Under the pieces are notes generated by a model that had not been told where the DNA came from, made no database searches, and saw only the letters and a list, made by a program, of their open reading frames with translations. Shown here piece by piece: positions 1-64,000 of a stretch of DNA of 64,000 bases (positions are counted from its first letter, which is position 1; every line of letters starts with the position of its first letter). Position numbers and translations under genes: made by a program. The stretch is from positions 112,093 through 176,092 of the forward strand of contig JBNGIO010006345.1 of NCBI GenBank assembly GCA_049999805.1, read 5' to 3'. This stretch comes from Folioceros fuciformis. Taxonomy: Eukaryota.

Positions 1-1
1 T

Positions 2-1861
2 AGGGGAGGGGATGACTGGGAGGGGAATTTCTGGGGAAGGAGTGATGTTGGGAATTCGGATGGGAATTGGGAACGGGAAGGGGCGTTGTCTGGGAGGAGT
101 GATGAAGATTGGGCAAGCAGAGCTAGGGAGAAGGCTTTGCAGGCATTGAGGTTGCGGGATCCCAGTTTCGTGTCTCTGGATAGTCTGAGGAGGACGAGGA
201 ATAAAGGGCGGAGGAAGAAGGGGGTGGGTAGAGGTGAGGATATTTTTGTGGGTGGAAGGGGTGTCGGCAACATTTGCTGGCCACCAGGACAGATTGAGGA
301 TGTGGTGGCGGACGAAGGGATTTCTTCTCTGGCACGAGAGGACAGTGAACGCAGTCTCAATAAAAGACTCGTTCAGGCTGGTGACTGTGAGGAGATACTC
401 ACTCTTGTTGGAGACGCCCTGGCACGTGCACGGAATGAGGGGTTGCAACTACTGACCCCTGTTAATGCTGCGACTGCTCTGCACAGGATTGCGCGGCACA
501 TGGAGACTGTGGCTATGTCCAGAAGCGACAGACTGGGATTTGCACGGAGGCAAGAGATGGTTCAGCTGGTGCGAGTAGCAGTGAGTGTCGTGAGGAGTTG
601 TTCTGCTCGTGGAGTTTCCAACATTGCCTGGGCCCTCTCTAAGGTGGGAGGGAGCTCGTTGTACGCTGATGAAATGGAGGTGGTTGGAGTTGCAGGGTTG
701 GACCGGCTTTGTGAGCTGCAGCCGCAGCATATAGCGAATGTTGCTGGAGCTTATGCTGCTATGAGGCTTGCGAATCATTCTCTGTTTGAGGGATTGGCCC
801 AGCGAGCCAGTTTAGTTGCTGGTAGATTTCAGCCTCAAGAGCTGGCACAGTTGCTTTGGGCTTTTGCTACATTATGTCACCCTGTATCTCCCTTGCTGGA
901 TGCTCTAGACTTGATCTCTGAAGACTGTGTATGTGGAAATGGTGCTCAGTCTGAGGACACGCCGAATCCTGTTTCTAGACCGGCTCATCTGAAGCCTGAC
1001 ATTGTAAGGCAAGGACCTGGAATGTTGGATAGTTTTAACTTGGATCATTTGGCTGTCATATCATGGGCTTATTCTGTTCTAAACGAATTACGTAGACCGT
1101 CATTTGCAAGAATATGGGCCAAAGTTTCTCAAGTGGACCATGAGTCACAGGCAAACAAAGGTGTTGTTGCCTTGACGGTCAGGTCCCTGTCTCAGTTGTA
1201 TCAGGTGAAGCTTACTCTCGATTTGGAGTACCCCGATGTGCACTTGCGGCTGGCAAGCTGTCTGGAAGAGGCAACTTTGGCAGCGTGGAACAAGGGGAAG
1301 AGAGGGTCGTTGCTCACGTCTGCTTTGCAGAAGGAAATTCGACATCTGCTCACGGGTGCCGGGCTTCAATTTGAGGCAGAGTACACTGCGGCTCATTACT
1401 CCGTAGATCTGGCTCTTGTGCAGCGGCACATTGCTGTTGAAATAGACGGTCCTTCACATTTTGCGCGGAACACAGGTTAGTTGGCAAGAATCTTCCCTTT
1501 CTGACTTCGGACTTCACTCGCCCTATTCGAGTTGCCATTATGTGTATGGTGGTTTGAAGGCCATTTGATCCTTTTCGTGCCTTTGCCTCGTTACTGTAGG
1601 TTCACCCCTGGGCCATACAGTTCTCAAGACGAGACATTTGAAAGCCGCTGGTTGGAGGGTGGTATCTGTTCCGTATCATGAGGTGTGTATGCTTTTGCAG
1701 AGTGACATTCCTTGTGCTGTCTTGTGCCTTCCTCGTGACACCCGACTATTCCCAAAGTCTCCTCCTTGTCTGAAAGTGACTATGTTGATCAGTTGGAGAA
1801 ACTTCAGGGAGAAAAGAGCCACACGAAGTTTGTTCGGGAACTCCTTCAAGGTTGTCTATAG
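2..1861 (+). CDS. RAP: RAP-domain (OPR/RAP) RNA-binding protein, chloroplast RAP-like; 5' end lies outside the window
   Basis: Frame 2 is open from base 2 (RGGDDWEGNFW...). It contains NAATALHRIA, SNIAWALSKVGG and PQELAQLLWAFA repeats and the RAP motif VDLAL..IAVEIDGPSHF. Introns 1476-1599 and 1683-1792 (GT-AG) restore GSPLGHTVLKTRHLKAAGWRVVSVPYHE|LEKLQGE..., with stop TAG at 1859-1861. Confidence 0.9.
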
Positions 1862-2217
1862 CCATTTCCAGTTGCAAAGGCGATGACCCTCCCGGCTCCC
1901 TCAATGTGCGTTATTGTAAAGCTCCAGGGTCAAAAAGAAACCTCTTGTGCTGCTTACATCTTGTACAGCTTTCGACATCGATGTTAAAGTACATAAAGTC
2001 CCTGAGAACTTCCAATTGTTGTTCCTCTCAGCCTCTGTTTACGCAGTTCCTGCACTTATCCTGTAGTCCACTTATGAAGACCATAGTTGATTGATGAACC
2101 ACGCCGATGAGATCCAAGGATCACTAAAATCCTCACCTAGGACAAGCGAAAGTCAACCACCAGGATGGAGAGCAGAATTGATACCCGCCGACACTGAAGC
2201 ATCAAAGATTCAAAAGG

Positions 2218-2301
2218 TGAAGGCACCAAGGATCCAAGAGATGAAGGCACCAAGGATCCAAGAGATGAAGGCACCAGGGATCCAAGAGGTGAAGGCACCA
2301 A
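2218..2301. repeat. 24-bp tandem repeat, about 3.5 copies (TGAAGGCACCAAGGATCCAAGAGA)
   Basis: Directly visible; reads KAPRIQEM repeated in the + ORF 2091-2318. Confidence 0.9.
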
Positions 2302-3171
2302 CGAGGGGACCTGTCTAGTCATGCGCACTCCAAGCTTGCCAAGTAAGGTATGTGGGAAGTTAAGGTTGCACATAGGCGCGGGAAAAGGCCTCTTGGAAAT
2401 GCAACGAAATGTGCCATCGGGCAAGCGGCGGCAAGACACCGACGAGGTCGGAGCCGTCCAGGCCTGAAGTTCTTTGCGGGATGAGGACGAAAAGACGTGC
2501 AGAAATTGGCTCGAGTCCAGCGGATTTCTGGAAGGAGTCCGCGAGCGCACCGGTTGGGCTTCCTCATCTTGTACACCCTTCCGCGATTTCTGAAGGAGAA
2601 AGTTCCGCAAATCTCATCCGTGGTCAAAGGTTATCTAGCTAGAAACCTCGTGAGCGGGAAGCAGTCGGACTCTCCCGATGCAGATGATCCCAGGCAGATT
2701 TTAATATGTTTTGTGCCTGACTGCCATGTCTAGGTGTACGTTTGCGTGTAGTCAGGCCTCTTCTGGAAGTCGAAGATAAGTGATTGTGGCAACGCTGATG
2801 AAGGTCAGTGGATCTGCACAGATTTCTCTGTGAGGACACAAAATGTTCCTTTCTGGGGATGGTACATAATGAAAAGCTGGGCCTAAGGACAGTCTCCGCA
2901 CAGTTTGGATTTTTGGGGTCCAACAACTTTTGGGAGAGGGACTTTGTCATTTTACGCAGTCTGTGCCAATCGTTTCCTGGAGGCTTCAAGGAGTGAACGT
3001 CGTCCACAAATCCTTACTGCCGGCATGTTGTCGATGCAGATTCTTGATAGAGGTCCTGGTTGCAAGCGCTCATGAAAGGTATAAGAAGAGGTACTGTTGC
3101 TGCAACCGCAGAGTATCTCGTCTTCAAGCTTCTTTTGCACGTCCAGGAGAGACACAATGATGAACTCGGCA

Positions 3172-4072
3172 ATGCTAAGACTCATTTTGCTAGTGTTAAC
3201 TTGGATGACGCCGCTGTTCTCCCAGTCAGGAGGAACTGCGGTTGGGCTAGCTCAGGCTTCTCCGCCGCGTCCACCCAGCACTTGCCCACTTAGCAAAGTC
3301 AGTCTTTCTCATTTTGCAAATAACAAGGTCTACTGAAACATGTGCTCGGTTCATCCTGATGGTATGCTGGTAAATGCCGCAGGTTCGTGCGTGCGAGAGA
3401 TTCAACCGTGTGAATATAGGAGGAGATTTTCTGCCAAGAACATGTTGCAACACACGACCAGGAGTGATACACTCGATTCTGGACATCCCCATGTCCAAGG
3501 CATATGTATGTGTGGATCTGACGTCCAGCCCAGGCTACTGTGGCTCCTGCACCAATTCCTGCGGGTATGGATTTGTCTGTTCTCTGGGCAAGTGCGTACG
3601 TAAACTCTCTCCTCCATTACTTCCTCCTTCGCCTCCCCCACCCATCCGTCATCCTCCTCCTGGTACAACTTCCTGCCATGAAGACCGGGAGTGCCGTCGA
3701 AGCTTTTCTTGCTGCTCCAATCTCTGTACAGACACCAGCACCGATTCAGCAAACTGCAACTTCTGTGGGAACGTCTGCCCAGGCAACAGCTCCTGCATCA
3801 ACTCTGCTTGTGTGGAGTCATGTGACTCCAGCTCCGACTGTAGTGACGTGCACTCAGACTGCTGCGATGGCAAAACATGTCTCAACTTGTTGCTGGATGT
3901 CAACAACTGCGGCGAATGTGGCCATGTCTGCCAAACACTGAACCCAAAGTCTCCCCCTTATTGCAGTAGTGGTATGTGCCAGGGCGAGTGCGAAGAAGAT
4001 TCGGATTGCCCTGCAGATCGCAGCAAGTGCTGCAATACTGGCTGCGTTCCCCCCTCTGTCACCACCTGCTGA
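3172..4072 (+). CDS. Secreted STIG1-like cysteine-rich protein with several Cys modules and a Pro-rich linker
   Basis: Exon 1 (3172-3297) encodes a signal peptide, MLRLILLVLTWMTPLFSQSGG. A phase-0 intron 3298-3382 (GTCAGT...CCGCAG) joins it in frame to ORF 3374-4072. Three STIG1-type modules: CVDLTSSPGYCGSC, CTDTSTDSANCNFCGNVC and CLNLLLDVNNCGECGHVC. An alternative in-frame ATG is at 3157. Confidence 0.82.
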
Positions 4073-4189
4073 ATAGACAGACAGTAGTTGCAGAATCCGA
4101 AACTGGAATCAGTCGATTCCTTCTGCTTCAGACTTTTGTTACATTCAAGTTAGCTCGTACGTTCAGTATGATATACCGCAAGGCTTGCG

Positions 4190-5949
4190 TCATTGTATCC
4201 TTGATCCTCCTTTTTCACTGTATACCAAAGGAAGCAAAGGGTGGTGTGCCTTTTGTCCTTCCTTCACTTGCTTTCTCCAGACTTGGAAACTCCAGTTGTC
4301 CTCATCTTGCAGCTTTCTCCTGCTCACGGGAACAGATGAATAGAGGGCACAAGAAAGCTCTCAGATCAAACAACGGCAGCCCTCTAAGCAGTTGTGCAGG
4401 AAGAGAAAGAACGACGACATAATGAAAATCCAAGCCAAGCACAAAGACAAAGCCGGACAGAAGCACCGTAAATGCTTGGTGGATAGAACTCGGGCTCCGT
4501 CAGCGAAGTAGCTAATTGTCCATGCAGGTCGAGACAGCGGCCCGGCTGGCTGTGGTGGCGCCCAATGGAGAGTCCAGCCATGGTGGATGGTGCTGTTCCA
4601 AAAAAGAGATCCAAGCCCGACCAACCAACTAATGAGATGAGCACGGATGAGCAAGCTCGTACTTCGAGTTTGAAAACAAGGATTCCCCGGACTTGCGCAC
4701 TCACACGTCACCCAGGGCCAGATTGTTGTAGCTTTGAATGGGATAACCCCTGCCTTCTAGCCGCGCCATTCCTTCATTGGACTGCCAGTACGGCAACGCG
4801 AAGTCCCGATGGGAGCCTGAGAGCTGACACTGTGAGAAACAAAATCTGGAACAACAGCAGGTCATGTCTAGAAGGAAAGTATGAAAGTTATTACCAGAGG
4901 CAAAATGGAGACTGGAGTCTGAGCTGGTTAGTGTTCGCAAGGGAATCCAGACAGTCAGAAAGGAGTTGGTATCCAGAGGAACCATGTTCAGATCAGAGTG
5001 CCAGTTTGTGACTCCGAACCCAGGTTGCTTGAGGAAGAGGCAATCTTGGTAGAGGCGGACCTGACAGAACGCTTGTAGTGACACATGCCATGCCAGAATT
5101 AGCGCATGGGACTTGAAGGAAGCAGATGATGAGGATATGACGGCTCGTTGAAAGCAGCACATACTCGTTTCACACCCAGCAGCTCAGCCACTGTTTTGCA
5201 CAGAGCATGGTCCAGGGCAAACTGCAGCACAAGCTCGCTCTCTCGATGGAGATTGAAAAATTGCAGGAAGCCGAGCTCATCCCTTCCCTGCACACCGCGA
5301 AGTATTAGGAAGTCCAGTCCACATGGCTGGGTTGACCAGACGACCCAGACCGGACCAGCTGCCGCAGGGCTGCACGCGAAAGAAAGCACCTTGAGTCGGA
5401 TAATGTTTTCCGCCTCCGTCACCGTCTTGGCACTGAAAGGATCGACCCCTGGACACAGCACCGATATACGGTGCCTGAAGGCCTGCAGCATATTCACCTG
5501 AGCTCTTTGCAGAAGCGCGGGTTCCAAAGCCTGGACTTTGTGAGGAGGTAGGAAGCCCCTAAGGCATACATGACCCTTCCTCTCGAACTGCAACAATTGC
5601 TCCAACGCCCTGGAGCCAGGACCGTCTTCGGCATTCCTTCTAATCCCTGAGGAAGCATGCTCCTTCGTCACCCGCCCTGTCGGGATGTTGCAAGAGCATG
5701 ACATATCCAATACAGAGGCTGGCCAGTCAGCCCTCATTGCCGCCCAGAAACTGCTGGCATACTACCTGTGACCATGCACCTGCGGTGTGTCCTTTGCTGC
5801 AAAGCCGCGAAGAAGCCACCTGGTTGTGCTCCCGAAAACCATAAGCCAAAGAAAGGCAAGCTTGAACCACAGGCGAAGGACAAGAGCTGATTTAATTGGC
5901 TCACGCTGGCGACAGAAAGGACTCCGCCAGCTCCTACGGAAGGTGCCAT
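4190..5949 (-). CDS. Phytanoyl-CoA dioxygenase (PhyH)-family 2OG-Fe(II) oxygenase, multi-exon
   Basis: Exons encode QFERKGHVCLRGFL, FLQFFNLHR, RLYQDCLFLKQPGFGVTNWHSD (HxD), TVWIPL, SGSHRDF and HHGWTLHWAPP (distal His). The last exon reads RKLQDEDNWSF...HHPLLPLVY...*, with its stop at 4190-4192. The start codon and first exon are uncertain. Confidence 0.82.
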
Positions 5950-6111
5950 GGATTTGAGATAGGACAACCCAACGACATAGAGACCAGTAGTAGTAGTTCT
6001 GAAGCCGACGACCTACAGAATGTTCTCACGCCACGATCACCTGCTCCGGGAGATTTGGTAACCCGCCCACTGTACCCAGCCAACCGCTAGTCTCTTAGTG
6101 GGTGCGCAGAC

Positions 6112-8418
6112 ATGGCTTCCTTGATGGTGCCATCAGGGAGCATCTCTTCAGCGTCCTCTGGCCACTACGACTCATCAGCAGCAAGCTTATCAAGTGTGAT
6201 ATGCCATGCCCGTAGCAGCGCCTCGTCGAGCCGGCTGGTGTTTGGCTTCTGCGACAGTGATGTGCTCGGTCCTCAGCAGCAGCTGACGAGCTCTTGGACG
6301 CGGGATGATCAGAAGCTGGGGAGGCCGACTCGTCAGAGGCGAGCCTGGCATGCTGTTTGTATGGCGTCTCATCCCACAGGCAATGTGAGGAGCGTGAGCT
6401 TGGAGAATCGGCGGCCCGACACAATTCGTGCTATCCAGCAGGCTCTCTCGAATTGCCTCACGGACACCCACCTGGATGACACTGTGCCGGGATTGGGACC
6501 CAGGATCCGCGGCAAGGTGTTTGCTTCCTTCCGACTACGCTGTGACTGCTCAGAGAGGTTGTGGTGCCAGCCTGAGTGCGATTCATGCTTGACAGGTGCG
6601 GGACACATATGATGCAGGCGATTCTCTGGTGATCGTGACCACGGACAGGCAGAGTGCGTTTGACAGGGTGCTGGCATCTGTTCCATTCAAGGGTCAGGTA
6701 CTGGTTGTGGGGACTCGGTCCTGCATCGTTGCTTTGAGGCAGAAGCTCTCCTGAGGCGCAAGCATATTCGTGTGGTTTCAGGTGTTAAATGAGGCAAGTG
6801 TGTGGTGGTTCAGTAATTCTAAGCACATCACGCAGAACGCTTTCATCGCTGCTCCGGATCCGAATGTGACCATTGCCAGAAAGTGCAACGTGTTTCCTGT
6901 CGAGTTCGTAGGTACAAGCATACCACACCGGTCCTGGTGTTTCATGTGGCCCGTGGATGTAGGAAGCCCCTCCTTGGTTCTGGCTTTTCCCTGTCTGATG
7001 GTGAATTGTTGCGTTTTCAGTAAGAGGTTACGTGACTGGAACTACGAGCACATCTTTGTGGACAGTCTACAACAACGGGGTTCGCAATTACTGTGGCAAT
7101 GTTCTTCCAGAAGGTAAGTGATAGGGTAGATGTAGTGTTGTTTCAGAACCTGAGAGGAGAACCTTCAGATCATCATCCTAGTTCCCTGAATGCCTTGGTT
7201 ACTCGGGCCAGGTCTTGCAAAGAATCAGCGTCTCGATGCAAACATTCTCACTCCAACAACTAAGGCAAAAGACCACGATGCTCCCATTTCAGGGGAAGAG
7301 GTACGCTCGCTCTCAATCGCTAACCCTCCTTTTCCTGACGATCGCGATGCAGATCCTAAAGAGGCTTGAGGGCGAGGTGCTCGTTTGGTTGCAGATCGTT
7401 GCCAGGGCGCTTATGTCTCAAGCAGAGTATGATGAAGTCTCGAGCAAAGCTCTTGCTCTTTTCGCATACGGTCAGGTATTAAGGTTTTCTTTTGACTACT
7501 GAGAGTCCCCGATGGAAAATGTGGGGTTGTGCAGCTCTGTGCCGAGCTTGGATCGTGACCGGATGCACTGATCGTGTGACTATCAGAAAGTGGCAAGGGA
7601 GCATGGCCTGCTTCTAGTGGATACCAAGTACGAATTCGGGAAGGCCGCGGATGGGTCTATTCTTCTGATAGATGAGGTATTCTGGAATCCCTCATGTAGG
7701 GTGTCGGGTCACTAGGTTGAAATCGTGCACGGAATCTGAAAGTCTCAACACTTTCCTTCCAGGTGCACACCCCTGACTCCAGTAGATATTGGATGGCCTC
7801 CTCGTACGAGGAACGTTACAGAAATGGATTGGAGCCTGAGAACATTGATAAGGTAGCTGGTGCTTGTCGGGCCCGTCTTTCCTTTTCTCCCTTTTGCAAC
7901 GTAGGTTGCACACTGTTGACATTGTTTGAGACAATCATGGCAGGAATTCCTCCGGTTGTGGTTCAAGAACAACAGCGATCCCTACAAAGACAAGGTGAGG
8001 CTGTGAGACTGCACAAGCACATATTTCATGAAGCGACTCAGCTTTGTGTCTGCTTTACAGGAAGCTTCTAACATATCACCATCTCTTGCCAGGTTTTACC
8101 ACCTGCTCCACCGGAACTGGTCACTGAACTTGCCTGGCGGTGAGAAGTTTGGTCTTCTTGGTCTGTATCCATGACGTAATTCAGTTTAGACCCATCCTAA
8201 GCAAACAGCATTTGTGCAGGTACATTGTTTTGTTTGAGACCATCACTGGAAGGGAGATCCAACTCCCGAACATCGAGGTAACAGTCAAATTGAAGCATGA
8301 CACGGTCGTAGCTTGTTGATGTTATCCTGGTCCTTGTTGTAACCCACCCCTTGCTGCATAGGAGCCTGTCCATGACAGGATGTCTCGGAACTTGAAGGCA
8401 TCACTACCCTGGGTATGA
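6112..8418 (+). CDS. PUR7: SAICAR synthetase (phosphoribosylaminoimidazole-succinocarboxamide synthase) with a Ser-rich transit peptide, multi-exon
   Basis: Spliced motifs [71 protein letters not shown]. The last exon [18 protein letters not shown] ends at 8418. Confidence 0.95.
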
Positions 8419-9074
8419 GGCTCATGCAATAGTTCCAGTCAGTTTGTGAAGCTTCACTCTTGGGAGCATGGCACCGCACCCAGATACTACACCGACCGCT
8501 AATGGAGCTCGTAATCTGGAGGGTCCTCTTCCTCGTGGATCATGCCCTGCTGGAAGGCTGAGTTCACCTTTAGATCACTTCCAACTGTCGGAGCCGATCT
8601 TTCTTTTCTGGGCAACGAGAGAGGCTCTGGTGTCGTGTCGTGTAGTTTTTTTGTCGTTGAATTTCGGGATTAGTTACAGGAACGACCCAGGACGTCTGAG
8701 ATACCTCTAAACACCTTCCGCCTGAAAGGGGAAGGGTTCGTTTCTCAAGTAAACAACAAAATCGCTTTAGGTAACATCATTATCTCGGGATCTGCAGCGT
8801 CCCATTGCTTTTGGGGTCCATGTTTTCCGGCTCGGCTCGGACGCTGGGTGCTCGCTTCATCTTGCCCACTTTTTAGTTCAGATTCAACCAATTCTGTTAG
8901 GTTTAGTCGCAGGTATAGAAAGGAGACATTTTCCATGCAGGTTTTGTTAAGTCTAGCAAAGGGGCGGGAAATAAACTCCCAAAATTATCACATGTCCTTA
9001 AAATCTAAACAAGTATATATTAAAAAGATTTATTCTCTTTAATTTTTACAGAAAAATTCATGCAACATTTTACA

Positions 9075-9160
9075 TTAGGCTTTGGGGACAGCCTTTAGTG
9101 TTCCTTTCATGGTTTATCTCCCTCTCTAAGGGTAGATAGGTTTTCGTATCTTGTTTTCCT
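9075..9160 (+). repeat. Partial copy of a dispersed repeat; same family as the inverted repeats at 14110-14470 and 16890-17108
   Basis: TAGTGTTCCTTTCATGGTTTATCTCCCTCTCTAAGGGTAGATAGGTTTTCGTATCTTG is the near reverse complement of 14111-14173 (AGCAAGATGGAAAAATCCATCTACCCTTAGAGAGGGAGATGATAAACCATACAAGGAATACTA). Confidence 0.8.
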
Positions 9161-9651
9161 AAAATAAATAAATTTTAACATGGTTCTTAAATGACTAAAA
9201 ACTATGAAACGTACATTTGATTTAATTTGATTTTGAGACGAGGCATGAAATCCATTTTGCAATAAAAATTGTCATTTGTAGCAAAATCACAAACTTTTGT
9301 CAAATTTGCAAGCTAATCCTTTTGATTTGCTGCCAAAGGAAGAATATGATTGAGAAACCAGTAAATGGGTATGAATATGTATGTGCTTGAGACCCACTTT
9401 AAGGTGATGTATAATGACTATAAGGATGATTACTGCTCGATAAAAAATATATTTAAAATTAAAATAAAAAAGAAGTAAAAATTGATCAAATGTATTGATG
9501 TAGCTCATGAGATGCTTAAAGCTCTGAATAGAATAGATCAAATTAAGTATTTATTCATAAAGAGGACATGTGCTGATGATATATCCAGAAATCAAGGTGC
9601 GACAAGGAATGGAGATATGTGGCAAAACTAAGAGGAATAGAATAGTTTTTA

Positions 9652-10293
9652 TTAGACGTAATTAAGAACCTCGCAATCCTGTTTTATTTCAGCAGTAACG
9701 TATTCTGGTAGATACGATTCTAATGCCACGTAGTTTGAGTAGGAAACCAGAAAGAAATCGACGTAGCAGGGACCATGGCCGCCACCATCTTCCACCAGGA
9801 CGCACCCATTATGTGTGCTTCCGTGTGGGAGCTTCACGTCCTTCAACGCCGGAATGAACAGCTTGGTTCCGAAGGGTAGGTCGCCGATGGCGACGCTCAC
9901 AAACGGGTGCAATGGATTGTTGGTGGATCCCATCCCGAAGGGGAACTTCTCTTGATCCACAATGAAGAAGTATTGGCGGAACGAATCGTAGGCGATGAGC
10001 TTCCCATTGGATAACATACATGTGCCTTCCTCCACGCACTTTTCAAACGTGTTCACGTCCACGCTCGCAATTGCTAACCCGTTTGAATCCAGGATCAATT
10101 TTGTTTTCGGGCCTGTCAGGTTGATGGGTCTGCCGTCATACGTCACATCAGATGATCCTTCCTTGGCAATCCAGAATTTCGTGAACCTGAGCTGAGAGCT
10201 ACCGTCGTAGCAGGAGGGACTTTCTCCGCTTGCTTTGTGCCAGCCTAGCAACATCCACGTCGCCAACAGGAGGACAGTACTGGCCATCTTCAT
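9652..10293 (-). CDS. Intronless secreted 3D-domain (MltA-like, double-psi beta-barrel) protein
   Basis: Signal peptide MKMASTVLLLATWMLLGWHKASG (ATG at 10293). The C-terminal half, PFGMGS..PLHPFVSVAIGDLPFGTKLFIP...HNGCVLVEDGG...VDFF, resembles the 3D pattern (AVDP..IPLGT..I...DTG....IDIF). Recognised by eye only. Confidence 0.7.
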   Translation of the reverse strand: MKMASTVLLLATWMLLGWHKASGESPSCYDGSSQLRFTKFWIAKEGSSDVTYDGRPINLTGPKTKLILDSNGLAIASVDVNTFEKCVEEGTCMLSNGKLIAYDSFRQYFFIVDQEKFPFGMGSTNNPLHPFVSVAIGDLPFGTKLFIPALKDVKLPHGSTHNGCVLVEDGGGHGPCYVDFFLVSYSNYVALESYLPEYVTAEIKQDCEVLNYV

Positions 10294-11216
10294 CCAAGTT
10301 GAGAAGGCTGTAACAAACTTCGGGTTAGTCTTTGTCTTGCACAAGCACTAGTGACATGGTTTAAGGGGTTATTCTCCGTCTTGGGGAAGCAGCAGCTGAC
10401 CTACTTTCCTCGTGCATGTGCTTTGCCTACCGCACAGTGATGCTTACATCAAAGCTGATTCTTGCATAAAGTTCCGTGAAAGGTAGCACAATACCTTTTA
10501 CAGCGACATAAAATGCCCCGCACAACATTCTCCCGTTTCGAGAATTTGTCAAGACTTTTAGCCGGGTTGGCTGGCCCAGGCGTATCAGCCGTTACTGTCA
10601 GCACGCACAGAAGGATTACCCGTGTCTGAATCGTTTCAGGAGTGGGAGAGGGATTACCCGTGTACGAACCTTTCAGGAGTAACAAATCCGCGCAGGCACT
10701 GCTTTGACAACCAATCTTCCAACCGAATCTTCCTTCGTTCCCCTTGACACCCCACAATAATGGCCAACACTCCCACTTGCGGGCTTCATGTGCGCAGGCA
10801 GGTACCAGCTTGCTCGACTCTGTCTTTCTTCCAGCAGTCTAAATCTCAAGCGTGCAAATGGAATGTGTTGTTCGCAATGCTCTCGCTACATTAAGGAGCA
10901 TGGCAACCTCTAATACCATAACCCAAAAATCCTGGCTCTCTTGTGCCCAATCTGTCTGCAAGCATGTCAAACGACGAGACCAAGGGAAGTGCCATGGTCA
11001 CAAGCTTATGGTAAAACCAGACCCACAGATTGAGGTAGGTACTCCCTCATGGGAAAGAGATCTTCCCACAAATTGAGGTAGGTATTACCTCGTAGGACAG
11101 AGGCCTCATGCTTCAACTTTCTGTTCCACCTACCAACACTCTGTTCCACCCTCCCCTGCAGCTCATGGCGAGCTGCAACGAAAGCCTGGTGATCATCTGG
11201 ACACCACCACTGACGC

Positions 11217-13789
11217 TTAAATCCTCAGGGCAGATGTCTCCCAAACTGCTAGGATCAACAACAATGGAACCAACAACGGCAAGCCAGGGGTACCAGGAGA
11301 TGCCCATGCCCCAAATGATAATGCAATTCGAGACCACCACTGGAGACACACACACACACACAAAACAACAGCAACAAAAGGGTTATGAATGTCCAATGTT
11401 TGCTGCTTCTCACAAATGAAATAAGTAAGTACCCCCTTACCTGCAAGTGTAGGTAGCCGACGAGCAGGCACCCAATGATAAGAAGCACCCTGATTACCCT
11501 TTTGGGGCACCGATCCATCTTTCTAAAGGCCACCACGCTGACCTCCTTCTCAAGTAAAGCGTTTTCTGGAGAAGCCCCTGATACAGAAGGCCTTAAGGTT
11601 GCCTCAGCTTCCGCCCTACCACTTCGAATCTCATCACTCCGCTCTTCGGAGTTTCTTGACATTATCTCACAGGCTGCTCGTTCAGCAGATAGTGCTGCTA
11701 CAAGTACAAATGATGGCAACAACACAGTGTAGAGGAAAGGAAGCACTACGTTCATGTTGTCGGGCACTCCTACATTTGTAACCGCTGAAGCAGTTTCGGA
11801 GGGCCGTAGAGTCCATCCCCACAAGTAAAACCTTCCCGCAGGATAATCCTCTGCAAGGGGAAATCCCCAAAACCATGGGAAAAACGATACCAACAGCCAA
11901 AGGGCGAGCTCTAACCACCATACACCCTTAATCTCCACAACTTCCATCAAAATCCAAAGAGGAAACATGACAATACTTGTCACACAGGAGTCCCTCTTGA
12001 GGTTGGGCACCAGATTCTCATTAACCCCGGCTCTTTTCGTCCAAGCACAAATAATCTTTGGAAGCAAAAGAATGGTGAACATGATCGACAAGTTTAAGTA
12101 AAGAAGAAATATCATGAATCTCTCCCACTCAAAGCCAATAACTAGAAATTCCATCCATGTGTACCGATAACCAGCATCTTCGTTCTTGACAGAAAATGGC
12201 CTGCTCTCAGTTGCCAAAACCGAATTAAATGAGCTGGTAACAGTCACCTCTAGCCAATAGCGGGTAGGTTGAGGATCCACGTACTTTTCTGGTTCCCATG
12301 GTGCTTCAAACAAAGGCCCTCTTGCTCCCAAATTCTCTGAAACCAGATGCATGGATTGCTCATAAACTACCCTGTCTGACCCTCCTGACTTGTCCAAGAT
12401 CTTAGCGGATACTGAGACCTCAGGCTCAGGGGAGAATACAAGAGCTCTGATGGAACGCTGTGGTGCTAAAGATCCAGCCGAAGCTTTGTGTAACATGAAC
12501 CGAGCATCCAAGGGGAATGTTGGGACGATGACTGTAGGCAACCTGAGGTTCTGAGCATCAGAAAAGTTTTTCCCTGCATAGAGTCTGAAATCCGTGAAAG
12601 CAGTCCGACCCTCATCGATGGCAATGATTCGTACAATTCTGCTCATCCTCCAATCACCCATCTCCCATTCCCAAAAGTCAGCTGAGGCGCTTTTCATTTC
12701 TGGCAGAGATAGCTGATGGTGCCTGAATATGTGCTTTCCAAATTTCGCGTGTAAGTGACCACATACAAAAGCCGAGACCCCATGCCTTGCCAATGTCTCC
12801 TCAACACGCTTCCCACTTTGAGTGGCAGCCGTGAATGACATCGGAAAATGTCCGAACACATGCTTCGTTATCCTCCCTGATGTGATATTATCCCATTGAC
12901 CCAATGCCTCGTCCAGCTCTGCCAAGCTCTCATCGTCTGGGTGCCCAAATAAATTCGTTGGTCCCCGGAGTCCAATTTGCATGGCCTGATCCAATCCAAC
13001 AAAAAGATGCCTCCATCCGCTCTTGCCCTTCACAAGCATGAAACAAACGTCAACCACCTCTGCTCTTCTTCAGGCTTCAAAGTCACCACTCTACCAATAT
13101 GTATCCGTGAAACCATATCTGACAGTGTCACAAACGGCATTCACATCTCTCACTACACCAAGCGGACTTCCTGGTCATACCAAAAGCGTGAGGCTGTGCA
13201 CCGATCTGTTCCGTCCAAGAAGTCCACTAAAACTGTAACGGGGAAAGTAGTCCAGTGGGCTGCCAGCACACGGTACTCCATACGTATCATGGTTGCCACG
13301 GATATCCCAAAAGGAATCCACAGGCAGCCCGCTGTCCTTCAGCACGGCCTCCATAGAGCTCTTATATTCAACCCATTCGGCTTCATCCTGCCTTGACGAT
13401 GTGCCTGCCTTATTCTTTGCATCTGACTCCAATACGACGGAACAAAAATCAGCCGGTCTCCCTTCTGCCCAGCCCTAGACTGTGCTGCCGTGTTGCAAAA
13501 CTCAAAGACAGAAGCGGACCAAACAATCAAACCCACCTATCAGATCGCCCGTGATGAGCACCAGCGAAGGCTTAATCATTGCAAGAGCCTGGCCCAGCAG
13601 CATCCTCAGCGCCTGGGCCCTCTCCGGCTTGAAGGCACTGACATGCAGATCCGACACCTGCACCACCCATGCCAGACCTGGAGGTGCATCATTCAGCGGC
13701 ATCGTCTCGCCCATCCTTTTGCCATGGGCATCGCTGACGGACGCGGCGCTGAGCAGGAGGAGTGCAAAGCTCAACGCGGCCAGACCCAT
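11217..13789 (-). CDS. Membrane metallophosphoesterase (calcineurin-like; At3g03305/TMEM62-like), 4 exons
   Basis: Signal peptide MGLAALSFALLLL, then motifs VQVSDLH, LITGDL, DIRGNHD, VFGHFP, CGHLH and WEWEMGDW, with C-terminal TM helices. Introns at about 13423-13535, 13029-13180 and 11340-11440. Confidence 0.92.
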
Positions 13790-14109
13790 TTCTGCACCTG
13801 CTGCACGCTTGGAACTCAATCCAATAGACGATACAAGAAGGCATCTTATAACGCACGCCACTGCAAGTCTACTGCCCTACGACAAAAGAATCCTTTCATT
13901 CCAAGCGCAACTGCAGCAAAATCCGTGCTAACCTATCACATCCCTTCCTAATCAACAGCATTTGTTCCCCAGCCTGTTACAGCAACGGATGTTACCTTGA
14001 AAAGCTCAAAAAAGATACTGAGCAAGTCAAACTTCAAGGCTCCCAACCTGGGCCTGGGAACCAAACCAATTTAACTGCTTTTGGGCTTGGTATCTGATCA
14101 TCTTGGTAT

Positions 14110-14470
14110 GAGCAAGATGGAAAAATCCATCTACCCTTAGAGAGGGAGATGATAAACCATACAAGGAATACTAGGCACCTAAAAACAGTATGGTCTGGGA
14201 CTAAAACAGTATGGTATGGGAGGAGACCCTATGAAGCCTAGCAAGTGAACATCATGATCTAGGAGGAGACCCTGTGAAGCCTAGCACCTAAACATCATGG
14301 TATGGGATGAGACCCTACAAAGCCTAGCACCTAAACATCATGGTCTCGGAAGGAGACCCACGAAGCCTCATCACTACCAATAGCGCCTAAAATATCATGG
14401 TCTAAGAGGAGGAGAAAGGTCTACTACCACTAGGTTTGCTGACACCGCCTCTCTTGCCAATGTTGTCGTA
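14110..14470 (+). repeat. Left arm of a degenerate long inverted repeat (TIR-like) with an internal 43-bp tandem array
   Basis: Two blocks match the reverse complement of 16890-17108: AGCAAGATGG.AA..CATCTACC and GGAGAAAGGTCTACT...GCCTCTCT...TTGTC. About four 43-bp units (ATGGTATGGGAGGAGACCCTATGAAGCCTAGCACCTAAACATC-like) lie at 14211-14370. Confidence 0.7.
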
Positions 14471-15083
14471 CATCTGTCTTGGTATGTATGTATCCAACTT
14501 AACTTAACTACTCCCTTCACAAGTTGCGTGAAGGGGAATCAAGCTTACTAAGTTACAGTCCCACGGACAGGATTACCTCTTGCCTCCACATGCCAAGCAC
14601 GAATACTTTATCAATAATAAATAGTAATATTATTGAAATAGTAACATTATTTATTAGCAGGTTGAAAGTATGTGGTTACAATGAGCTATTAATAATAAAG
14701 CGACCTTTCTTGCTATTTAAACCTTAGACAAGAACCATAAATTGCATGCTTCTCTTATTCTAGATAACATTTTAAGAATAAAAACAAAAGGAAGAATTGC
14801 ATGTTACGTTTTACATCACAAGTAATGACCGGTTATGATGTATTGTTTTATTATTTGAATTATATACTAATTATGATACTTGACTACAATGAAGTATACC
14901 AAAAAAACGTTCATTCTTCTCAAGAAAGATTTGAAGCAAGCTGGTCTATATAAATGGGAGCTCAAAAGAGCGTAGACTTTGAAGGAGCCAAAGCAAGGAA
15001 TTTGAGTTCTTTTCAACTTGTGGGCAGAAGTTGGTGACAAATATCTAAGTTTTTTTTTTTTTTTTTGCCTCTTTCTTCTTAAG

Positions 15084-16583
15084 ATGGGGTTTCCAAAGTT
15101 CACTTGGAGTATTTTGTTGGGAGTATTGTTCTTGTGTTTTTCATGCATTATTATTCATTATACCATTGGTTTTGCGAAGGGTTATTATTCGACAAAGAAC
15201 CTTGGTGATGAGATTTTACCATCGCTAGAGGATATTTTGGGAGGGATTCCTGATTGTACCTTTCCGCTGTTTCATGCAAGTTCATTGAATGAAACATCAC
15301 AACATCCTCTGCGTGATGTACCATCAAGGGTTAAGAGATTGGAAGCATCGAAGAAAATTAATATAAGAAGTCCGGTGGTAACACGCGGGAGATATTGGAA
15401 CGACGAGTATTATGTTAGAGTCAAAATCGGGACGCCAGCACAAGAGACTCTGCTTATTCTAGATACAGGCAGTAGTCTTCTATGGATTAGATGTGAACCA
15501 TGTGAAGGTGAACATTGTAATACACACAATGGTGCTTTCAATCCCACTTTATCAAGCACATATCACCAACTTCAATACAAGAATGGAACACATGCGACCT
15601 TCAATCTTACTTACGGAGATGGAACAACTTCAAGTGGACATCTTGCAAGAGAGATTGTAACTATGAAAAACTTGGCCAATGACGAGAAAAAGATACCAGG
15701 AATTCGTTTTGGATGTGCTTCGAGAGTGGATGATGTGATTTCCGATACCGGTATTTTGGGGTTAGCGAGAGAAGCCAAATTTTCTCTTGCGATGCAACTT
15801 GCAAGGAGAATGAAAGATAAAAGTATGTTGAAGTTTAGGTTAGTATTGAGCAGTGGTAATTAAAATGTTTGTGCATATTTTGATACTTTTAATCTAAATA
15901 TATAATCTCTAACTTACGTTTTATGTTTACAATTGTATGTGTAATCCGTAAGGTACTGCTTTCCAAACAGATTGACGGAGAAGCATGCTACTAGCTATTT
16001 GTCATTTGGAGATATCTCAAATCAGAGTAATGCGAATGGATCTCATATTCATCGCACTCCAATTCTTGCAGCCGATTGGGAGCCTTCTTATTATTATCTC
16101 AATATGCGAGGAATTTCCGTCGGAGGAACACGATTGAACATCGATCCATCAATGTTTGAAGCTACATCTATGATTGGCACTGGCACAGTTATCGATTCAG
16201 GCACAACATTCACAGAGTTAGCTAGCGAAGCAAATGAGCAATTGGCTCATGAGTTCCATGCCCAGGCAAATTTGCCAAGAGTATCTTCTTACTATTATAG
16301 GTTGTGTTACAACATCTCTGATGACGTTTATCATTCAACAAAATTTCCAAGGGTAACTTTTCATTTTCAAAATGCAGTTGCTGATGGAGAGGTTGATATG
16401 CACCTTCATAAAGGAAATCTTTTATTCAAAGACGGATCTCTATATTGCCTTGCATTTTTTGATAGTAGCATAAACACATTGAATATTATTGGGAATATGC
16501 AACAACAAAATTTTTTCTTTGAATATGATTTGCAAAAGAGACAATTAGGGTTTACTCAGTCGTCTTGTTCTTTGTCTAAGTAA
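15084..16583 (+). CDS. Secreted nepenthesin-like aspartic protease (A1 family), 2 exons, AT-rich
   Basis: Signal peptide, then EYYVRVKIGTP, catalytic DTGS, YGDG, FGC and GILGL. Intron 15839-15952 restores KFR|YCFP. Then YYYLNMRGISVGG, the second catalytic DSGTT and IIGNMQQQNF. Confidence 0.93.
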
Positions 16584-16889
16584 GGCTTGTTTCCCAAGTC
16601 ATGGGGTAGATATATGGACTTCCTCATTTCCTTTTTCACATTTATGTTGGTGACATGGTCATAGTGGAAGACACATGGGTCTTAGTCTTTAAGCATGTTG
16701 TGCTCAACCCCTTGGTTGGGCATTAGAGGGGAGCACATCGGCTAACTACGTCCCTAAGCAAGGTGTTTTCTTAATTCGAAAGACATGCAGCGAGGTAGTT
16801 CACATTAGGAAAAATGGACTTGGTCTTCCTCTTTCGTGTATAGTAGCATTCTTTTGGCAAAGGGTTTCCATTTTGCTACAATGAGCATT

Positions 16890-17108
16890 GACTAATACCA
16901 CATACTAGGCAATGACAACGACGAGAGAGGCATTGTCGACAACTTCAAAGACAAGTAGACCTTTTTTCTCCTTCCGCATTGTGATAGCTCAGGTGTCGTT
17001 GGACGTTTTCGAGCTTAGTGGTTTCAAGGGCTATCCTTGTGGCTTGGTCACCCTTGGTGATTTGTCTCACCTCTTTGTAGGTAGATGAGTTTCCCATCTT
17101 GCTTTTCT
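16890..17108 (-). repeat. Right arm of the degenerate long inverted repeat
   Basis: The reverse complement reads AGCAAGATGGGAAACTCATCTACCTACAAAGAGGTGAGACAAATCACC...GGAGAAAAAAGGTCTACTTG...GCCTCTCTCGTCGTTGTC, collinear with 14110-14470. Confidence 0.7.
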
Positions 17109-17621
17109 CAAGTAATTACAATCCAATTTTTCAAAATAGAGACTCTTATTAGACTGGAAACTTAGAGGCATGAAAGCTCTATATTTTCAGCTTAGGTTAG
17201 ATTCAGGACAAGGGTTGGGAGGATCTAATGTTTTAAAAATTTATAAAATATTTTCTTCAAATATATGGCTTTGTTCTGGGACTGAATGTCATGTCTGATA
17301 AGGTTTAGGGTTTAGGGTTATTGAGGGCTCTTTGAAGAATCTTGCAATTCTAAAGGTTATTCTTATTTTACTAATTTCTTTGCTAGTAAATTTAACCTCC
17401 TTTCCATGATACATACAACACATCCTTGTAATGTTCATAAGGTTGCTTTTTGAATAAACATCATAATTTTTTTACAAGCTTAATTAATCCTTAAAGTCTT
17501 AAACAATCGAGCTTTCAGGCCACAAAAGTTCGATAACCATGATCCAAAAGTCTATATGTGTAGCACACCCTTCCTAATGCATGTTACCTGTTCAATCTCT
17601 AGAGATCAAACTTTTGAAAGA

Positions 17622-17984
17622 ATGGCGCGCTTTAGCTTTTTTCTAATTTTTCTTCTTTTTATTACATTTTTCTTCATTGGAGTGAGTGGAATACATCATG
17701 CATGTGCGCTAGCTCCGGCTCCAACTCCAACTCCAACTCCAACTCCAACTCTGGATTATCCTAATCCAGCATTAGAGTCGGCATCAACACCATCTGTGGA
17801 TGGGGAGTGTGATTTGTATCACTGTTGTACTGAAGGCTTGGCGTGCTGCGAGTGGACTTGCGTCGACCTTGAATCAGATAACAAAAACTGCGGATCATGT
17901 GGGTACAAGTGTGGAATAATGGATAAGAATGGGTCATATATTACCCCTCCCATATGCGTAGAAGGGCAGTGCATCATGGATTGA
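17622..17984 (+). CDS. Small secreted STIG1-like Cys-rich protein with a (PT)n linker
   Basis: Signal peptide MARFSFFLIFLLFITFFFIGVSG, then PAPTPTPTPTPT, then CCEWTCVDLESDNKNCGSCGYKC...CVEGQC (STIG1 module). Confidence 0.82.
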   Translation: MARFSFFLIFLLFITFFFIGVSGIHHACALAPAPTPTPTPTPTLDYPNPALESASTPSVDGECDLYHCCTEGLACCEWTCVDLESDNKNCGSCGYKCGIMDKNGSYITPPICVEGQCIMD

Positions 17985-19006
17985 CTAAGGATTTCTTAGA
18001 CATACTTTGTGTGTTCACTGAGTACGTACGATCTTTACTTCAGTCCAGACTATATGTAATCGTGTGAGTATGCATAAGTAATCGTGAGCATTCGTCAGTA
18101 CAATTTGTTCTTGTGCGATGGCTTCGGGATGCAAGCAACTTGTTCTCCCCTCCTGTGGGAGGCATCATACTTAGACACTCACGTCCCACACTGCTGCCCT
18201 CTCCGTTTTCGAGGGTCAAACGTCCCTCTTCCTAGAAAGCTTGAGATCCGCAAGCAGCGCAGAACAAGAGCAGCTGCCCGATGTGGGATTAGGGTTTTAT
18301 CATACACACACAACAGCGTCTTGGATTTGGACTCCTCTGGACCAAACGGAGTTGAAGGCGGTTAGGTCTGCAAGAGACGATTTCTCCGCGAAGATTCGAA
18401 CATTCGAGGCGGAGAGTTCCTAGTGAACGCGGATGCTACCTGAACAGCTTCCATTGCATGCAGGAGAGCCGTGGCAACTGAACGAGATCCCTGGCCAAGA
18501 AGAGACGGCAAACCGCAGCCAGCAGCGGCATGGTGATTCCTCGGAACTTTCTCATACGGACATCACTGTCGACAGAGTCTTGTTTCGGGTAGATTGAATA
18601 CTTCACTCTGTTATTGATAATACTTGGATATCCATATTCAAATTAGAGCCTTTCAAAAACAGCCGGCCCTAGGTATGTACCGAGCGAGACAGCCTGGTAA
18701 GTAGACTCCGTCATAGATGTTCCGTCGTAGATGCAATGAAGTTGGGTGCCACACCATGGATACCATCTTCACGACGAAACATTTCTTGCTTCGTGCATGT
18801 CCTCCGGTTGAACAATACAGTACTCCTCCTGACGCTGAAGAGAAACCAGGAAATACTCCGAGCGCAGGCAGAAAAGCCACACTTGAGGAATCCAATCTGC
18901 TTCTGGTTGTGTGTGCAAGCCAGTCTTGGAGGCCTCCACCAATTGGCAAATTATAACATGCTTGGTATATAGTCGACATTCCACTGCGACTGACGGGAAG
19001 GAGAAC

Positions 19007-20053
19007 CTATCTCTTCTTTGAGAATCCACCTGACATGGAAGGCTCTCGCAAGGTTTCCAGCTCTCTGATAAGGAGGTCTTTCTCTTCCACAAACTGATCA
19101 TCCTCCTTGTCAAGATGAAAGTTCTCCAGAAACCTCAACAACTTTTCCCGGTTCTTCACCAGCAAATCAATGATTTCTTGGGACTTGTTGGGATTAGCGA
19201 CAAACACCTTGAATACGTGGAACGCTGAGGATTGGATGTTCTTGCTAGGGTCCTTGATCAATATCATCATCATCCTCAGGTTGCGCACCTCAGAAATGTA
19301 CTGCATCATAATGGGAGCATTCGGCCGCTCTAACAGGAACTGCCCTAAAAGCTTCAGGGACTGCCTCCGTGTGACATAGTTGGTCGAGCTGAGAAGTCTG
19401 TCGTACAAGTCAAAGAAGTGTCTGTAGTGCGTGTGGAGAAACTCAAAGACAACAGTATCGTGCCTGGTGAGCAGCTCCTTCAAAGTGGTGAATGCATCAG
19501 AAGCAATGTCGAAATTTGGCAGCTCCACGTACTTGAAGAAGAGTTCAAAACTGGCAGACTCCAACATATACTTGGCCAGACCAGGATACCTTGCACACTC
19601 TCTTAGCATGTTCCCACAATTCAGGGCGATGTCCTTGTTCTCGTAGCATGACACAAGAAAGTCGAGCATCTCAGGGTGACCTTGCACGTATTCCAGCCCG
19701 CAGTTCGTGGATCCAACCTTCTGTCTTAACAGAGTGCACCAAATGTGCACCGCGTCCTTCCTTGCCTCCCAGCCAAGAGTCGGCATCTTCTGGACCAAGA
19801 GCTCCAGGAAATCATCCTTGCACACCTCCACAGTGAGCTGCGCAACCTGCTCAGAATTTGGATCCACGTCGCCTTCGCCCACAAGCATATGCTTCATTGC
19901 CAGCAGATTCTTGTCCACCTCCTCCAGAGCCTTGTCCAGGAGGCGGACATCAGACACGGTTTTGGAGTCCAGGGCAAGTAGCGCATCCTTGGTCACCCTC
20001 ACCAAATCCTGTGGCGACTTCAACTTGAATTGCTTAAAGAATGAGAAAGACAT
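19007..20053 (-). CDS. MO25: MO25/CAB39-family scaffold protein (At5g18940-like), intronless CDS
   Basis: MSFSFFK..KSPQDLV, LGWEARKD, IALNCGNMLREC, FDIASDAF.TLKELLTRH, NYVTRRQSLKLLG, AFHVFKVFVANPNK. Confidence 0.95.
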   Translation of the reverse strand: MSFSFFKQFKLKSPQDLVRVTKDALLALDSKTVSDVRLLDKALEEVDKNLLAMKHMLVGEGDVDPNSEQVAQLTVEVCKDDFLELLVQKMPTLGWEARKDAVHIWCTLLRQKVGSTNCGLEYVQGHPEMLDFLVSCYENKDIALNCGNMLRECARYPGLAKYMLESASFELFFKYVELPNFDIASDAFTTLKELLTRHDTVVFEFLHTHYRHFFDLYDRLLSSTNYVTRRQSLKLLGQFLLERPNAPIMMQYISEVRNLRMMMILIKDPSKNIQSSAFHVFKVFVANPNKSQEIIDLLVKNREKLLRFLENFHLDKEDDQFVEEKDLLIRELETLREPSMSGGFSKKR

Positions 20054-20673
20054 GGTCCCCTACAGTTAGCAACCTGACGCAATGGTGCTCCACTGAGCAT
20101 GTAGATCTGGACCAGGCATGATCTATTGCAGGATAGTATGTACCCAAGGCCGCATCATTCTTCATTCCTCAAAGTACACTCCATGACCCATTGTCACTCA
20201 GCTCCAGCTCAGGCCCAACTCGCCAGACCCAAGTCTTCACCCACCCACAACCTTCTCCGGTTTACCCTCTGGAATGCAAGACGATCACGTAACTGACAGT
20301 CTTGACAGAGGCTTCGTCCGTGAATGGCAACCGAAACATTTTGCACCGACAGCTGAGACAAACGTTCCGTGATGAGTTCCTGTCTTGTCCCTGCTGACTG
20401 GTGATTCTTCCCATCAAGGCAACTGCTGGTCTTGAAGGAAGCATCCAGCTTCTCAATTAGGGTTTTGAGGCTCTGGGCATTTCGACTTCGTCCCTTCTTA
20501 TTTTGTCTGGAGGCTTCGTGCCCGATCACCTGGAGGGAGGATTACAGCGTTGATACGTTTCGTTTGGAGACATTCTTTTGCAGCGCCACAAGATGATTGT
20601 GGATCTGTCCATTTCGTGGTTCAGGAGCAGGAGAAAAATGGATGGGGGCTGATACAAGCGCAGGAGATATGAG

Positions 20674-23418
20674 ATGACTTCCAGTTTTAGAACTTTATTG
20701 GGGAGTAGGAAAATTGTGGCCCTGATGGCTGGCAGACGGTTGGATCCTCCGTGGGTGGAGCCTATAACGTACGCTTTGGAAGCAAGGGACAGAAACCTGC
20801 CGGGACACCGAGTGTACTGCAATCTCTATGGCGCACCATTCTTGCATAGGTGGTATTCTGAGTTTTGGGACTGGGGAAACAGTGATCTTGCCCCCGTGGA
20901 TTCACGGCTGATGATGGAGATGAACTCGTCACATGCATCCAACTACGTGGCCAAACTGTGTCGGCAGGGGCAACTTGCTGAAGCGATATACGCTGTGGAC
21001 AATATGCATCAGCGAGGGGCTAATGTCAACGCCAAGGTGTTGTATTGTCTTCTGAAGTGTTGCTCCATCAAGGAAGATCTGGCAGCTGGAATGCGTATAC
21101 AATCGCTTGTCGTGGAGTGTGGGTTTAGGACGAGTGTTTTTCTGGCCAACCAGCTGATTCGGATGTTTGCTGCATGTGGAAGTTTGGCAGCAGCAAACGA
21201 TGTATTCTGTCAACTTCCTGCACCAGACGTGTTTGCATGGGCTACCATCATAGGAGCGCATGCCAAGCTTGGAAGAGGTGAGCTGGCAATCCGACTCTAT
21301 CATCGAATGCAAGATTCAGGTGTGCCACCGAATGACTATGTTTTTGTCAGTGCTCTCAAGGCATGTGCCAGCATAGCAGCAGTGTCTCAGGGCCAGCTTA
21401 TCCATGTTCATGTCGTCAGAAGTGGTTTTGAGTCCAATGTTTTTGTCGGGAACACTCTCATTCACATGTATGCTAAATGTGGGAGCCTTTATGATGCTCG
21501 CAGAGTGTTTGACAAACTATCATCAAGGAATCTGGTGTCGTGGTCAACTATCGTAGCTGCATATGCCCATCATGGTCACGGGCAAGAAGCAATCCTTCTG
21601 TTTGAGCAGATGCAAGAGCACGGCTTGCTTCCCGACAAAGTTACATTTGTCAATGCCCTGAAAGCGTGTACAGGGATGGGAGCCCTGCAAAACGGTAAGC
21701 AGATCCACTCTCAGATTATAGAACGTGGCTTCCAGTCGGATTCGTTTATTGGCAGCACTCTTGTCAATATGTATGCGAGGTGTGGAAGCATTGAGGATGC
21801 TCGCGATGCATTCGATGCCATTTCAAGTAAGGATCAGGTTTCATGGAACGCTATGGTTGCAGGCTATGTTCAGCAAGAGCGTGGGCGAGACGCCTTGAAT
21901 CTGTTTTGGCAAATGCAGAGGGAAGGAACGAGTCCAGACACGGCTACCTTAGTGAGCATCTTAGGAGCCTGTGCCAACCTAGCAGCTCTGGAACCTGGGC
22001 AGCTTATTCATAACAGGTTGGAAAAGAGTGACATTGCAGCCAATGCAGCCATTGGCAGCATCCTAATTGACATGTATGCCAACTGCGGAAGTTTGTTGCT
22101 TGCTCGTGCAGTCTATGATAGATTGGCAACAAAAGATAGGTTTTCTTACACTGCAATGATAACTGCGTGTGCTAGGCTCAACGGAAGCCAGGAGGCTTTC
22201 CAATTATTCTATCAAATGCAATGTGAAAGCATGCAACCTGATAAAATCACCGTTGTCAGTATGCTTAAAATATGTACCAGCTTAGGAGCTTTCGATCAGG
22301 GCAGGCTCTTGGACCGATATGTCACTGAACTTGGACTGGAAGCGGACAGTTTCGTTGGCAGTGCTCTGATTGATATGTATACTACCTGCGGGAGCCTGCA
22401 GAGGGCCCGGGTGGTTTTTGATAGACTTTCACCTAAGGACTTGGTCTCCTGGAGTTCAATCTTGAAAGGGTATGCTCAGAATGGGGATGGTGAAGATGCC
22501 CTTCACCTTTTCTATCAAATGGAGCAGTATGATCTATATCCCAACAAAGTGATCATCAGCTGTATCCTGCAGGCATGTTCCAGCATAGCTGCCCTGGCTC
22601 AAGGAAAGCAGATTCATGCTCAGGTTGTTAAACTCGGATTGGAGTCTGATGTAACTGTGGGCAATGCACTTATCAACATGTATTCTAAGTGTGGGGTTCT
22701 TGAGGATGCGCGGAAGGTATTTGACAAAATGCAAACTCCTGATATAGTGTCATGGAACTCAATGTTTGCAGGTTACGCACTGGATGGGCAAACAGACAGT
22801 GCCTTCAAACTCTTCCAGCAAATGCAGCAGGAAAGCGTTCAACCAGACAAAATCACCTTCCTTTGCTTGCTGGCCACCTGCAGCCATGCGGGTTCACTCG
22901 ATGAGGGCTATACTCTGTTCCACTCCATGTCCACAGACCATGGTGTTAGCCCTGACATGAGCCACTATGCATGCATAGTTGACCTCCTCTGTCGGGCTGG
23001 CCATCTGCATGCAGCCATGGACTTCATCAAACAAATTCCTGACTCAGCTGACGATATCGTGTGGATGTCTATGCTGGGAGCCTGCCGGGCGTATGGTGAT
23101 GTCGAGCTTGGGATGCTAGCATTCAAGTCTATCATCGAGTTGGACCCTCAAAACACAGCTGCGTATATACTTATGTCCAGCCTGTACGCTGCAGCAGAGA
23201 GGGATGAGGAAAGTCTCGATGTCAGACGAATGATGCACAGCCTAAGCTCCAAGAAGAAGCCGGGGCGGACATGGATGGAAGTCGAGAATCACGTTTACAC
23301 GTTTATGGTCGAAGATGCGCACCACCCTGAGAGGAGAAGAATATATGCCGAACTTAACAGGCTGCATGACAGGTTGTCAGCTTGCCCCGACCTGACAACT
23401 CCAAGCACCTGCCGATGA
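20674..23418 (+). CDS. PLS-class PPR protein, E/E+ subclass with no DYW domain; true start may be about 20911
   Basis: Repeated P-L-S triplets (MYAKCGS..DARRVFD...VSW), E1/E2 motifs (WMSMLGACR; AYILMSSLYA) and PG box KKPGRTWMEV. It ends after E+ with no HxE/CxxC. Confidence 0.93.
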   Translation: MTSSFRTLLGSRKIVALMAGRRLDPPWVEPITYALEARDRNLPGHRVYCNLYGAPFLHRWYSEFWDWGNSDLAPVDSRLMMEMNSSHASNYVAKLCRQGQLAEAIYAVDNMHQRGANVNAKVLYCLLKCCSIKEDLAAGMRIQSLVVECGFRTSVFLANQLIRMFAACGSLAAANDVFCQLPAPDVFAWATIIGAHAKLGRGELAIRLYHRMQDSGVPPNDYVFVSALKACASIAAVSQGQLIHVHVVRSGFESNVFVGNTLIHMYAKCGSLYDARRVFDKLSSRNLVSWSTIVAAYAHHGHGQEAILLFEQMQEHGLLPDKVTFVNALKACTGMGALQNGKQIHSQIIERGFQSDSFIGSTLVNMYARCGSIEDARDAFDAISSKDQVSWNAMVAGYVQQERGRDALNLFWQMQREGTSPDTATLVSILGACANLAALEPGQLIHNRLEKSDIAANAAIGSILIDMYANCGSLLLARAVYDRLATKDRFSYTAMITACARLNGSQEAFQLFYQMQCESMQPDKITVVSMLKICTSLGAFDQGRLLDRYVTELGLEADSFVGSALIDMYTTCGSLQRARVVFDRLSPKDLVSWSSILKGYAQNGDGEDALHLFYQMEQYDLYPNKVIISCILQACSSIAALAQGKQIHAQVVKLGLESDVTVGNALINMYSKCGVLEDARKVFDKMQTPDIVSWNSMFAGYALDGQTDSAFKLFQQMQQESVQPDKITFLCLLATCSHAGSLDEGYTLFHSMSTDHGVSPDMSHYACIVDLLCRAGHLHAAMDFIKQIPDSADDIVWMSMLGACRAYGDVELGMLAFKSIIELDPQNTAAYILMSSLYAAAERDEESLDVRRMMHSLSSKKKPGRTWMEVENHVYTFMVEDAHHPERRRIYAELNRLHDRLSACPDLTTPSTCR

Positions 23419-23749
23419 GATTCCCTGCCCAAGCAAATTGCTTTGGAAACACTTCCCTGCAGAGGCATATGGAACACGTTTCCTGTCTCAGGCCGGGTTT
23501 GCTAAACGTAGGGGATGATGCTGGGAAGCCACTTGTTCATCGTGTCGGCTATGTCGTGAGGCGTTCACTATGCAAGTAGCCTGGGTATGGAGCAGAGGGA
23601 GCCAGCCTCCTCTGTTTCACAGCGCTCTATTGGGCTCGAGGATCTTTTGGCCTAGAAAGATACTTGAGTGGGTTATCACGCCGACAACAGCACAGGGAGA
23701 TGCATTGATAACGTTGGCTGCTGGACAATTCTCTTCCTCCGATTTACAT

Positions 23750-24250
23750 TGGAACTGCTCAAAGTACGAATGTTTGAGGAACTGCCGAAGATGCCGACAT
23801 ACAAACACACGTATGATGCACGCCAAAAATAAACGATTACCCTTGTATACTAATTCTGTAAAATGAACTTGACTTCCAACGCGTCACTATTCCATTCAGC
23901 CACTCTTCTCCAACTGGAATCAGGCCACGTCTCCACTGGAAGAGCACTGCAGTGTCTTCTCCAAACTGGGCATGAAGATGTCTTCCCGAGCTCCAATCGC
24001 AGTAGCCAACATTTGCACATGCCTGTAGGGGAACGATATGCCTCCTCCTTGCACAACCCTCGAGGGACAAAGGGCATCCTGTAGCACCACCTCTCTCTCT
24101 CACGCACACATTTTAATGGAAGTCAGAGCTACCTGTCTAGCAGCCTGGGATATTGGAAGACCATTTCCGTGAGAGAGGTTCTGTCCCTGTTTGTGAACAC
24201 AATACACCAGGGTAACTCTCGAGGCAGCCATGAAGCTGCAGCCGCTGTTG
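23750..24250 (-). pseudogene. Decayed coding segment of unknown family, copy 1 (paralogue of 25570-26135)
   Basis: Collinear similarity to copy 2, e.g. AACTTGACTTCCAAC, TCTTCCCGAGCTCCAA, GCCTCCTCCTTGCACA, CACCAGGGTAACTC. Shared minus-strand peptides (SGCSFM/SGCTFM, GEEWLNG/GEEYLDG, WKSSS) are broken by frameshifts. Confidence 0.55.
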
Positions 24251-24399
24251 GAGATGGATCATCGATTTCACGCGCAACAGCGCTTCCTCAAGATGCATCT
24301 GTCCAGTTACGACTTTACATCCCTGTATGTGACTCAGATGTTACAGAGCTTGCTTTACTAGTTCGTCCTCCTTTGCTGTGACCCTTAAGGGAATCCTAG

Positions 24400-24960
24400 T
24401 TAGGATCGGGTCCTAGTTAAGACTCTGTGCGGAAGCCGGCTGGTGGGGATGGCCCACAGTGGCTCAGCTCGAGGCAGGCTGATCTCAAACCTCTCAGATG
24501 TGTCTAGATCCTGAGAAGCCTGGGCTTCGGGCAGGTTCCATTCGCAGGCTTGCAGCAGCCTTGCAAGGCTGTAGTGCACCTGCGCTAGCGCCAGCTTCAT
24601 TCCTGGACAACTCCGTCTTCCAGATCCAAACGGCAGGCGATGGAAATGTTGGCCCCTGAAATCGACGTCAGCAGCAGCAGTCGGATGCAAGAACCTCTCG
24701 GGCAAGAATTCCAGCGGCCTCTCCCAAACTCCGTCCGTCCGCCCGATGCTCAACACGTTCACCAGGGTGATGGTGTTGGCAGGGTTGTCGTACCCGCTCA
24801 CTGCACATGCCCGGCCGCTCATGTGCGGCACCAACAGGGCTAGCGGCGGGTGGAGCCGGAGGGTCTCCTTCACTGCGGCCTGAAGGTATCGGAGTTCTGG
24901 GAGATCCGATTCCTGGACCAGCCGGTCGTTGCCTACCACGGCGTCCAGCTCGGAATCACA
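24400..24960 (-). pseudogene. Cytochrome P450 (CYP71-clan-like) C-terminal fragment
   Basis: ELDAVVG, ExxR (KETLRLHPP), PERF and the heme motif PFGSGRRSCPG are present. No recognisable intact N-terminal half lies upstream. Confidence 0.8.
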
Positions 24961-25569
24961 CCAGGCATGGCACCATTCTTGCCCCAAGTCAGTCCATTTG
25001 AGGCTGTCTGAGATATGTGTACAAGGCACTTCATGGTTACAGCACATTGATGGGCTTAGGAAGCTGGTGGGTTACCTGATTGGCCAGGTGGAGTTGGGCC
25101 GTGCAGATACCGAAAGCGTTCCAGTCAGCATCCCTGGCTGGCATGCCTGCCACTCGTCATACCTTTTGTGAACGTGTACTTGAGTGCTTCTGTCCACGTT
25201 TCGTAAACAGTGAATTCTGCGATTCTCTTGGACCTGTGAGAAAATTCAGTTCTGTGCTTGTCGCAATTCTTGGCAGTAGATCAAGTCTGCTGAAGGACTT
25301 ACCGGCCTTCCTTCAGCGCCAACCAGGAGAGGGAAGCCACGCTGGACCATGGGAAAGACAACCTATGATGCGTGTTTTCTTCAGGGAGGTGAATGACGTA
25401 GTTGTTCACGACGTCGGGAGGTGAAGAATGGATTTCGTCGTGCACAATGCTGTATTAAAGGCAGTTGATTCGGTTGTGTTAAGATGAGATGTAGAACAAT
25501 CGCTCGTAGTAGAGAGGGCATTCTGGTTTAACTCGTGATCTTTACCCCATGTATTTCTCTTTGGCACAT

Positions 25570-26135
25570 ACAGAACGTCCCAGTTCAGAAAGTGCGAATG
25601 CTGGAGGTACTGCCGAGGATTTCGACACGCAAGTGCACATAGGATGTACAGACGAGCACAAGAGCACACACTCCTCTTGGTTGTGCGATCCATTAGTGAG
25701 TCTCTGTAAAAAGTTCCATAGAATGATAAACAGCTGTGTGAACTTGACTTCCAACACGTTAGTACACCATCCAGATACTCTTCTCCAACAAAGAGCAGGT
25801 CACAAGTCTTCACATGAAGAGCACTGCTGTGTCGTCTCCAATCTGGGCTCATATGAATCTGTCTTCCCGAGCTCCAAACCTGAGTTGCCAACATTTGCAC
25901 AGGCCTGCAGGAGGCTGCTGTGCCTCCTCCTTGCACAGCCGTCCAGAGACGAAGGGCATCCTGCAGCACCACATCTCTCTCTCTTCCACACACTTGCATG
26001 AAAGACAGCGAGCTATCCAGCGGCCTGGGATCCATCCTCTGGACGGCCATTTCCGTGAAAGTGTTTCTGTCCCGGTTGGCGAACGCTCTCACCAGGGTAA
26101 CTCCCCTGGCACCCATGAAGGTGCAGCCGCTGGGG
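25570..26135 (-). pseudogene. Decayed coding segment of unknown family, copy 2
   Basis: Direct-repeat partner of 23750-24250; conserved peptides are spread over several frames. Confidence 0.55.
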
Positions 26136-26760
26136 TGCATGCAGCTGCGGAATTCCTTGTGCTGTTATCCACATCCATTTGAAGCCAGTAGCATTGTCAT
26201 CATGCTCCTCCAAGAGCAGTCAACAGCATTCTGCACTCCAGACAGTGGTTTAGATCGCTAGAATCTGCATGCCTGCTGACAAAGTAGCACGGTCAATGCA
26301 TACCCGATGAGGAACAAAAGAAGGGAAAAGTGCTACCGTACGGAAACTGTCTGCGGCTTTGTGTGCCTGTGCCCTGCAGGATTCACCAGACTAGCTGGTT
26401 GTGGTCCCGTTCATCGGAGGCTCAACTGGACATACAGTGTGCGCGTGCTGCGCAGTTTCACGACTGGTTAAACAATCTTGCTTGCATCGCACACTAGCTA
26501 GCCTCCTCTTGTCCTCTCTGCCGTCTGCTCCAGCACTGTCACTGTATGCTGGCTGGCTTCCGCCGTAGGCAACCACATCTCGAGGGAGGTGCTTTGCATT
26601 TGGTGGTGAGACCATCTTCTTGTCGTCTTGGGCGTGCGGCATTTGCTTGCACATCTGAATGCATCTGCACTGCCCGCATTTTTGTTGCGAATTGACGAAA
26701 CGGGGTGCTACTTTTGAAGAGCGGAGGGGAAAGGGAGAACGCTAGGGGTGAAGCGCACTC

Positions 26761-29700
26761 ATGGCGACTACGGCTGTTGTGGGTCTGGGCTGCGAGCAGC
26801 TTGCCAGCAGCAGCGCTGTGATTCGACCTAGAGGCCTCTCGCACTCCTCGGGGTCGTGTCTGGGATTCCTGCGGGCGGTTTTGCTGTCTCCCGTCCTGCC
26901 CACTTTCTCTGTTTGTTGCACTTCCCAGCCTCAGAGCTCCAGATGGAACATGGGAGCTGTCCGGGCCGATGGGGCCTCCAACGGCAGCAGCAGCAGCATC
27001 AGCAGCAGCCCGAGGAGGCGGCCCAAGTATATTCCCAACAAGATCGACGACCCCAACTATGTGCGCGTGTTCGACACCACGCTCCGGGACGGAGAGCAGT
27101 CGCCTGGGGCCACCATGACCAGCAAGGAGAAGCTGGACGTCGCGAGGCAGCTGGCCAGGCTAGGGGTGGATGTGATCGAGGCCGGGTTTCCCATCGCGTC
27201 CCCGGACGATCTGGAAGCCGTGCGTCAGATTGCCCAGGATGTGGGGAACAACGTGGATGATGAGGGCTACGTGCCGGTCATCTGTGGGCTTGCTCGGTGC
27301 AGCAAGCCGGACATCAATGCCGCGTGGGAGGCAGTGCGCCATGCCCTGCGGCCTAGAATCCATGTCTTCATTGCTACCAGCGAGATTCACCTCAAGCACA
27401 AGCTGCGCAAGTCGAGGGAGGAGGTCGTGCAGATTGCGGTGGAGATGGTTTCTTACGCTAAGAGTTTGGGATGCCAGGATATCGAGTTCAGCCCAGAAGA
27501 TGCTGGGAGGTGAGTGGTGTCGGGCGTTTGTTGTTGCTTGCACGCATTCCTTGCTGTTCTTTGGTGATGTGATTTGGGGGTTCGTGCTTCCATGGCAGAT
27601 CCGATCCCGAGTATGTTTATCATATTCTGGGGGAAGTGATCAAGGCTGGGGCCACCACCTTGAACATCCCCGATACCGTTGGGTATAATCTCCCAGGGGA
27701 GTACGGCCAGCTGATTTCCAACATTATTAAGCATACCCCTGGCTCTGAGAACGTCGTCTTCTCCACGCACTGCCAGAATGACCTGGGCCTGGCAACTGCG
27801 AATACTCTTGCAGTATGTCGTTAGAGCACTGTCCTCAACCCCTGCACAATCGTTCTCCTTTATCTTTGCTCTAATTGTAACGGCTTGCTTGTGTTCTTTT
27901 CCAGGGTGCCATTAACGGAGCAAGGCAAGTGGAGGTCACCATAAATGGGATTGGTGAACGTGCTGGAAATGCTTCTCTTGAAGAGGTGCTGGAACTGAGT
28001 TTCTTTCGCAAATCCAGCTAGTGAGCTGGTTCATCTGCTGTGTTGCATGCCGAGTACTGGCTCAGGACTAGGCACCTAACGCAAGAGGTTGTTTGTCTGG
28101 TTGTATCTTTGGTGATCGAGATACAGTGGTGCATTTTCAGGTTGTCATGGCGATAAATTGTCGAGGCCAACAGAAGATGAATGGACTCTATACTGGACTA
28201 ACCACAAAGCACATTGTTGTCACCAGCAGAATGGTCGGTTGACGAGACAGCTGTTGGAGACCCAACTCCTCCCTATCTTTGCTGGCAATGCGACCTTTCT
28301 TCTGTCGGTAAGTGATGAACTGTAGTGACTTCTTGTTTCCCTGTGCTCCTTCTAGGTGTCAGATTACACCGGCATGCCTGTGCAACCCCACAAAGCGATT
28401 GTTGGAGCAAATGCGTTTGCGCATGAAAGTGGCATTCACCAGGTAACTTCCACCTGTGATAGAAAACAGGCGTATGCAAGTTTCACGTGCTTATGGTTTA
28501 ATGTCTTATCTCATGTTCTGTACTGTCTTCTTAGGATGGAATGTTGAAATTCAAGGGCACATATGAAATTATCTCTCCTGAGGACATCGGGCTTGTTCGG
28601 GCTGACAGTTCTGGGATTGTCCTGGGAAAGCACAGGTAATCCAATCTGTGGTTCTGCTTGTCTTGATGCATCTGTATAGTCCGTGGTATGACCACTGCTT
28701 TAGAATGGTAAAATGACTCACCTCCGTGCTTTGTGCTAAACTGATAGCGGTCGACATGCACTGAGGGCCCGCCTGCTGCAGGTACTGTTAGGGACCTTAG
28801 CAGATGAAAAAGCCAGAATCTGGGGAATTTTTCCTTCTCCTCCGTGCATTAACTCCACTCACCCCTGTGCATGCATGTCATGTATAGCTTGGTTATGAGC
28901 TGGATGCGGCGAAGCTTGATGATGTATTCAAACGATTCAAGGCCGTTGCAGAGCAGAGGAAAGTAAGTGGAACTCGCGATTGAGCAGTCATAAATGTTTC
29001 CAGTCCCTGACTGATAGGAGTATTGGCTGCTGCAGTCACTGTCGAATGAAGATTTAGAGGCCCTTCTATCAGACGAAGTCTTCCAGCCGGCAGTGGTTTG
29101 GGCGCTTGGTGACCTGCAGGTGCTAATTTTTGGTGAAGCGTATCAGTCAGTGTAGTTTGTTGTCGGTTTCGAAATGTGATTATGGTTGACAGCTGTGGAC
29201 CTGTTTCTGTCTTGCCTAATGTGGGCTTGTTGAGCAGGTTGTATGTGGAACGGCTGGCTCGCCGGCTGCGACTGTCCAGCTCATTGGCCCGGATGGCTTG
29301 AAGAGAGTAGGATTCTCCACAGGCACGGGACCTGTTGATGCATCTTACAAGGCTGTGGATTCCATTGTCCAGGTGACAGCCTAACTACTGACATAGCGAA
29401 TAGCAATGGGTGACAAGACATCCCTTGTGATTCTTGGCTCAACTTGTGTCTGTGATTGTGCCGCAGATTCCAGTGACTCTCCTGGAGTATTCCCTCACCT
29501 CGGTAACAGAGGGCATTGATGCCATCGCGCATACACGAGTTCTGGTCCGCGGTTCAGGCACCCATGAAGCAACCCATGCACAAACAGGCGAACCTGTGCA
29601 ACGCACATTCAGGTTATTGGCTGAATCCTGTTGTTGTTGCATTCTTGAACTCATTTTAACAGATCTGGGCCTCCTGAAGCACGTGCTGCTTTCGGCTGTG

Positions 29701-29827
29701 CAGCGGCACAGGAGCCGGGGTTGATGTCGTGGTCTCCAGTGTGAGAGCCTACATCGGTGCTCTAAACAAGATGTTGGGCTTTGGAAGCGTTAAGTCATCT
29801 CCCTTAGAATCCAGAGTCTCTGTATAA
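26761..29827 (+). CDS. IPMS: 2-isopropylmalate synthase, plastid-targeted, multi-exon
   Basis: [54 protein letters not shown] and HESGIHQ|DG, plus the regulatory domain GTGPVDA and [10 protein letters not shown]. Stop TAA at 29825-29827. Confidence 0.97.
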
Positions 29828-30337
29828 GATGGATTTCTGATCCAACATTACTGTGGTCTTGAGTCGATTCATCTCTCAAACCACTTCATTTTTGCCGAAG
29901 AAGTCATGTGATGGGATTTGCAGTGCTCGAGTTCCCAATGTATTTTCGTGTGCTTCTCTTTGAAGCTCCTGTTAATGCAAACGGAAGCAAGCTCCCCAAG
30001 AACGTGTCCACCATCCATATGATGCCCGCATTCTCTCCAATTTGAAGTCATTGTCTCCGTCGTCGTCGGCAGAGCGTGAGGCTGAAAGCATACCCATATT
30101 GCAGGTCGCAACGTCGAAGTCTGAAGACCCTTGACGTCGTAGTCCTGGAATCGGGACGATGGGTAGCGTCGTTTCCTTCCACTTCAAGACCCACCCACAA
30201 ACATACGCAAGGTCAAGGAGAACGCAAGTATATTAGGTTGTTGCCTTTCCCACTGGGAGGCCATGGACTGTGAGACCGCCGACAAAGTGAGGGTTATTGC
30301 AAGTTAAACCCGTGGCTCCGGATTGAAGGTCGCGACA

Positions 30338-31813
30338 ATGGCGCAAGGTCGTATGGAGGCGCCAGCCAAGGGCGGATTCAACTTTGATCTGTGCCGCAGG
30401 AATGCCATGCTCGAGAGCAAGGGTGTAAACATGCCAAAATTTCGCAAAACGGGCACCACCATCGTTGGCGTAGTGTACAAGGTTGGTACTGTCAATGAGC
30501 CTGAATTGATTGTCTAGGTTTTGCAGGCTGCTTTGGATTTGGCAGGGTGAGGTGAGGCCCTGAGGTATGGTGGTTTGGTGATCGTAGGATGGAGTGATCC
30601 TGGGAGCAGATACCAGGGCTACGGAGGGGGAGATTGTTTGCGACAAAAACTGCGAGAAGATTCATTACATCGCTCCCAACATCTACTGCTGCGGTGCTGG
30701 CACGGCCGCGGACACTGAAAATGTCACAGGTTTGGGTTCTTTTCTTCGCCTCGCTGTCTACTGAATCAAGAGTGAGCTCAGCTTAGGAGTATGGGTCAAT
30801 TTTGTGATTCTTCTCAGATATGATCAGCTCTCAGCTGGAGCTCCATCGGTATGCTACGGGTCGACAGTCTCGCGTTGTTACTGCCTTGACGTTGCTCAAA
30901 TCCCACCTCTTCGGGTAGGTTTGCTCACAATCGGCGCAATTGGAAGCTCGTCGTAATGACAGATCCTTATGACAGCTTGTTGATCTTACGGTTTCTACTG
31001 TTCCAGCTACCGAGGGATGGTCAGTGCTGCTTTGGTCTTGGGAGGCGTCGATGTAACCGGCCCTCATTTGCATGCCGTAAGTTGCTCTCTTGTGCGTGAC
31101 AGTTTAGGGCACGTGCAGATTGTGTATGGCAGCTCATTCTATGACTGGTCTCTCAGGTGTATCCGCATGGGTCGACGGATACCTTGCCGTTTGCAACGAT
31201 GGGGTCTGGTTCTCTCGCTGCTATGTCAGTGTTTGAATCCAGATACAAAGAGGAGATGACGGTAAGCTCTGCCATGACTTTACTTCGCTCTCTCAAGGAA
31301 TCTGCAAGCCGTAGCCCAACTTGGCGAATGGAATGTGTTTCAGCAAGAGGAAGCCATGGAGCTGGTATCAGACGCGATTTGTGCTGGTATTTTCAATGAC
31401 CTTGGGAGCGGGAGTAACGTGGACCTCTGCATCATCACCAAGGTAGGACAGTCCGCGCTTTCAAATAATTCATCTGTGTGTTGCTACATTTGCAACTCAT
31501 ATAAACCCCTCCGCATTTTTGAGCAGGGTGGGAAGGAGTATAAAAGGAACTACAAGCAACCCAATCCTCGTAGCTACAACCGTGTCACAGGCTACACCTT
31601 CGCGAAGGGACACACGCGTAAGATGACCTTTTCTCCTATTCCTCCTCGTTAGCTCATTGGCCACCTTTTATCAGCCTAGGTGCTGCATCTAACGGACCCA
31701 TTGTTGCACCGTGTCCTTGGGCAGCTGTTCTGACGACCAAAGTCACCCCTCTGCGGGAGAGAGTTACCGTCGTGGAAGGGGATGCGTTGGATGGGGAGGC
31801 CATGGAAGAGTAG
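30338..31813 (+). CDS. PBB: 20S proteasome subunit beta type-7 (beta-2), multi-exon
   Basis: Propeptide [11 protein letters not shown], mature N-terminus KTG/TTIVG, then [30 protein letters not shown] and [10 protein letters not shown]. Stop TAG at 31811-31813. Confidence 0.96.
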
Positions 31814-32287
31814 GCTTCGTTCTTCAGTTATCGTTTTTTTCGGTAGATGATTGATGCCTTGGAGGCGAGGGAACTTTCATGTAAAATTTTTGGAAACACC
31901 CGAGCTTTTCTCGGTTTCTCACTGACCTGGTGGAAGGGTGAGCCAGCACAATCGGTTGCTAAGCTTCTCACAAGCTGTCAAACACATCGAACAGTCTCCA
32001 CATGTTGCGTCTTCCGGACCGAGCGGGAGGAAGGCATTCGAAATGTTTTAGTCGAGAGAAAGTGCCCGTGAATTTTGCAATGCCGTGTAGACTGGACACC
32101 GACACATCGTATGTCTGCGATCTCTGCTCGCACCCGACACATGGTTTGGCGAGGAATCGCCTATCGTTTTGATGAGGAGGAGAAAGGACCAGGTCGCGAA
32201 TTTCCGACACCGGTGCAACGCTGCGCCCAGTGTCAGGTATGCTGCCAGATTGGAGGCTCGGGAATGAGACCGGGCCGCTAGATTGGC

Positions 32288-34762
32288 ATGGCTACGCTTG
32301 CAGCTCGTGTTGGTGAAAGATTGAGGGTGGCAGGAAATGAAGGGCTTTTGGCATCTGTAGCTTGGAGCAGGTTGTGTGAGCATGGCCAGCTCGAGGAGGC
32401 CTTTCAGGCAGTGGAGCTTATGGGCAGGCAAGGATCTGTGGCTTCTGCCGACGTGCTCTACCGCCTGCTGAAAGTTTGCGCTGCGAAGAAAGACCTAGGT
32501 GCTGGCAGGCGGGTGCATGCCCTTGCTGTGAGGAATGGGTACGAGAGCAACACCTTTCTCGGGAATCACTTCATCCGCATGTACGCTTCTCATGGCAGCT
32601 TATTGGAAGCAAACCGAGTTTTCATCCGACTTCCCTTCCCAGACACATTTGTGTGGGGGTCCATAATCTCAGCACATGCTGACAATGGGCAGGCTGAAAA
32701 GGCTGTACAGCTATATCGACAGATGCGGCGAACAGATGCCAAGCCCAATGACTTCATGTTCGTATCAGTCCTCAAGGCATGTGCCACTGCAGAAGATTTG
32801 GGGTCTGGCAAACTGGTCCATGAGGACGTGATGGACACTGGGTTTGAGTCGAATGTGTACGTAGGCAGTGCACTGGTGGATATGTATTCGAAATGTGGGA
32901 GTGTCAAGGATGCCCGTAGGGTGTTTGACAGCCTGCCTTCGAGGAATGTGGTTACATGGAGTGCCATGATTGCTGGATACACTCGACAGGGGCTTGCCCA
33001 GGAAGCCATTCAACTTTACTTGAGGATGCAGCAGGATGGGTTGCTGTCAGCTAATGTGATGACATTTGCCATTACTCTTAAGGCGTGTGGTGTTGCTGGG
33101 GATGAGAATGTTGGCAAGCAGATTCATGGTGAAATTCTCAAGAGAGGATTGGAAGCAGATGTTTTCGTTGGGAGCGCCCTGGTGGATATGTATGGCAAAT
33201 GCAGCAGCCTGGAGGATGCTCGCAGAGTTTTCGACAGACTGCCTGTTAGAAATGTTGTCACGTGGAATGCCATGATCGCAGGATATGCTCAGCATGGGCA
33301 GACTGAGAATGCGCTACGACTGTATGGCAGTATGCAGGAGGACAAGGGGATTGCAGCTGACCAGGGTACTTTCGTGGCCCTACTCAAAGCTTGTGCCAGC
33401 ACGGGAGCTGTAACAGAAGGCAAGAAGATTCATGTCAAGCTGAAGGAGAGTGGACTGGAATCAGATGTTTTCATCGGGAGCGCGCTGGTCGACATGTATG
33501 CCAAGTGTGGGAGCCTGGCGGATGCCCGGGCTGTGTTCGACAGGCTGACCGTGAAGACTGTGGTGACCTGGAATGGCATGCTTGCAGGGTATGCCCAGAA
33601 TGGCCTCGGCCAGGAAGCTGTCAAACTGTACGAGAGCATGCAGCAGGATGGCCGGGTACCAGCCAATGATAGCACCTTTGCCACCACTCTCAAGGCATGT
33701 GGGAGCGTAGGGGCCTTGCAGGAAGGCAAGCGGGTCCATTCACAGATACTGGAAAGGGGGTTGGAGCAAGATGTTTCTGTTGGAAGCACATTGGTGGACT
33801 TGTATGCCAAGTGTGGGAGCCTGGAAGATGCTCAGCTGGTTTTTGACAAATTGCCATGGACAGATGTGGTGACATGGAACGCCCTTATCAACGGTTATGG
33901 CCAACACAACCAATGCCTCCGAGCCATACGGTGTTTTGAGAAGATGTTGGAATGTGGAATTGAACCCACAGCTGGGTCATTCAACAGCGTTCTCGTTGCC
34001 TGTAGCCACGCTGGCCTCATGGACGAAGGCCAGCACTACTTCAACCTGATGACAGACCAGTACAGCATTCTACCAGGGATTGAGCATTACACAAGCATGG
34101 TGGATCTTCTCGGCAGAGCAGGCTTCCTGGATGAGGCGGAGAAACTTCTGCATACCATGCCATTTGAACATGATACTTGTGGTTGGAAGTCGTTGCTTAG
34201 TGCCTGCAAAAGCCATGGCAACATCCATGTAGGAAGGCGCTGCTTCTATCGGTTGGTAGACATGGAGCCGCAGGACTCAGCCGGGTATGCTCTCATGGCA
34301 AGCATCTATACAGATGCTGGCAGGCAGGAGGACGCACATCATATAGAGCTTCTCAGAGAAAGTGCTGGTGTTGATAAGAAGCTTGCTAAGGCGACGATAG
34401 AACTGAACCACCAGGTATACGAGTTCACTGTGGGGGACAAACGGGATGATGCTTCAGCCAAGCTGAAGAACCTGACTGAGCGGTGGAAGTTGGAAGCAAA
34501 AGAGGCCTCCAAATCACAATGCAGCAAAGACATAGAAGATGCCTTGTGTGAGCATGCCGAGAAACTGGCAGTAGCCTTTGGGCTCCTCAACACTCCAGAC
34601 GGCACCACTCTTGTGGTGACCAAAAACCTGAGGATGTGCGACCACTGTCATAGTGGCACCAAAATAATCTCTACCTTAGAGAAGAGGGAGATAATAGTTC
34701 GAGATGCTCACCGTGTACATCACTTCAAAGAAGGGTTTTGCTCTTGTGGGGATCGCTTTTGA
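32288..34762 (+). CDS. PLS-class PPR protein with a variant DYW (DYW:KP-type) deaminase domain ending ...CSCGDRF
   Basis: PLS array with E1/E2. The PG box is replaced by KKLAKATIEL. Zn-site motifs HAEKLA and CDHC, then RDAHRVHHF and terminal DRF. Confidence 0.93.
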   Translation: MATLAARVGERLRVAGNEGLLASVAWSRLCEHGQLEEAFQAVELMGRQGSVASADVLYRLLKVCAAKKDLGAGRRVHALAVRNGYESNTFLGNHFIRMYASHGSLLEANRVFIRLPFPDTFVWGSIISAHADNGQAEKAVQLYRQMRRTDAKPNDFMFVSVLKACATAEDLGSGKLVHEDVMDTGFESNVYVGSALVDMYSKCGSVKDARRVFDSLPSRNVVTWSAMIAGYTRQGLAQEAIQLYLRMQQDGLLSANVMTFAITLKACGVAGDENVGKQIHGEILKRGLEADVFVGSALVDMYGKCSSLEDARRVFDRLPVRNVVTWNAMIAGYAQHGQTENALRLYGSMQEDKGIAADQGTFVALLKACASTGAVTEGKKIHVKLKESGLESDVFIGSALVDMYAKCGSLADARAVFDRLTVKTVVTWNGMLAGYAQNGLGQEAVKLYESMQQDGRVPANDSTFATTLKACGSVGALQEGKRVHSQILERGLEQDVSVGSTLVDLYAKCGSLEDAQLVFDKLPWTDVVTWNALINGYGQHNQCLRAIRCFEKMLECGIEPTAGSFNSVLVACSHAGLMDEGQHYFNLMTDQYSILPGIEHYTSMVDLLGRAGFLDEAEKLLHTMPFEHDTCGWKSLLSACKSHGNIHVGRRCFYRLVDMEPQDSAGYALMASIYTDAGRQEDAHHIELLRESAGVDKKLAKATIELNHQVYEFTVGDKRDDASAKLKNLTERWKLEAKEASKSQCSKDIEDALCEHAEKLAVAFGLLNTPDGTTLVVTKNLRMCDHCHSGTKIISTLEKREIIVRDAHRVHHFKEGFCSCGDRF

Positions 34763-35211
34763 CAAGTGACCGGCTTCTCCCTCCTGTGCACACGGAACGG
34801 CCATGGTGCGCAAACCAAGCTTCCCAACCACTAACTCTCACCAAACAGGTGTACACGTCAGGGACCCTTGGTTGGAGGGACGGTACTCGGTGGCAAAGCC
34901 ATCTGCTACTCGTCGGCACCAATGTTTTTCTGATGGCCACGACATATGAAGAAATCGCGATCAATGGGTTGTGGTTTACTTTCCATGAGTTGTCGAGCGC
35001 TCTCTGCACTGCAAAAGGACAAGTGTGGCAATGCTCTGTTAGGGTAATGCCCTGTTAGGGTAATTCCCGGGCGGGACTACTTGTTACTCGTCCATTGTGA
35101 AATCTTTCCCTTCCACAGACTGGTGGTGGCCGTGTACAACAATTGGGATACTGGAACACTGATGTACAATTATCTACAACGGTGGGTTGACCACTAGGTT
35201 GTCAATAAGTC

Positions 35212-36711
35212 CTACTTCTCATCGTCTGAAAGAAGGAGACAGGAGCCGTCGTCGTAGTTGGCCAAAGGGTTGAAGAAGGGGTTCCCAGGGTCTGTGCAAC
35301 CTGGTACCAAGTCAAGCTCACAGCGGTCACCCTGCCAGATGGGCATATCATCGCCAAGTCAGTAAAGGAGAAGCAAGCTGATTTTCCCATACTAATGCCC
35401 TGCGTGAGAAGGGTCAGAGTGTAAGCGCCTCTCACCCCATCGTGATAAAGTCCAGCTATAGCACACCGATCTTGAAATAGGACAGCATCCGGGAAGATAA
35501 CTCTAGCGCATGCTCCATCTGCTGAGAGCTCCTTGGCGAGCTCCTGCGTGACCTCGCTCCAAATTAGTGTCTGGTATTCGAGTTACGTGCTACTGTTATT
35601 GCAAAAGAAGTGTCAGGTTACGGACCTCATTGACGTACTCGACAGGCTTGTTCTTAAGCTTTTTGGGGACCTCCAGAGTGAGAGTGTAAGATTGAGTCCA
35701 ATTGGTCCCATCAGTGAACGAGAACACGATAGTAAGAGCTGCAAACATTCCAACCCATATCAGAGGAGCACAATGAATACATGTCACAAGTTGCTTGCGT
35801 CGGAAATCCCTCCCGGGATTTCTAGGCATACCATGAACAGGGACATTCATCTTGATGGTGTACAAAGCATCACACTTGAGTCCTCTTTCCTTCCTAGTCA
35901 TCACCCTAGGCTCGCCACTACACATGACCGGCTGATTGAAGCCACCTGCATATACGACTCTAAGGTCAACCACCGTTAAAGCAAGAGAAGCCACAACGAC
36001 ATACACAACGCAACTGCTACAGAACTTCACCGTTAAAGCCGATGCCATATTCTGCATCCGGCTGCAGATTGCTTGCAGCTGGGTTGAAATAGATGGTGAG
36101 TGGTTCTCCCTACCACAAGCACTGGAGACATCACGAACATGGCCAACTTCCTACGAGGACTTCGTGCGACAGACAGACAGAAATAGAACCTGCCGCTCAG
36201 ACATGACATCCAAATGGTTCACTCACAGAAGCAGGAGGCCGCCCGGTTCCGGTCTCCCAGTACACTGGGTAGCGGCCCATTTCAAATTTAGACCAGCTCG
36301 GCAGCGTGTACCTGCAGAAATGCGTCAGTGTAGGCATTGAACAGAACAAGGCATCACCCAGAGCTGCGGAAGGTCGATAAATGCTGTACTCACTGTTCAG
36401 GGATCGTGTCCACAGCCACGGCTGCGGAAATTTTCCTAAACAAAGCCTGCTGAGGTTGGAGTTGCGCAACCCTTGGAGCAGCCCTGGCAATCTTGGATCC
36501 CGCGAATTGCGAAACTGCCAAGGACGAAGAAGATCAGAGTGACAGACCACCAACCAGACCGCAAGATACAAACAAGAAAACGGAAGAAGATGCAGCTACC
36601 GAACGGGGCCGGCGATGCCGCGGGCGAAGACCGTGAGCTTGGCCCGGCGTTGGAAGAAGGACCACAAACGGGCTTCACGACCAGCGTCGAGGAAGACAAG
36701 GTGATCGCCAT
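35212..36711 (-). CDS. PIFI: POST-ILLUMINATION CHLOROPHYLL FLUORESCENCE INCREASE protein, chloroplast, multi-exon
   Basis: Spliced peptides YTLPSWSKFEMGRYPVYWET, GEPLTIYFNPAAS, FN|GGFNQPVMCSGEPR, FSFTDG, ELSADGAC and GDRCELDLVPGC...NPLANYDDGSC match the At3g15840 family as I recall it. Stop at 35212-35214. Confidence 0.9.
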
Positions 36712-37036
36712 CTCTTCTACCCGAACGCGATACCAGCACGCTCTGAATTGTCAAGAGCAGCCGAGACGGTGGCTTGGGGATCAAGTGAAGACGAAGTGTA
36801 AGACACCCAGTGATATTTTGGATTTGTGGTGGCCAGCAAAATTCCGAGAATGTAAATGCCAGACGTGTTTATCTTACTAATGGGCACTTTAGTGCATGAT
36901 GCCAGTAGAGTAAGTCACCTCTCATCAACACTATGCACAACCCGGCAGTGGATGCCAGATTTTTATCCGAGATTCGAGGTGGGTTTTGTACAGAGCTATG
37001 AGTATCCTGGATACTTCCTACACGACGTATCCGAAG

Positions 37037-39763
37037 TCAATGCCGGTCCCCACACGAACAGAAACCGTTCACAAAACGGTGGACACGGTGTGCATCTCTG
37101 ACTATAATCTCTCGTTCTTCGATCCTGGACATGAGTTTGGTGCCACTGTGACAGTCGTCACACATTCGAAGACTCTTGGTCACTAACAAAGTTGTGCCCT
37201 GTGGAGTGTTCAGGAGACCATACGCCAAAGCTAGTTTCTCAGCGTGACCACACAGGGCGTCTTGGTTCCCAGAATCCTTCTCTCCCAGCACCTGCGAGTT
37301 CACACTGGATAGCTTGGAGGAGGTGTCCTCACTTGCCTCGCCCACCATGAACGAGTGTACTTTGCTGTTTACCTCAATCCAAGCCCTTGCAGGGAGCTTG
37401 CAAGCCCCTGAAGTTTTCCTTAAACCATCCAGTTTTGCCACATCTGTCCACCGACCAGCGTTGGCGTATATGTCTGCAAGGAGTGCATAAGAAGCGGTGT
37501 TTTGCGGATCAAAGCTTGTGAGCTGGTGAAAACATTTCTCCCCTCGCTCAGCATCACCGTGACTCCTGCACGCAGTCAGCAATGATGTCCATCCTACGAT
37601 GTTCGACCGCAATGGCAGAGTCTGCAACATCAGTTCTGCCTCATGTAGTCGGCCCGAGCGCCCAAGAACATCCACCACACAGTTGTAGTGCTGAGCGGTG
37701 GGGCTTATGCCATGGTCTTCCACCATGATCTTCAAATACTGGTGAGCCTTATCTACAAGTCCCTGGTGGCTGCATGCCACAAGGACAGATGTGAAGGTAG
37801 CCTCATTGGGCGAAACCCCATGCTTTTGCATCTCTTGAAAGCAATCCAGTGCTAGTTTACTAGCACTCTGTTGTGCGTAGCCATTCAACAAAGAGTTCCA
37901 TGTCACCACATCTTTTGAGGGCAATCTATCGAACACTTCGCGGGCCTCCTTCAGGCAACCACACTTGGCATACATGTCTACCAGACAGTTCCCAACAATT
38001 AGGTCCCCTTGCAGTCCCCTTTCCTGAATTTCGGCATGAAGCTGCTGGCCCTGGCACACAGCTCCCACGCTGGCACAAGCATTTAGAAGACATGCATAGG
38101 TTACCGGAGACACGACAGAGGAGCCGTCTCGCTGCATCCTGGCATAAAGAGCAAGTGCTTCGTGACTGAGGCCATGCTTTGCATTCGCTGCGATCAAGGT
38201 ATTCCATGTGACCACATCCCTTGATGGCAACATATCAAACACTCTCTGACCATCTTCCAAGCTGCCACACTTTGCATACATGTCCACCAGGGCGTTTCCC
38301 ACAACAACGTCTGATTCCAGCCCTTTCGCCAAAATCTCACGATGAAGCTCTTTGCCCTCTTCCAACGCCCCGAGGGACGTACTCGCTTTCAGGAGACAGA
38401 CAAATGTAGCACAGCTGGGTTGTATGGGGCTTTCCTGACACATGCATGCATAGAGGGAAAGGGCTTCCCGACCAAGTCCATGCTCAGCATACCCCGCAAG
38501 CATGGCATTCCATGTAACCACATCTTTTGTGGGCAATTGGTCGAATAACGTGCGAGCATCTTTCAAGCTGCCACACCTTGCATACCCAGCAATCATGGCA
38601 GTCCAGGAAACTGCATCTTTTGTTTCCAAACCCTCAAACACTTTGCGGGCATCCTCCAAGCTTCCACACTTCGCATACATGTCCACGAGGGAGTTCCCAA
38701 CAACCACATCAGCTTCCAGTTGCCTTTCTCGAATTTGAGAGTGGATCTGCCTACCCTGCTGTATAGCTCCACTTGTTCCACATGCTTTCAAGAGGCACAC
38801 AAACATAACCATATCAGCCACAGCCACGCCCTGCTGTTGCATGTCTGCATAGAGTGCAAGGGCTTCTTGACCACAGCCATGGTTGGCATATCCTGCAATC
38901 ATCGCAGTCCAAACCATGACATCTTTTGCGGGCAAGGCATCAAAAACACTTCGGGCATCCTGTAGGCTTCCACACTTCGCATACATGTCCACCAGGCTGT
39001 TCGCAATCATAAGATCGCCTTCCAAACCTGTGTCCCGAATTTGTACATGAATTGCCTTCCCCTCACACAACGCTTTAATGCTGGCACAGGCTTTCAGAAG
39101 GCACAGGAATGTAACACGGTTGGCTTTGTTGAACCCCTCCTGTTGCATTCTTGCATACAGGGTAAGGGCTTCGTGACCGAGCCCATGCTCCGAATACCCT
39201 GCAATCAAGGCATTCCAAGTCACCACATCTTTCACACCCAAACTGTCAAATACTCTTTGAGCATCCTCCAAGCTCTTGCATTTTGCATACATGTCCACGA
39301 GACAGCTGCCGACAAATAAATCAGGCTCATCCATTTGGCTGAGAAGATCAGCATGGATTTTCTTTCCAGACACCAAATTCTTGGCCGTGGCACAAGCTTT
39401 GAGAACTGCTGCAAATATGTGTCCGTTTGGTTTCACAGGCGACTCTAGCATCTGCTCGTATAATTCAAGGGCGTGCATATACTGTCCACGCTCTGCGTGT
39501 GACACAATAATAAAAAACCATGAATAGCTGTTTGGCGCAGGTATTTTGGTGAAAACCCCCGTTGCTTCCTCCAAACTTCCATAAGCTGCATACACCTGGA
39601 GGATGTGGTTGGCCAAGAATATGTTTGACTGGTTCCCGCTTTCGAGGGTAAGCGCATGTATCCACCTGCCAGCAGTCACATCTTTAGAGGCGGCACACGC
39701 TCTGAGGACACGACAGTAAAGAGATGGGGGCACATAAGATCCTCGCTGCACCAAGAGGTCCAA
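37037..39763 (-). CDS. PLS-class PPR protein with a DYW:KP-type domain ending ...CSCGDRH; a targeting exon probably lies upstream (about 39887-40106)
   Basis: PLS array. KLPARAWIEV replaces the PG box, followed by HAEKLA, CDDC, RDAHRVHRF and terminal DRH. The frame is open a little upstream of 39763; ORF 39879-40106 carries a GTAAGT donor at 39886. Confidence 0.93.
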   Translation of the reverse strand: MDLLVQRGSYVPPSLYCRVLRACAASKDVTAGRWIHALTLESGNQSNIFLANHILQVYAAYGSLEEATGVFTKIPAPNSYSWFFIIVSHAERGQYMHALELYEQMLESPVKPNGHIFAAVLKACATAKNLVSGKKIHADLLSQMDEPDLFVGSCLVDMYAKCKSLEDAQRVFDSLGVKDVVTWNALIAGYSEHGLGHEALTLYARMQQEGFNKANRVTFLCLLKACASIKALCEGKAIHVQIRDTGLEGDLMIANSLVDMYAKCGSLQDARSVFDALPAKDVMVWTAMIAGYANHGCGQEALALYADMQQQGVAVADMVMFVCLLKACGTSGAIQQGRQIHSQIRERQLEADVVVGNSLVDMYAKCGSLEDARKVFEGLETKDAVSWTAMIAGYARCGSLKDARTLFDQLPTKDVVTWNAMLAGYAEHGLGREALSLYACMCQESPIQPSCATFVCLLKASTSLGALEEGKELHREILAKGLESDVVVGNALVDMYAKCGSLEDGQRVFDMLPSRDVVTWNTLIAANAKHGLSHEALALYARMQRDGSSVVSPVTYACLLNACASVGAVCQGQQLHAEIQERGLQGDLIVGNCLVDMYAKCGCLKEAREVFDRLPSKDVVTWNSLLNGYAQQSASKLALDCFQEMQKHGVSPNEATFTSVLVACSHQGLVDKAHQYLKIMVEDHGISPTAQHYNCVVDVLGRSGRLHEAELMLQTLPLRSNIVGWTSLLTACRSHGDAERGEKCFHQLTSFDPQNTASYALLADIYANAGRWTDVAKLDGLRKTSGACKLPARAWIEVNSKVHSFMVGEASEDTSSKLSSVNSQVLGEKDSGNQDALCGHAEKLALAYGLLNTPQGTTLLVTKSLRMCDDCHSGTKLMSRIEEREIIVRDAHRVHRFVNGFCSCGDRH

Positions 39764-40567
39764 CGCTTCAACAGTTTCAGTGACCTGCTTGTCTTCAGAT
39801 GGATAGAGGTGGCCTTCAGGATTCCAGGTGCCTGCCCTGCAAGATTAAAGACTGTGAAAAGACAACGGTTCACAACATTTACTTACAAAGCCATCTAGTC
39901 TCAAGTGTGGAAAGCCATGCATCTTTGCGAAGATAATTTGATGCAAGAAAATGAGAGTCGGACCTCCCAGACTGCTGCACGTCAGCTTCTCGAGTTGCAG
40001 TTGGTTGGAACCTTAAAGCGCTCTGCACACTGCCCTGCCAATCTCTTTTTCCTCGAACCCCAGAGACGGCAAATCTTTTAATAGTGGACCTCCCTATGCT
40101 GGACATGGTGTGGATACACTATGTACCTGAGGTGGCCTGGACGGTCTATCGAGCAGTCTATGATTGTCAAGCCCTGTAAGCATGTAAGGCTATGGGCTGG
40201 ACGGTTGCAGCAACAATGGGGGGAGGAACAGTTGCAGAATCCAGAGAGGACTCACAATCCGAGAGAAATCGCTTTCATCTCTGCTAGTGTTACTCTTTCC
40301 TTCAAAGAACGTATCCTTGGGACATCCGAACAAACAATTTGTAGCAGTATTGATAAGTCATATTTCCACCTACTAATGTCAGTAATCCTAAGCCCTGACT
40401 ACTCTTGCTACAGAAGAGAAGCAGCCAAACGTCTGCGAGCCGAATCAGATGCCGACTCTGTGTTGAGACTGGTGTCTGGGTGACCAAGTAGAGGGGGGGG
40501 GGACAGCATCTTGTTCCCAGAGAGGGCACATATCAAACGCTGACCTCAGCAGTTGCATCAGCACAGC

Positions 40568-41255
40568 TTACGAGTGAGGCACATATCTCACATTGTGATC
40601 CTCGCAAATAGCCTGCGCATCGCAAATGGCAGCAAAGACAGGACCGAGTCAACCTGATGGACGCAAGAAGGGAAACAAAAACAAGCCATCATTCTCAACA
40701 AGAAGTGGAACCTCATGCGCTAGATGGCTACCTGCATTTCCTCACTCAATTCACCAGTAACCGACAGTGCATAGCAGCCGGGGACAAACTTTCCTGTTCC
40801 ACATAAACTTGTGAGCTGCAGTCACAGTGAAAATAACCTAAAAGTCACTACCAACACAGCGGGTGACACTGACCTATCCTGAGCCAACGTGCTGCCCAGC
40901 TGGCTTTCGGATCCATGGAAGAAATAATCCTGCAAGCCCAGAGCACACCATCAGCTCATGAGGACAACAGCACAGCACCACCCAAGTAGAGGGCGTAGCA
41001 TACCCTGTGAAATTGGGTGATGTGCACTCCAAAACCCTCTCCTGGTCGTGATCCATGCTGAACCACGGGCAGTTCTCGCATCCAACTTCCTTGAACTGCA
41101 GTCGCACAAATGAGAAGAAGGCTCTAAAGACTGACGAAAGAAGCAAAAACTTAGCCAATGCGCAAAGCAGACCTCACCTGCTCATACGTCTTGATCAGAC
41201 TGCACCGCAGGCAAACCCTCAACTCCCGACCAAAGCTCGTGGGCACCTGCGCCAT
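40568..41255 (-). CDS. SPT4: Transcription elongation factor SPT4, 5 exons
   Basis: MAQVPTSFGRELRVCLRCSLIKTYEQ|FKEVGCENC...CTSPNFTG|IISSMDPKASWAARWLRI|GKFVPGCYALSVTGELSEEMQ|AICEDHNVRYVPHS*, containing the Zn-finger CxxC pairs. Confidence 0.95.
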
Positions 41256-41479
41256 TCCTCCTCAGGACCCCGATTACCAGCTCCCGGTCAGAAGGCGCTC
41301 TGCTACCTTCTTCTGGTCTGGTCGCACACCGATATGCTGTTACCGTCTCTCGGTGTGAAAGGACAAAGACGAAGGGGTCTCTGTATTTTACCTTTTTTTG
41401 TTTTTGCTATACGCTGGCTTTAATCCCACCTCGCCGAAAACCAACAAACCACAAAGCGCTACTGTAAACATGAAATCCA

Positions 41480-41544
41480 CATACAGGTACAGGTACATAC
41501 ATACATACATACATACATACATGCATACATACATGCATACATAC
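41480..41544. repeat. (TACA)n microsatellite
   Basis: ATACATACATAC... run with a few ATGC variants. Confidence 0.9.
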
Positions 41545-41950
41545 TTCACTGGTTTAGGAAGTACATAAACTAGGTCCTGTACTGTACATGTACGCATACA
41601 GCTTGCAAGAGTGGCAGGACAAAAATTCCTCCTGTGGTCTGAGGTACCTTCGGTCCATTCACTGGCTGGCACAAAATGACGATTCCGTGCCATGGATTTT
41701 GGTGTGTGGGTGACATGGATTTGGTCAGCAGCTCGAGGGTGTTGGATCTGGCTTTGCTGTTGTCTGTTGAAAGGAGTCCATCCCATTCTGGGCACAAGAG
41801 GTCCCTTGCCGTGTGGCTGGAAAAGCGGACTGCCTGGTTGCAGAATCACTTTCTGGTCCAGAATCCTCGACGTGTTGTTTGCAGGGGAGCGGTTTACACT
41901 GTCTCTGCGTCAATTGTGGCTGCTAGGCGTGAGGGGTATCTTTCTATGTA

Positions 41951-44662
41951 TTGTACATCGTCAATGGAATGACACAAGAATGTAGCTGCCCGGTGTTGAT
42001 GGTTGGACTTGTTGGCAGGAAACGTGGTCCAAATGCCCAAGGAGACTCTGAAATACGTGCCTCATGCAAGGAGGAACGACTGGACAAAGCAATGGCTGCC
42101 CTGAATCGTATGGAGGAGAGCTATGTACCTGACATTGACGTGTATAGGAATCTGTTGCAGCTGTGCATGAAACAGAAGGCCTCTGTGGAGGCCAGGCGTG
42201 TGCAAGCCCATCTGAGGAGAAACGCGTTAGAAGCGAACACCACCCTGGGAAACCTTCTTGTAACCACGCTGGTGAAGTGTGGAAGCTTTGCTGATGCGCT
42301 GCATGTGTTCGAGAGACTCTCGCAGAGAACTGTTTTCTCTTGGACAGCCATCATTTCTGGGTTGAGCAACGCTGGAAAATGCAGGGAAGCTCTTGCACGC
42401 TACAAGCAGATGCAGGAGGAAGGGGTGGAGCCCAATCCGTACACTTTTGTGAGCTTGATAAAGGCTTGCAGCAAGTTAGAGGATCTGGAGCAAGGAATGC
42501 AAATTCATGCTGCAACCACGAAGCAAGGGTTGGACACACATGTGTTTGTGGGGAACACCTTGGTAAGCATGTACGCAAAGTGCGGGAGCATCGCTGATGC
42601 ACAGCGGGTGTTTGACGAGTTGTCCCAGCGGGATGTGGTGTCCTGGAATGCACTGCTTGCGGCATATGCTCAGCAGGGCCAGGGCGACACAGCCTTGGAG
42701 CTTTTCAGGCTAATGCAGGAGGAAGGCATCAGGCCGGAAGCACGAACCTTTGTCAGTGCGTTGCAGGCTTGTGGCAGCCTGGCAGAAAAGGAAGCAGCGG
42801 TACTCCTGAACAATCGGGAAACTGTGAAGGTGGCATCACTGCGGAAAGGGAAGGAAATACACCATACAGCCGTAGTCTGTGGCTATGAATGCGATGTCTT
42901 CGTGGGCAACACCTTGGTTGCCATGTACACGAAGTGCGGGAGCATACAAAGTGCTGAGAAGGTATTCGATATGATATCTGACCATGACGTAGTGTCTTGG
43001 AACGCTCTACTGGCAGCCTATGCCCAACAGGGTGAGGTTGGGAAGGCCTTCCACATTTTTAGGCGAATGCAACTTGACGGTGTCAGGCCAGACGCATGGA
43101 CCTTCGTCAGCTTGTTGAGAGCCTGTGGTAGCCTGGCCGAAGAGGAGGAAAGCACACTGGTGGATGGGCAGAGCATGAAGCTCCAGTCCCTGACCAAGGG
43201 CAGGGAACTGCATGCGGAAGTCACTGCTCGGGGCTTTCACTGCCACCTCTTCGTGGGCACTGCTCTGCTCAGCATGTACGGGAAGTGTGGAAGCATAGTG
43301 GATGCACAGCAGGTCTTCGATGGCCTGTCTGAGAGGAATGTGGTGTCGTGGAATGCTCTGCTCGCTGCATACGGCCAGCAGGAGCAGGGGCAGGGTGCAG
43401 AAAGGGCTCTGCAGATCTACCAACACATGCAAGAGCATGGAATGAAGCCCAGTGTTCGAACCTTTGTCGCTGCTCTCCAAGCTTGTGGGAGCCTTGCAGA
43501 ACGGGAGCAGTCTGCACTTGTCGCAGGCGAACAAGATCTAAAGCTGTCGGTCAAGGTGGAGTCTCTCCTGGTCGGGAAGAAGGTGCACGCAGAGGTCATG
43601 GACAGGGCCTTCGAGTCTGAAGTCTTCGTGGGCAACGCCCTGGTGAGCATGTACGCAAAGTGTGGGAGCGTCCGAGATGCGAAGCAGGTATTCGACAGGC
43701 TGCTCTACCGGGACGTGGTGTCCTGGAATGCCATGCTTGCTGCCCACGTTCAGCATGGCCAAGGAGGAGAGGCTCTGCAGCTCTATGCTCGAATGGATGC
43801 GGAAGGTGTGACCTCGGACGATGCAACTCTTGTGTTTGTCCTGGACGCTTGCAGCGACACGGGGGCACTTGATGTCTGCCGGAACGTAAATCAAACTATT
43901 CTGCAAAGAGGAATTTCTTGCAGTCATTCCTTGGCGACAAGCCTGATCCACGCATACAGCAAATGTGGAAGTATGATGGAGGCCCAGTCTGTGTTCGACT
44001 CTCTACAGCATCCCGACGTAGTGTCATGGACTGCCCTGATTGCAGGGTATGCTCGGCTGGGAGACTGTGGGCAAAGCATGAAGTGCTTCCAGGGTATGCT
44101 TCAGCAAGGTGTGAAGCCAGACAATGTCACTTTCCTGGCACTGCTGTCTGCGTGTGCTCATGCGGGGATGGTGGACGAAGGACTGGAGTGCTTTGAGTGT
44201 ATGAGACGAGAGTATGGCCTGTTCCCCGAGCTGCAGCATTATTCTTGTTTGATTGACATTGTGAGCCGAGCAGGGCTCTTCAACAAGGCACAAGATTTGA
44301 TATCCTCGATGCCAATGCAGCCAGATCTGCCTGTGTGGTTATGTGTGTTGGGTGCTTGCCAGAAGCACGGGAATGTGGTATTGGGGAAGCGGGCATTTGA
44401 CGCTGCTGTGGCTTTAGACCCCACACAAGCTGCGCCCTATGTGCTCATGTCAAATATATATGCAGAAGCTGGACTGATGGATTCCGCCAAGGAAGTGGAC
44501 GACCTGAGACACGCAACAGGAGCGTGGAAGAAGCCTGGTCAGAGCTGGATAGAGCACCAGGACCAGGTACACACGTTTCTCGTTGGACATCGGAAGCATG
44601 AACAGGAAGCAGTGCTTTATGGACTGCTCCAAGATCTGCGCAGGAGGCAAGCTATATTGTGA
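41951..44662 (+). CDS. PLS-class PPR protein, E/E+ subclass, with insertions in three L motifs; start codon uncertain
   Basis: PLS array, E1/E2 and KKPGQSWIE; ends LRRRQAIL* with no deaminase domain. Confidence 0.93.
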   Translation: MYIVNGMTQECSCPVLMVGLVGRKRGPNAQGDSEIRASCKEERLDKAMAALNRMEESYVPDIDVYRNLLQLCMKQKASVEARRVQAHLRRNALEANTTLGNLLVTTLVKCGSFADALHVFERLSQRTVFSWTAIISGLSNAGKCREALARYKQMQEEGVEPNPYTFVSLIKACSKLEDLEQGMQIHAATTKQGLDTHVFVGNTLVSMYAKCGSIADAQRVFDELSQRDVVSWNALLAAYAQQGQGDTALELFRLMQEEGIRPEARTFVSALQACGSLAEKEAAVLLNNRETVKVASLRKGKEIHHTAVVCGYECDVFVGNTLVAMYTKCGSIQSAEKVFDMISDHDVVSWNALLAAYAQQGEVGKAFHIFRRMQLDGVRPDAWTFVSLLRACGSLAEEEESTLVDGQSMKLQSLTKGRELHAEVTARGFHCHLFVGTALLSMYGKCGSIVDAQQVFDGLSERNVVSWNALLAAYGQQEQGQGAERALQIYQHMQEHGMKPSVRTFVAALQACGSLAEREQSALVAGEQDLKLSVKVESLLVGKKVHAEVMDRAFESEVFVGNALVSMYAKCGSVRDAKQVFDRLLYRDVVSWNAMLAAHVQHGQGGEALQLYARMDAEGVTSDDATLVFVLDACSDTGALDVCRNVNQTILQRGISCSHSLATSLIHAYSKCGSMMEAQSVFDSLQHPDVVSWTALIAGYARLGDCGQSMKCFQGMLQQGVKPDNVTFLALLSACAHAGMVDEGLECFECMRREYGLFPELQHYSCLIDIVSRAGLFNKAQDLISSMPMQPDLPVWLCVLGACQKHGNVVLGKRAFDAAVALDPTQAAPYVLMSNIYAEAGLMDSAKEVDDLRHATGAWKKPGQSWIEHQDQVHTFLVGHRKHEQEAVLYGLLQDLRRRQAIL

Positions 44663-44742
44663 GCATAATCGGAAAGTGCACGTCACAACACCTTTGGGAA
44701 CAAGCTTTATTCTTGTTTGGCAAACCAACATCTGAAACAGAG

Positions 44743-47700
44743 CTAAGGGACGAAGTCAGTGGTCAAGAAGGGTAGACAACTACTAACACGGAGCAGAGCT
44801 TGGGTTGACATCCCAGCAACCAAGGAAGCCAACACCGGCAGCATTGCATTGGACTCCATCAAGAACCTCCTGAAATCAACAGGAAACCGGGATACTTGCT
44901 GCATGGCGGATTGTAACGCCCCTGGCTGTGGGACATCATACCAGCACAGGTAGCACGCGAACATAATCTTATTCAGCATGGGATGCTTCCTTTCCTTCCA
45001 GATATCTGCACTTCTGGGTGTCCCGATGGGCCACTCTCTCGCCTCGATATAACGAGCTAGCACCACAGCTTCAGAGTCTCGACTGCTTCCGCGCCCATGG
45101 AATGTGTCGAATGCTTCATCAACACGCTTGGCAAGGGCAGAAAGGAATGTGGGCTGTATGATTGACTCGCCCTTGAGGCATGGAACACCTGCCTGGCTTA
45201 TAGCTTCCGTATACGCCAGGGCAATCTGCAGGTGCAACTGGCATCCTCAGTTCAACATGTCAAGAACTTGCCAGTCGTCGACGATTTTCAGGGGAAGATG
45301 TGTACGCAAAGCTATACCTTGAGGCTTGACAGGGATACTGTGTCATTCCCAAAATACATTACACTGCTACCTCGGCCTTCGAGACGGTTCACCAATGCCT
45401 CCACAGTTGTATACAGAGCTATGTAAGTCTGCCAGCCAGACTCCACGTTACGCGGGCCAAACTCTTCGCCCACAACGAAAGGTAGCAAGCTAAATGAAAC
45501 AAATGGCAGGCAAACCTGCAGCAGCACTGGCCTATCGGTGCTGACACATTCAAAAAGCGATTGAAGGCAGAAGTCTTCGAACTCGTCGGCTACTTTCCTA
45601 CAAATCACTTTGTCAGCCACGAGAAAGGTGAAAATGTCGGCTTGCTTGTTCCGTGAGATACCATACAATCGAAGGGCAGCCCTTTCGCTCACCTTGCTGC
45701 TGAGGGCCTGCAAAGGAGTTGTCCAAACGCCAGCATGCTTGGGTCAGCAGAGAACGTGCTGATGAGTTGATCAACGCTTGAGGTCCCCACAGGTGGAAAG
45801 TCTCCACTTTCTGACGGTTTGAGACCACTTCCACCACTGTCCTGTAACTTGCAAGTAATCCAGATTTAAGCTTCACAACGGGCTAGCTCCAGGCGTGAAG
45901 ATGCTCACAAACCAGTTTACTATGTAGTAATCGATCTAGCACTGAAGGCAAGGGCTGTCGACCTTGTGAAGGGCCCGAGAGAGCAGAGAGCGGCAGCCGA
46001 TTGGGTCATCCGCATATGAGCGAGCACCAACTTTCCGCTTGACATAGATTACACCGTCGTTCAAGGGTCCACCAACCTCACCTGCAGTCCACCATGGTTG
46101 GTCTGCAGCAGAAAAAAGGAGCGTTCAGCTGATATACGTTCGACAGGAGTTCAACTGGGACTGGGCTAAGCTGGAACACCAATGTAAGCAGCAGAATATG
46201 CACGCCTGCAACGGATTCCTCACAGTGACAACAGAGTTCACAACACACAAGCACGTTGCTACATGGATTATCTTGCATAAAAACCAGAGAAGAACCATAG
46301 CATACCTCTCGGCTGCAGCTCAATATCCTGGGGCCAATATCTGGGTCCACAAATGCGCAATCGCTTGAGCTGCATAGCAAGACAGTTACTGCGAGTTCAA
46401 CATACTTCCAGCAACTTACAAGAGGGAACAGTCAATTATGAAGCGATCAAACATAGCTCCCAATAGATCTTACGCCAGAGCGCTCAGGTAGTAAGCATGG
46501 AGTGATCCGGGATATGATGCTCTCTCCGTGGAAAGTTGTCTCCCTCAGTGTGATCTCAATTGGGACATATACAGGGACACCAGTATCAACGTCCACAGTC
46601 TGTACACAACGTCCCTCTGCGGCCAGGACATATAAGTGACGAAAGGCCTGTGATATCCAAAGTGAGTGATGAGACCAGATGGAATAACTCGAAACAGCAA
46701 TAGGGGAAAAGGTCCATTCAGACGACATTTCCTTCTGTACATCACCTGCAGATGGCATCGATGATCACTTGGGGCAGTCGGAAACCGAGGGTACAATGCA
46801 ATCAACAGAGCTGCAACAGCACCATTGTTTGTGGCAAATGTGGCGGCTCCGCCTCCTAAGAAGAGAAAACCAATTGCCATGCTTATCTGGGTAGAAGAAA
46901 CAGCCCACCCAGAGAGGTCAGAAACCATTTATTTAGACAAAAGATGTCAACTAAAACGATGAAAATAGCCAGTTAGCTAACCGCCATATGGTTGCCATAA
47001 CTGATCGCCGCATCTGTATCATTCCTCCGACGAAGATATCGTAGCAGGCGAAATGTCCCTAAGTGTCCTGTTCCTGCCATAACCTGTACAAAAGGGAAAG
47101 GAAAACCGTTTTATAGGCTTCCATATGTGTGCGCTTTTAAGAAACAGAGGCCATGACTCAGTGAAAACCATACCACACTCAAGGAAAGTATCACCACATT
47201 GAGACAAGTTTCAAGGGTGTTGCGGTCAACATATGTCTTCTTATCGTTGGGGCTGCCACTTCCTCCAACAGTTGCTGCGGCCCGTTTCTGCTTGCACACA
47301 AACCTAGTTAGTCTGAGCTCTTGGGCAGCATTTTGGACAGGACGGGACTAGCCTGACCTCTTTTATGAAGTATAAAGCATATTTGTAGAGCAGCTGTTGC
47401 GCTTCTGCGCTTGCTGTTCCTGCATACCGCAAACCTGTGCAAACCGACAACTGTGGTGATCACTCATTGGCCCTGAAATAAGAAGAAATCCAGGATGCCA
47501 AGTTCAACACGCTGTGGTTCCACGTACCAATAGACAGACAAGCACCAGCAAGAATATTGACATGCGCTTGGGCAAGAGCTTCATAGTCAGCATCTGCGAG
47601 TAGCATCTCAGCTGGCCTCTTCTCTAGATCCATAGACTCCTTCACAATGGACGGCATTTGAGACTGAATCCACTCCTCTGAAGCGTGTACACTGCAAAAT

Positions 47701-50700
47701 GGTAAAGAGGAATGCGTAAGATCAAAAGATGAGATTCCTAGTTAGATTATGGTTGGAGTATTCCAAGGCCATCTAGAAGTACCTGTCCCACAAGATCAAG
47801 CTCCGAGCGACTAGGCGCAGTAAGATGAAGTCAGGTCTAACGTATTCAAGTGCAAAGTGAGTCTCTGGAATTGACAGTCTTGCTGCCACAGCTTCACAAT
47901 TTGTCTGTGTCCAACTCAGGCATCATATCCATTAAGAATTGCCAGTCACGCACCGATCTGAAACTTCACAGAAGCTGAAATGAGGAAATGAAACCTCACC
48001 TTGAGAAACATCAGGCCCAATGCTAAAGTTGCTCCGGGTGCTGTCACATCTAAATTTACCATGGAACCCTCCATTACCTGCATACAATACACCAGCATTA
48101 GATACTGTCTATGCTTTTCTCCAAAGGGATGACTATTGGGACAGTAGACAAGTGTGATACCTGCCCATGCAAATCATCGAGGCTTCTTGGAGCTGAAGAA
48201 TGTACACTTCCATCAAACCTTCTCCTACGCTCCTGGCAAGCACCAAAATCATGAAACTAAGGAAAGCAGGCGGGAAGCCGGATATTGCGTAAATGCTAAA
48301 GGTTTCTGCACTGCAAAGCTCCAGGTGCTAATAAACACATTCACATGCTTTTGCGACACTATTGCCGTGAACACTGCAAAACAAATTACGAAACAAATGC
48401 AGGCAATGTGCAAGGGAGAGGCCGATGTGTACATCAAGGGGCTCCACACCACCAAACATCAGATGCTTGAGACGATCTTCAATGCATAAATCTGCAAGAC
48501 CCCAAGCATCTCGCCCCCTACCTGGAGGACACAAAAATTTTGCTGTTAAATCTGGATTCAGACAGCAGTGAAATTTTGTGGGAAACTCATTCAGCATGTC
48601 CCAACGCGCACCTAGTGTTACCAAGCCAAGTGCCAACCCTGCTGCCAATGCGTAACCCTCCCTCTCCAGACCAAGATCACTTCCTGGTTTTCGACCAATC
48701 TCAGCCTCCAAGTCACAGAGAAACAAGTTCTCAGTTGGAGAAAAATGTTATCAAGACTTTGAGCTAGAACCCAGCTTCTTGTACGACCTCTATTGATGGC
48801 AGAAATTACACAAACTGAGAAATATAGGCAACATTCAGAAAATGACAAAGCAAACTTACTAGGAGAATCTCTGTCGTTAGACGATGGGCAGATCCTTGAT
48901 ACAACAGACCCACTGCCATTAGGGCTGCTGACTGCAAATAAACGCCGGAAAACACACAAAATTAGTGCTGATTGCAGTCTCATTGTGATATGTGAGCACT
49001 CACGCCAGTAATCATCTTTTCATGACGTCTAATGCTAGTATGCTTTGCATCTCTGGAGACAAGCGAACCAGATGCAGTATATGCAGCAACCACCCAGTGG
49101 CTATACATCAACAGTACGCAAGCATAAACTCATCGACTCCTTCTTCATTAGTGATGCCCAAAAGGTAATTATTAGTTCCAGTTGCAACTTCAGGCAACCA
49201 ATATTCCATACAAGAAAAATGGACGATGGTCCAGATCTGTCACACCTGCATCAGAGTAGGCAGCTCCAGCTCTGGAAAGGATGGCGGATGACGGGCAGGA
49301 ATGTGGAGGTATAGCATCTACAATCCGAACTGAGCATAATTAAACTACACAAGCACAAGACATCTCTGCCCTTCAAAGTGACAGAGCACAAGAACACCAA
49401 AAAATTACAGAAAATAACAGTCTAGACACAGGTGACACACTACCTTGGATATCGCAGGGTCCATTGTGCCTCTATGTGCAGAGGCCATTCCTAAAAGTAA
49501 ACCCACAGTTGTAGCCTCATGTTCCTGTGACATAGTCCACAAAAGCAGACTAAACGGCTGTTTGATATCCAAAATAAAAGCATATCACGAAACGAGAAGT
49601 GCACCTCTGACAAGTAGCGGTACACATCTGTTGCATCCAGAACTCCAAGATGTTTATGCAAACCCAAAGCCATTAACACACCAGCATGGGCATGAGTGAA
49701 CTCGTCTGGTTTGTTGTATAATATCCATGCACGAGTGATCTTTGCCTGAAACGACAAACGAGTGAGCCATGGAAGCGGAACCACCCAGTAGCCAGACTGC
49801 AGTGTCTGGTTGCATTTACAGACAGCAATGATATGAGAGATCAACCTGACAAGGAGCAACCCTCAGGCCAGCAGCAACGCCATTGTGAAATTCAGGCCAG
49901 GACGTGAGATCCTGTAAATTTCCCGTACTGCTATCCAGATTCACCTACGACAGGCAAAGCAGCGTCAATACACAAGTCTGCAACCACAAGCCCATCTCAC
50001 AATATAATCAATCTAGTAGCACAGATCTCAACTGTGTGAACACTCACAGTTGCATCGTGCTGTGATGGAAGCCTTCCAGCCAACACAAGCTTTGGAATTG
50101 GTAGCGCCTGCACAAAACAAGCACTGTAATGCTGAACAAACAGAGACATCAGTCAGCAGTTCATTGATAAGCATATAAACACACCTCTGTCAGAAGAAGC
50201 CTAAGGGTGGCAAGTGTGAATGAGCCCCGACCAAATGCTAGAGCAGTTGTCCTTTGAGCAAGCTGCCACAATTGTGCCTAGGCCAGAGAAACCGAAGTGT
50301 TGATACAGTCTTGAGTACTTGAAACCCTCAACGAGCCCAGCAAGTGTGGGCCAGTGTCAAGACTTACCTGCTGCTGTGCAACGAGGTCTGGGTCACTCAG
50401 ATCAGGAGAATTGGCTGTGCTGACAGCTACGGGCTTTGACGAACCAAGTAGCCGCCTAACCTGCAAAGAGGCAAGATGCCTTGTTGTCAGCAAAGCGCCA
50501 TAAACAGACTGCAACCTACAATCAGAATCAAGACTGCTAATCCCAAATCATCTCGCATTTAGTGTTCTACACTACCTCATTCAGCCGAAGATCTGATCCA
50601 AACAACAGCGATGATGCTGAAAACATATGTTCCATTCCATCAATGAGCTGGCCCTCTATAACTGCAGACGCCTGTGGCTCTGCATTACCAATCTCTTGGG

Positions 50701-53700
50701 GATCACTTGGTGACTTGTCAACCGACACTGGTTGCATGTGGAGCAAGTATGGAGCGCCCATAAGTGCATCATCCTCTTCCAGTGAGATGCTGGATGATAG
50801 ATTGACAGACAGTGCTTGATCTTGTGGCACTGTGGAACGGCGAGCTATACACGTTGCAGAAAGGTCCTCTCGTCCAACAAGAATGTACGCATTTGCTGGC
50901 CAGTCATCCGGAGGAGCTTCTCGGCATCTATCTAGGGCCTGTACAGTCCATGGAGAACACTTAGCTCCTCCAGCAAATCACCACTGCCTGGATGCATGGG
51001 TCAGAATGACATTCACAAGAGTAATAAGGCTTCATCTGCAGCATACATGTCGCAATGGGAGTGACACTCCAGACGGTAATCGATCAAGGTTTGGCAATCC
51101 AAATCCCTCTGCAACCATGGCCAAGACTGTCCGCTGCTCTGAGTTGGTAGCGCTGCCTTTTGCTATCTCAATGTGCAACCCAGATGAGAGGCGAGAACCA
51201 CAGAGCTGTCCACCCATCATGAGCTCATAGAAGCCCAGCACTTTTCGTGACCAATCAATACATGTAGCACTATTCTTGAGGAGCATGCTGGGCAGTTTCT
51301 CGCTCTTCCTTCCTTTGACACAGTTCTCCAGCCAGTGCAAGACACTCCAAGGAGATCTAGTCCCTGCTTTGGCTTGGAGTTTGCCCGATTTTGACAAAGA
51401 GGAAATAGTTAATGGAAAGTCTCGGTTATAATAGTCTACGTAATCCAGCTCCCCAATCATGGCTGCTATCTTGCACAATAACATAGCCAGTGGCAATAAG
51501 TTCCTGGAGTGACACAAGCGTTTGCACACTCAGCACGCTTGCACAAGCTTATCCGGCCAAGGACATTGCGACAAAATTACTGAGTGAGGAAACAAGTTAG
51601 CTTGCTGGACACTAGAACCCAGGTGAAAGGGCTTCATCTGGCATTTGACGACTAGCCTTCTCCACTTTTCACTACGGGGTAAAGCACTTACTTCCAACGT
51701 AAGGAGTCGAGTTTGCAGTCTTCATAGACACAAGAAAGAGCCTCAAGTACGTCAAGCACCAGTACTGGAACGAGAGGGGAATTCCCATCAGATCCCACGG
51801 TGATAGGAGCTGTTTCAGTGAGCGGGTATGACACAGGCGGCATGGGCATAGGCAAAGCGGGATAGCGCATGGTCAGTGCATTTACACGATGCATGTCACT
51901 GTCTAGTAAAAAATCCCAAGCAGATGTAAGTGCATTTGCAGATGCCCCTTTCCTAGGGGAGATCTTCAGCTGCTCCCTTGACCATTCCAAAATGAGACTA
52001 GAGAAAGTCTTCCAGCCATGGTCAGCCAAGCCATCTGGTCGGTCAATTGTTGTGCCAAAAGCAGTTGAGTGAAAATCCTTCTCAAGGAAGCCACTGAGGA
52101 GCTGATGGTACGTAGCAGGTTGAAGTGCTTCTGACAACGTAATCAGACAAGTCAACGTGATTGCAGACGAAGGCAGAAGAGATACTGCACAACGATACTT
52201 CTGCAAGGCAGAAACCACTAACGTCAGCATTCCATTCAGACTTTAGTCTCATGCAGGTGAAGACAATTGTGATCCCAAGTCTAATGCTAGGAGAATGTGC
52301 ACCTTGCCAGATGAAGACTGCAAATTCACACGGTTATATACAGCATCACAGAGGCGAATCGGGGGTTTAGCCTGTGACTGAGGGCTGCCATGAGAGCATC
52401 CAGCTCTAGGGACGGAAACATCCATGTCCTCGATGCCATAAGAAGCTTGAGAAAGTCCAGTAAGTGCAGCTAATGGCAGGTGAAACTGGCAAATGCGACA
52501 ATTGCCCACCTTCACAAAATTGCAAACAGACAGAATAGGTGAGATGGAATATCAACAATAACCAACAAGTGGACATAACATCGACACCCTAAGCTACTTG
52601 AGGACTATGCAAACCTCAAGAGAAAGCCACCGTTCACATGTAAGAGTGAGAAAATCAGAAAATCAGATCACTTACATAAAGGAGTAGGCTTCCATCAGGG
52701 GCCAGCACAAAGATGTCCATCTGAGGCACCTGGTTTATTTTACAGCTGCAATGACGAAATAATAATACGTCATAGGACTCTCTACCCCTGATTCCTTAAA
52801 CGGCGGCACAAAAAACCACTTCTACAATGGCACCGCCTAACTGATGGACCTTGGAACGTTCAAGTGGTGAGAAAAAAGCATATAATTTTCGACCATTCAT
52901 ACCTAGGTCGTGTGGCAACAACCGGCACAGCTGAAATTGCAGGAATTGTCCACGCTACATGCACATTCATGTGGGGTTGCTGATGCGGCTTGACAGAGAG
53001 CTTCAGTGAGGCAAGCTGTCGTTGATCTCTAAATACCATACACAATATAGCCTCCCCATCCACATCAGATGCTGCGAACACCTTATACAGGTCATTGAAA
53101 ACCAAATCGATAATGAGCCTGGTGAACCACTGATATTGATGGAGTTTGGCAGCACACAGATGGATCCAACAGGTCAAGAGCTAGTACCTCAGCGGCCTTC
53201 AGATGTGGACCTTTCTCCCTCCAAACACACTGGAGGACAACATGTTGACGCTGTGTGGAGGGTGGACCTCGTGATAATGAGCCCAGCTTCTCTGAGATGA
53301 CCTTCAACTGCCAGACAGAGTGCTGCATAGTGCCTGCATTGCTAAAAAAGAACATCCAGACAAAATATATCTAACCATTATAGTCGGATAGAAAGCTAAG
53401 TAGAAGACAGGAATCAAGCATTCAGGTCACCAAAATGCCCATCAGGCTTGCAGGCAGAGAAACAAACACAATAAGCTGACACTACATCATTGAATTACCC
53501 GTGTGGTAACACGCCAAGTATGGAAGAGTGCTGCTAGACCAAACAACTTGCTCCTCCCACAATGATGCTGGGTGGAGCTTCCCACCCTCTTCAAGCTGCA
53601 CTGGCTGCACAATGGAACGCAGTTTCATCACAATCTAGGGCTTTGGCAGGTTTTAATGAGCCATAGTAACCGAAACCTCGAACTTTAACAGGATGGGGGT

Positions 53701-54795
53701 TGATTTAACTCCCAGACTTCAAGGAACCAGAAATCTTTTCGAAAGTCATACTTGAATCTCTTCTAGAGGGTGTTGCAGAATGTAGAGCATCGAAGTCAGA
53801 GGAGTTGGTGTTGAAGCATGAGTTGACTTCCTACTCAGCTCCGAATAATGCCCGTGTCCTCCAAGACTCATTTTACTATGGCTTCCAGGTGTCGGAGAAG
53901 CAATATCTCTGAAAGAATCTCGATACAAGTTGATGGCACTGGAATAAGTTGAATGCTTGCCGGGTCCATCACCAGAAGCAGTCTGATGCTTCCGTTCTCT
54001 TTCAATTAACAACCCACAAGGAAGAGCCCACATGGCAGTCGTTGCAAACTCCAAAGGAACGGAATTGAGAGTGCCTGCACCAAGACCTCACTTGATCAAA
54101 GCACTGAGCGGTCACCTGATGCCAGACCATTCACAAAAAGGAAATCCTACGCTATCCACCCCCGGAAACTGACCTGATGGTGAGCAGGTTGTCAATGAAT
54201 CAGGGTGGAGCATACAAAGAATTGGTTCTTGCATGCTCTCCAATGCAGACCACAAGACCTAGATATTACAGAAGTTCCATAGTCATTGCCTGGAGCCTGT
54301 GTAATTAGGGGAAAACTCCCTTCTCATACTACACCACAGATTTCTTCCGGAATGGCTATAGCAATCACAGAAGGCACACCTGTGTGACTTTGGCTTGCAG
54401 AGTGAACCGCTTCCGAACATGTCCTCCAGCACTCCACGTCACTCTGCACACCGCACATTATGCACGCCACAAACAAATCCAGACCAGCTCATCAAGTTCA
54501 CAGCGGGGCAAACAACCAGCTGAATCAGAATTGCAACCCAGAGCACCCACTGCTTATCATGAATGAAAATCTCCTCGTCGTGGTTCCAGGAAGCCTCAGC
54601 GGTGGCCCAATGCTCCAGACCACCCCCTTTCTGCCGCGCCATCGCCTGCGGGAACAGGAAGTACTTGTATCCTCGACTCCCAGCGCCCACTTCCCCATCG
54701 TCGGCGCAAATCCACGGTTTGTTCTGCTGCTCCGAGGACTCACTGCGACAGCCGCTGGGCTGGAACTCTCCCAAAAAGTCCAGCGTCGGCGCCAT
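44743..54795 (-). CDS. APC1: Anaphase-promoting complex subunit 1, many exons
   Basis: N-terminus MAPTLDFLGEFQP, then WALPCGLLIER, LDRLPSGVSLPLRH, FGSDLRLNEV|RRLLGSS, PC-repeat peptides HAGVLMALGL and EREGYALAAGLALGLV, MAIGFLFLGGG, LYPRFP..PSDHRCHLQ|AFRHLYVLA and TPCLLPE. The last exon ends at 44743. Confidence 0.95.
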
Positions 54796-55054
54796 GGCCT
54801 TCGCCTCCCTAGCGACGCTACGTCTCTCTCGACAGTCTCCTCGTCGGAGGAAGGGAGTATGGGCGGGAATAAGGTGCCACATAAGATGCCTCTTCACACA
54901 GCGCCGATCGAGGCGAGAATGAAACCCGAAATAACCGGAACTATTTTCTTGCCAGCCGGCAACGCCGCCGCTGCTGCTGCGCGGGGGGGGCGCAGGGCGG
55001 CGAGGGACCGAGGGATCGAGGGACTATGAGATGCGGCGATGGCACCTTGGCGCA

Positions 55055-56152
55055 ATGGAGTGGCAGGACGATCGCCATGCGGGCCGGCTCAGCGGCGCGG
55101 TGGCGGGCGGCTACTATCGCCTGCCGGATGATCGGGATCCCGAGAGCCTGTCGATGGACCACGGGCTCTTCACGGACGCGCCTCTGGAGACCATTGCCTT
55201 CCGCAAAGCAGACGTTGTTGCTCTTGTTCTGTATGTGATTCTGCTATTGGCGTATGCGGGCTTGGTGCTGCTGTCTGTGTGGATTGCCGTGGTGAAGGAG
55301 CATCTGAATGCGGTTGTGGCTGGCAATGCTGCGGTTCTGGTGATAACGAGCCTGGTGGAGCGGCGTCTGAGGGAGGACATCGGGGGATTGCACCGGCAGG
55401 GATTTTTACAACTGAGCAAGCAGCTGGAGGCCATGGCAGGGCTCCCGTTTGCCGTGGTGGCCTACGGCACGGCTGGGGCTTTGGTGCTGATGCAGTGGGA
55501 GGAGGCTGTCCAAGAGGCGGTGAAGGTGCAGGCGGTGCTGTTGCTCCGGTTGTGGCTGCTCTTGGAGGTGGCCGCTGCTGCGGTATGTGCGGTTCTTTAC
55601 GCGAACAAGGTGCGGAAGCACAATTCCGCACAGCCGGAGGCAGATGCGGTGCGGCTGCTGGCCGCGGTGTTGAGGCCGCCTGAGCTGCAGGATGTGAAGT
55701 ACACGGACGGGGGGCTGGCGGAGGAGCAGGCGTCGCTGCTGCAGTATCAACAACAGAATCTCCTCTTCTACAGCAGGGAGATCGTGAAACTGCGGGAGAG
55801 CCTGAGCAAGTACGAGCAGGCAGAAGGCGGGCTTCGGCCGGGCGTGGACCCCGCGGAGCTTCTTGAAACCCGGGATCAGCAGCTGCGCATGCAGGTGGTG
55901 ACGGCCCAGCGGGACCAGCTGCAAGGGGAGGTGCGCCTTTCCAGGCGGGAGATCATGGACAGGGACGCGGAGATCTCCAGGTATCGCGTGAACGTCGACA
56001 ACCTGGTGGAAGAAAGTGCAAGGTTGCGAGCCATGTTAGACGAGTGGAGTGCCCATGCAGCCAAGGTGGAGGCCGCTCTCGAGACGGAGCGTCTTGCTAA
56101 TGTTGAACTCCGGAAAGCTCACACGTCTTCCCAGCCGAGTGATTCCTCCTAA
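55055..56152 (+). CDS. TMEM192-family membrane protein with a C-terminal coiled coil (FRIGIDA-interacting FIP1-like), intronless
   Basis: Four hydrophobic helices, then LPFAVVAYGTA, HNSAQPEADA, EEQASLLQYQQQNL..SREI..LRESLSKYE and EESARLRAMLDEWSAHAAKVEAALETER, which are typical of At2g06005-like proteins. Confidence 0.85.
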   Translation: MEWQDDRHAGRLSGAVAGGYYRLPDDRDPESLSMDHGLFTDAPLETIAFRKADVVALVLYVILLLAYAGLVLLSVWIAVVKEHLNAVVAGNAAVLVITSLVERRLREDIGGLHRQGFLQLSKQLEAMAGLPFAVVAYGTAGALVLMQWEEAVQEAVKVQAVLLLRLWLLLEVAAAAVCAVLYANKVRKHNSAQPEADAVRLLAAVLRPPELQDVKYTDGGLAEEQASLLQYQQQNLLFYSREIVKLRESLSKYEQAEGGLRPGVDPAELLETRDQQLRMQVVTAQRDQLQGEVRLSRREIMDRDAEISRYRVNVDNLVEESARLRAMLDEWSAHAAKVEAALETERLANVELRKAHTSSQPSDSS

Positions 56153-57276
56153 CACTTCCTTCCGCTAGGCTATCTCGTGTCCTACGAGCCGAGCCTAGCT
56201 AGGTCTATCTGGCATCCATTCTTTCCTCGATTCTTTCTCGTGGCCAGTTTTTTGTGGCACAGAAATTACAGACCTCGGGCCTTCATGTACAGTTCTTGTA
56301 TACTAGCTAGCCTGCCGAAGTGGTGGAAGCGGAGGTTTCGGACATCGCTGAGCACCAATTTTCTGTGCTCTGCTGAGCTGAGATTAGGTTACTTGCTGTG
56401 TTGGTCTTGCCTTCCTGGACGATCCACATTTGAATACAACTTTGCCTACCATGTCAAATTGACAGCGATGCTGACGGATTCCTCCCTTGAGACAGGCCGC
56501 CACCGAGGACAAGATCTGAAGGTTTGAAGCTTATAAGAGAGGGTGGCCTGCGGGAATGTAAGGCTGCTCTCCTCTATCCGTCATGCTTGGAATCCCTCCT
56601 AGAAACGGCGTGGGAAGAACGGACGGTTCTGATGAACCCTGGTTCTGCTAAGAGTCAAAGAAGTTTCACGACGACGCAACGTGTCAGTTACCCGTCTCCG
56701 TATGTACGGCACATAGAAAAAGCGGAAGTCCCCGGGGAAGGCCGCTGCCAGGGAACGGAGTGTAACCACATGGACCGATTAGGCCAAATGGCTGTGGTTA
56801 TATGTGTATACCCCAGAGAGATGACATGGGGAGTCGGGCATCCAGGAAGGCGGACCGGAAGCTTCGACAGGCGTCGTTTAAGAACTGACCGGGCGGCACT
56901 TCATCCGCGACAAGTGCCAGTGCCTGATTGTCCATTTCTGCCGCTGTTTGTCCGCAATTTTGAGGCGTGGGCTTGGCTGCCGGATTGCAGAGCCTTCACT
57001 GCCAGACACTGGTTGTGGCGTATTTGCTCTCGTTGGCGTGTGGACTGATGCATTCAGTGCCGAATCCTTAGCTGCCAAAGGTTGGACAGAACCTCAAATT
57101 TTTGGCCTGCGTGGGGAGGAGAAGTCGGTGCGTGGGATTGGGAATTCCCCGATTGCTAACTACTGCAGCTGGTAAGTCTCTCGGCCCATTTGATTGTGTG
57201 ATGAATCCTGGAAGAAGGTCTGGACCGGGCTGTACCTGACCTGACTTTTGCGCCTGCAGATTGAGGAGCAGGAGGA

Positions 57277-58878
57277 ATGAGTCCTCCAGCAGCAGGAGTG
57301 GCCGTGCCCGGGGAGCCGGCTTCAGCCAAGCCGCAGCCGCAGCAGGAAGCGGTGGCTGACAAATCGTGTCGGAAGTTTTTGCAGTCGCCCACGCTGCAGG
57401 CGGACCACAGCCCGCTCTCCGTCGTGGTCTTGGGGGCGTCTGGGGATTTGGCAAAAAAGAAGACCTTCCCTGCGTTGTTCAACCTGTTCCGCCAGGGATT
57501 CCTGCCGCAGCATTTGGTGAAGGTGTTCGGGTACGCCAGATCCAAGCTGTCAGACGAGGAGCTGCGTGACCGGCTGCGGGGATATCTCAAGGGGGAGCAG
57601 GTGAGCCCCGGCCTGGACCCCGCAGCCGTGGTGTCCGACTTCCTTGGCTTGGTGTCCTACACGGCCGACGCTTACGACAGTTCGGAGGGGTTCCAGGAGC
57701 TGAATGCTGCGGTGTCCCGGCACGAGGATGCCATTGGTGGCAAGGCCGGGTTCACGAGGCGGCTATTCTACTTGGCCCTGCCTCCGTCGGTGTATCCACA
57801 AGTCAGCAAGATGGTCAGCCAGTGGTGCATGAACAAGAGGGGGTGGACCAGGGTGATTGTGGAGAAGCCGTTCGGCAAGGATTTGGAGTCTTCCGAAGAG
57901 CTGAGCCAGCAGCTGGGGGAGTTGTTTCAGGAGGACCAGTTGTACAGGATCGACCATTATCTGGGGAAGGAGATAGTGCAGAACCTGCTGGTTATGAGGT
58001 TTGCTAACAGGTTCTTCATACCCCTGTGGAACAGGGACAACATTGACAATGTCCAGATAGTGTTCAAGGAGGATTTCGGGACTCAGGGGCGAGGGGGATA
58101 CTTCGATGAGTATGGCATCGTGAGGGACATCATCCAGAACCACCTGCTGCAGGTGCTGTGCCTGGTGGCTATGGAGAAGCCCGTATCCCTCAGTCCAGAG
58201 CACATCCGGGATGAGAAGGTGAAGGTTTTGCGGGCCATGGAGCCCATCAAGGACGAGGACGTGGTGCTGGGCCAGTACGAGGGCTACAAAGATGACCCCA
58301 CCGTGCCCAAGGACTCTGTTACTCCCACATTCGCCACGGTGGCCCTGCGCATCAACAACGAGAGGTGGGACGGAGTGCCCTTCATCGTCAAGGCTGGCAA
58401 GGCTTTGGATGCGAAGAAGGCGGAGATTCGGGTGCAGTTCAAGGACGTTCCTGGAGACATATTCCGGTGCAACAAACAAGGCAGAAACGAGTTTGTGATG
58501 CGGTTGCAGCCGTCGGAAGCCATGTACATGAAGCTGACTGTGAAGCAGCCCGGCCTGGACATGCAGTCTACGCAGAGCGAGCTGGATTTGTCTTTCAAGG
58601 CCCGCTACCAAGATATCGTCATCCCTGAGGCGTACGAGCGACTGCTCCTGGATGCTCTCCGCGGTGACCAGCAGCACTTCGTTCGCCGTGACGAGCTGCG
58701 TGTGGCTTGGGAGATCTTCACGCCTCTGCTTCATCGAATCGATGCGGGCCAACTGTTACCCACCCCGTACAAGGAGGGCAGCAGAGGACCCCCTCAGTCA
58801 GATGAGCTCACTGCCAGACTGGGCTATCGCCGTACACTTGGCTACGTCTGGATTCCTCCCACGCTGTCCTATATCTAG
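57277..58878 (+). CDS. G6PD: Glucose-6-phosphate dehydrogenase, cytosolic type, intronless CDS
   Basis: [45 protein letters not shown] and PEAYERL; ends GYVWIPPTL (cytosolic-type end) and has no transit peptide. Probable 5'UTR intron at 57172-57259. Confidence 0.97.
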
Positions 58879-59543
58879 ACCGTATGCAGGCGTGTACATA
58901 CGGTATACACACGACGGCGGCGTAGACCCTTTATTGACAAGGAAGCCTTTGCCTTTGTTGTGTAAACCTCTCCTTTGACGGAGGGAGGCTCTGTCCGGAC
59001 TCCACATTCCACGGCCCTACCCTGATTGAGGTGAAGAGCTGTGCCCGTGCCTGTGCCTACTACGTTTCATTTCTTGTACTGTACTGTGTGTTCCCGCGAT
59101 TCAAATCCTTGTGGAATCGAGAGCCTTAAATATGTTAGCTACTTAACTAATAAAAATTGGACCGTAAACCTTTTTTACTTCTCTAAGACTATGTACCTGT
59201 TGCACATATGACTTTTACTATTTGGTAGTTAACAGAAACATTAAGTGAATGCAATAACTACAAGAAATTAGGTATCCATTATCTGAAGATCAAGTTCAGA
59301 AATCAATCAAGAGATATACCAGTACAGGGTGATACTCGAGTGAATTAGACACATTTCTCTCCCCTCTATCTATGCAACAAGCCAACAAGGTGTAGGACGA
59401 CTGTATGTAGAAAGCAGGATTTTGTTTTGTAGGTTAGTAGGTACCTACTTAGCAAACGATACTGGGACGTCACACCTTGGTATGCGTTGGATGCGTTGGT
59501 TTGGGGGGTGAACGCTGCCGATTATCTGCACTACCTCCACTCC

Positions 59544-59596
59544 ATTGCGTTGGCGTTGGCATTGGCTTTGGCTTTGGTATTGGTATTGGCCTTTGG
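59544..59596. repeat. Degenerate hexamer repeat (TTGGYN)n upstream of the IDH start
   Basis: TTGCGTTGGCGTTGGCATTGGCTTTGGCTTTGGTATTGGTATTGGCCTTTGG. Confidence 0.8.
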
Positions 59597-59631
59597 ATCT
59601 CCCACACTCGCAGAAGAGGAAGCGGACGGCA

Positions 59632-61047
59632 ATGGCAGGACTCCAGCGGCTCCGCAAGTCCCTCCCGGCGATGCGGCTGCTCCAGCGGTCCATCACTTAC
59701 ATGCCACGCCCGGGGGACGGGGCTCCGCGAGCAGTGACATTGTTGCCCGGGGACGGGATCGGCCCGCTGGTTACCGGAGCTGTTGTACAGGTGATGAAGG
59801 CCATGCACGCGCCTGTATATTTCGAGGCGTATGAAGTGAGCGGCAAGATGGATAAGGTGCCGCAGGCGGTGATGGATTCCATCCGGAAGAACAAAGTCTG
59901 CTTGAAGGGCGGCTTGGCCACTCCTGTTGGAGGTGGGGTTAGCTCCCTAAATGTGCAGCTGAGAAAGGAATTGGATCTCTTTTCGTCTTTGGTGCATTGC
60001 TTCAACCTACCGGGTCTGCAAACTCGCCACGACAATGTGAACATTGTGGTTATCAGGGAGAACACGGAGGGGGAGTACTCAGGTCTTGAGCACGAAGTGG
60101 TTCCTGGTGTTGTGGAGAGTCTTAAGGTGTGCATCTTGGTTTCCATCCCTTCTCTGCTTGCGCCACTTTGCCTGTTTCTCTCTCCAGGCCCTTCTAACTC
60201 TCTTGCCAGGTTATCACGAAGTTCTCGTCCGAGCGGATTGCCAAGTATGCCTTCGAATATGCGTATCTGAACAACAGGAAGACGGTCACTGCCGTTCACA
60301 AAGCTAACATCATGAAGCTTGCTGATGGCCTTTTCCTCGAGTCCTGCCGGGAGGTTGCTAAAAAGTATCCCGGCATCAAGTATACCGAAGTCATTGTGGA
60401 CAACTGCTGCATGCAGCTTGTTTCCCGGCCTCAACAATTTGATGTTATGGTAGTAGTTCACCTCCATTTCCCCACATGCGTGCTTATGTCATGTTTTTCT
60501 AAGTCCTGCCACCGGCTGCTCATTGTGCAGGTAACGCCCAATTTGTATGGGACGCTTGTAGCCAACACTGCGGCTGGTATTGCAGGTGGTACAGGGGTGA
60601 TGCCAGGAGGTACACTCGAAGATGCCTACCCTTCTCAACGTTTAATGCATTTCCTGTCTTCTGTTTCAGTTGCCAGTGCAGTTTCCTTTAAGCAGTGCCA
60701 GATTTTGTGTGTCTAAGGTCTTGTGAGAAGACCACTTTGATTATAATTCATTCATGAATGTCGTTGCAGGAAATGTGGGCTCGGAGCATGCCATTTTTGA
60801 ACAGGGAGCGTCAGCTGGGAATGTAGGCAATGAGAAGTTGATCCAACAGAAGAAGGCCAACCCTACAGCCTTGTTGCTATCATCTGCTATGATGCTCCGA
60901 CATCTCCAATTCCCTGCTTTTGCAGATCGGTTGGAGCAAGCAGTAATGGGTGTTGTGGCAGAAGGAAAGTATCGTACCAAGGACCTGGGTGGGGACAGCA
61001 GCACGCAAGAGGTTGTCGACGCTGTTATAGCCAAACTTGAGAGATAA
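59632..61047 (+). CDS. IDH1: Mitochondrial NAD-dependent isocitrate dehydrogenase regulatory subunit, 4 exons
   Basis: [71 protein letters not shown] and ANPTALLLS. Introns begin at about 60127, 60450 and 60610. Confidence 0.95.
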
Positions 61048-62022
61048 GATTCAGCTTCAAGTGCTAAATCTCATCGTGCTCCGGCTGAGCCCCTGCAATT
61101 GTAGGAGGCAGACGGGAATGTACTGGAGGGTTACTGGCGACTGTGTTTGGGTTCAGGATTTATGAGGGCTTCACTTCTGTATCGAGTGGCATTGGGTTTC
61201 TACAGCCGTGACACAATCTTAGACGGGACACGGAGCGAGCGCAGCACTTACGAAAGCTAGTGTACTTGTTTGGAAAAACAGGATGTGTCGGTAGCTTTGA
61301 ATCAGCTTGGCTGGGAGGGAATGCTCGAAAAACCTGTTACAAATCTCGGGGTTCGTGCCTGCATCACGGTCATTCATTGTGCTAGTAGTGATTGTACAAC
61401 GACGTGGTAATTGTGCCGCGGAGTAGTCAAGGTGCTGTATCGAGTATTGGAGGGAAACTGTCCGTGGAAATACTAGATATTCATTCGGGGTAGAATGATT
61501 ATAGGTTTGCGTCTTGCAGATCTTTGTCTCGGTTACTTCCCACAGAAGTTTTACCAGCTAGAAGAATGTGGCCAGGCCAAGGCATATCGCATTATGCTGT
61601 GCCTTTGCCAGGGGATTTCGTGTCGCTCAATTTCTTTTTGTCCAGAGCGAAGGTGTCCAGAGTGTTTGGTATGCGTGTTGTGATACTGGGCACTGCTCTT
61701 CGCACTTGACTCATAACAAATACTAGAAAATGCTGAACTGGCGTGTGGTTGACTCGCGTTTCGTATACTCTTGTGACTAAGTAGTGCACAGATGGAATTC
61801 GGTAGCCAAGAGAGCGTCCAGCTCAGCTTGCCTCACCAACGCAGATGAGAAACCGAAGAATTGCAATAATCGGAATCCAATTTGTTAACTACATCCTTAG
61901 CAAATTTCGGCGCCAAAACATCACGTCCGTGAAAAGAAAGTCTTGAGCTCCTTAATTAAAGCCTTAACATGCAAGTATGTTTATCTACCCTACAATGATC
62001 CATTACTTTCAGACCAAGTCTA

Positions 62023-64000
62023 TCAATGATCTTGTTGTTGTTCATATATTTGCATGTAAGCCTCCGACAACGCAACCATCTGAGGCAGGGTTTCCGCCAC
62101 ATGCAAATCCTGCATTTCATACCTGCAGCCAACCGGCTCAGACATGAAAACAGGTCATCGTACGGTGACAGGTCAATAGCGAGGGTGTTCAGCAATACAG
62201 AGGTGTCTGCAACTTACCAAACTTCTTCAGACTTCCGTTGAACAAACACCCTGTAAGACCCCTGCCCTGGTTTGCCATCATGTACGAGGTTGGCTATCAG
62301 ATCATATTTTGAGCGGATTCTCTCTGTTCCTCTTGCACTTGGCAAAGGGATGATATCTTTCAGCTCCAAATTCTTCACAGGAAAGTTAACTGCAAATCCA
62401 ACACAAATCTGATGTCAAACGCCTTGAGCAGTACGTGGGAAATGACAGGCCAGCCCATGTTGTACGAGGAACCTAACGTGCAAATCAAGATCAAGTGACG
62501 ATGCTCACCCAACGTAGGGTTCTTCTCAATGAAAAATCGGTTCTTTGTGAATCTCCTCATGTGCAGAATGAGATATTGCGGAAGTCTTGTGACACGATAC
62601 CGCATCCGTGCAAGCTGCGGTCTGACCACCTCTGTTACTGATTCGCCATCAAATTTCTTCAGGATGTTAAAGAGAGGAACCTGCCAACGCGACATGGCCT
62701 GGTTAGAAGGGGTATAAACCTCGACAAAGCCATCGGAACTGAACTGCAACCTACGCCCCTTGACAGTTCACACTGCACAGCACAGAAACATTCTCAGTCC
62801 GCGCAAGTAGCGTATTCACAGAGCAATTCACCTGCGGGATGATGTTCTTCTCCATGACGTCCTTGAAAAGTGGAGGTGGTGGCAAATCCAAACCAAGCAT
62901 GAGGAATGGCATCCTACTAATCTCTTTCTCGATGTTTCTGAGTTCAATTCTAGCGTCCTCAATCTCAACCCCTTCCATACTTTGCTCATCAACTTCGTCC
63001 CGTCGGTCTGAGCTGTTCATTTGGACCTCTTTAACTACCTCCAACTCACCCTGAAAGCATTTATATATGATGCTGCTGTTTTTCTTTTTAGTTCCCGCGA
63101 GATCAAAGTGAAGAGTGTTGAGCAACCAAGACATAAACTCAACAGGATCCGACTGCACTCCAATGCGAAACCGCTTCTTGCTCGCCACCATCACTGCTTG
63201 TAGAAACTCATGAGGACTGACCTGATTCATGAGAAAGAAAAAGGTCACCATGATTAGGTCTACTAAAAGAACGATGAGTAGCCCACATCACCTGCAGGCG
63301 GGAACAATCCACTATCGACGAGTTACCTGCCCCTTGAAGTTCCTCTGGTGCCATATCTTTCTGGTCAGTTCTCCAAATCTTTGAACAAGAGGAGACTTGA
63401 CAGTCGTGTAGTTGTCTGGGATAAGGAAAAAATCTCTGAGAGGTGTCACCCGCATCAAAGACTGAATGCTGACATTCACAAAGTCAGTCTCTTTGATGTT
63501 GTTCAGACCAACCTGCAGTAACATTAAAAAGTTTCGTTTGACATTTGCAAGGAGTTGTAAATACAAGGCTTCAACATTAAACCAAACGGCAACAACACTG
63601 TATGCCTGAACGGGAGACCCCGTGGTGAAGAATCTCACATACCATTCCAGGCAGATAGTCCGAGCCATCCAGCGCTCTTGCCCAAAGTTTATTCCTGTCC
63701 AGCTGCACAACTTGGCTTCTGGTGAACCTGTACGTCGGCAGCATGATGCACTAGCAATTCAAAGCCTACAGAAACCCGCCTATTGCCCTCATTCGGTTCC
63801 ACTATCTATGCAGGAGCTGCCTTCCATGTCAAGCTCCAAGATAATGACAACTGGATCTATTCTCAAAAAGCATAAGCTTAAGTAGCTTCAATGGAACGTA
63901 CCTTGGATTCAAAACGTAACGAATGTCGTCCAAAGAAGAGTCGCTCACTTCGTACCCGTCTGGAAGGCAATACACCTTCTCAGAGTGTAGATTTATGAAC
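62023..64000 (-). CDS. USP39: U4/U6.U5 tri-snRNP-associated protein 2 (USP39/SAD1); 5' part outside the window
   Basis: KVYCLPDGYEV, VGLNNIKETDFVNV, SPHEFLQAV, QSDPVEFMSWLLN, LDLPPPPLFKD, HMRRFTKN.FFIEKNPT and YEMQDLHVAETLPQMVALSEAYMQIYE. Stop at 62023-62025. Confidence 0.95.

What the first reader, a model, noticed from the sequence alone, without database searches (positions are those of the whole stretch)
9652..10293. Intronless secreted 3D-domain (MltA-like) protein: candidate microbe-to-plant gene transfer
Seen: a single-exon ORF with a signal peptide and a C-terminal PFVSVAIGDLPFGTKLFIP...HNGCVLVEDGG...VDFF block keeping three Asp positions. It lies between conserved intron-rich plant genes, next to an AT-rich tract and a repeat fragment. 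Established: 3D domains (Pfam 3D, MltA-related) are bacterial peptidoglycan-processing modules and are not a standard land-plant family. Recollection to verify: a similar whole-protein layout occurs in early-diverging fungi and some bacteria. Inference: a horizontally acquired secreted cell-wall-lytic enzyme that may act on bacteria. That would matter in a hornwort, which hosts cyanobacteria and Mucoromycota fungi.
Basis: partly seen in the sequence, partly recalled or inferred. Interest (0 to 1): 0.8.

Follow-up and report, generated by a model that had tools for sequence, protein, structure and literature searches.

The report
Fungus-derived MltA-like gene in a plant
A plant nuclear genome carries an expressed gene for a small secreted enzyme that looks like a bacterial cell-wall-cutting protein, and its closest named relatives are all soil and symbiotic Mucoromycota fungi, so the plant most likely acquired it from a fungus.

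Summary
The ORF is real: window 9652-10293, minus strand, 213 aa, with a hydrophobic N-terminus and six cysteines.

- **Family.** The protein itself matches no Pfam, NCBIfam or PDB sequence. Its AlphaFold model (pLDDT 92.7) best matches the two-domain lytic transglycosylase MltA (Z 10.7, 162 residues aligned). 13 of 64 relatives hit Pfam 3D.
- **Catalytic residue.** Asp179 (YVDFF) is the equivalent of the catalytic MltA D308.
- **Relatives.** Every relative that carries an organism name is an early-diverging fungus; none is a plant. The nearest named ones are Endogonales.
- **Tree.** The protein sits inside starred Mucoromycotina clades. An AU test does not reject a position just outside them (p 0.112).
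- **Integration.** DNA contigs run from the AT-rich tract through the ORF towards the neighbouring plant gene. Spliced RNA contigs from a second study carry the ORF and show a GT..AG intron 14 nt upstream of the ATG. This is not contamination.

Verdict: a fungus-to-plant gene transfer, expressed in the plant. Enzyme activity, substrate (peptidoglycan or chitin) and age are untested, and the hornwort identity was not verified by name.

The parts
9652..10293 (-). Complete CDS of the MltA-like protein (213 codons plus TAA), uninterrupted
   Evidence: tblastn finds no second copy in the window.
10225..10293 (-). Codons 1-23: signal-peptide-like N-terminus (hydrophobic core at residues 4-17, A-S-G before E24)
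   Evidence: Hydropathy scan. The model shows a low-confidence helix at 5-19. Heuristic only; no signal-peptide predictor was run.
9751..9912 (-). Codons 128-181: the 3D block (L-x-PFVSVA..D138 ... HNGCV-x-V-E-D169 ... YVD179FF)
   Evidence: Aligned to YuiC D129/D151/D162 and, through relative P0076, to E. coli MltA D297/D308.
9757..9759 (-). Codon of Asp179, the equivalent of the catalytic Asp308 of MltA and Asp162 of YuiC
   Evidence: Asp in 60 of 64 relatives.
9787..9789 (-). [quoted passage not shown]
   Evidence: Asp in 64 of 64 relatives.
9880..9882 (-). Codon of Asp138, the probable equivalent of MltA Asp261; the alignment is ambiguous by one position because this loop is 2 residues shorter
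9919..10113 (-). Codons ~61-125: domain inserted into the double-psi beta-barrel, with the invariant E89-G90 motif; matches MltA domain B
   Evidence: MltA aligns 162 residues over model 25-206, whereas the barrel-only YuiC aligns 81-89 residues over 30-194. The EGT motif aligns with the MltA QGSG stretch in weak HMMER alignments. Boundaries are approximate.
10308..10494 (-). 187-base spliceosomal intron in the 5' leader (GT at 10494-10493, AG at 10309-10308; CTAAC branch-like site; acceptor 14 nt upstream of the ATG)
   Evidence: Joint 10307->10495 in RNA-derived contigs of run X3: depth 77, shorter side 28 letters. Dinucleotides checked.
10495..11218 (-). Transcribed non-coding stretch between the stop of the TMEM62-like CDS (about 11219) and the splice donor. 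It is the 3' UTR of that gene, the first non-coding exon of the MltA-like gene, or both. It contains an in-frame ATG at 10528.
   Evidence: X3 contig record 19 runs 13877 to 10495. CDS model and stop. No AATAAA or ATTAAA on this strand here, and an in-frame upstream ATG.
9629..9651 (-). Short 3' UTR. AATAAA spans 9648-9653 and overlaps the stop codon. The RNA contig ends at 9629.
   Evidence: X3 record 18 covers 9629-10309 with 0 differences.
9130..9650 (.). AT-rich intergenic tract (29% GC) on the 3' side of the gene
   Evidence: No RNA contig cover in bin 9124-9407.
9096..9126 (.). Fragment of a dispersed repeat
   Evidence: Short DNA contigs of depth 55 and 253 with loose ends on both sides. 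Single occurrence in the window.

Best explanation
This is a nuclear, transcribed plant gene acquired horizontally from an early-diverging fungus, most likely a member of Mucoromycotina close to Endogonales. It encodes a compact (about 190-residue mature), disulfide-rich secreted protein with the two-domain architecture of the bacterial lytic transglycosylase MltA: a double-psi beta-barrel (3D domain) with an inserted beta domain.

Inferred mechanism. After export, the groove between the two domains binds a beta-1,4-linked GlcNAc-containing glycan (peptidoglycan or chitin). [quoted passage not shown] Asp179, oriented by Thr38, acts as the single acid/base that cleaves the glycosidic bond, with formation of a 1,6-anhydro end.

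Shown: the ORF, its integration, its transcription and splicing, the fold, the conserved residues, and the fungal affinity. Inferred: secretion, catalysis, substrate, and any biological role in defence or in managing fungal or bacterial partners.
For: **Integration**
- DNA contig X1 record 2 (2200 nt, 0 differences) covers 8838-11009. It therefore spans the 3' end of the SAICAR-synthetase transcript (RNA record 17 reaches 8986), the AT tract, the whole ORF, and part of the transcribed 3' region of the TMEM62-like gene.
- Neighbours are plant genes. The exon at 11441-13024 gives 166 hits at E<=1e-20, and every organism-named hit among the 120 listed is a land plant. TAXi-type aspartyl protease, STIG1-like and Mo25 genes lie nearby.

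**Transcription**
- Run X3, from a different study than X1/X2, skips 11 GT..AG introns in the neighbouring gene, so its contigs come from spliced RNA.
- It holds a 681-nt contig identical to 9629-10309, plus a GT..AG joint 10495->10307.
- AATAAA lies 20 nt upstream of the contig end.

**Fold**
- The model has pLDDT 92.7 and pTM 0.84.
- All 12 Foldseek hits at E<=1e-3 are MltA-family enzymes.
- VIA-align gives 7esj_A Z 10.7 (rmsd 3.5, 162 aligned), 2pi8_A Z 10.6 and YuiC Z 7.9. Expansins, kiwellins and GH45 score Z<=7.1.

**Residues**
- The D169/D179 equivalences rest plus passages of PMC4499186.
- Conservation: D169 64/64, D179 60/64, T38 54/64, H161 64/64, E89 61/64, G90 64/64.

**Family**
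- 581 relatives at E<=1e-3; 13 of 64 hit Pfam 3D, best 4e-13.

**Origin**
- Organism-named relatives are all fungi: 3 of 7 hits, 15 of 38, 4 of 9 clusters, 8 of 10 clusters. None is a plant.
- In the careful tree the window lies inside clades supported 96/91* (37 rows) and 95/85* (34 rows) that hold Mucorales, Umbelopsis and Endogonales. Its 12-row group (83/86) holds only Endogonales among named rows.
- Rows that look bacterial separate at SH-aLRT 96*.
- A scan of 185,579 prokaryote species genomes with the family's two signature peptides found 42 pattern matches and 0 relatives.
Against: - The protein itself matches no Pfam, NCBIfam or PDB sequence at E<=10. The sequence links to YuiC and MltA are weak (E 0.18-0.93).
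- The AU test does not reject a tree with the window outside the 36 other rows of the Mucoromycotina clade (p 0.112, delta lnL 24). The window's own group is unstarred.
- Five of the closest rows (P0002, P0003, P0009, P0010, P0019) are unnamed, and their organisms could not be determined. The host's conserved neighbour gene has a best hit of only 52% identity in the same collection. The 51%-identical P0009 could therefore be an orthologue in a related plant, which would change the age of the transfer but not its direction.
- Composition does not mark the gene as foreign: ORF GC 0.50 and GC3 0.63, against 0.50 and 0.52 for the neighbouring CDS, and GC3 0.55-0.62 in environmental relatives.
- The splice joint rests on one run and has 28 letters on its shorter side.
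- X1 and X2 may be the sample the window was assembled from.
- No enzymatic, localisation or phenotype data exist.
- The first Asp (D138) aligns ambiguously.
Confidence: 0.65

Rival explanations
1. The protein keeps the MltA-like barrel but is not a glycan-cleaving enzyme. It would act as a carbohydrate-binding or wall-loosening protein, or as a protein inhibitor, like other secreted plant and fungal DPBB proteins (expansins, kiwellins, cerato-platanins, loosenins).
For: DPBB proteins of these kinds appear in the fold list at Z 5.8-7.1. No activity data exist. The family carries its own invariant residues (H161, G163, E89-G90) that are not part of the classical 3D motif. The first Asp aligns ambiguously.
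Against: MltA enzymes score clearly higher and align twice as many residues (Z 10.2-10.7, 157-163 aligned, against <=95). The equivalents of the catalytic Asp and the N-acetyl-binding Asp are kept in 60 and 64 of 64 relatives, and the orienting Thr in 54 of 64. YuiC, an even smaller relative, is catalytically active (PMC4499186, passages).
Confidence: 0.2
2. The gene came directly from a bacterium, and fungi obtained theirs separately.
For: The 3D/MltA superfamily is mainly bacterial. Lower-ranked relatives have lipoprotein-like N-termini and Pfam 3D hits. One of the three nearest ESM Atlas clusters is bacterial (Myxococcota).
Against: Bacteria-like rows are separated from the 69 eukaryote-like rows at SH-aLRT 96*. 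The signature HNGCV-x-V-[DE]-D peptide found no relative in the prokaryote species genomes (42 pattern matches, 0 relatives). The best identities (41-51%) are to fungal or fungus-like rows.
Confidence: 0.05
3. The gene is an old eukaryotic or streptophyte gene inherited vertically and lost in nearly all other plants.
For: The AU test allows a position outside the Mucoromycotina crown. Composition matches the host. The unnamed close rows could be other plants.
Against: No organism-named plant, alga or other non-fungal eukaryote appears among the relatives. The same collection returns more than 100 plant orthologues for the neighbouring gene. The free tree nests the window among Endogonales.
Confidence: 0.07
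4. Fungal contaminant DNA was wrongly joined into the plant assembly.
For: Hornwort-type plants host Mucoromycota. The closest named relatives are such fungi.
Against: One DNA contig spans from the neighbour's 3' end through the ORF to 11009 with 0 differences. RNA contigs from a second study carry the ORF at 100% identity and join it by a GT..AG intron to the sequence that continues into the TMEM62-like mRNA. The nearest fungal protein is only 41-47% identical.
Confidence: 0.02

Closest known systems
MltA, membrane-bound lytic murein transglycosylase A (CAZy GH102 by recollection; PDB 2ae0, 2pi8, 7esj)
   Same: Best structural match over both domains (Z 10.2-10.7, 157-163 residues aligned). 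The equivalents of Asp297 and the catalytic Asp308 are kept, with spacing of 10 residues against 11. The EGT motif of the inserted domain aligns with the QGSG stretch of MltA.
   Different: About 190 mature residues against about 335. No detectable sequence match for the protein itself. A eukaryotic signal-peptide-like N-terminus in place of a bacterial lipoprotein anchor. Six conserved Cys. An extra invariant H-N-G-C motif. Encoded in a plant nucleus.
YuiC / Sps 3D-domain proteins of Firmicutes (PDB 4wli)
   Same: Minimal 3D barrel. The only PDB sequence reached by the family profile (E 0.93). Z 7.9 with rmsd 2.5. YuiC is active on penta-GlcNAc and yields a 1,6-anhydro disaccharide (PMC4499186, passages).
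   Different: YuiC lacks the inserted domain and is a domain-swapped dimer. Only 81-89 residues align.
Uncharacterised '3D domain-containing' or hypothetical proteins of Mucoromycota (for example Endogone RUS21111.1, Jimgerdemannia RUP23264.1, Bifiguratus OZJ06336.1)
   Same: Same full-length layout: signal peptide, Cys pattern and the HNGCV-x-V-D-D...DFF block. 41-51% identity over nearly the whole protein.
   Different: Many fungal members carry C-terminal low-complexity tails or N-terminal LysM domains. Some environmental relatives have introns inside the CDS. None has a described function: searches found no paper.
Published fungus-to-bryophyte gene transfers (Anthoceros angustus genome paper, PMC7027989)
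   Same: The same kind of event. The paper reports 19 genes in 14 families from bacteria or fungi, 5 of the families from fungi including Mucoromycota (passages read).
   Different: The families named in the passages read are glyoxalase, NAD-binding dehydrogenase, glucuronyl hydrolase, DNA methyltransferase and glycosyl hydrolase. 'Transglycosylase' and '3D domain' occur 0 times in the main text.

Membership tests
Pfam 3D domain (PF06725) | Match to the family HMM | tested here: not met
   The window's protein has 0 Pfam families at E<=10. Relatives matched in 1 of 8 cases (E 0.0052) and in 13 of 64 cases (best 4e-13). The link is therefore transitive only.
Pfam 3D domain (PF06725) | Three conserved aspartates in a double-psi beta-barrel | tested here: met
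   D169 and D179 align with YuiC D151/D162 and MltA D297/D308 (equivalences from PMC4499186). D138 is probably the equivalent of D261 but is ambiguous by one position. The barrel fold is matched.
MltA-type lytic transglycosylase (GH102) | Two-domain architecture: a barrel with an inserted beta domain that together form the substrate groove | tested here: met
   7esj_A Z 10.7, 162 aligned, model 25-206 against chain 44-381. All 12 Foldseek hits at E<=1e-3 are MltA-family. This rests on a predicted model.
MltA-type lytic transglycosylase (GH102) | Match to the Pfam MltA insert-domain model, or any sequence-level match of the protein itself to MltA | tested here: not met
   0 families at E<=10. 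0 PDB sequences at E<=10 for the protein and for the 8-sequence profile.
MltA-type lytic transglycosylase (GH102) | Non-hydrolytic cleavage of the glycan with a 1,6-anhydro product | not testable with these tools
   Needs recombinant protein and product analysis.
Horizontally transferred gene (fungus to plant) | Physically integrated in host chromosomal DNA between host genes | tested here: met
   DNA contig 8838-11009 with 0 differences, and a spliced RNA joint to the neighbouring transcribed region. Plant neighbours.
Horizontally transferred gene (fungus to plant) | Nested within the donor clade with statistical support | tested here: inconclusive
   Inside clades supported 96/91* and 95/85*, but the AU test does not reject placement outside the 36-row clade (p 0.112).
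Horizontally transferred gene (fungus to plant) | Absent from the recipient's wider kin | tested here: inconclusive
   No named plant among the relatives, while the neighbouring gene finds more than 100 plant orthologues. The origin of the unnamed close rows is unknown, and the host's own genome and its close kin are not held.
Expansin / DPBB_1 superfamily members (expansin, kiwellin, barwin, GH45) | Best structural and profile match to these families | tested here: inconclusive
   Listed at Z 5.3-7.1 with 80-99 residues aligned, below MltA. DPBB_1 was hit by 1 of 8 relatives at E 0.016. They share the barrel only.

The most novel reading that the evidence does not exclude
The acquired ORF has been wired into the host by capture inside the 3' region of the TMEM62-like gene. 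Transcripts that start at or run through that gene would be spliced, through a newly formed 187-base intron, onto the foreign ORF, so one transcription unit would carry two cistrons. The plant would secrete the product, a fungal-type lytic transglycosylase, to cut chitin or peptidoglycan of its Mucoromycotina or cyanobacterial partners, releasing 1,6-anhydro-capped oligomers that act as symbiosis or immunity signals.
Probability: 0.15. Interest if true: 0.8.

Novelty: new variant of a known kind. Interest (0 to 1): 0.6.

Why it matters
- **A new plant enzyme type.** No MltA-type lytic transglycosylase is described from a plant, and the compact eukaryotic (fungal) branch of the family has no described function. 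Searches found nothing.
- **An ecological link.** If the host is a hornwort, the nearest named relatives belong to Endogonales, the fungal order that the hornwort genome paper names among hornwort endophytes (PMC7027989, passage). Donor and recipient would then be living partners, which ties the transfer to an ecological contact.
- **A testable function.** The enzyme's likely substrates (chitin, peptidoglycan) are the wall polymers of the plant's fungal and cyanobacterial partners. The gene is therefore a concrete, testable candidate for partner control or signal generation.
- **A record of domestication.** The 5'-leader intron and the polyadenylation signal overlapping the stop codon show how a foreign ORF was fitted with host expression signals.

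Fungus-to-bryophyte transfers as such are already known.

Tried and rejected
- **Direct sequence annotation of the protein.** Pfam, NCBIfam and PDB sequences gave 0 hits at E<=10. The 8-sequence profile against PDB gave 0 hits. The 64-sequence profile reached only YuiC, at E 0.93.
- **Own genome.** Not held, so no paralogue or synteny search was possible.
- **The search for related loci.** It was repeated with the 8-row alignment, which gave 42 pattern matches and 0 relatives among prokaryote genomes. This scan is limited to two peptide patterns.
- **Metagenome scan.** 23 loci, best 46% identity, all on short contigs with no plant context.
- **Sequencing runs.** No RNA holder is listed on record. 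X3 is labelled RNA only as a guess, but its contigs are spliced.
- **Depth.** Mean word depth of the DNA contigs is similar over the ORF and its flanks (X1 11.7 against 13.1 and 9.3). The tool warns that this is not a copy number, so it is not used as evidence.
- **Origin of the unnamed closest rows (P0002, P0003, P0009, P0010, P0019).** Cluster look-ups gave no names. Earlier-findings look-ups by sequence, place and words returned nothing.
- **Shared features of three rows.** P0001, P0009 and P0019 share an LL-x-GW signal-peptide motif and small indels. This hints at a common clade but was not tested.
- **AU tests.** Holding the 21 named Mucoromycotina rows together was rejected (p 0.0007). 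That test is too strict because unnamed rows interleave. The fairer test was not significant (p 0.112; first run unfinished).
- **Composition as a sign of foreignness.** Not discriminating.
- **ESM Atlas.** Recognition value 2162, below the tool's 2300 mark. The nearest clusters were Zoopagomycota, Mucoromycota and a bacterial 3D family. Leads only.
- **Literature.** Seven searches found no paper on this family in fungi or plants. The supplementary HGT table of PMC7027989 could not be opened.
Full report
**1. The observation**

The window holds an uninterrupted ORF at 9652-10293 on the minus strand. It has 213 codons from the ATG at 10293, followed by TAA. tblastn with the protein and two relatives finds only this copy in the 64 kb.

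The N-terminus has a hydrophobic core at residues 4-17, followed by A-S-G. The AlphaFold model shows a low-confidence helix at 5-19 ahead of a very confident body. Six cysteines (28, 86, 92, 164, 176, 207) are invariant among eight close relatives, as expected for a secreted protein. No signal-peptide predictor was available, so secretion is an inference.

- Upstream is a + strand gene with a SAICAR-synthetase exon and 11 GT..AG introns seen in RNA contigs.
- Downstream, on the minus strand, is a TMEM62/At3g03305-like metallophosphoesterase gene.
- The tract 9130-9650 is 29% GC.
- A 31-base repeat fragment at 9096-9126 lies on high-depth DNA contigs.

**2. Is it really part of the plant genome, and is it used?**

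The look-up of sequencing runs found three runs of one coded organism that hold the stretch. X1 and X2 are DNA from one sample and may be the source of the assembly. X3 comes from a different, earlier study.

Laying their contigs gave the following:
- One DNA contig (X1 record 2, 2200 nt, no differences) covers 8838-11009. It starts inside the 3' end of the SAICAR-synthetase transcript, since RNA record 17 reaches 8986. It crosses the AT-rich tract and the whole ORF and ends inside the transcribed 3' region of the TMEM62-like gene.
- X3 is labelled RNA only as a guess. Its contigs skip 11 canonical introns of the neighbouring gene, so they derive from spliced RNA.
- X3 holds a 681-nt contig identical to 9629-10309.
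- X3 also holds a joint from 10495 to 10307 that skips 187 bases with GT..AG on the minus strand.

I checked the intron boundaries directly. GT is at 10494-10493 and AG at 10309-10308. There is a CTAAC branch-like site and a pyrimidine-rich acceptor 14 nt upstream of the ATG. AATAAA (9648-9653) overlaps the stop codon, and the RNA contig ends 20 nt further on.

So the CDS is intron-less but the transcript is not. The foreign ORF carries host-type expression signals. Contamination or misassembly is very unlikely. Two caveats remain: the joint has only 28 letters on its shorter side, and it rests on one run.

**3. An unexpected point of anatomy**

The 3015-nt X3 contig of the TMEM62-like mRNA ends exactly at 10495, which is the splice donor. 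My spliced model of that gene gives a 733-residue ORF that stops at about 11219. About 720 transcribed non-coding bases therefore lie between that stop and the donor.

This stretch holds no AATAAA or ATTAAA on this strand. It has 12 ATGs, and the one at 10528 is in frame with the main ORF through the splice, adding 16 residues.

Contigs cannot show whether this is one read-through transcript or two overlapping ones. I leave that open and flag it as the most novel reading.

**4. What the protein is**

The protein itself matches nothing in Pfam, NCBIfam or the PDB sequences at E<=10. It does have a large family:
- 581 representatives at E<=1e-3, 112 at <=1e-10 and 17 at <=1e-30.
- 13 of 64 aligned relatives hit Pfam 3D (PF06725), best E 4e-13.

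With those 64 sequences as alignment, AlphaFold2 gives pLDDT 92.7 and pTM 0.84.

Fold comparison:
- All 12 Foldseek hits at E<=1e-3 are MltA-family lytic transglycosylases.
- VIA-align gives Z 10.7 (rmsd 3.5, 162 residues; model 25-206 against chain 44-381) for Acinetobacter MltA, and Z 10.6 for E. coli MltA with chitohexaose.
- The barrel-only YuiC aligns 81-89 residues at Z 7.6-7.9.
- Expansins, kiwellins and GH45 follow at Z<=7.1.

The protein is therefore a compact version of the whole two-domain MltA, not just a 3D barrel.

**5. Active-site mapping**

The family profile aligns with YuiC, though weakly (E 0.93). In that alignment P0001 D138, D169 and D179 fall on YuiC D129, D151 and D162.

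The YuiC structure paper (PMC4499186; passages read) states three equivalences. D162 equals MltA D308 and is the catalytic carboxylate, oriented by a conserved Thr. D151 equals D297 and binds the N-acetyl nitrogen of the -2 sugar. D129 equals D261.

There is also an independent route. The bacteria-like relative P0076 aligns with E. coli MltA so that its D206 and D217 fall on D297 and D308. In the 64-row alignment these columns are P0001 D169 and D179.

The catalytic equivalent is therefore D179 in YVDFF. D138 is probably the D261 equivalent, but the loop is two residues shorter and the alignment slips by one.

Conservation across the 64 rows: D169 64, D179 60, D138 43, T38 54, H161 64, G163 64, E89 61, G90 64.

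The E-G-T motif of the inserted domain aligns with the Q-G-S-G stretch of MltA in weak HMMER alignments.

**6. Where it came from**

Every relative that carries an organism name is a fungus:
- 3 of 7 hits.
- 15 of 38 hits.
- 4 of 9 clusters.
- 8 of 10 clusters.

They are mostly Mucorales, Umbelopsis and Endogonales. Rhizophagus, Conidiobolus (Entomophthoromycota) and Hyaloraphidium (Monoblepharomycota) also appear. No plant appears.

The same collection returns 166 hits at E<=1e-20 for the neighbouring gene's exon, and every organism-named hit among the 120 listed is a land plant.

Trees:
- A quick 78-row tree separates nine bacteria-like rows at SH-aLRT 96* and puts the window in a 43-row clade at 97*.
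- A careful 46-row tree puts the window inside clades supported 96/91* (37 rows) and 95/85* (34 rows).
- Within those it falls in an unstarred 12-row group (83/86). The named members of that group are Endogone, two Jimgerdemannia and Bifiguratus, all Endogonales by NCBI taxonomy.

Against this, an AU test does not reject the best tree with the window outside the other 36 rows (p 0.112, delta lnL 24).

A scan of the prokaryote species genomes with the two signature peptides found no relative.

The best reading is a transfer from a Mucoromycotina fungus, probably Endogonales-like. Nesting within the crown is not statistically secured.

**7. What stays open about age and host**

The host's conserved neighbour gene finds nothing closer than 52% identity in the collection. 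It is about equally distant from Marchantia, Sphagnum, Diphasiastrum and Taxus orthologues (37-43%). This fits a hornwort whose kin are not in the database, but no tool named the organism.

It follows that the unnamed closest relatives of the MltA-like protein might be orthologues in related plants. These are P0009 (51%), P0010 and P0019. Two of them share an LL-x-GW motif in the signal peptide and small indels with the window's protein. They might equally be unsampled fungi. I could not obtain their contigs.

Composition does not help. The ORF has GC 0.50 and GC3 0.63, against 0.50 and 0.52 for the neighbouring CDS, and environmental relatives have GC3 0.55-0.62. Four environmental relatives have matches split across frames, meaning introns inside the CDS, which the plant copy lacks.

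**8. How it most likely works**

Shown: the fold, the conserved Asp/Thr set, transcription, and secreted-protein features.

Inferred: the exported protein binds a beta-1,4 GlcNAc-containing glycan in the inter-domain groove and cleaves it through Asp179, giving a 1,6-anhydro end as MltA and YuiC do.

The substrate is open. Peptidoglycan is the family's classical substrate. However, MltA was crystallised with chitohexaose, YuiC cleaves penta-GlcNAc, and three fungal relatives carry LysM domains. Chitin or chito-oligomers are therefore equally plausible.

**9. Novelty**

Fungus-to-bryophyte transfers are known. The Anthoceros angustus paper reports five fungal-origin families, some from Mucoromycota. 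In the passages read, the families named do not include this one. Its full list is in a supplement that I could not open.

Seven literature searches found nothing on this family in fungi or plants. I rate it a new variant of a known kind: a compact, eukaryotic, secreted MltA-like protein, domesticated in a plant.

Noticed in passing
window 10495-11218 (minus strand): The RNA contig of the TMEM62-like gene ends exactly at the splice donor that leads to the MltA-like ORF. No AATAAA or ATTAAA lies between that gene's stop and the donor. This could be a read-through, two-ORF transcription unit, or two overlapping UTRs.
   Followed up: partly
window 19007-20059 (minus strand): A complete Mo25-like protein (PF08569, E 7e-131) is encoded by a single 350-codon ORF with no intron. 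This is unusual next to intron-rich neighbours and may be a retrogene.
   Followed up: no
window 14001-18000: A 4-kb AT-rich block (GC 0.37-0.40, against about 0.50 elsewhere). It holds a TAXi-type aspartyl protease gene (15006-16583, two long ORFs) and a small Cys-rich ORF with a hydrophobic N-terminus (17484-17984) that has no Pfam match.
   Followed up: partly
window 3374-4072 (+ strand): A Cys-rich ORF with STIG1-like (PF04885, E 1.4e-9) and weak WAP matches; a likely secreted small protein.
   Followed up: no
window 14290-14401: DNA contigs of X1 and X2 join 14401 back to 14290 with 12 other letters in between, and there are loose ends at 14312 and 14374. This suggests a repeat or a structural difference from the assembly.
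   Followed up: no
relatives P0173, P0102, P0176; L004, L010, L013, L015: Three Mucorales relatives fuse the MltA-like module to LysM domains (PF01476). Four environmental relatives have introns inside the CDS, at different places.
   Followed up: partly
window 11337-11440: An intron of the TMEM62-like gene contains a repeat that the read-laying tool skipped (11337-11376), so the exact intron borders used in my CDS model are approximate.
   Followed up: no
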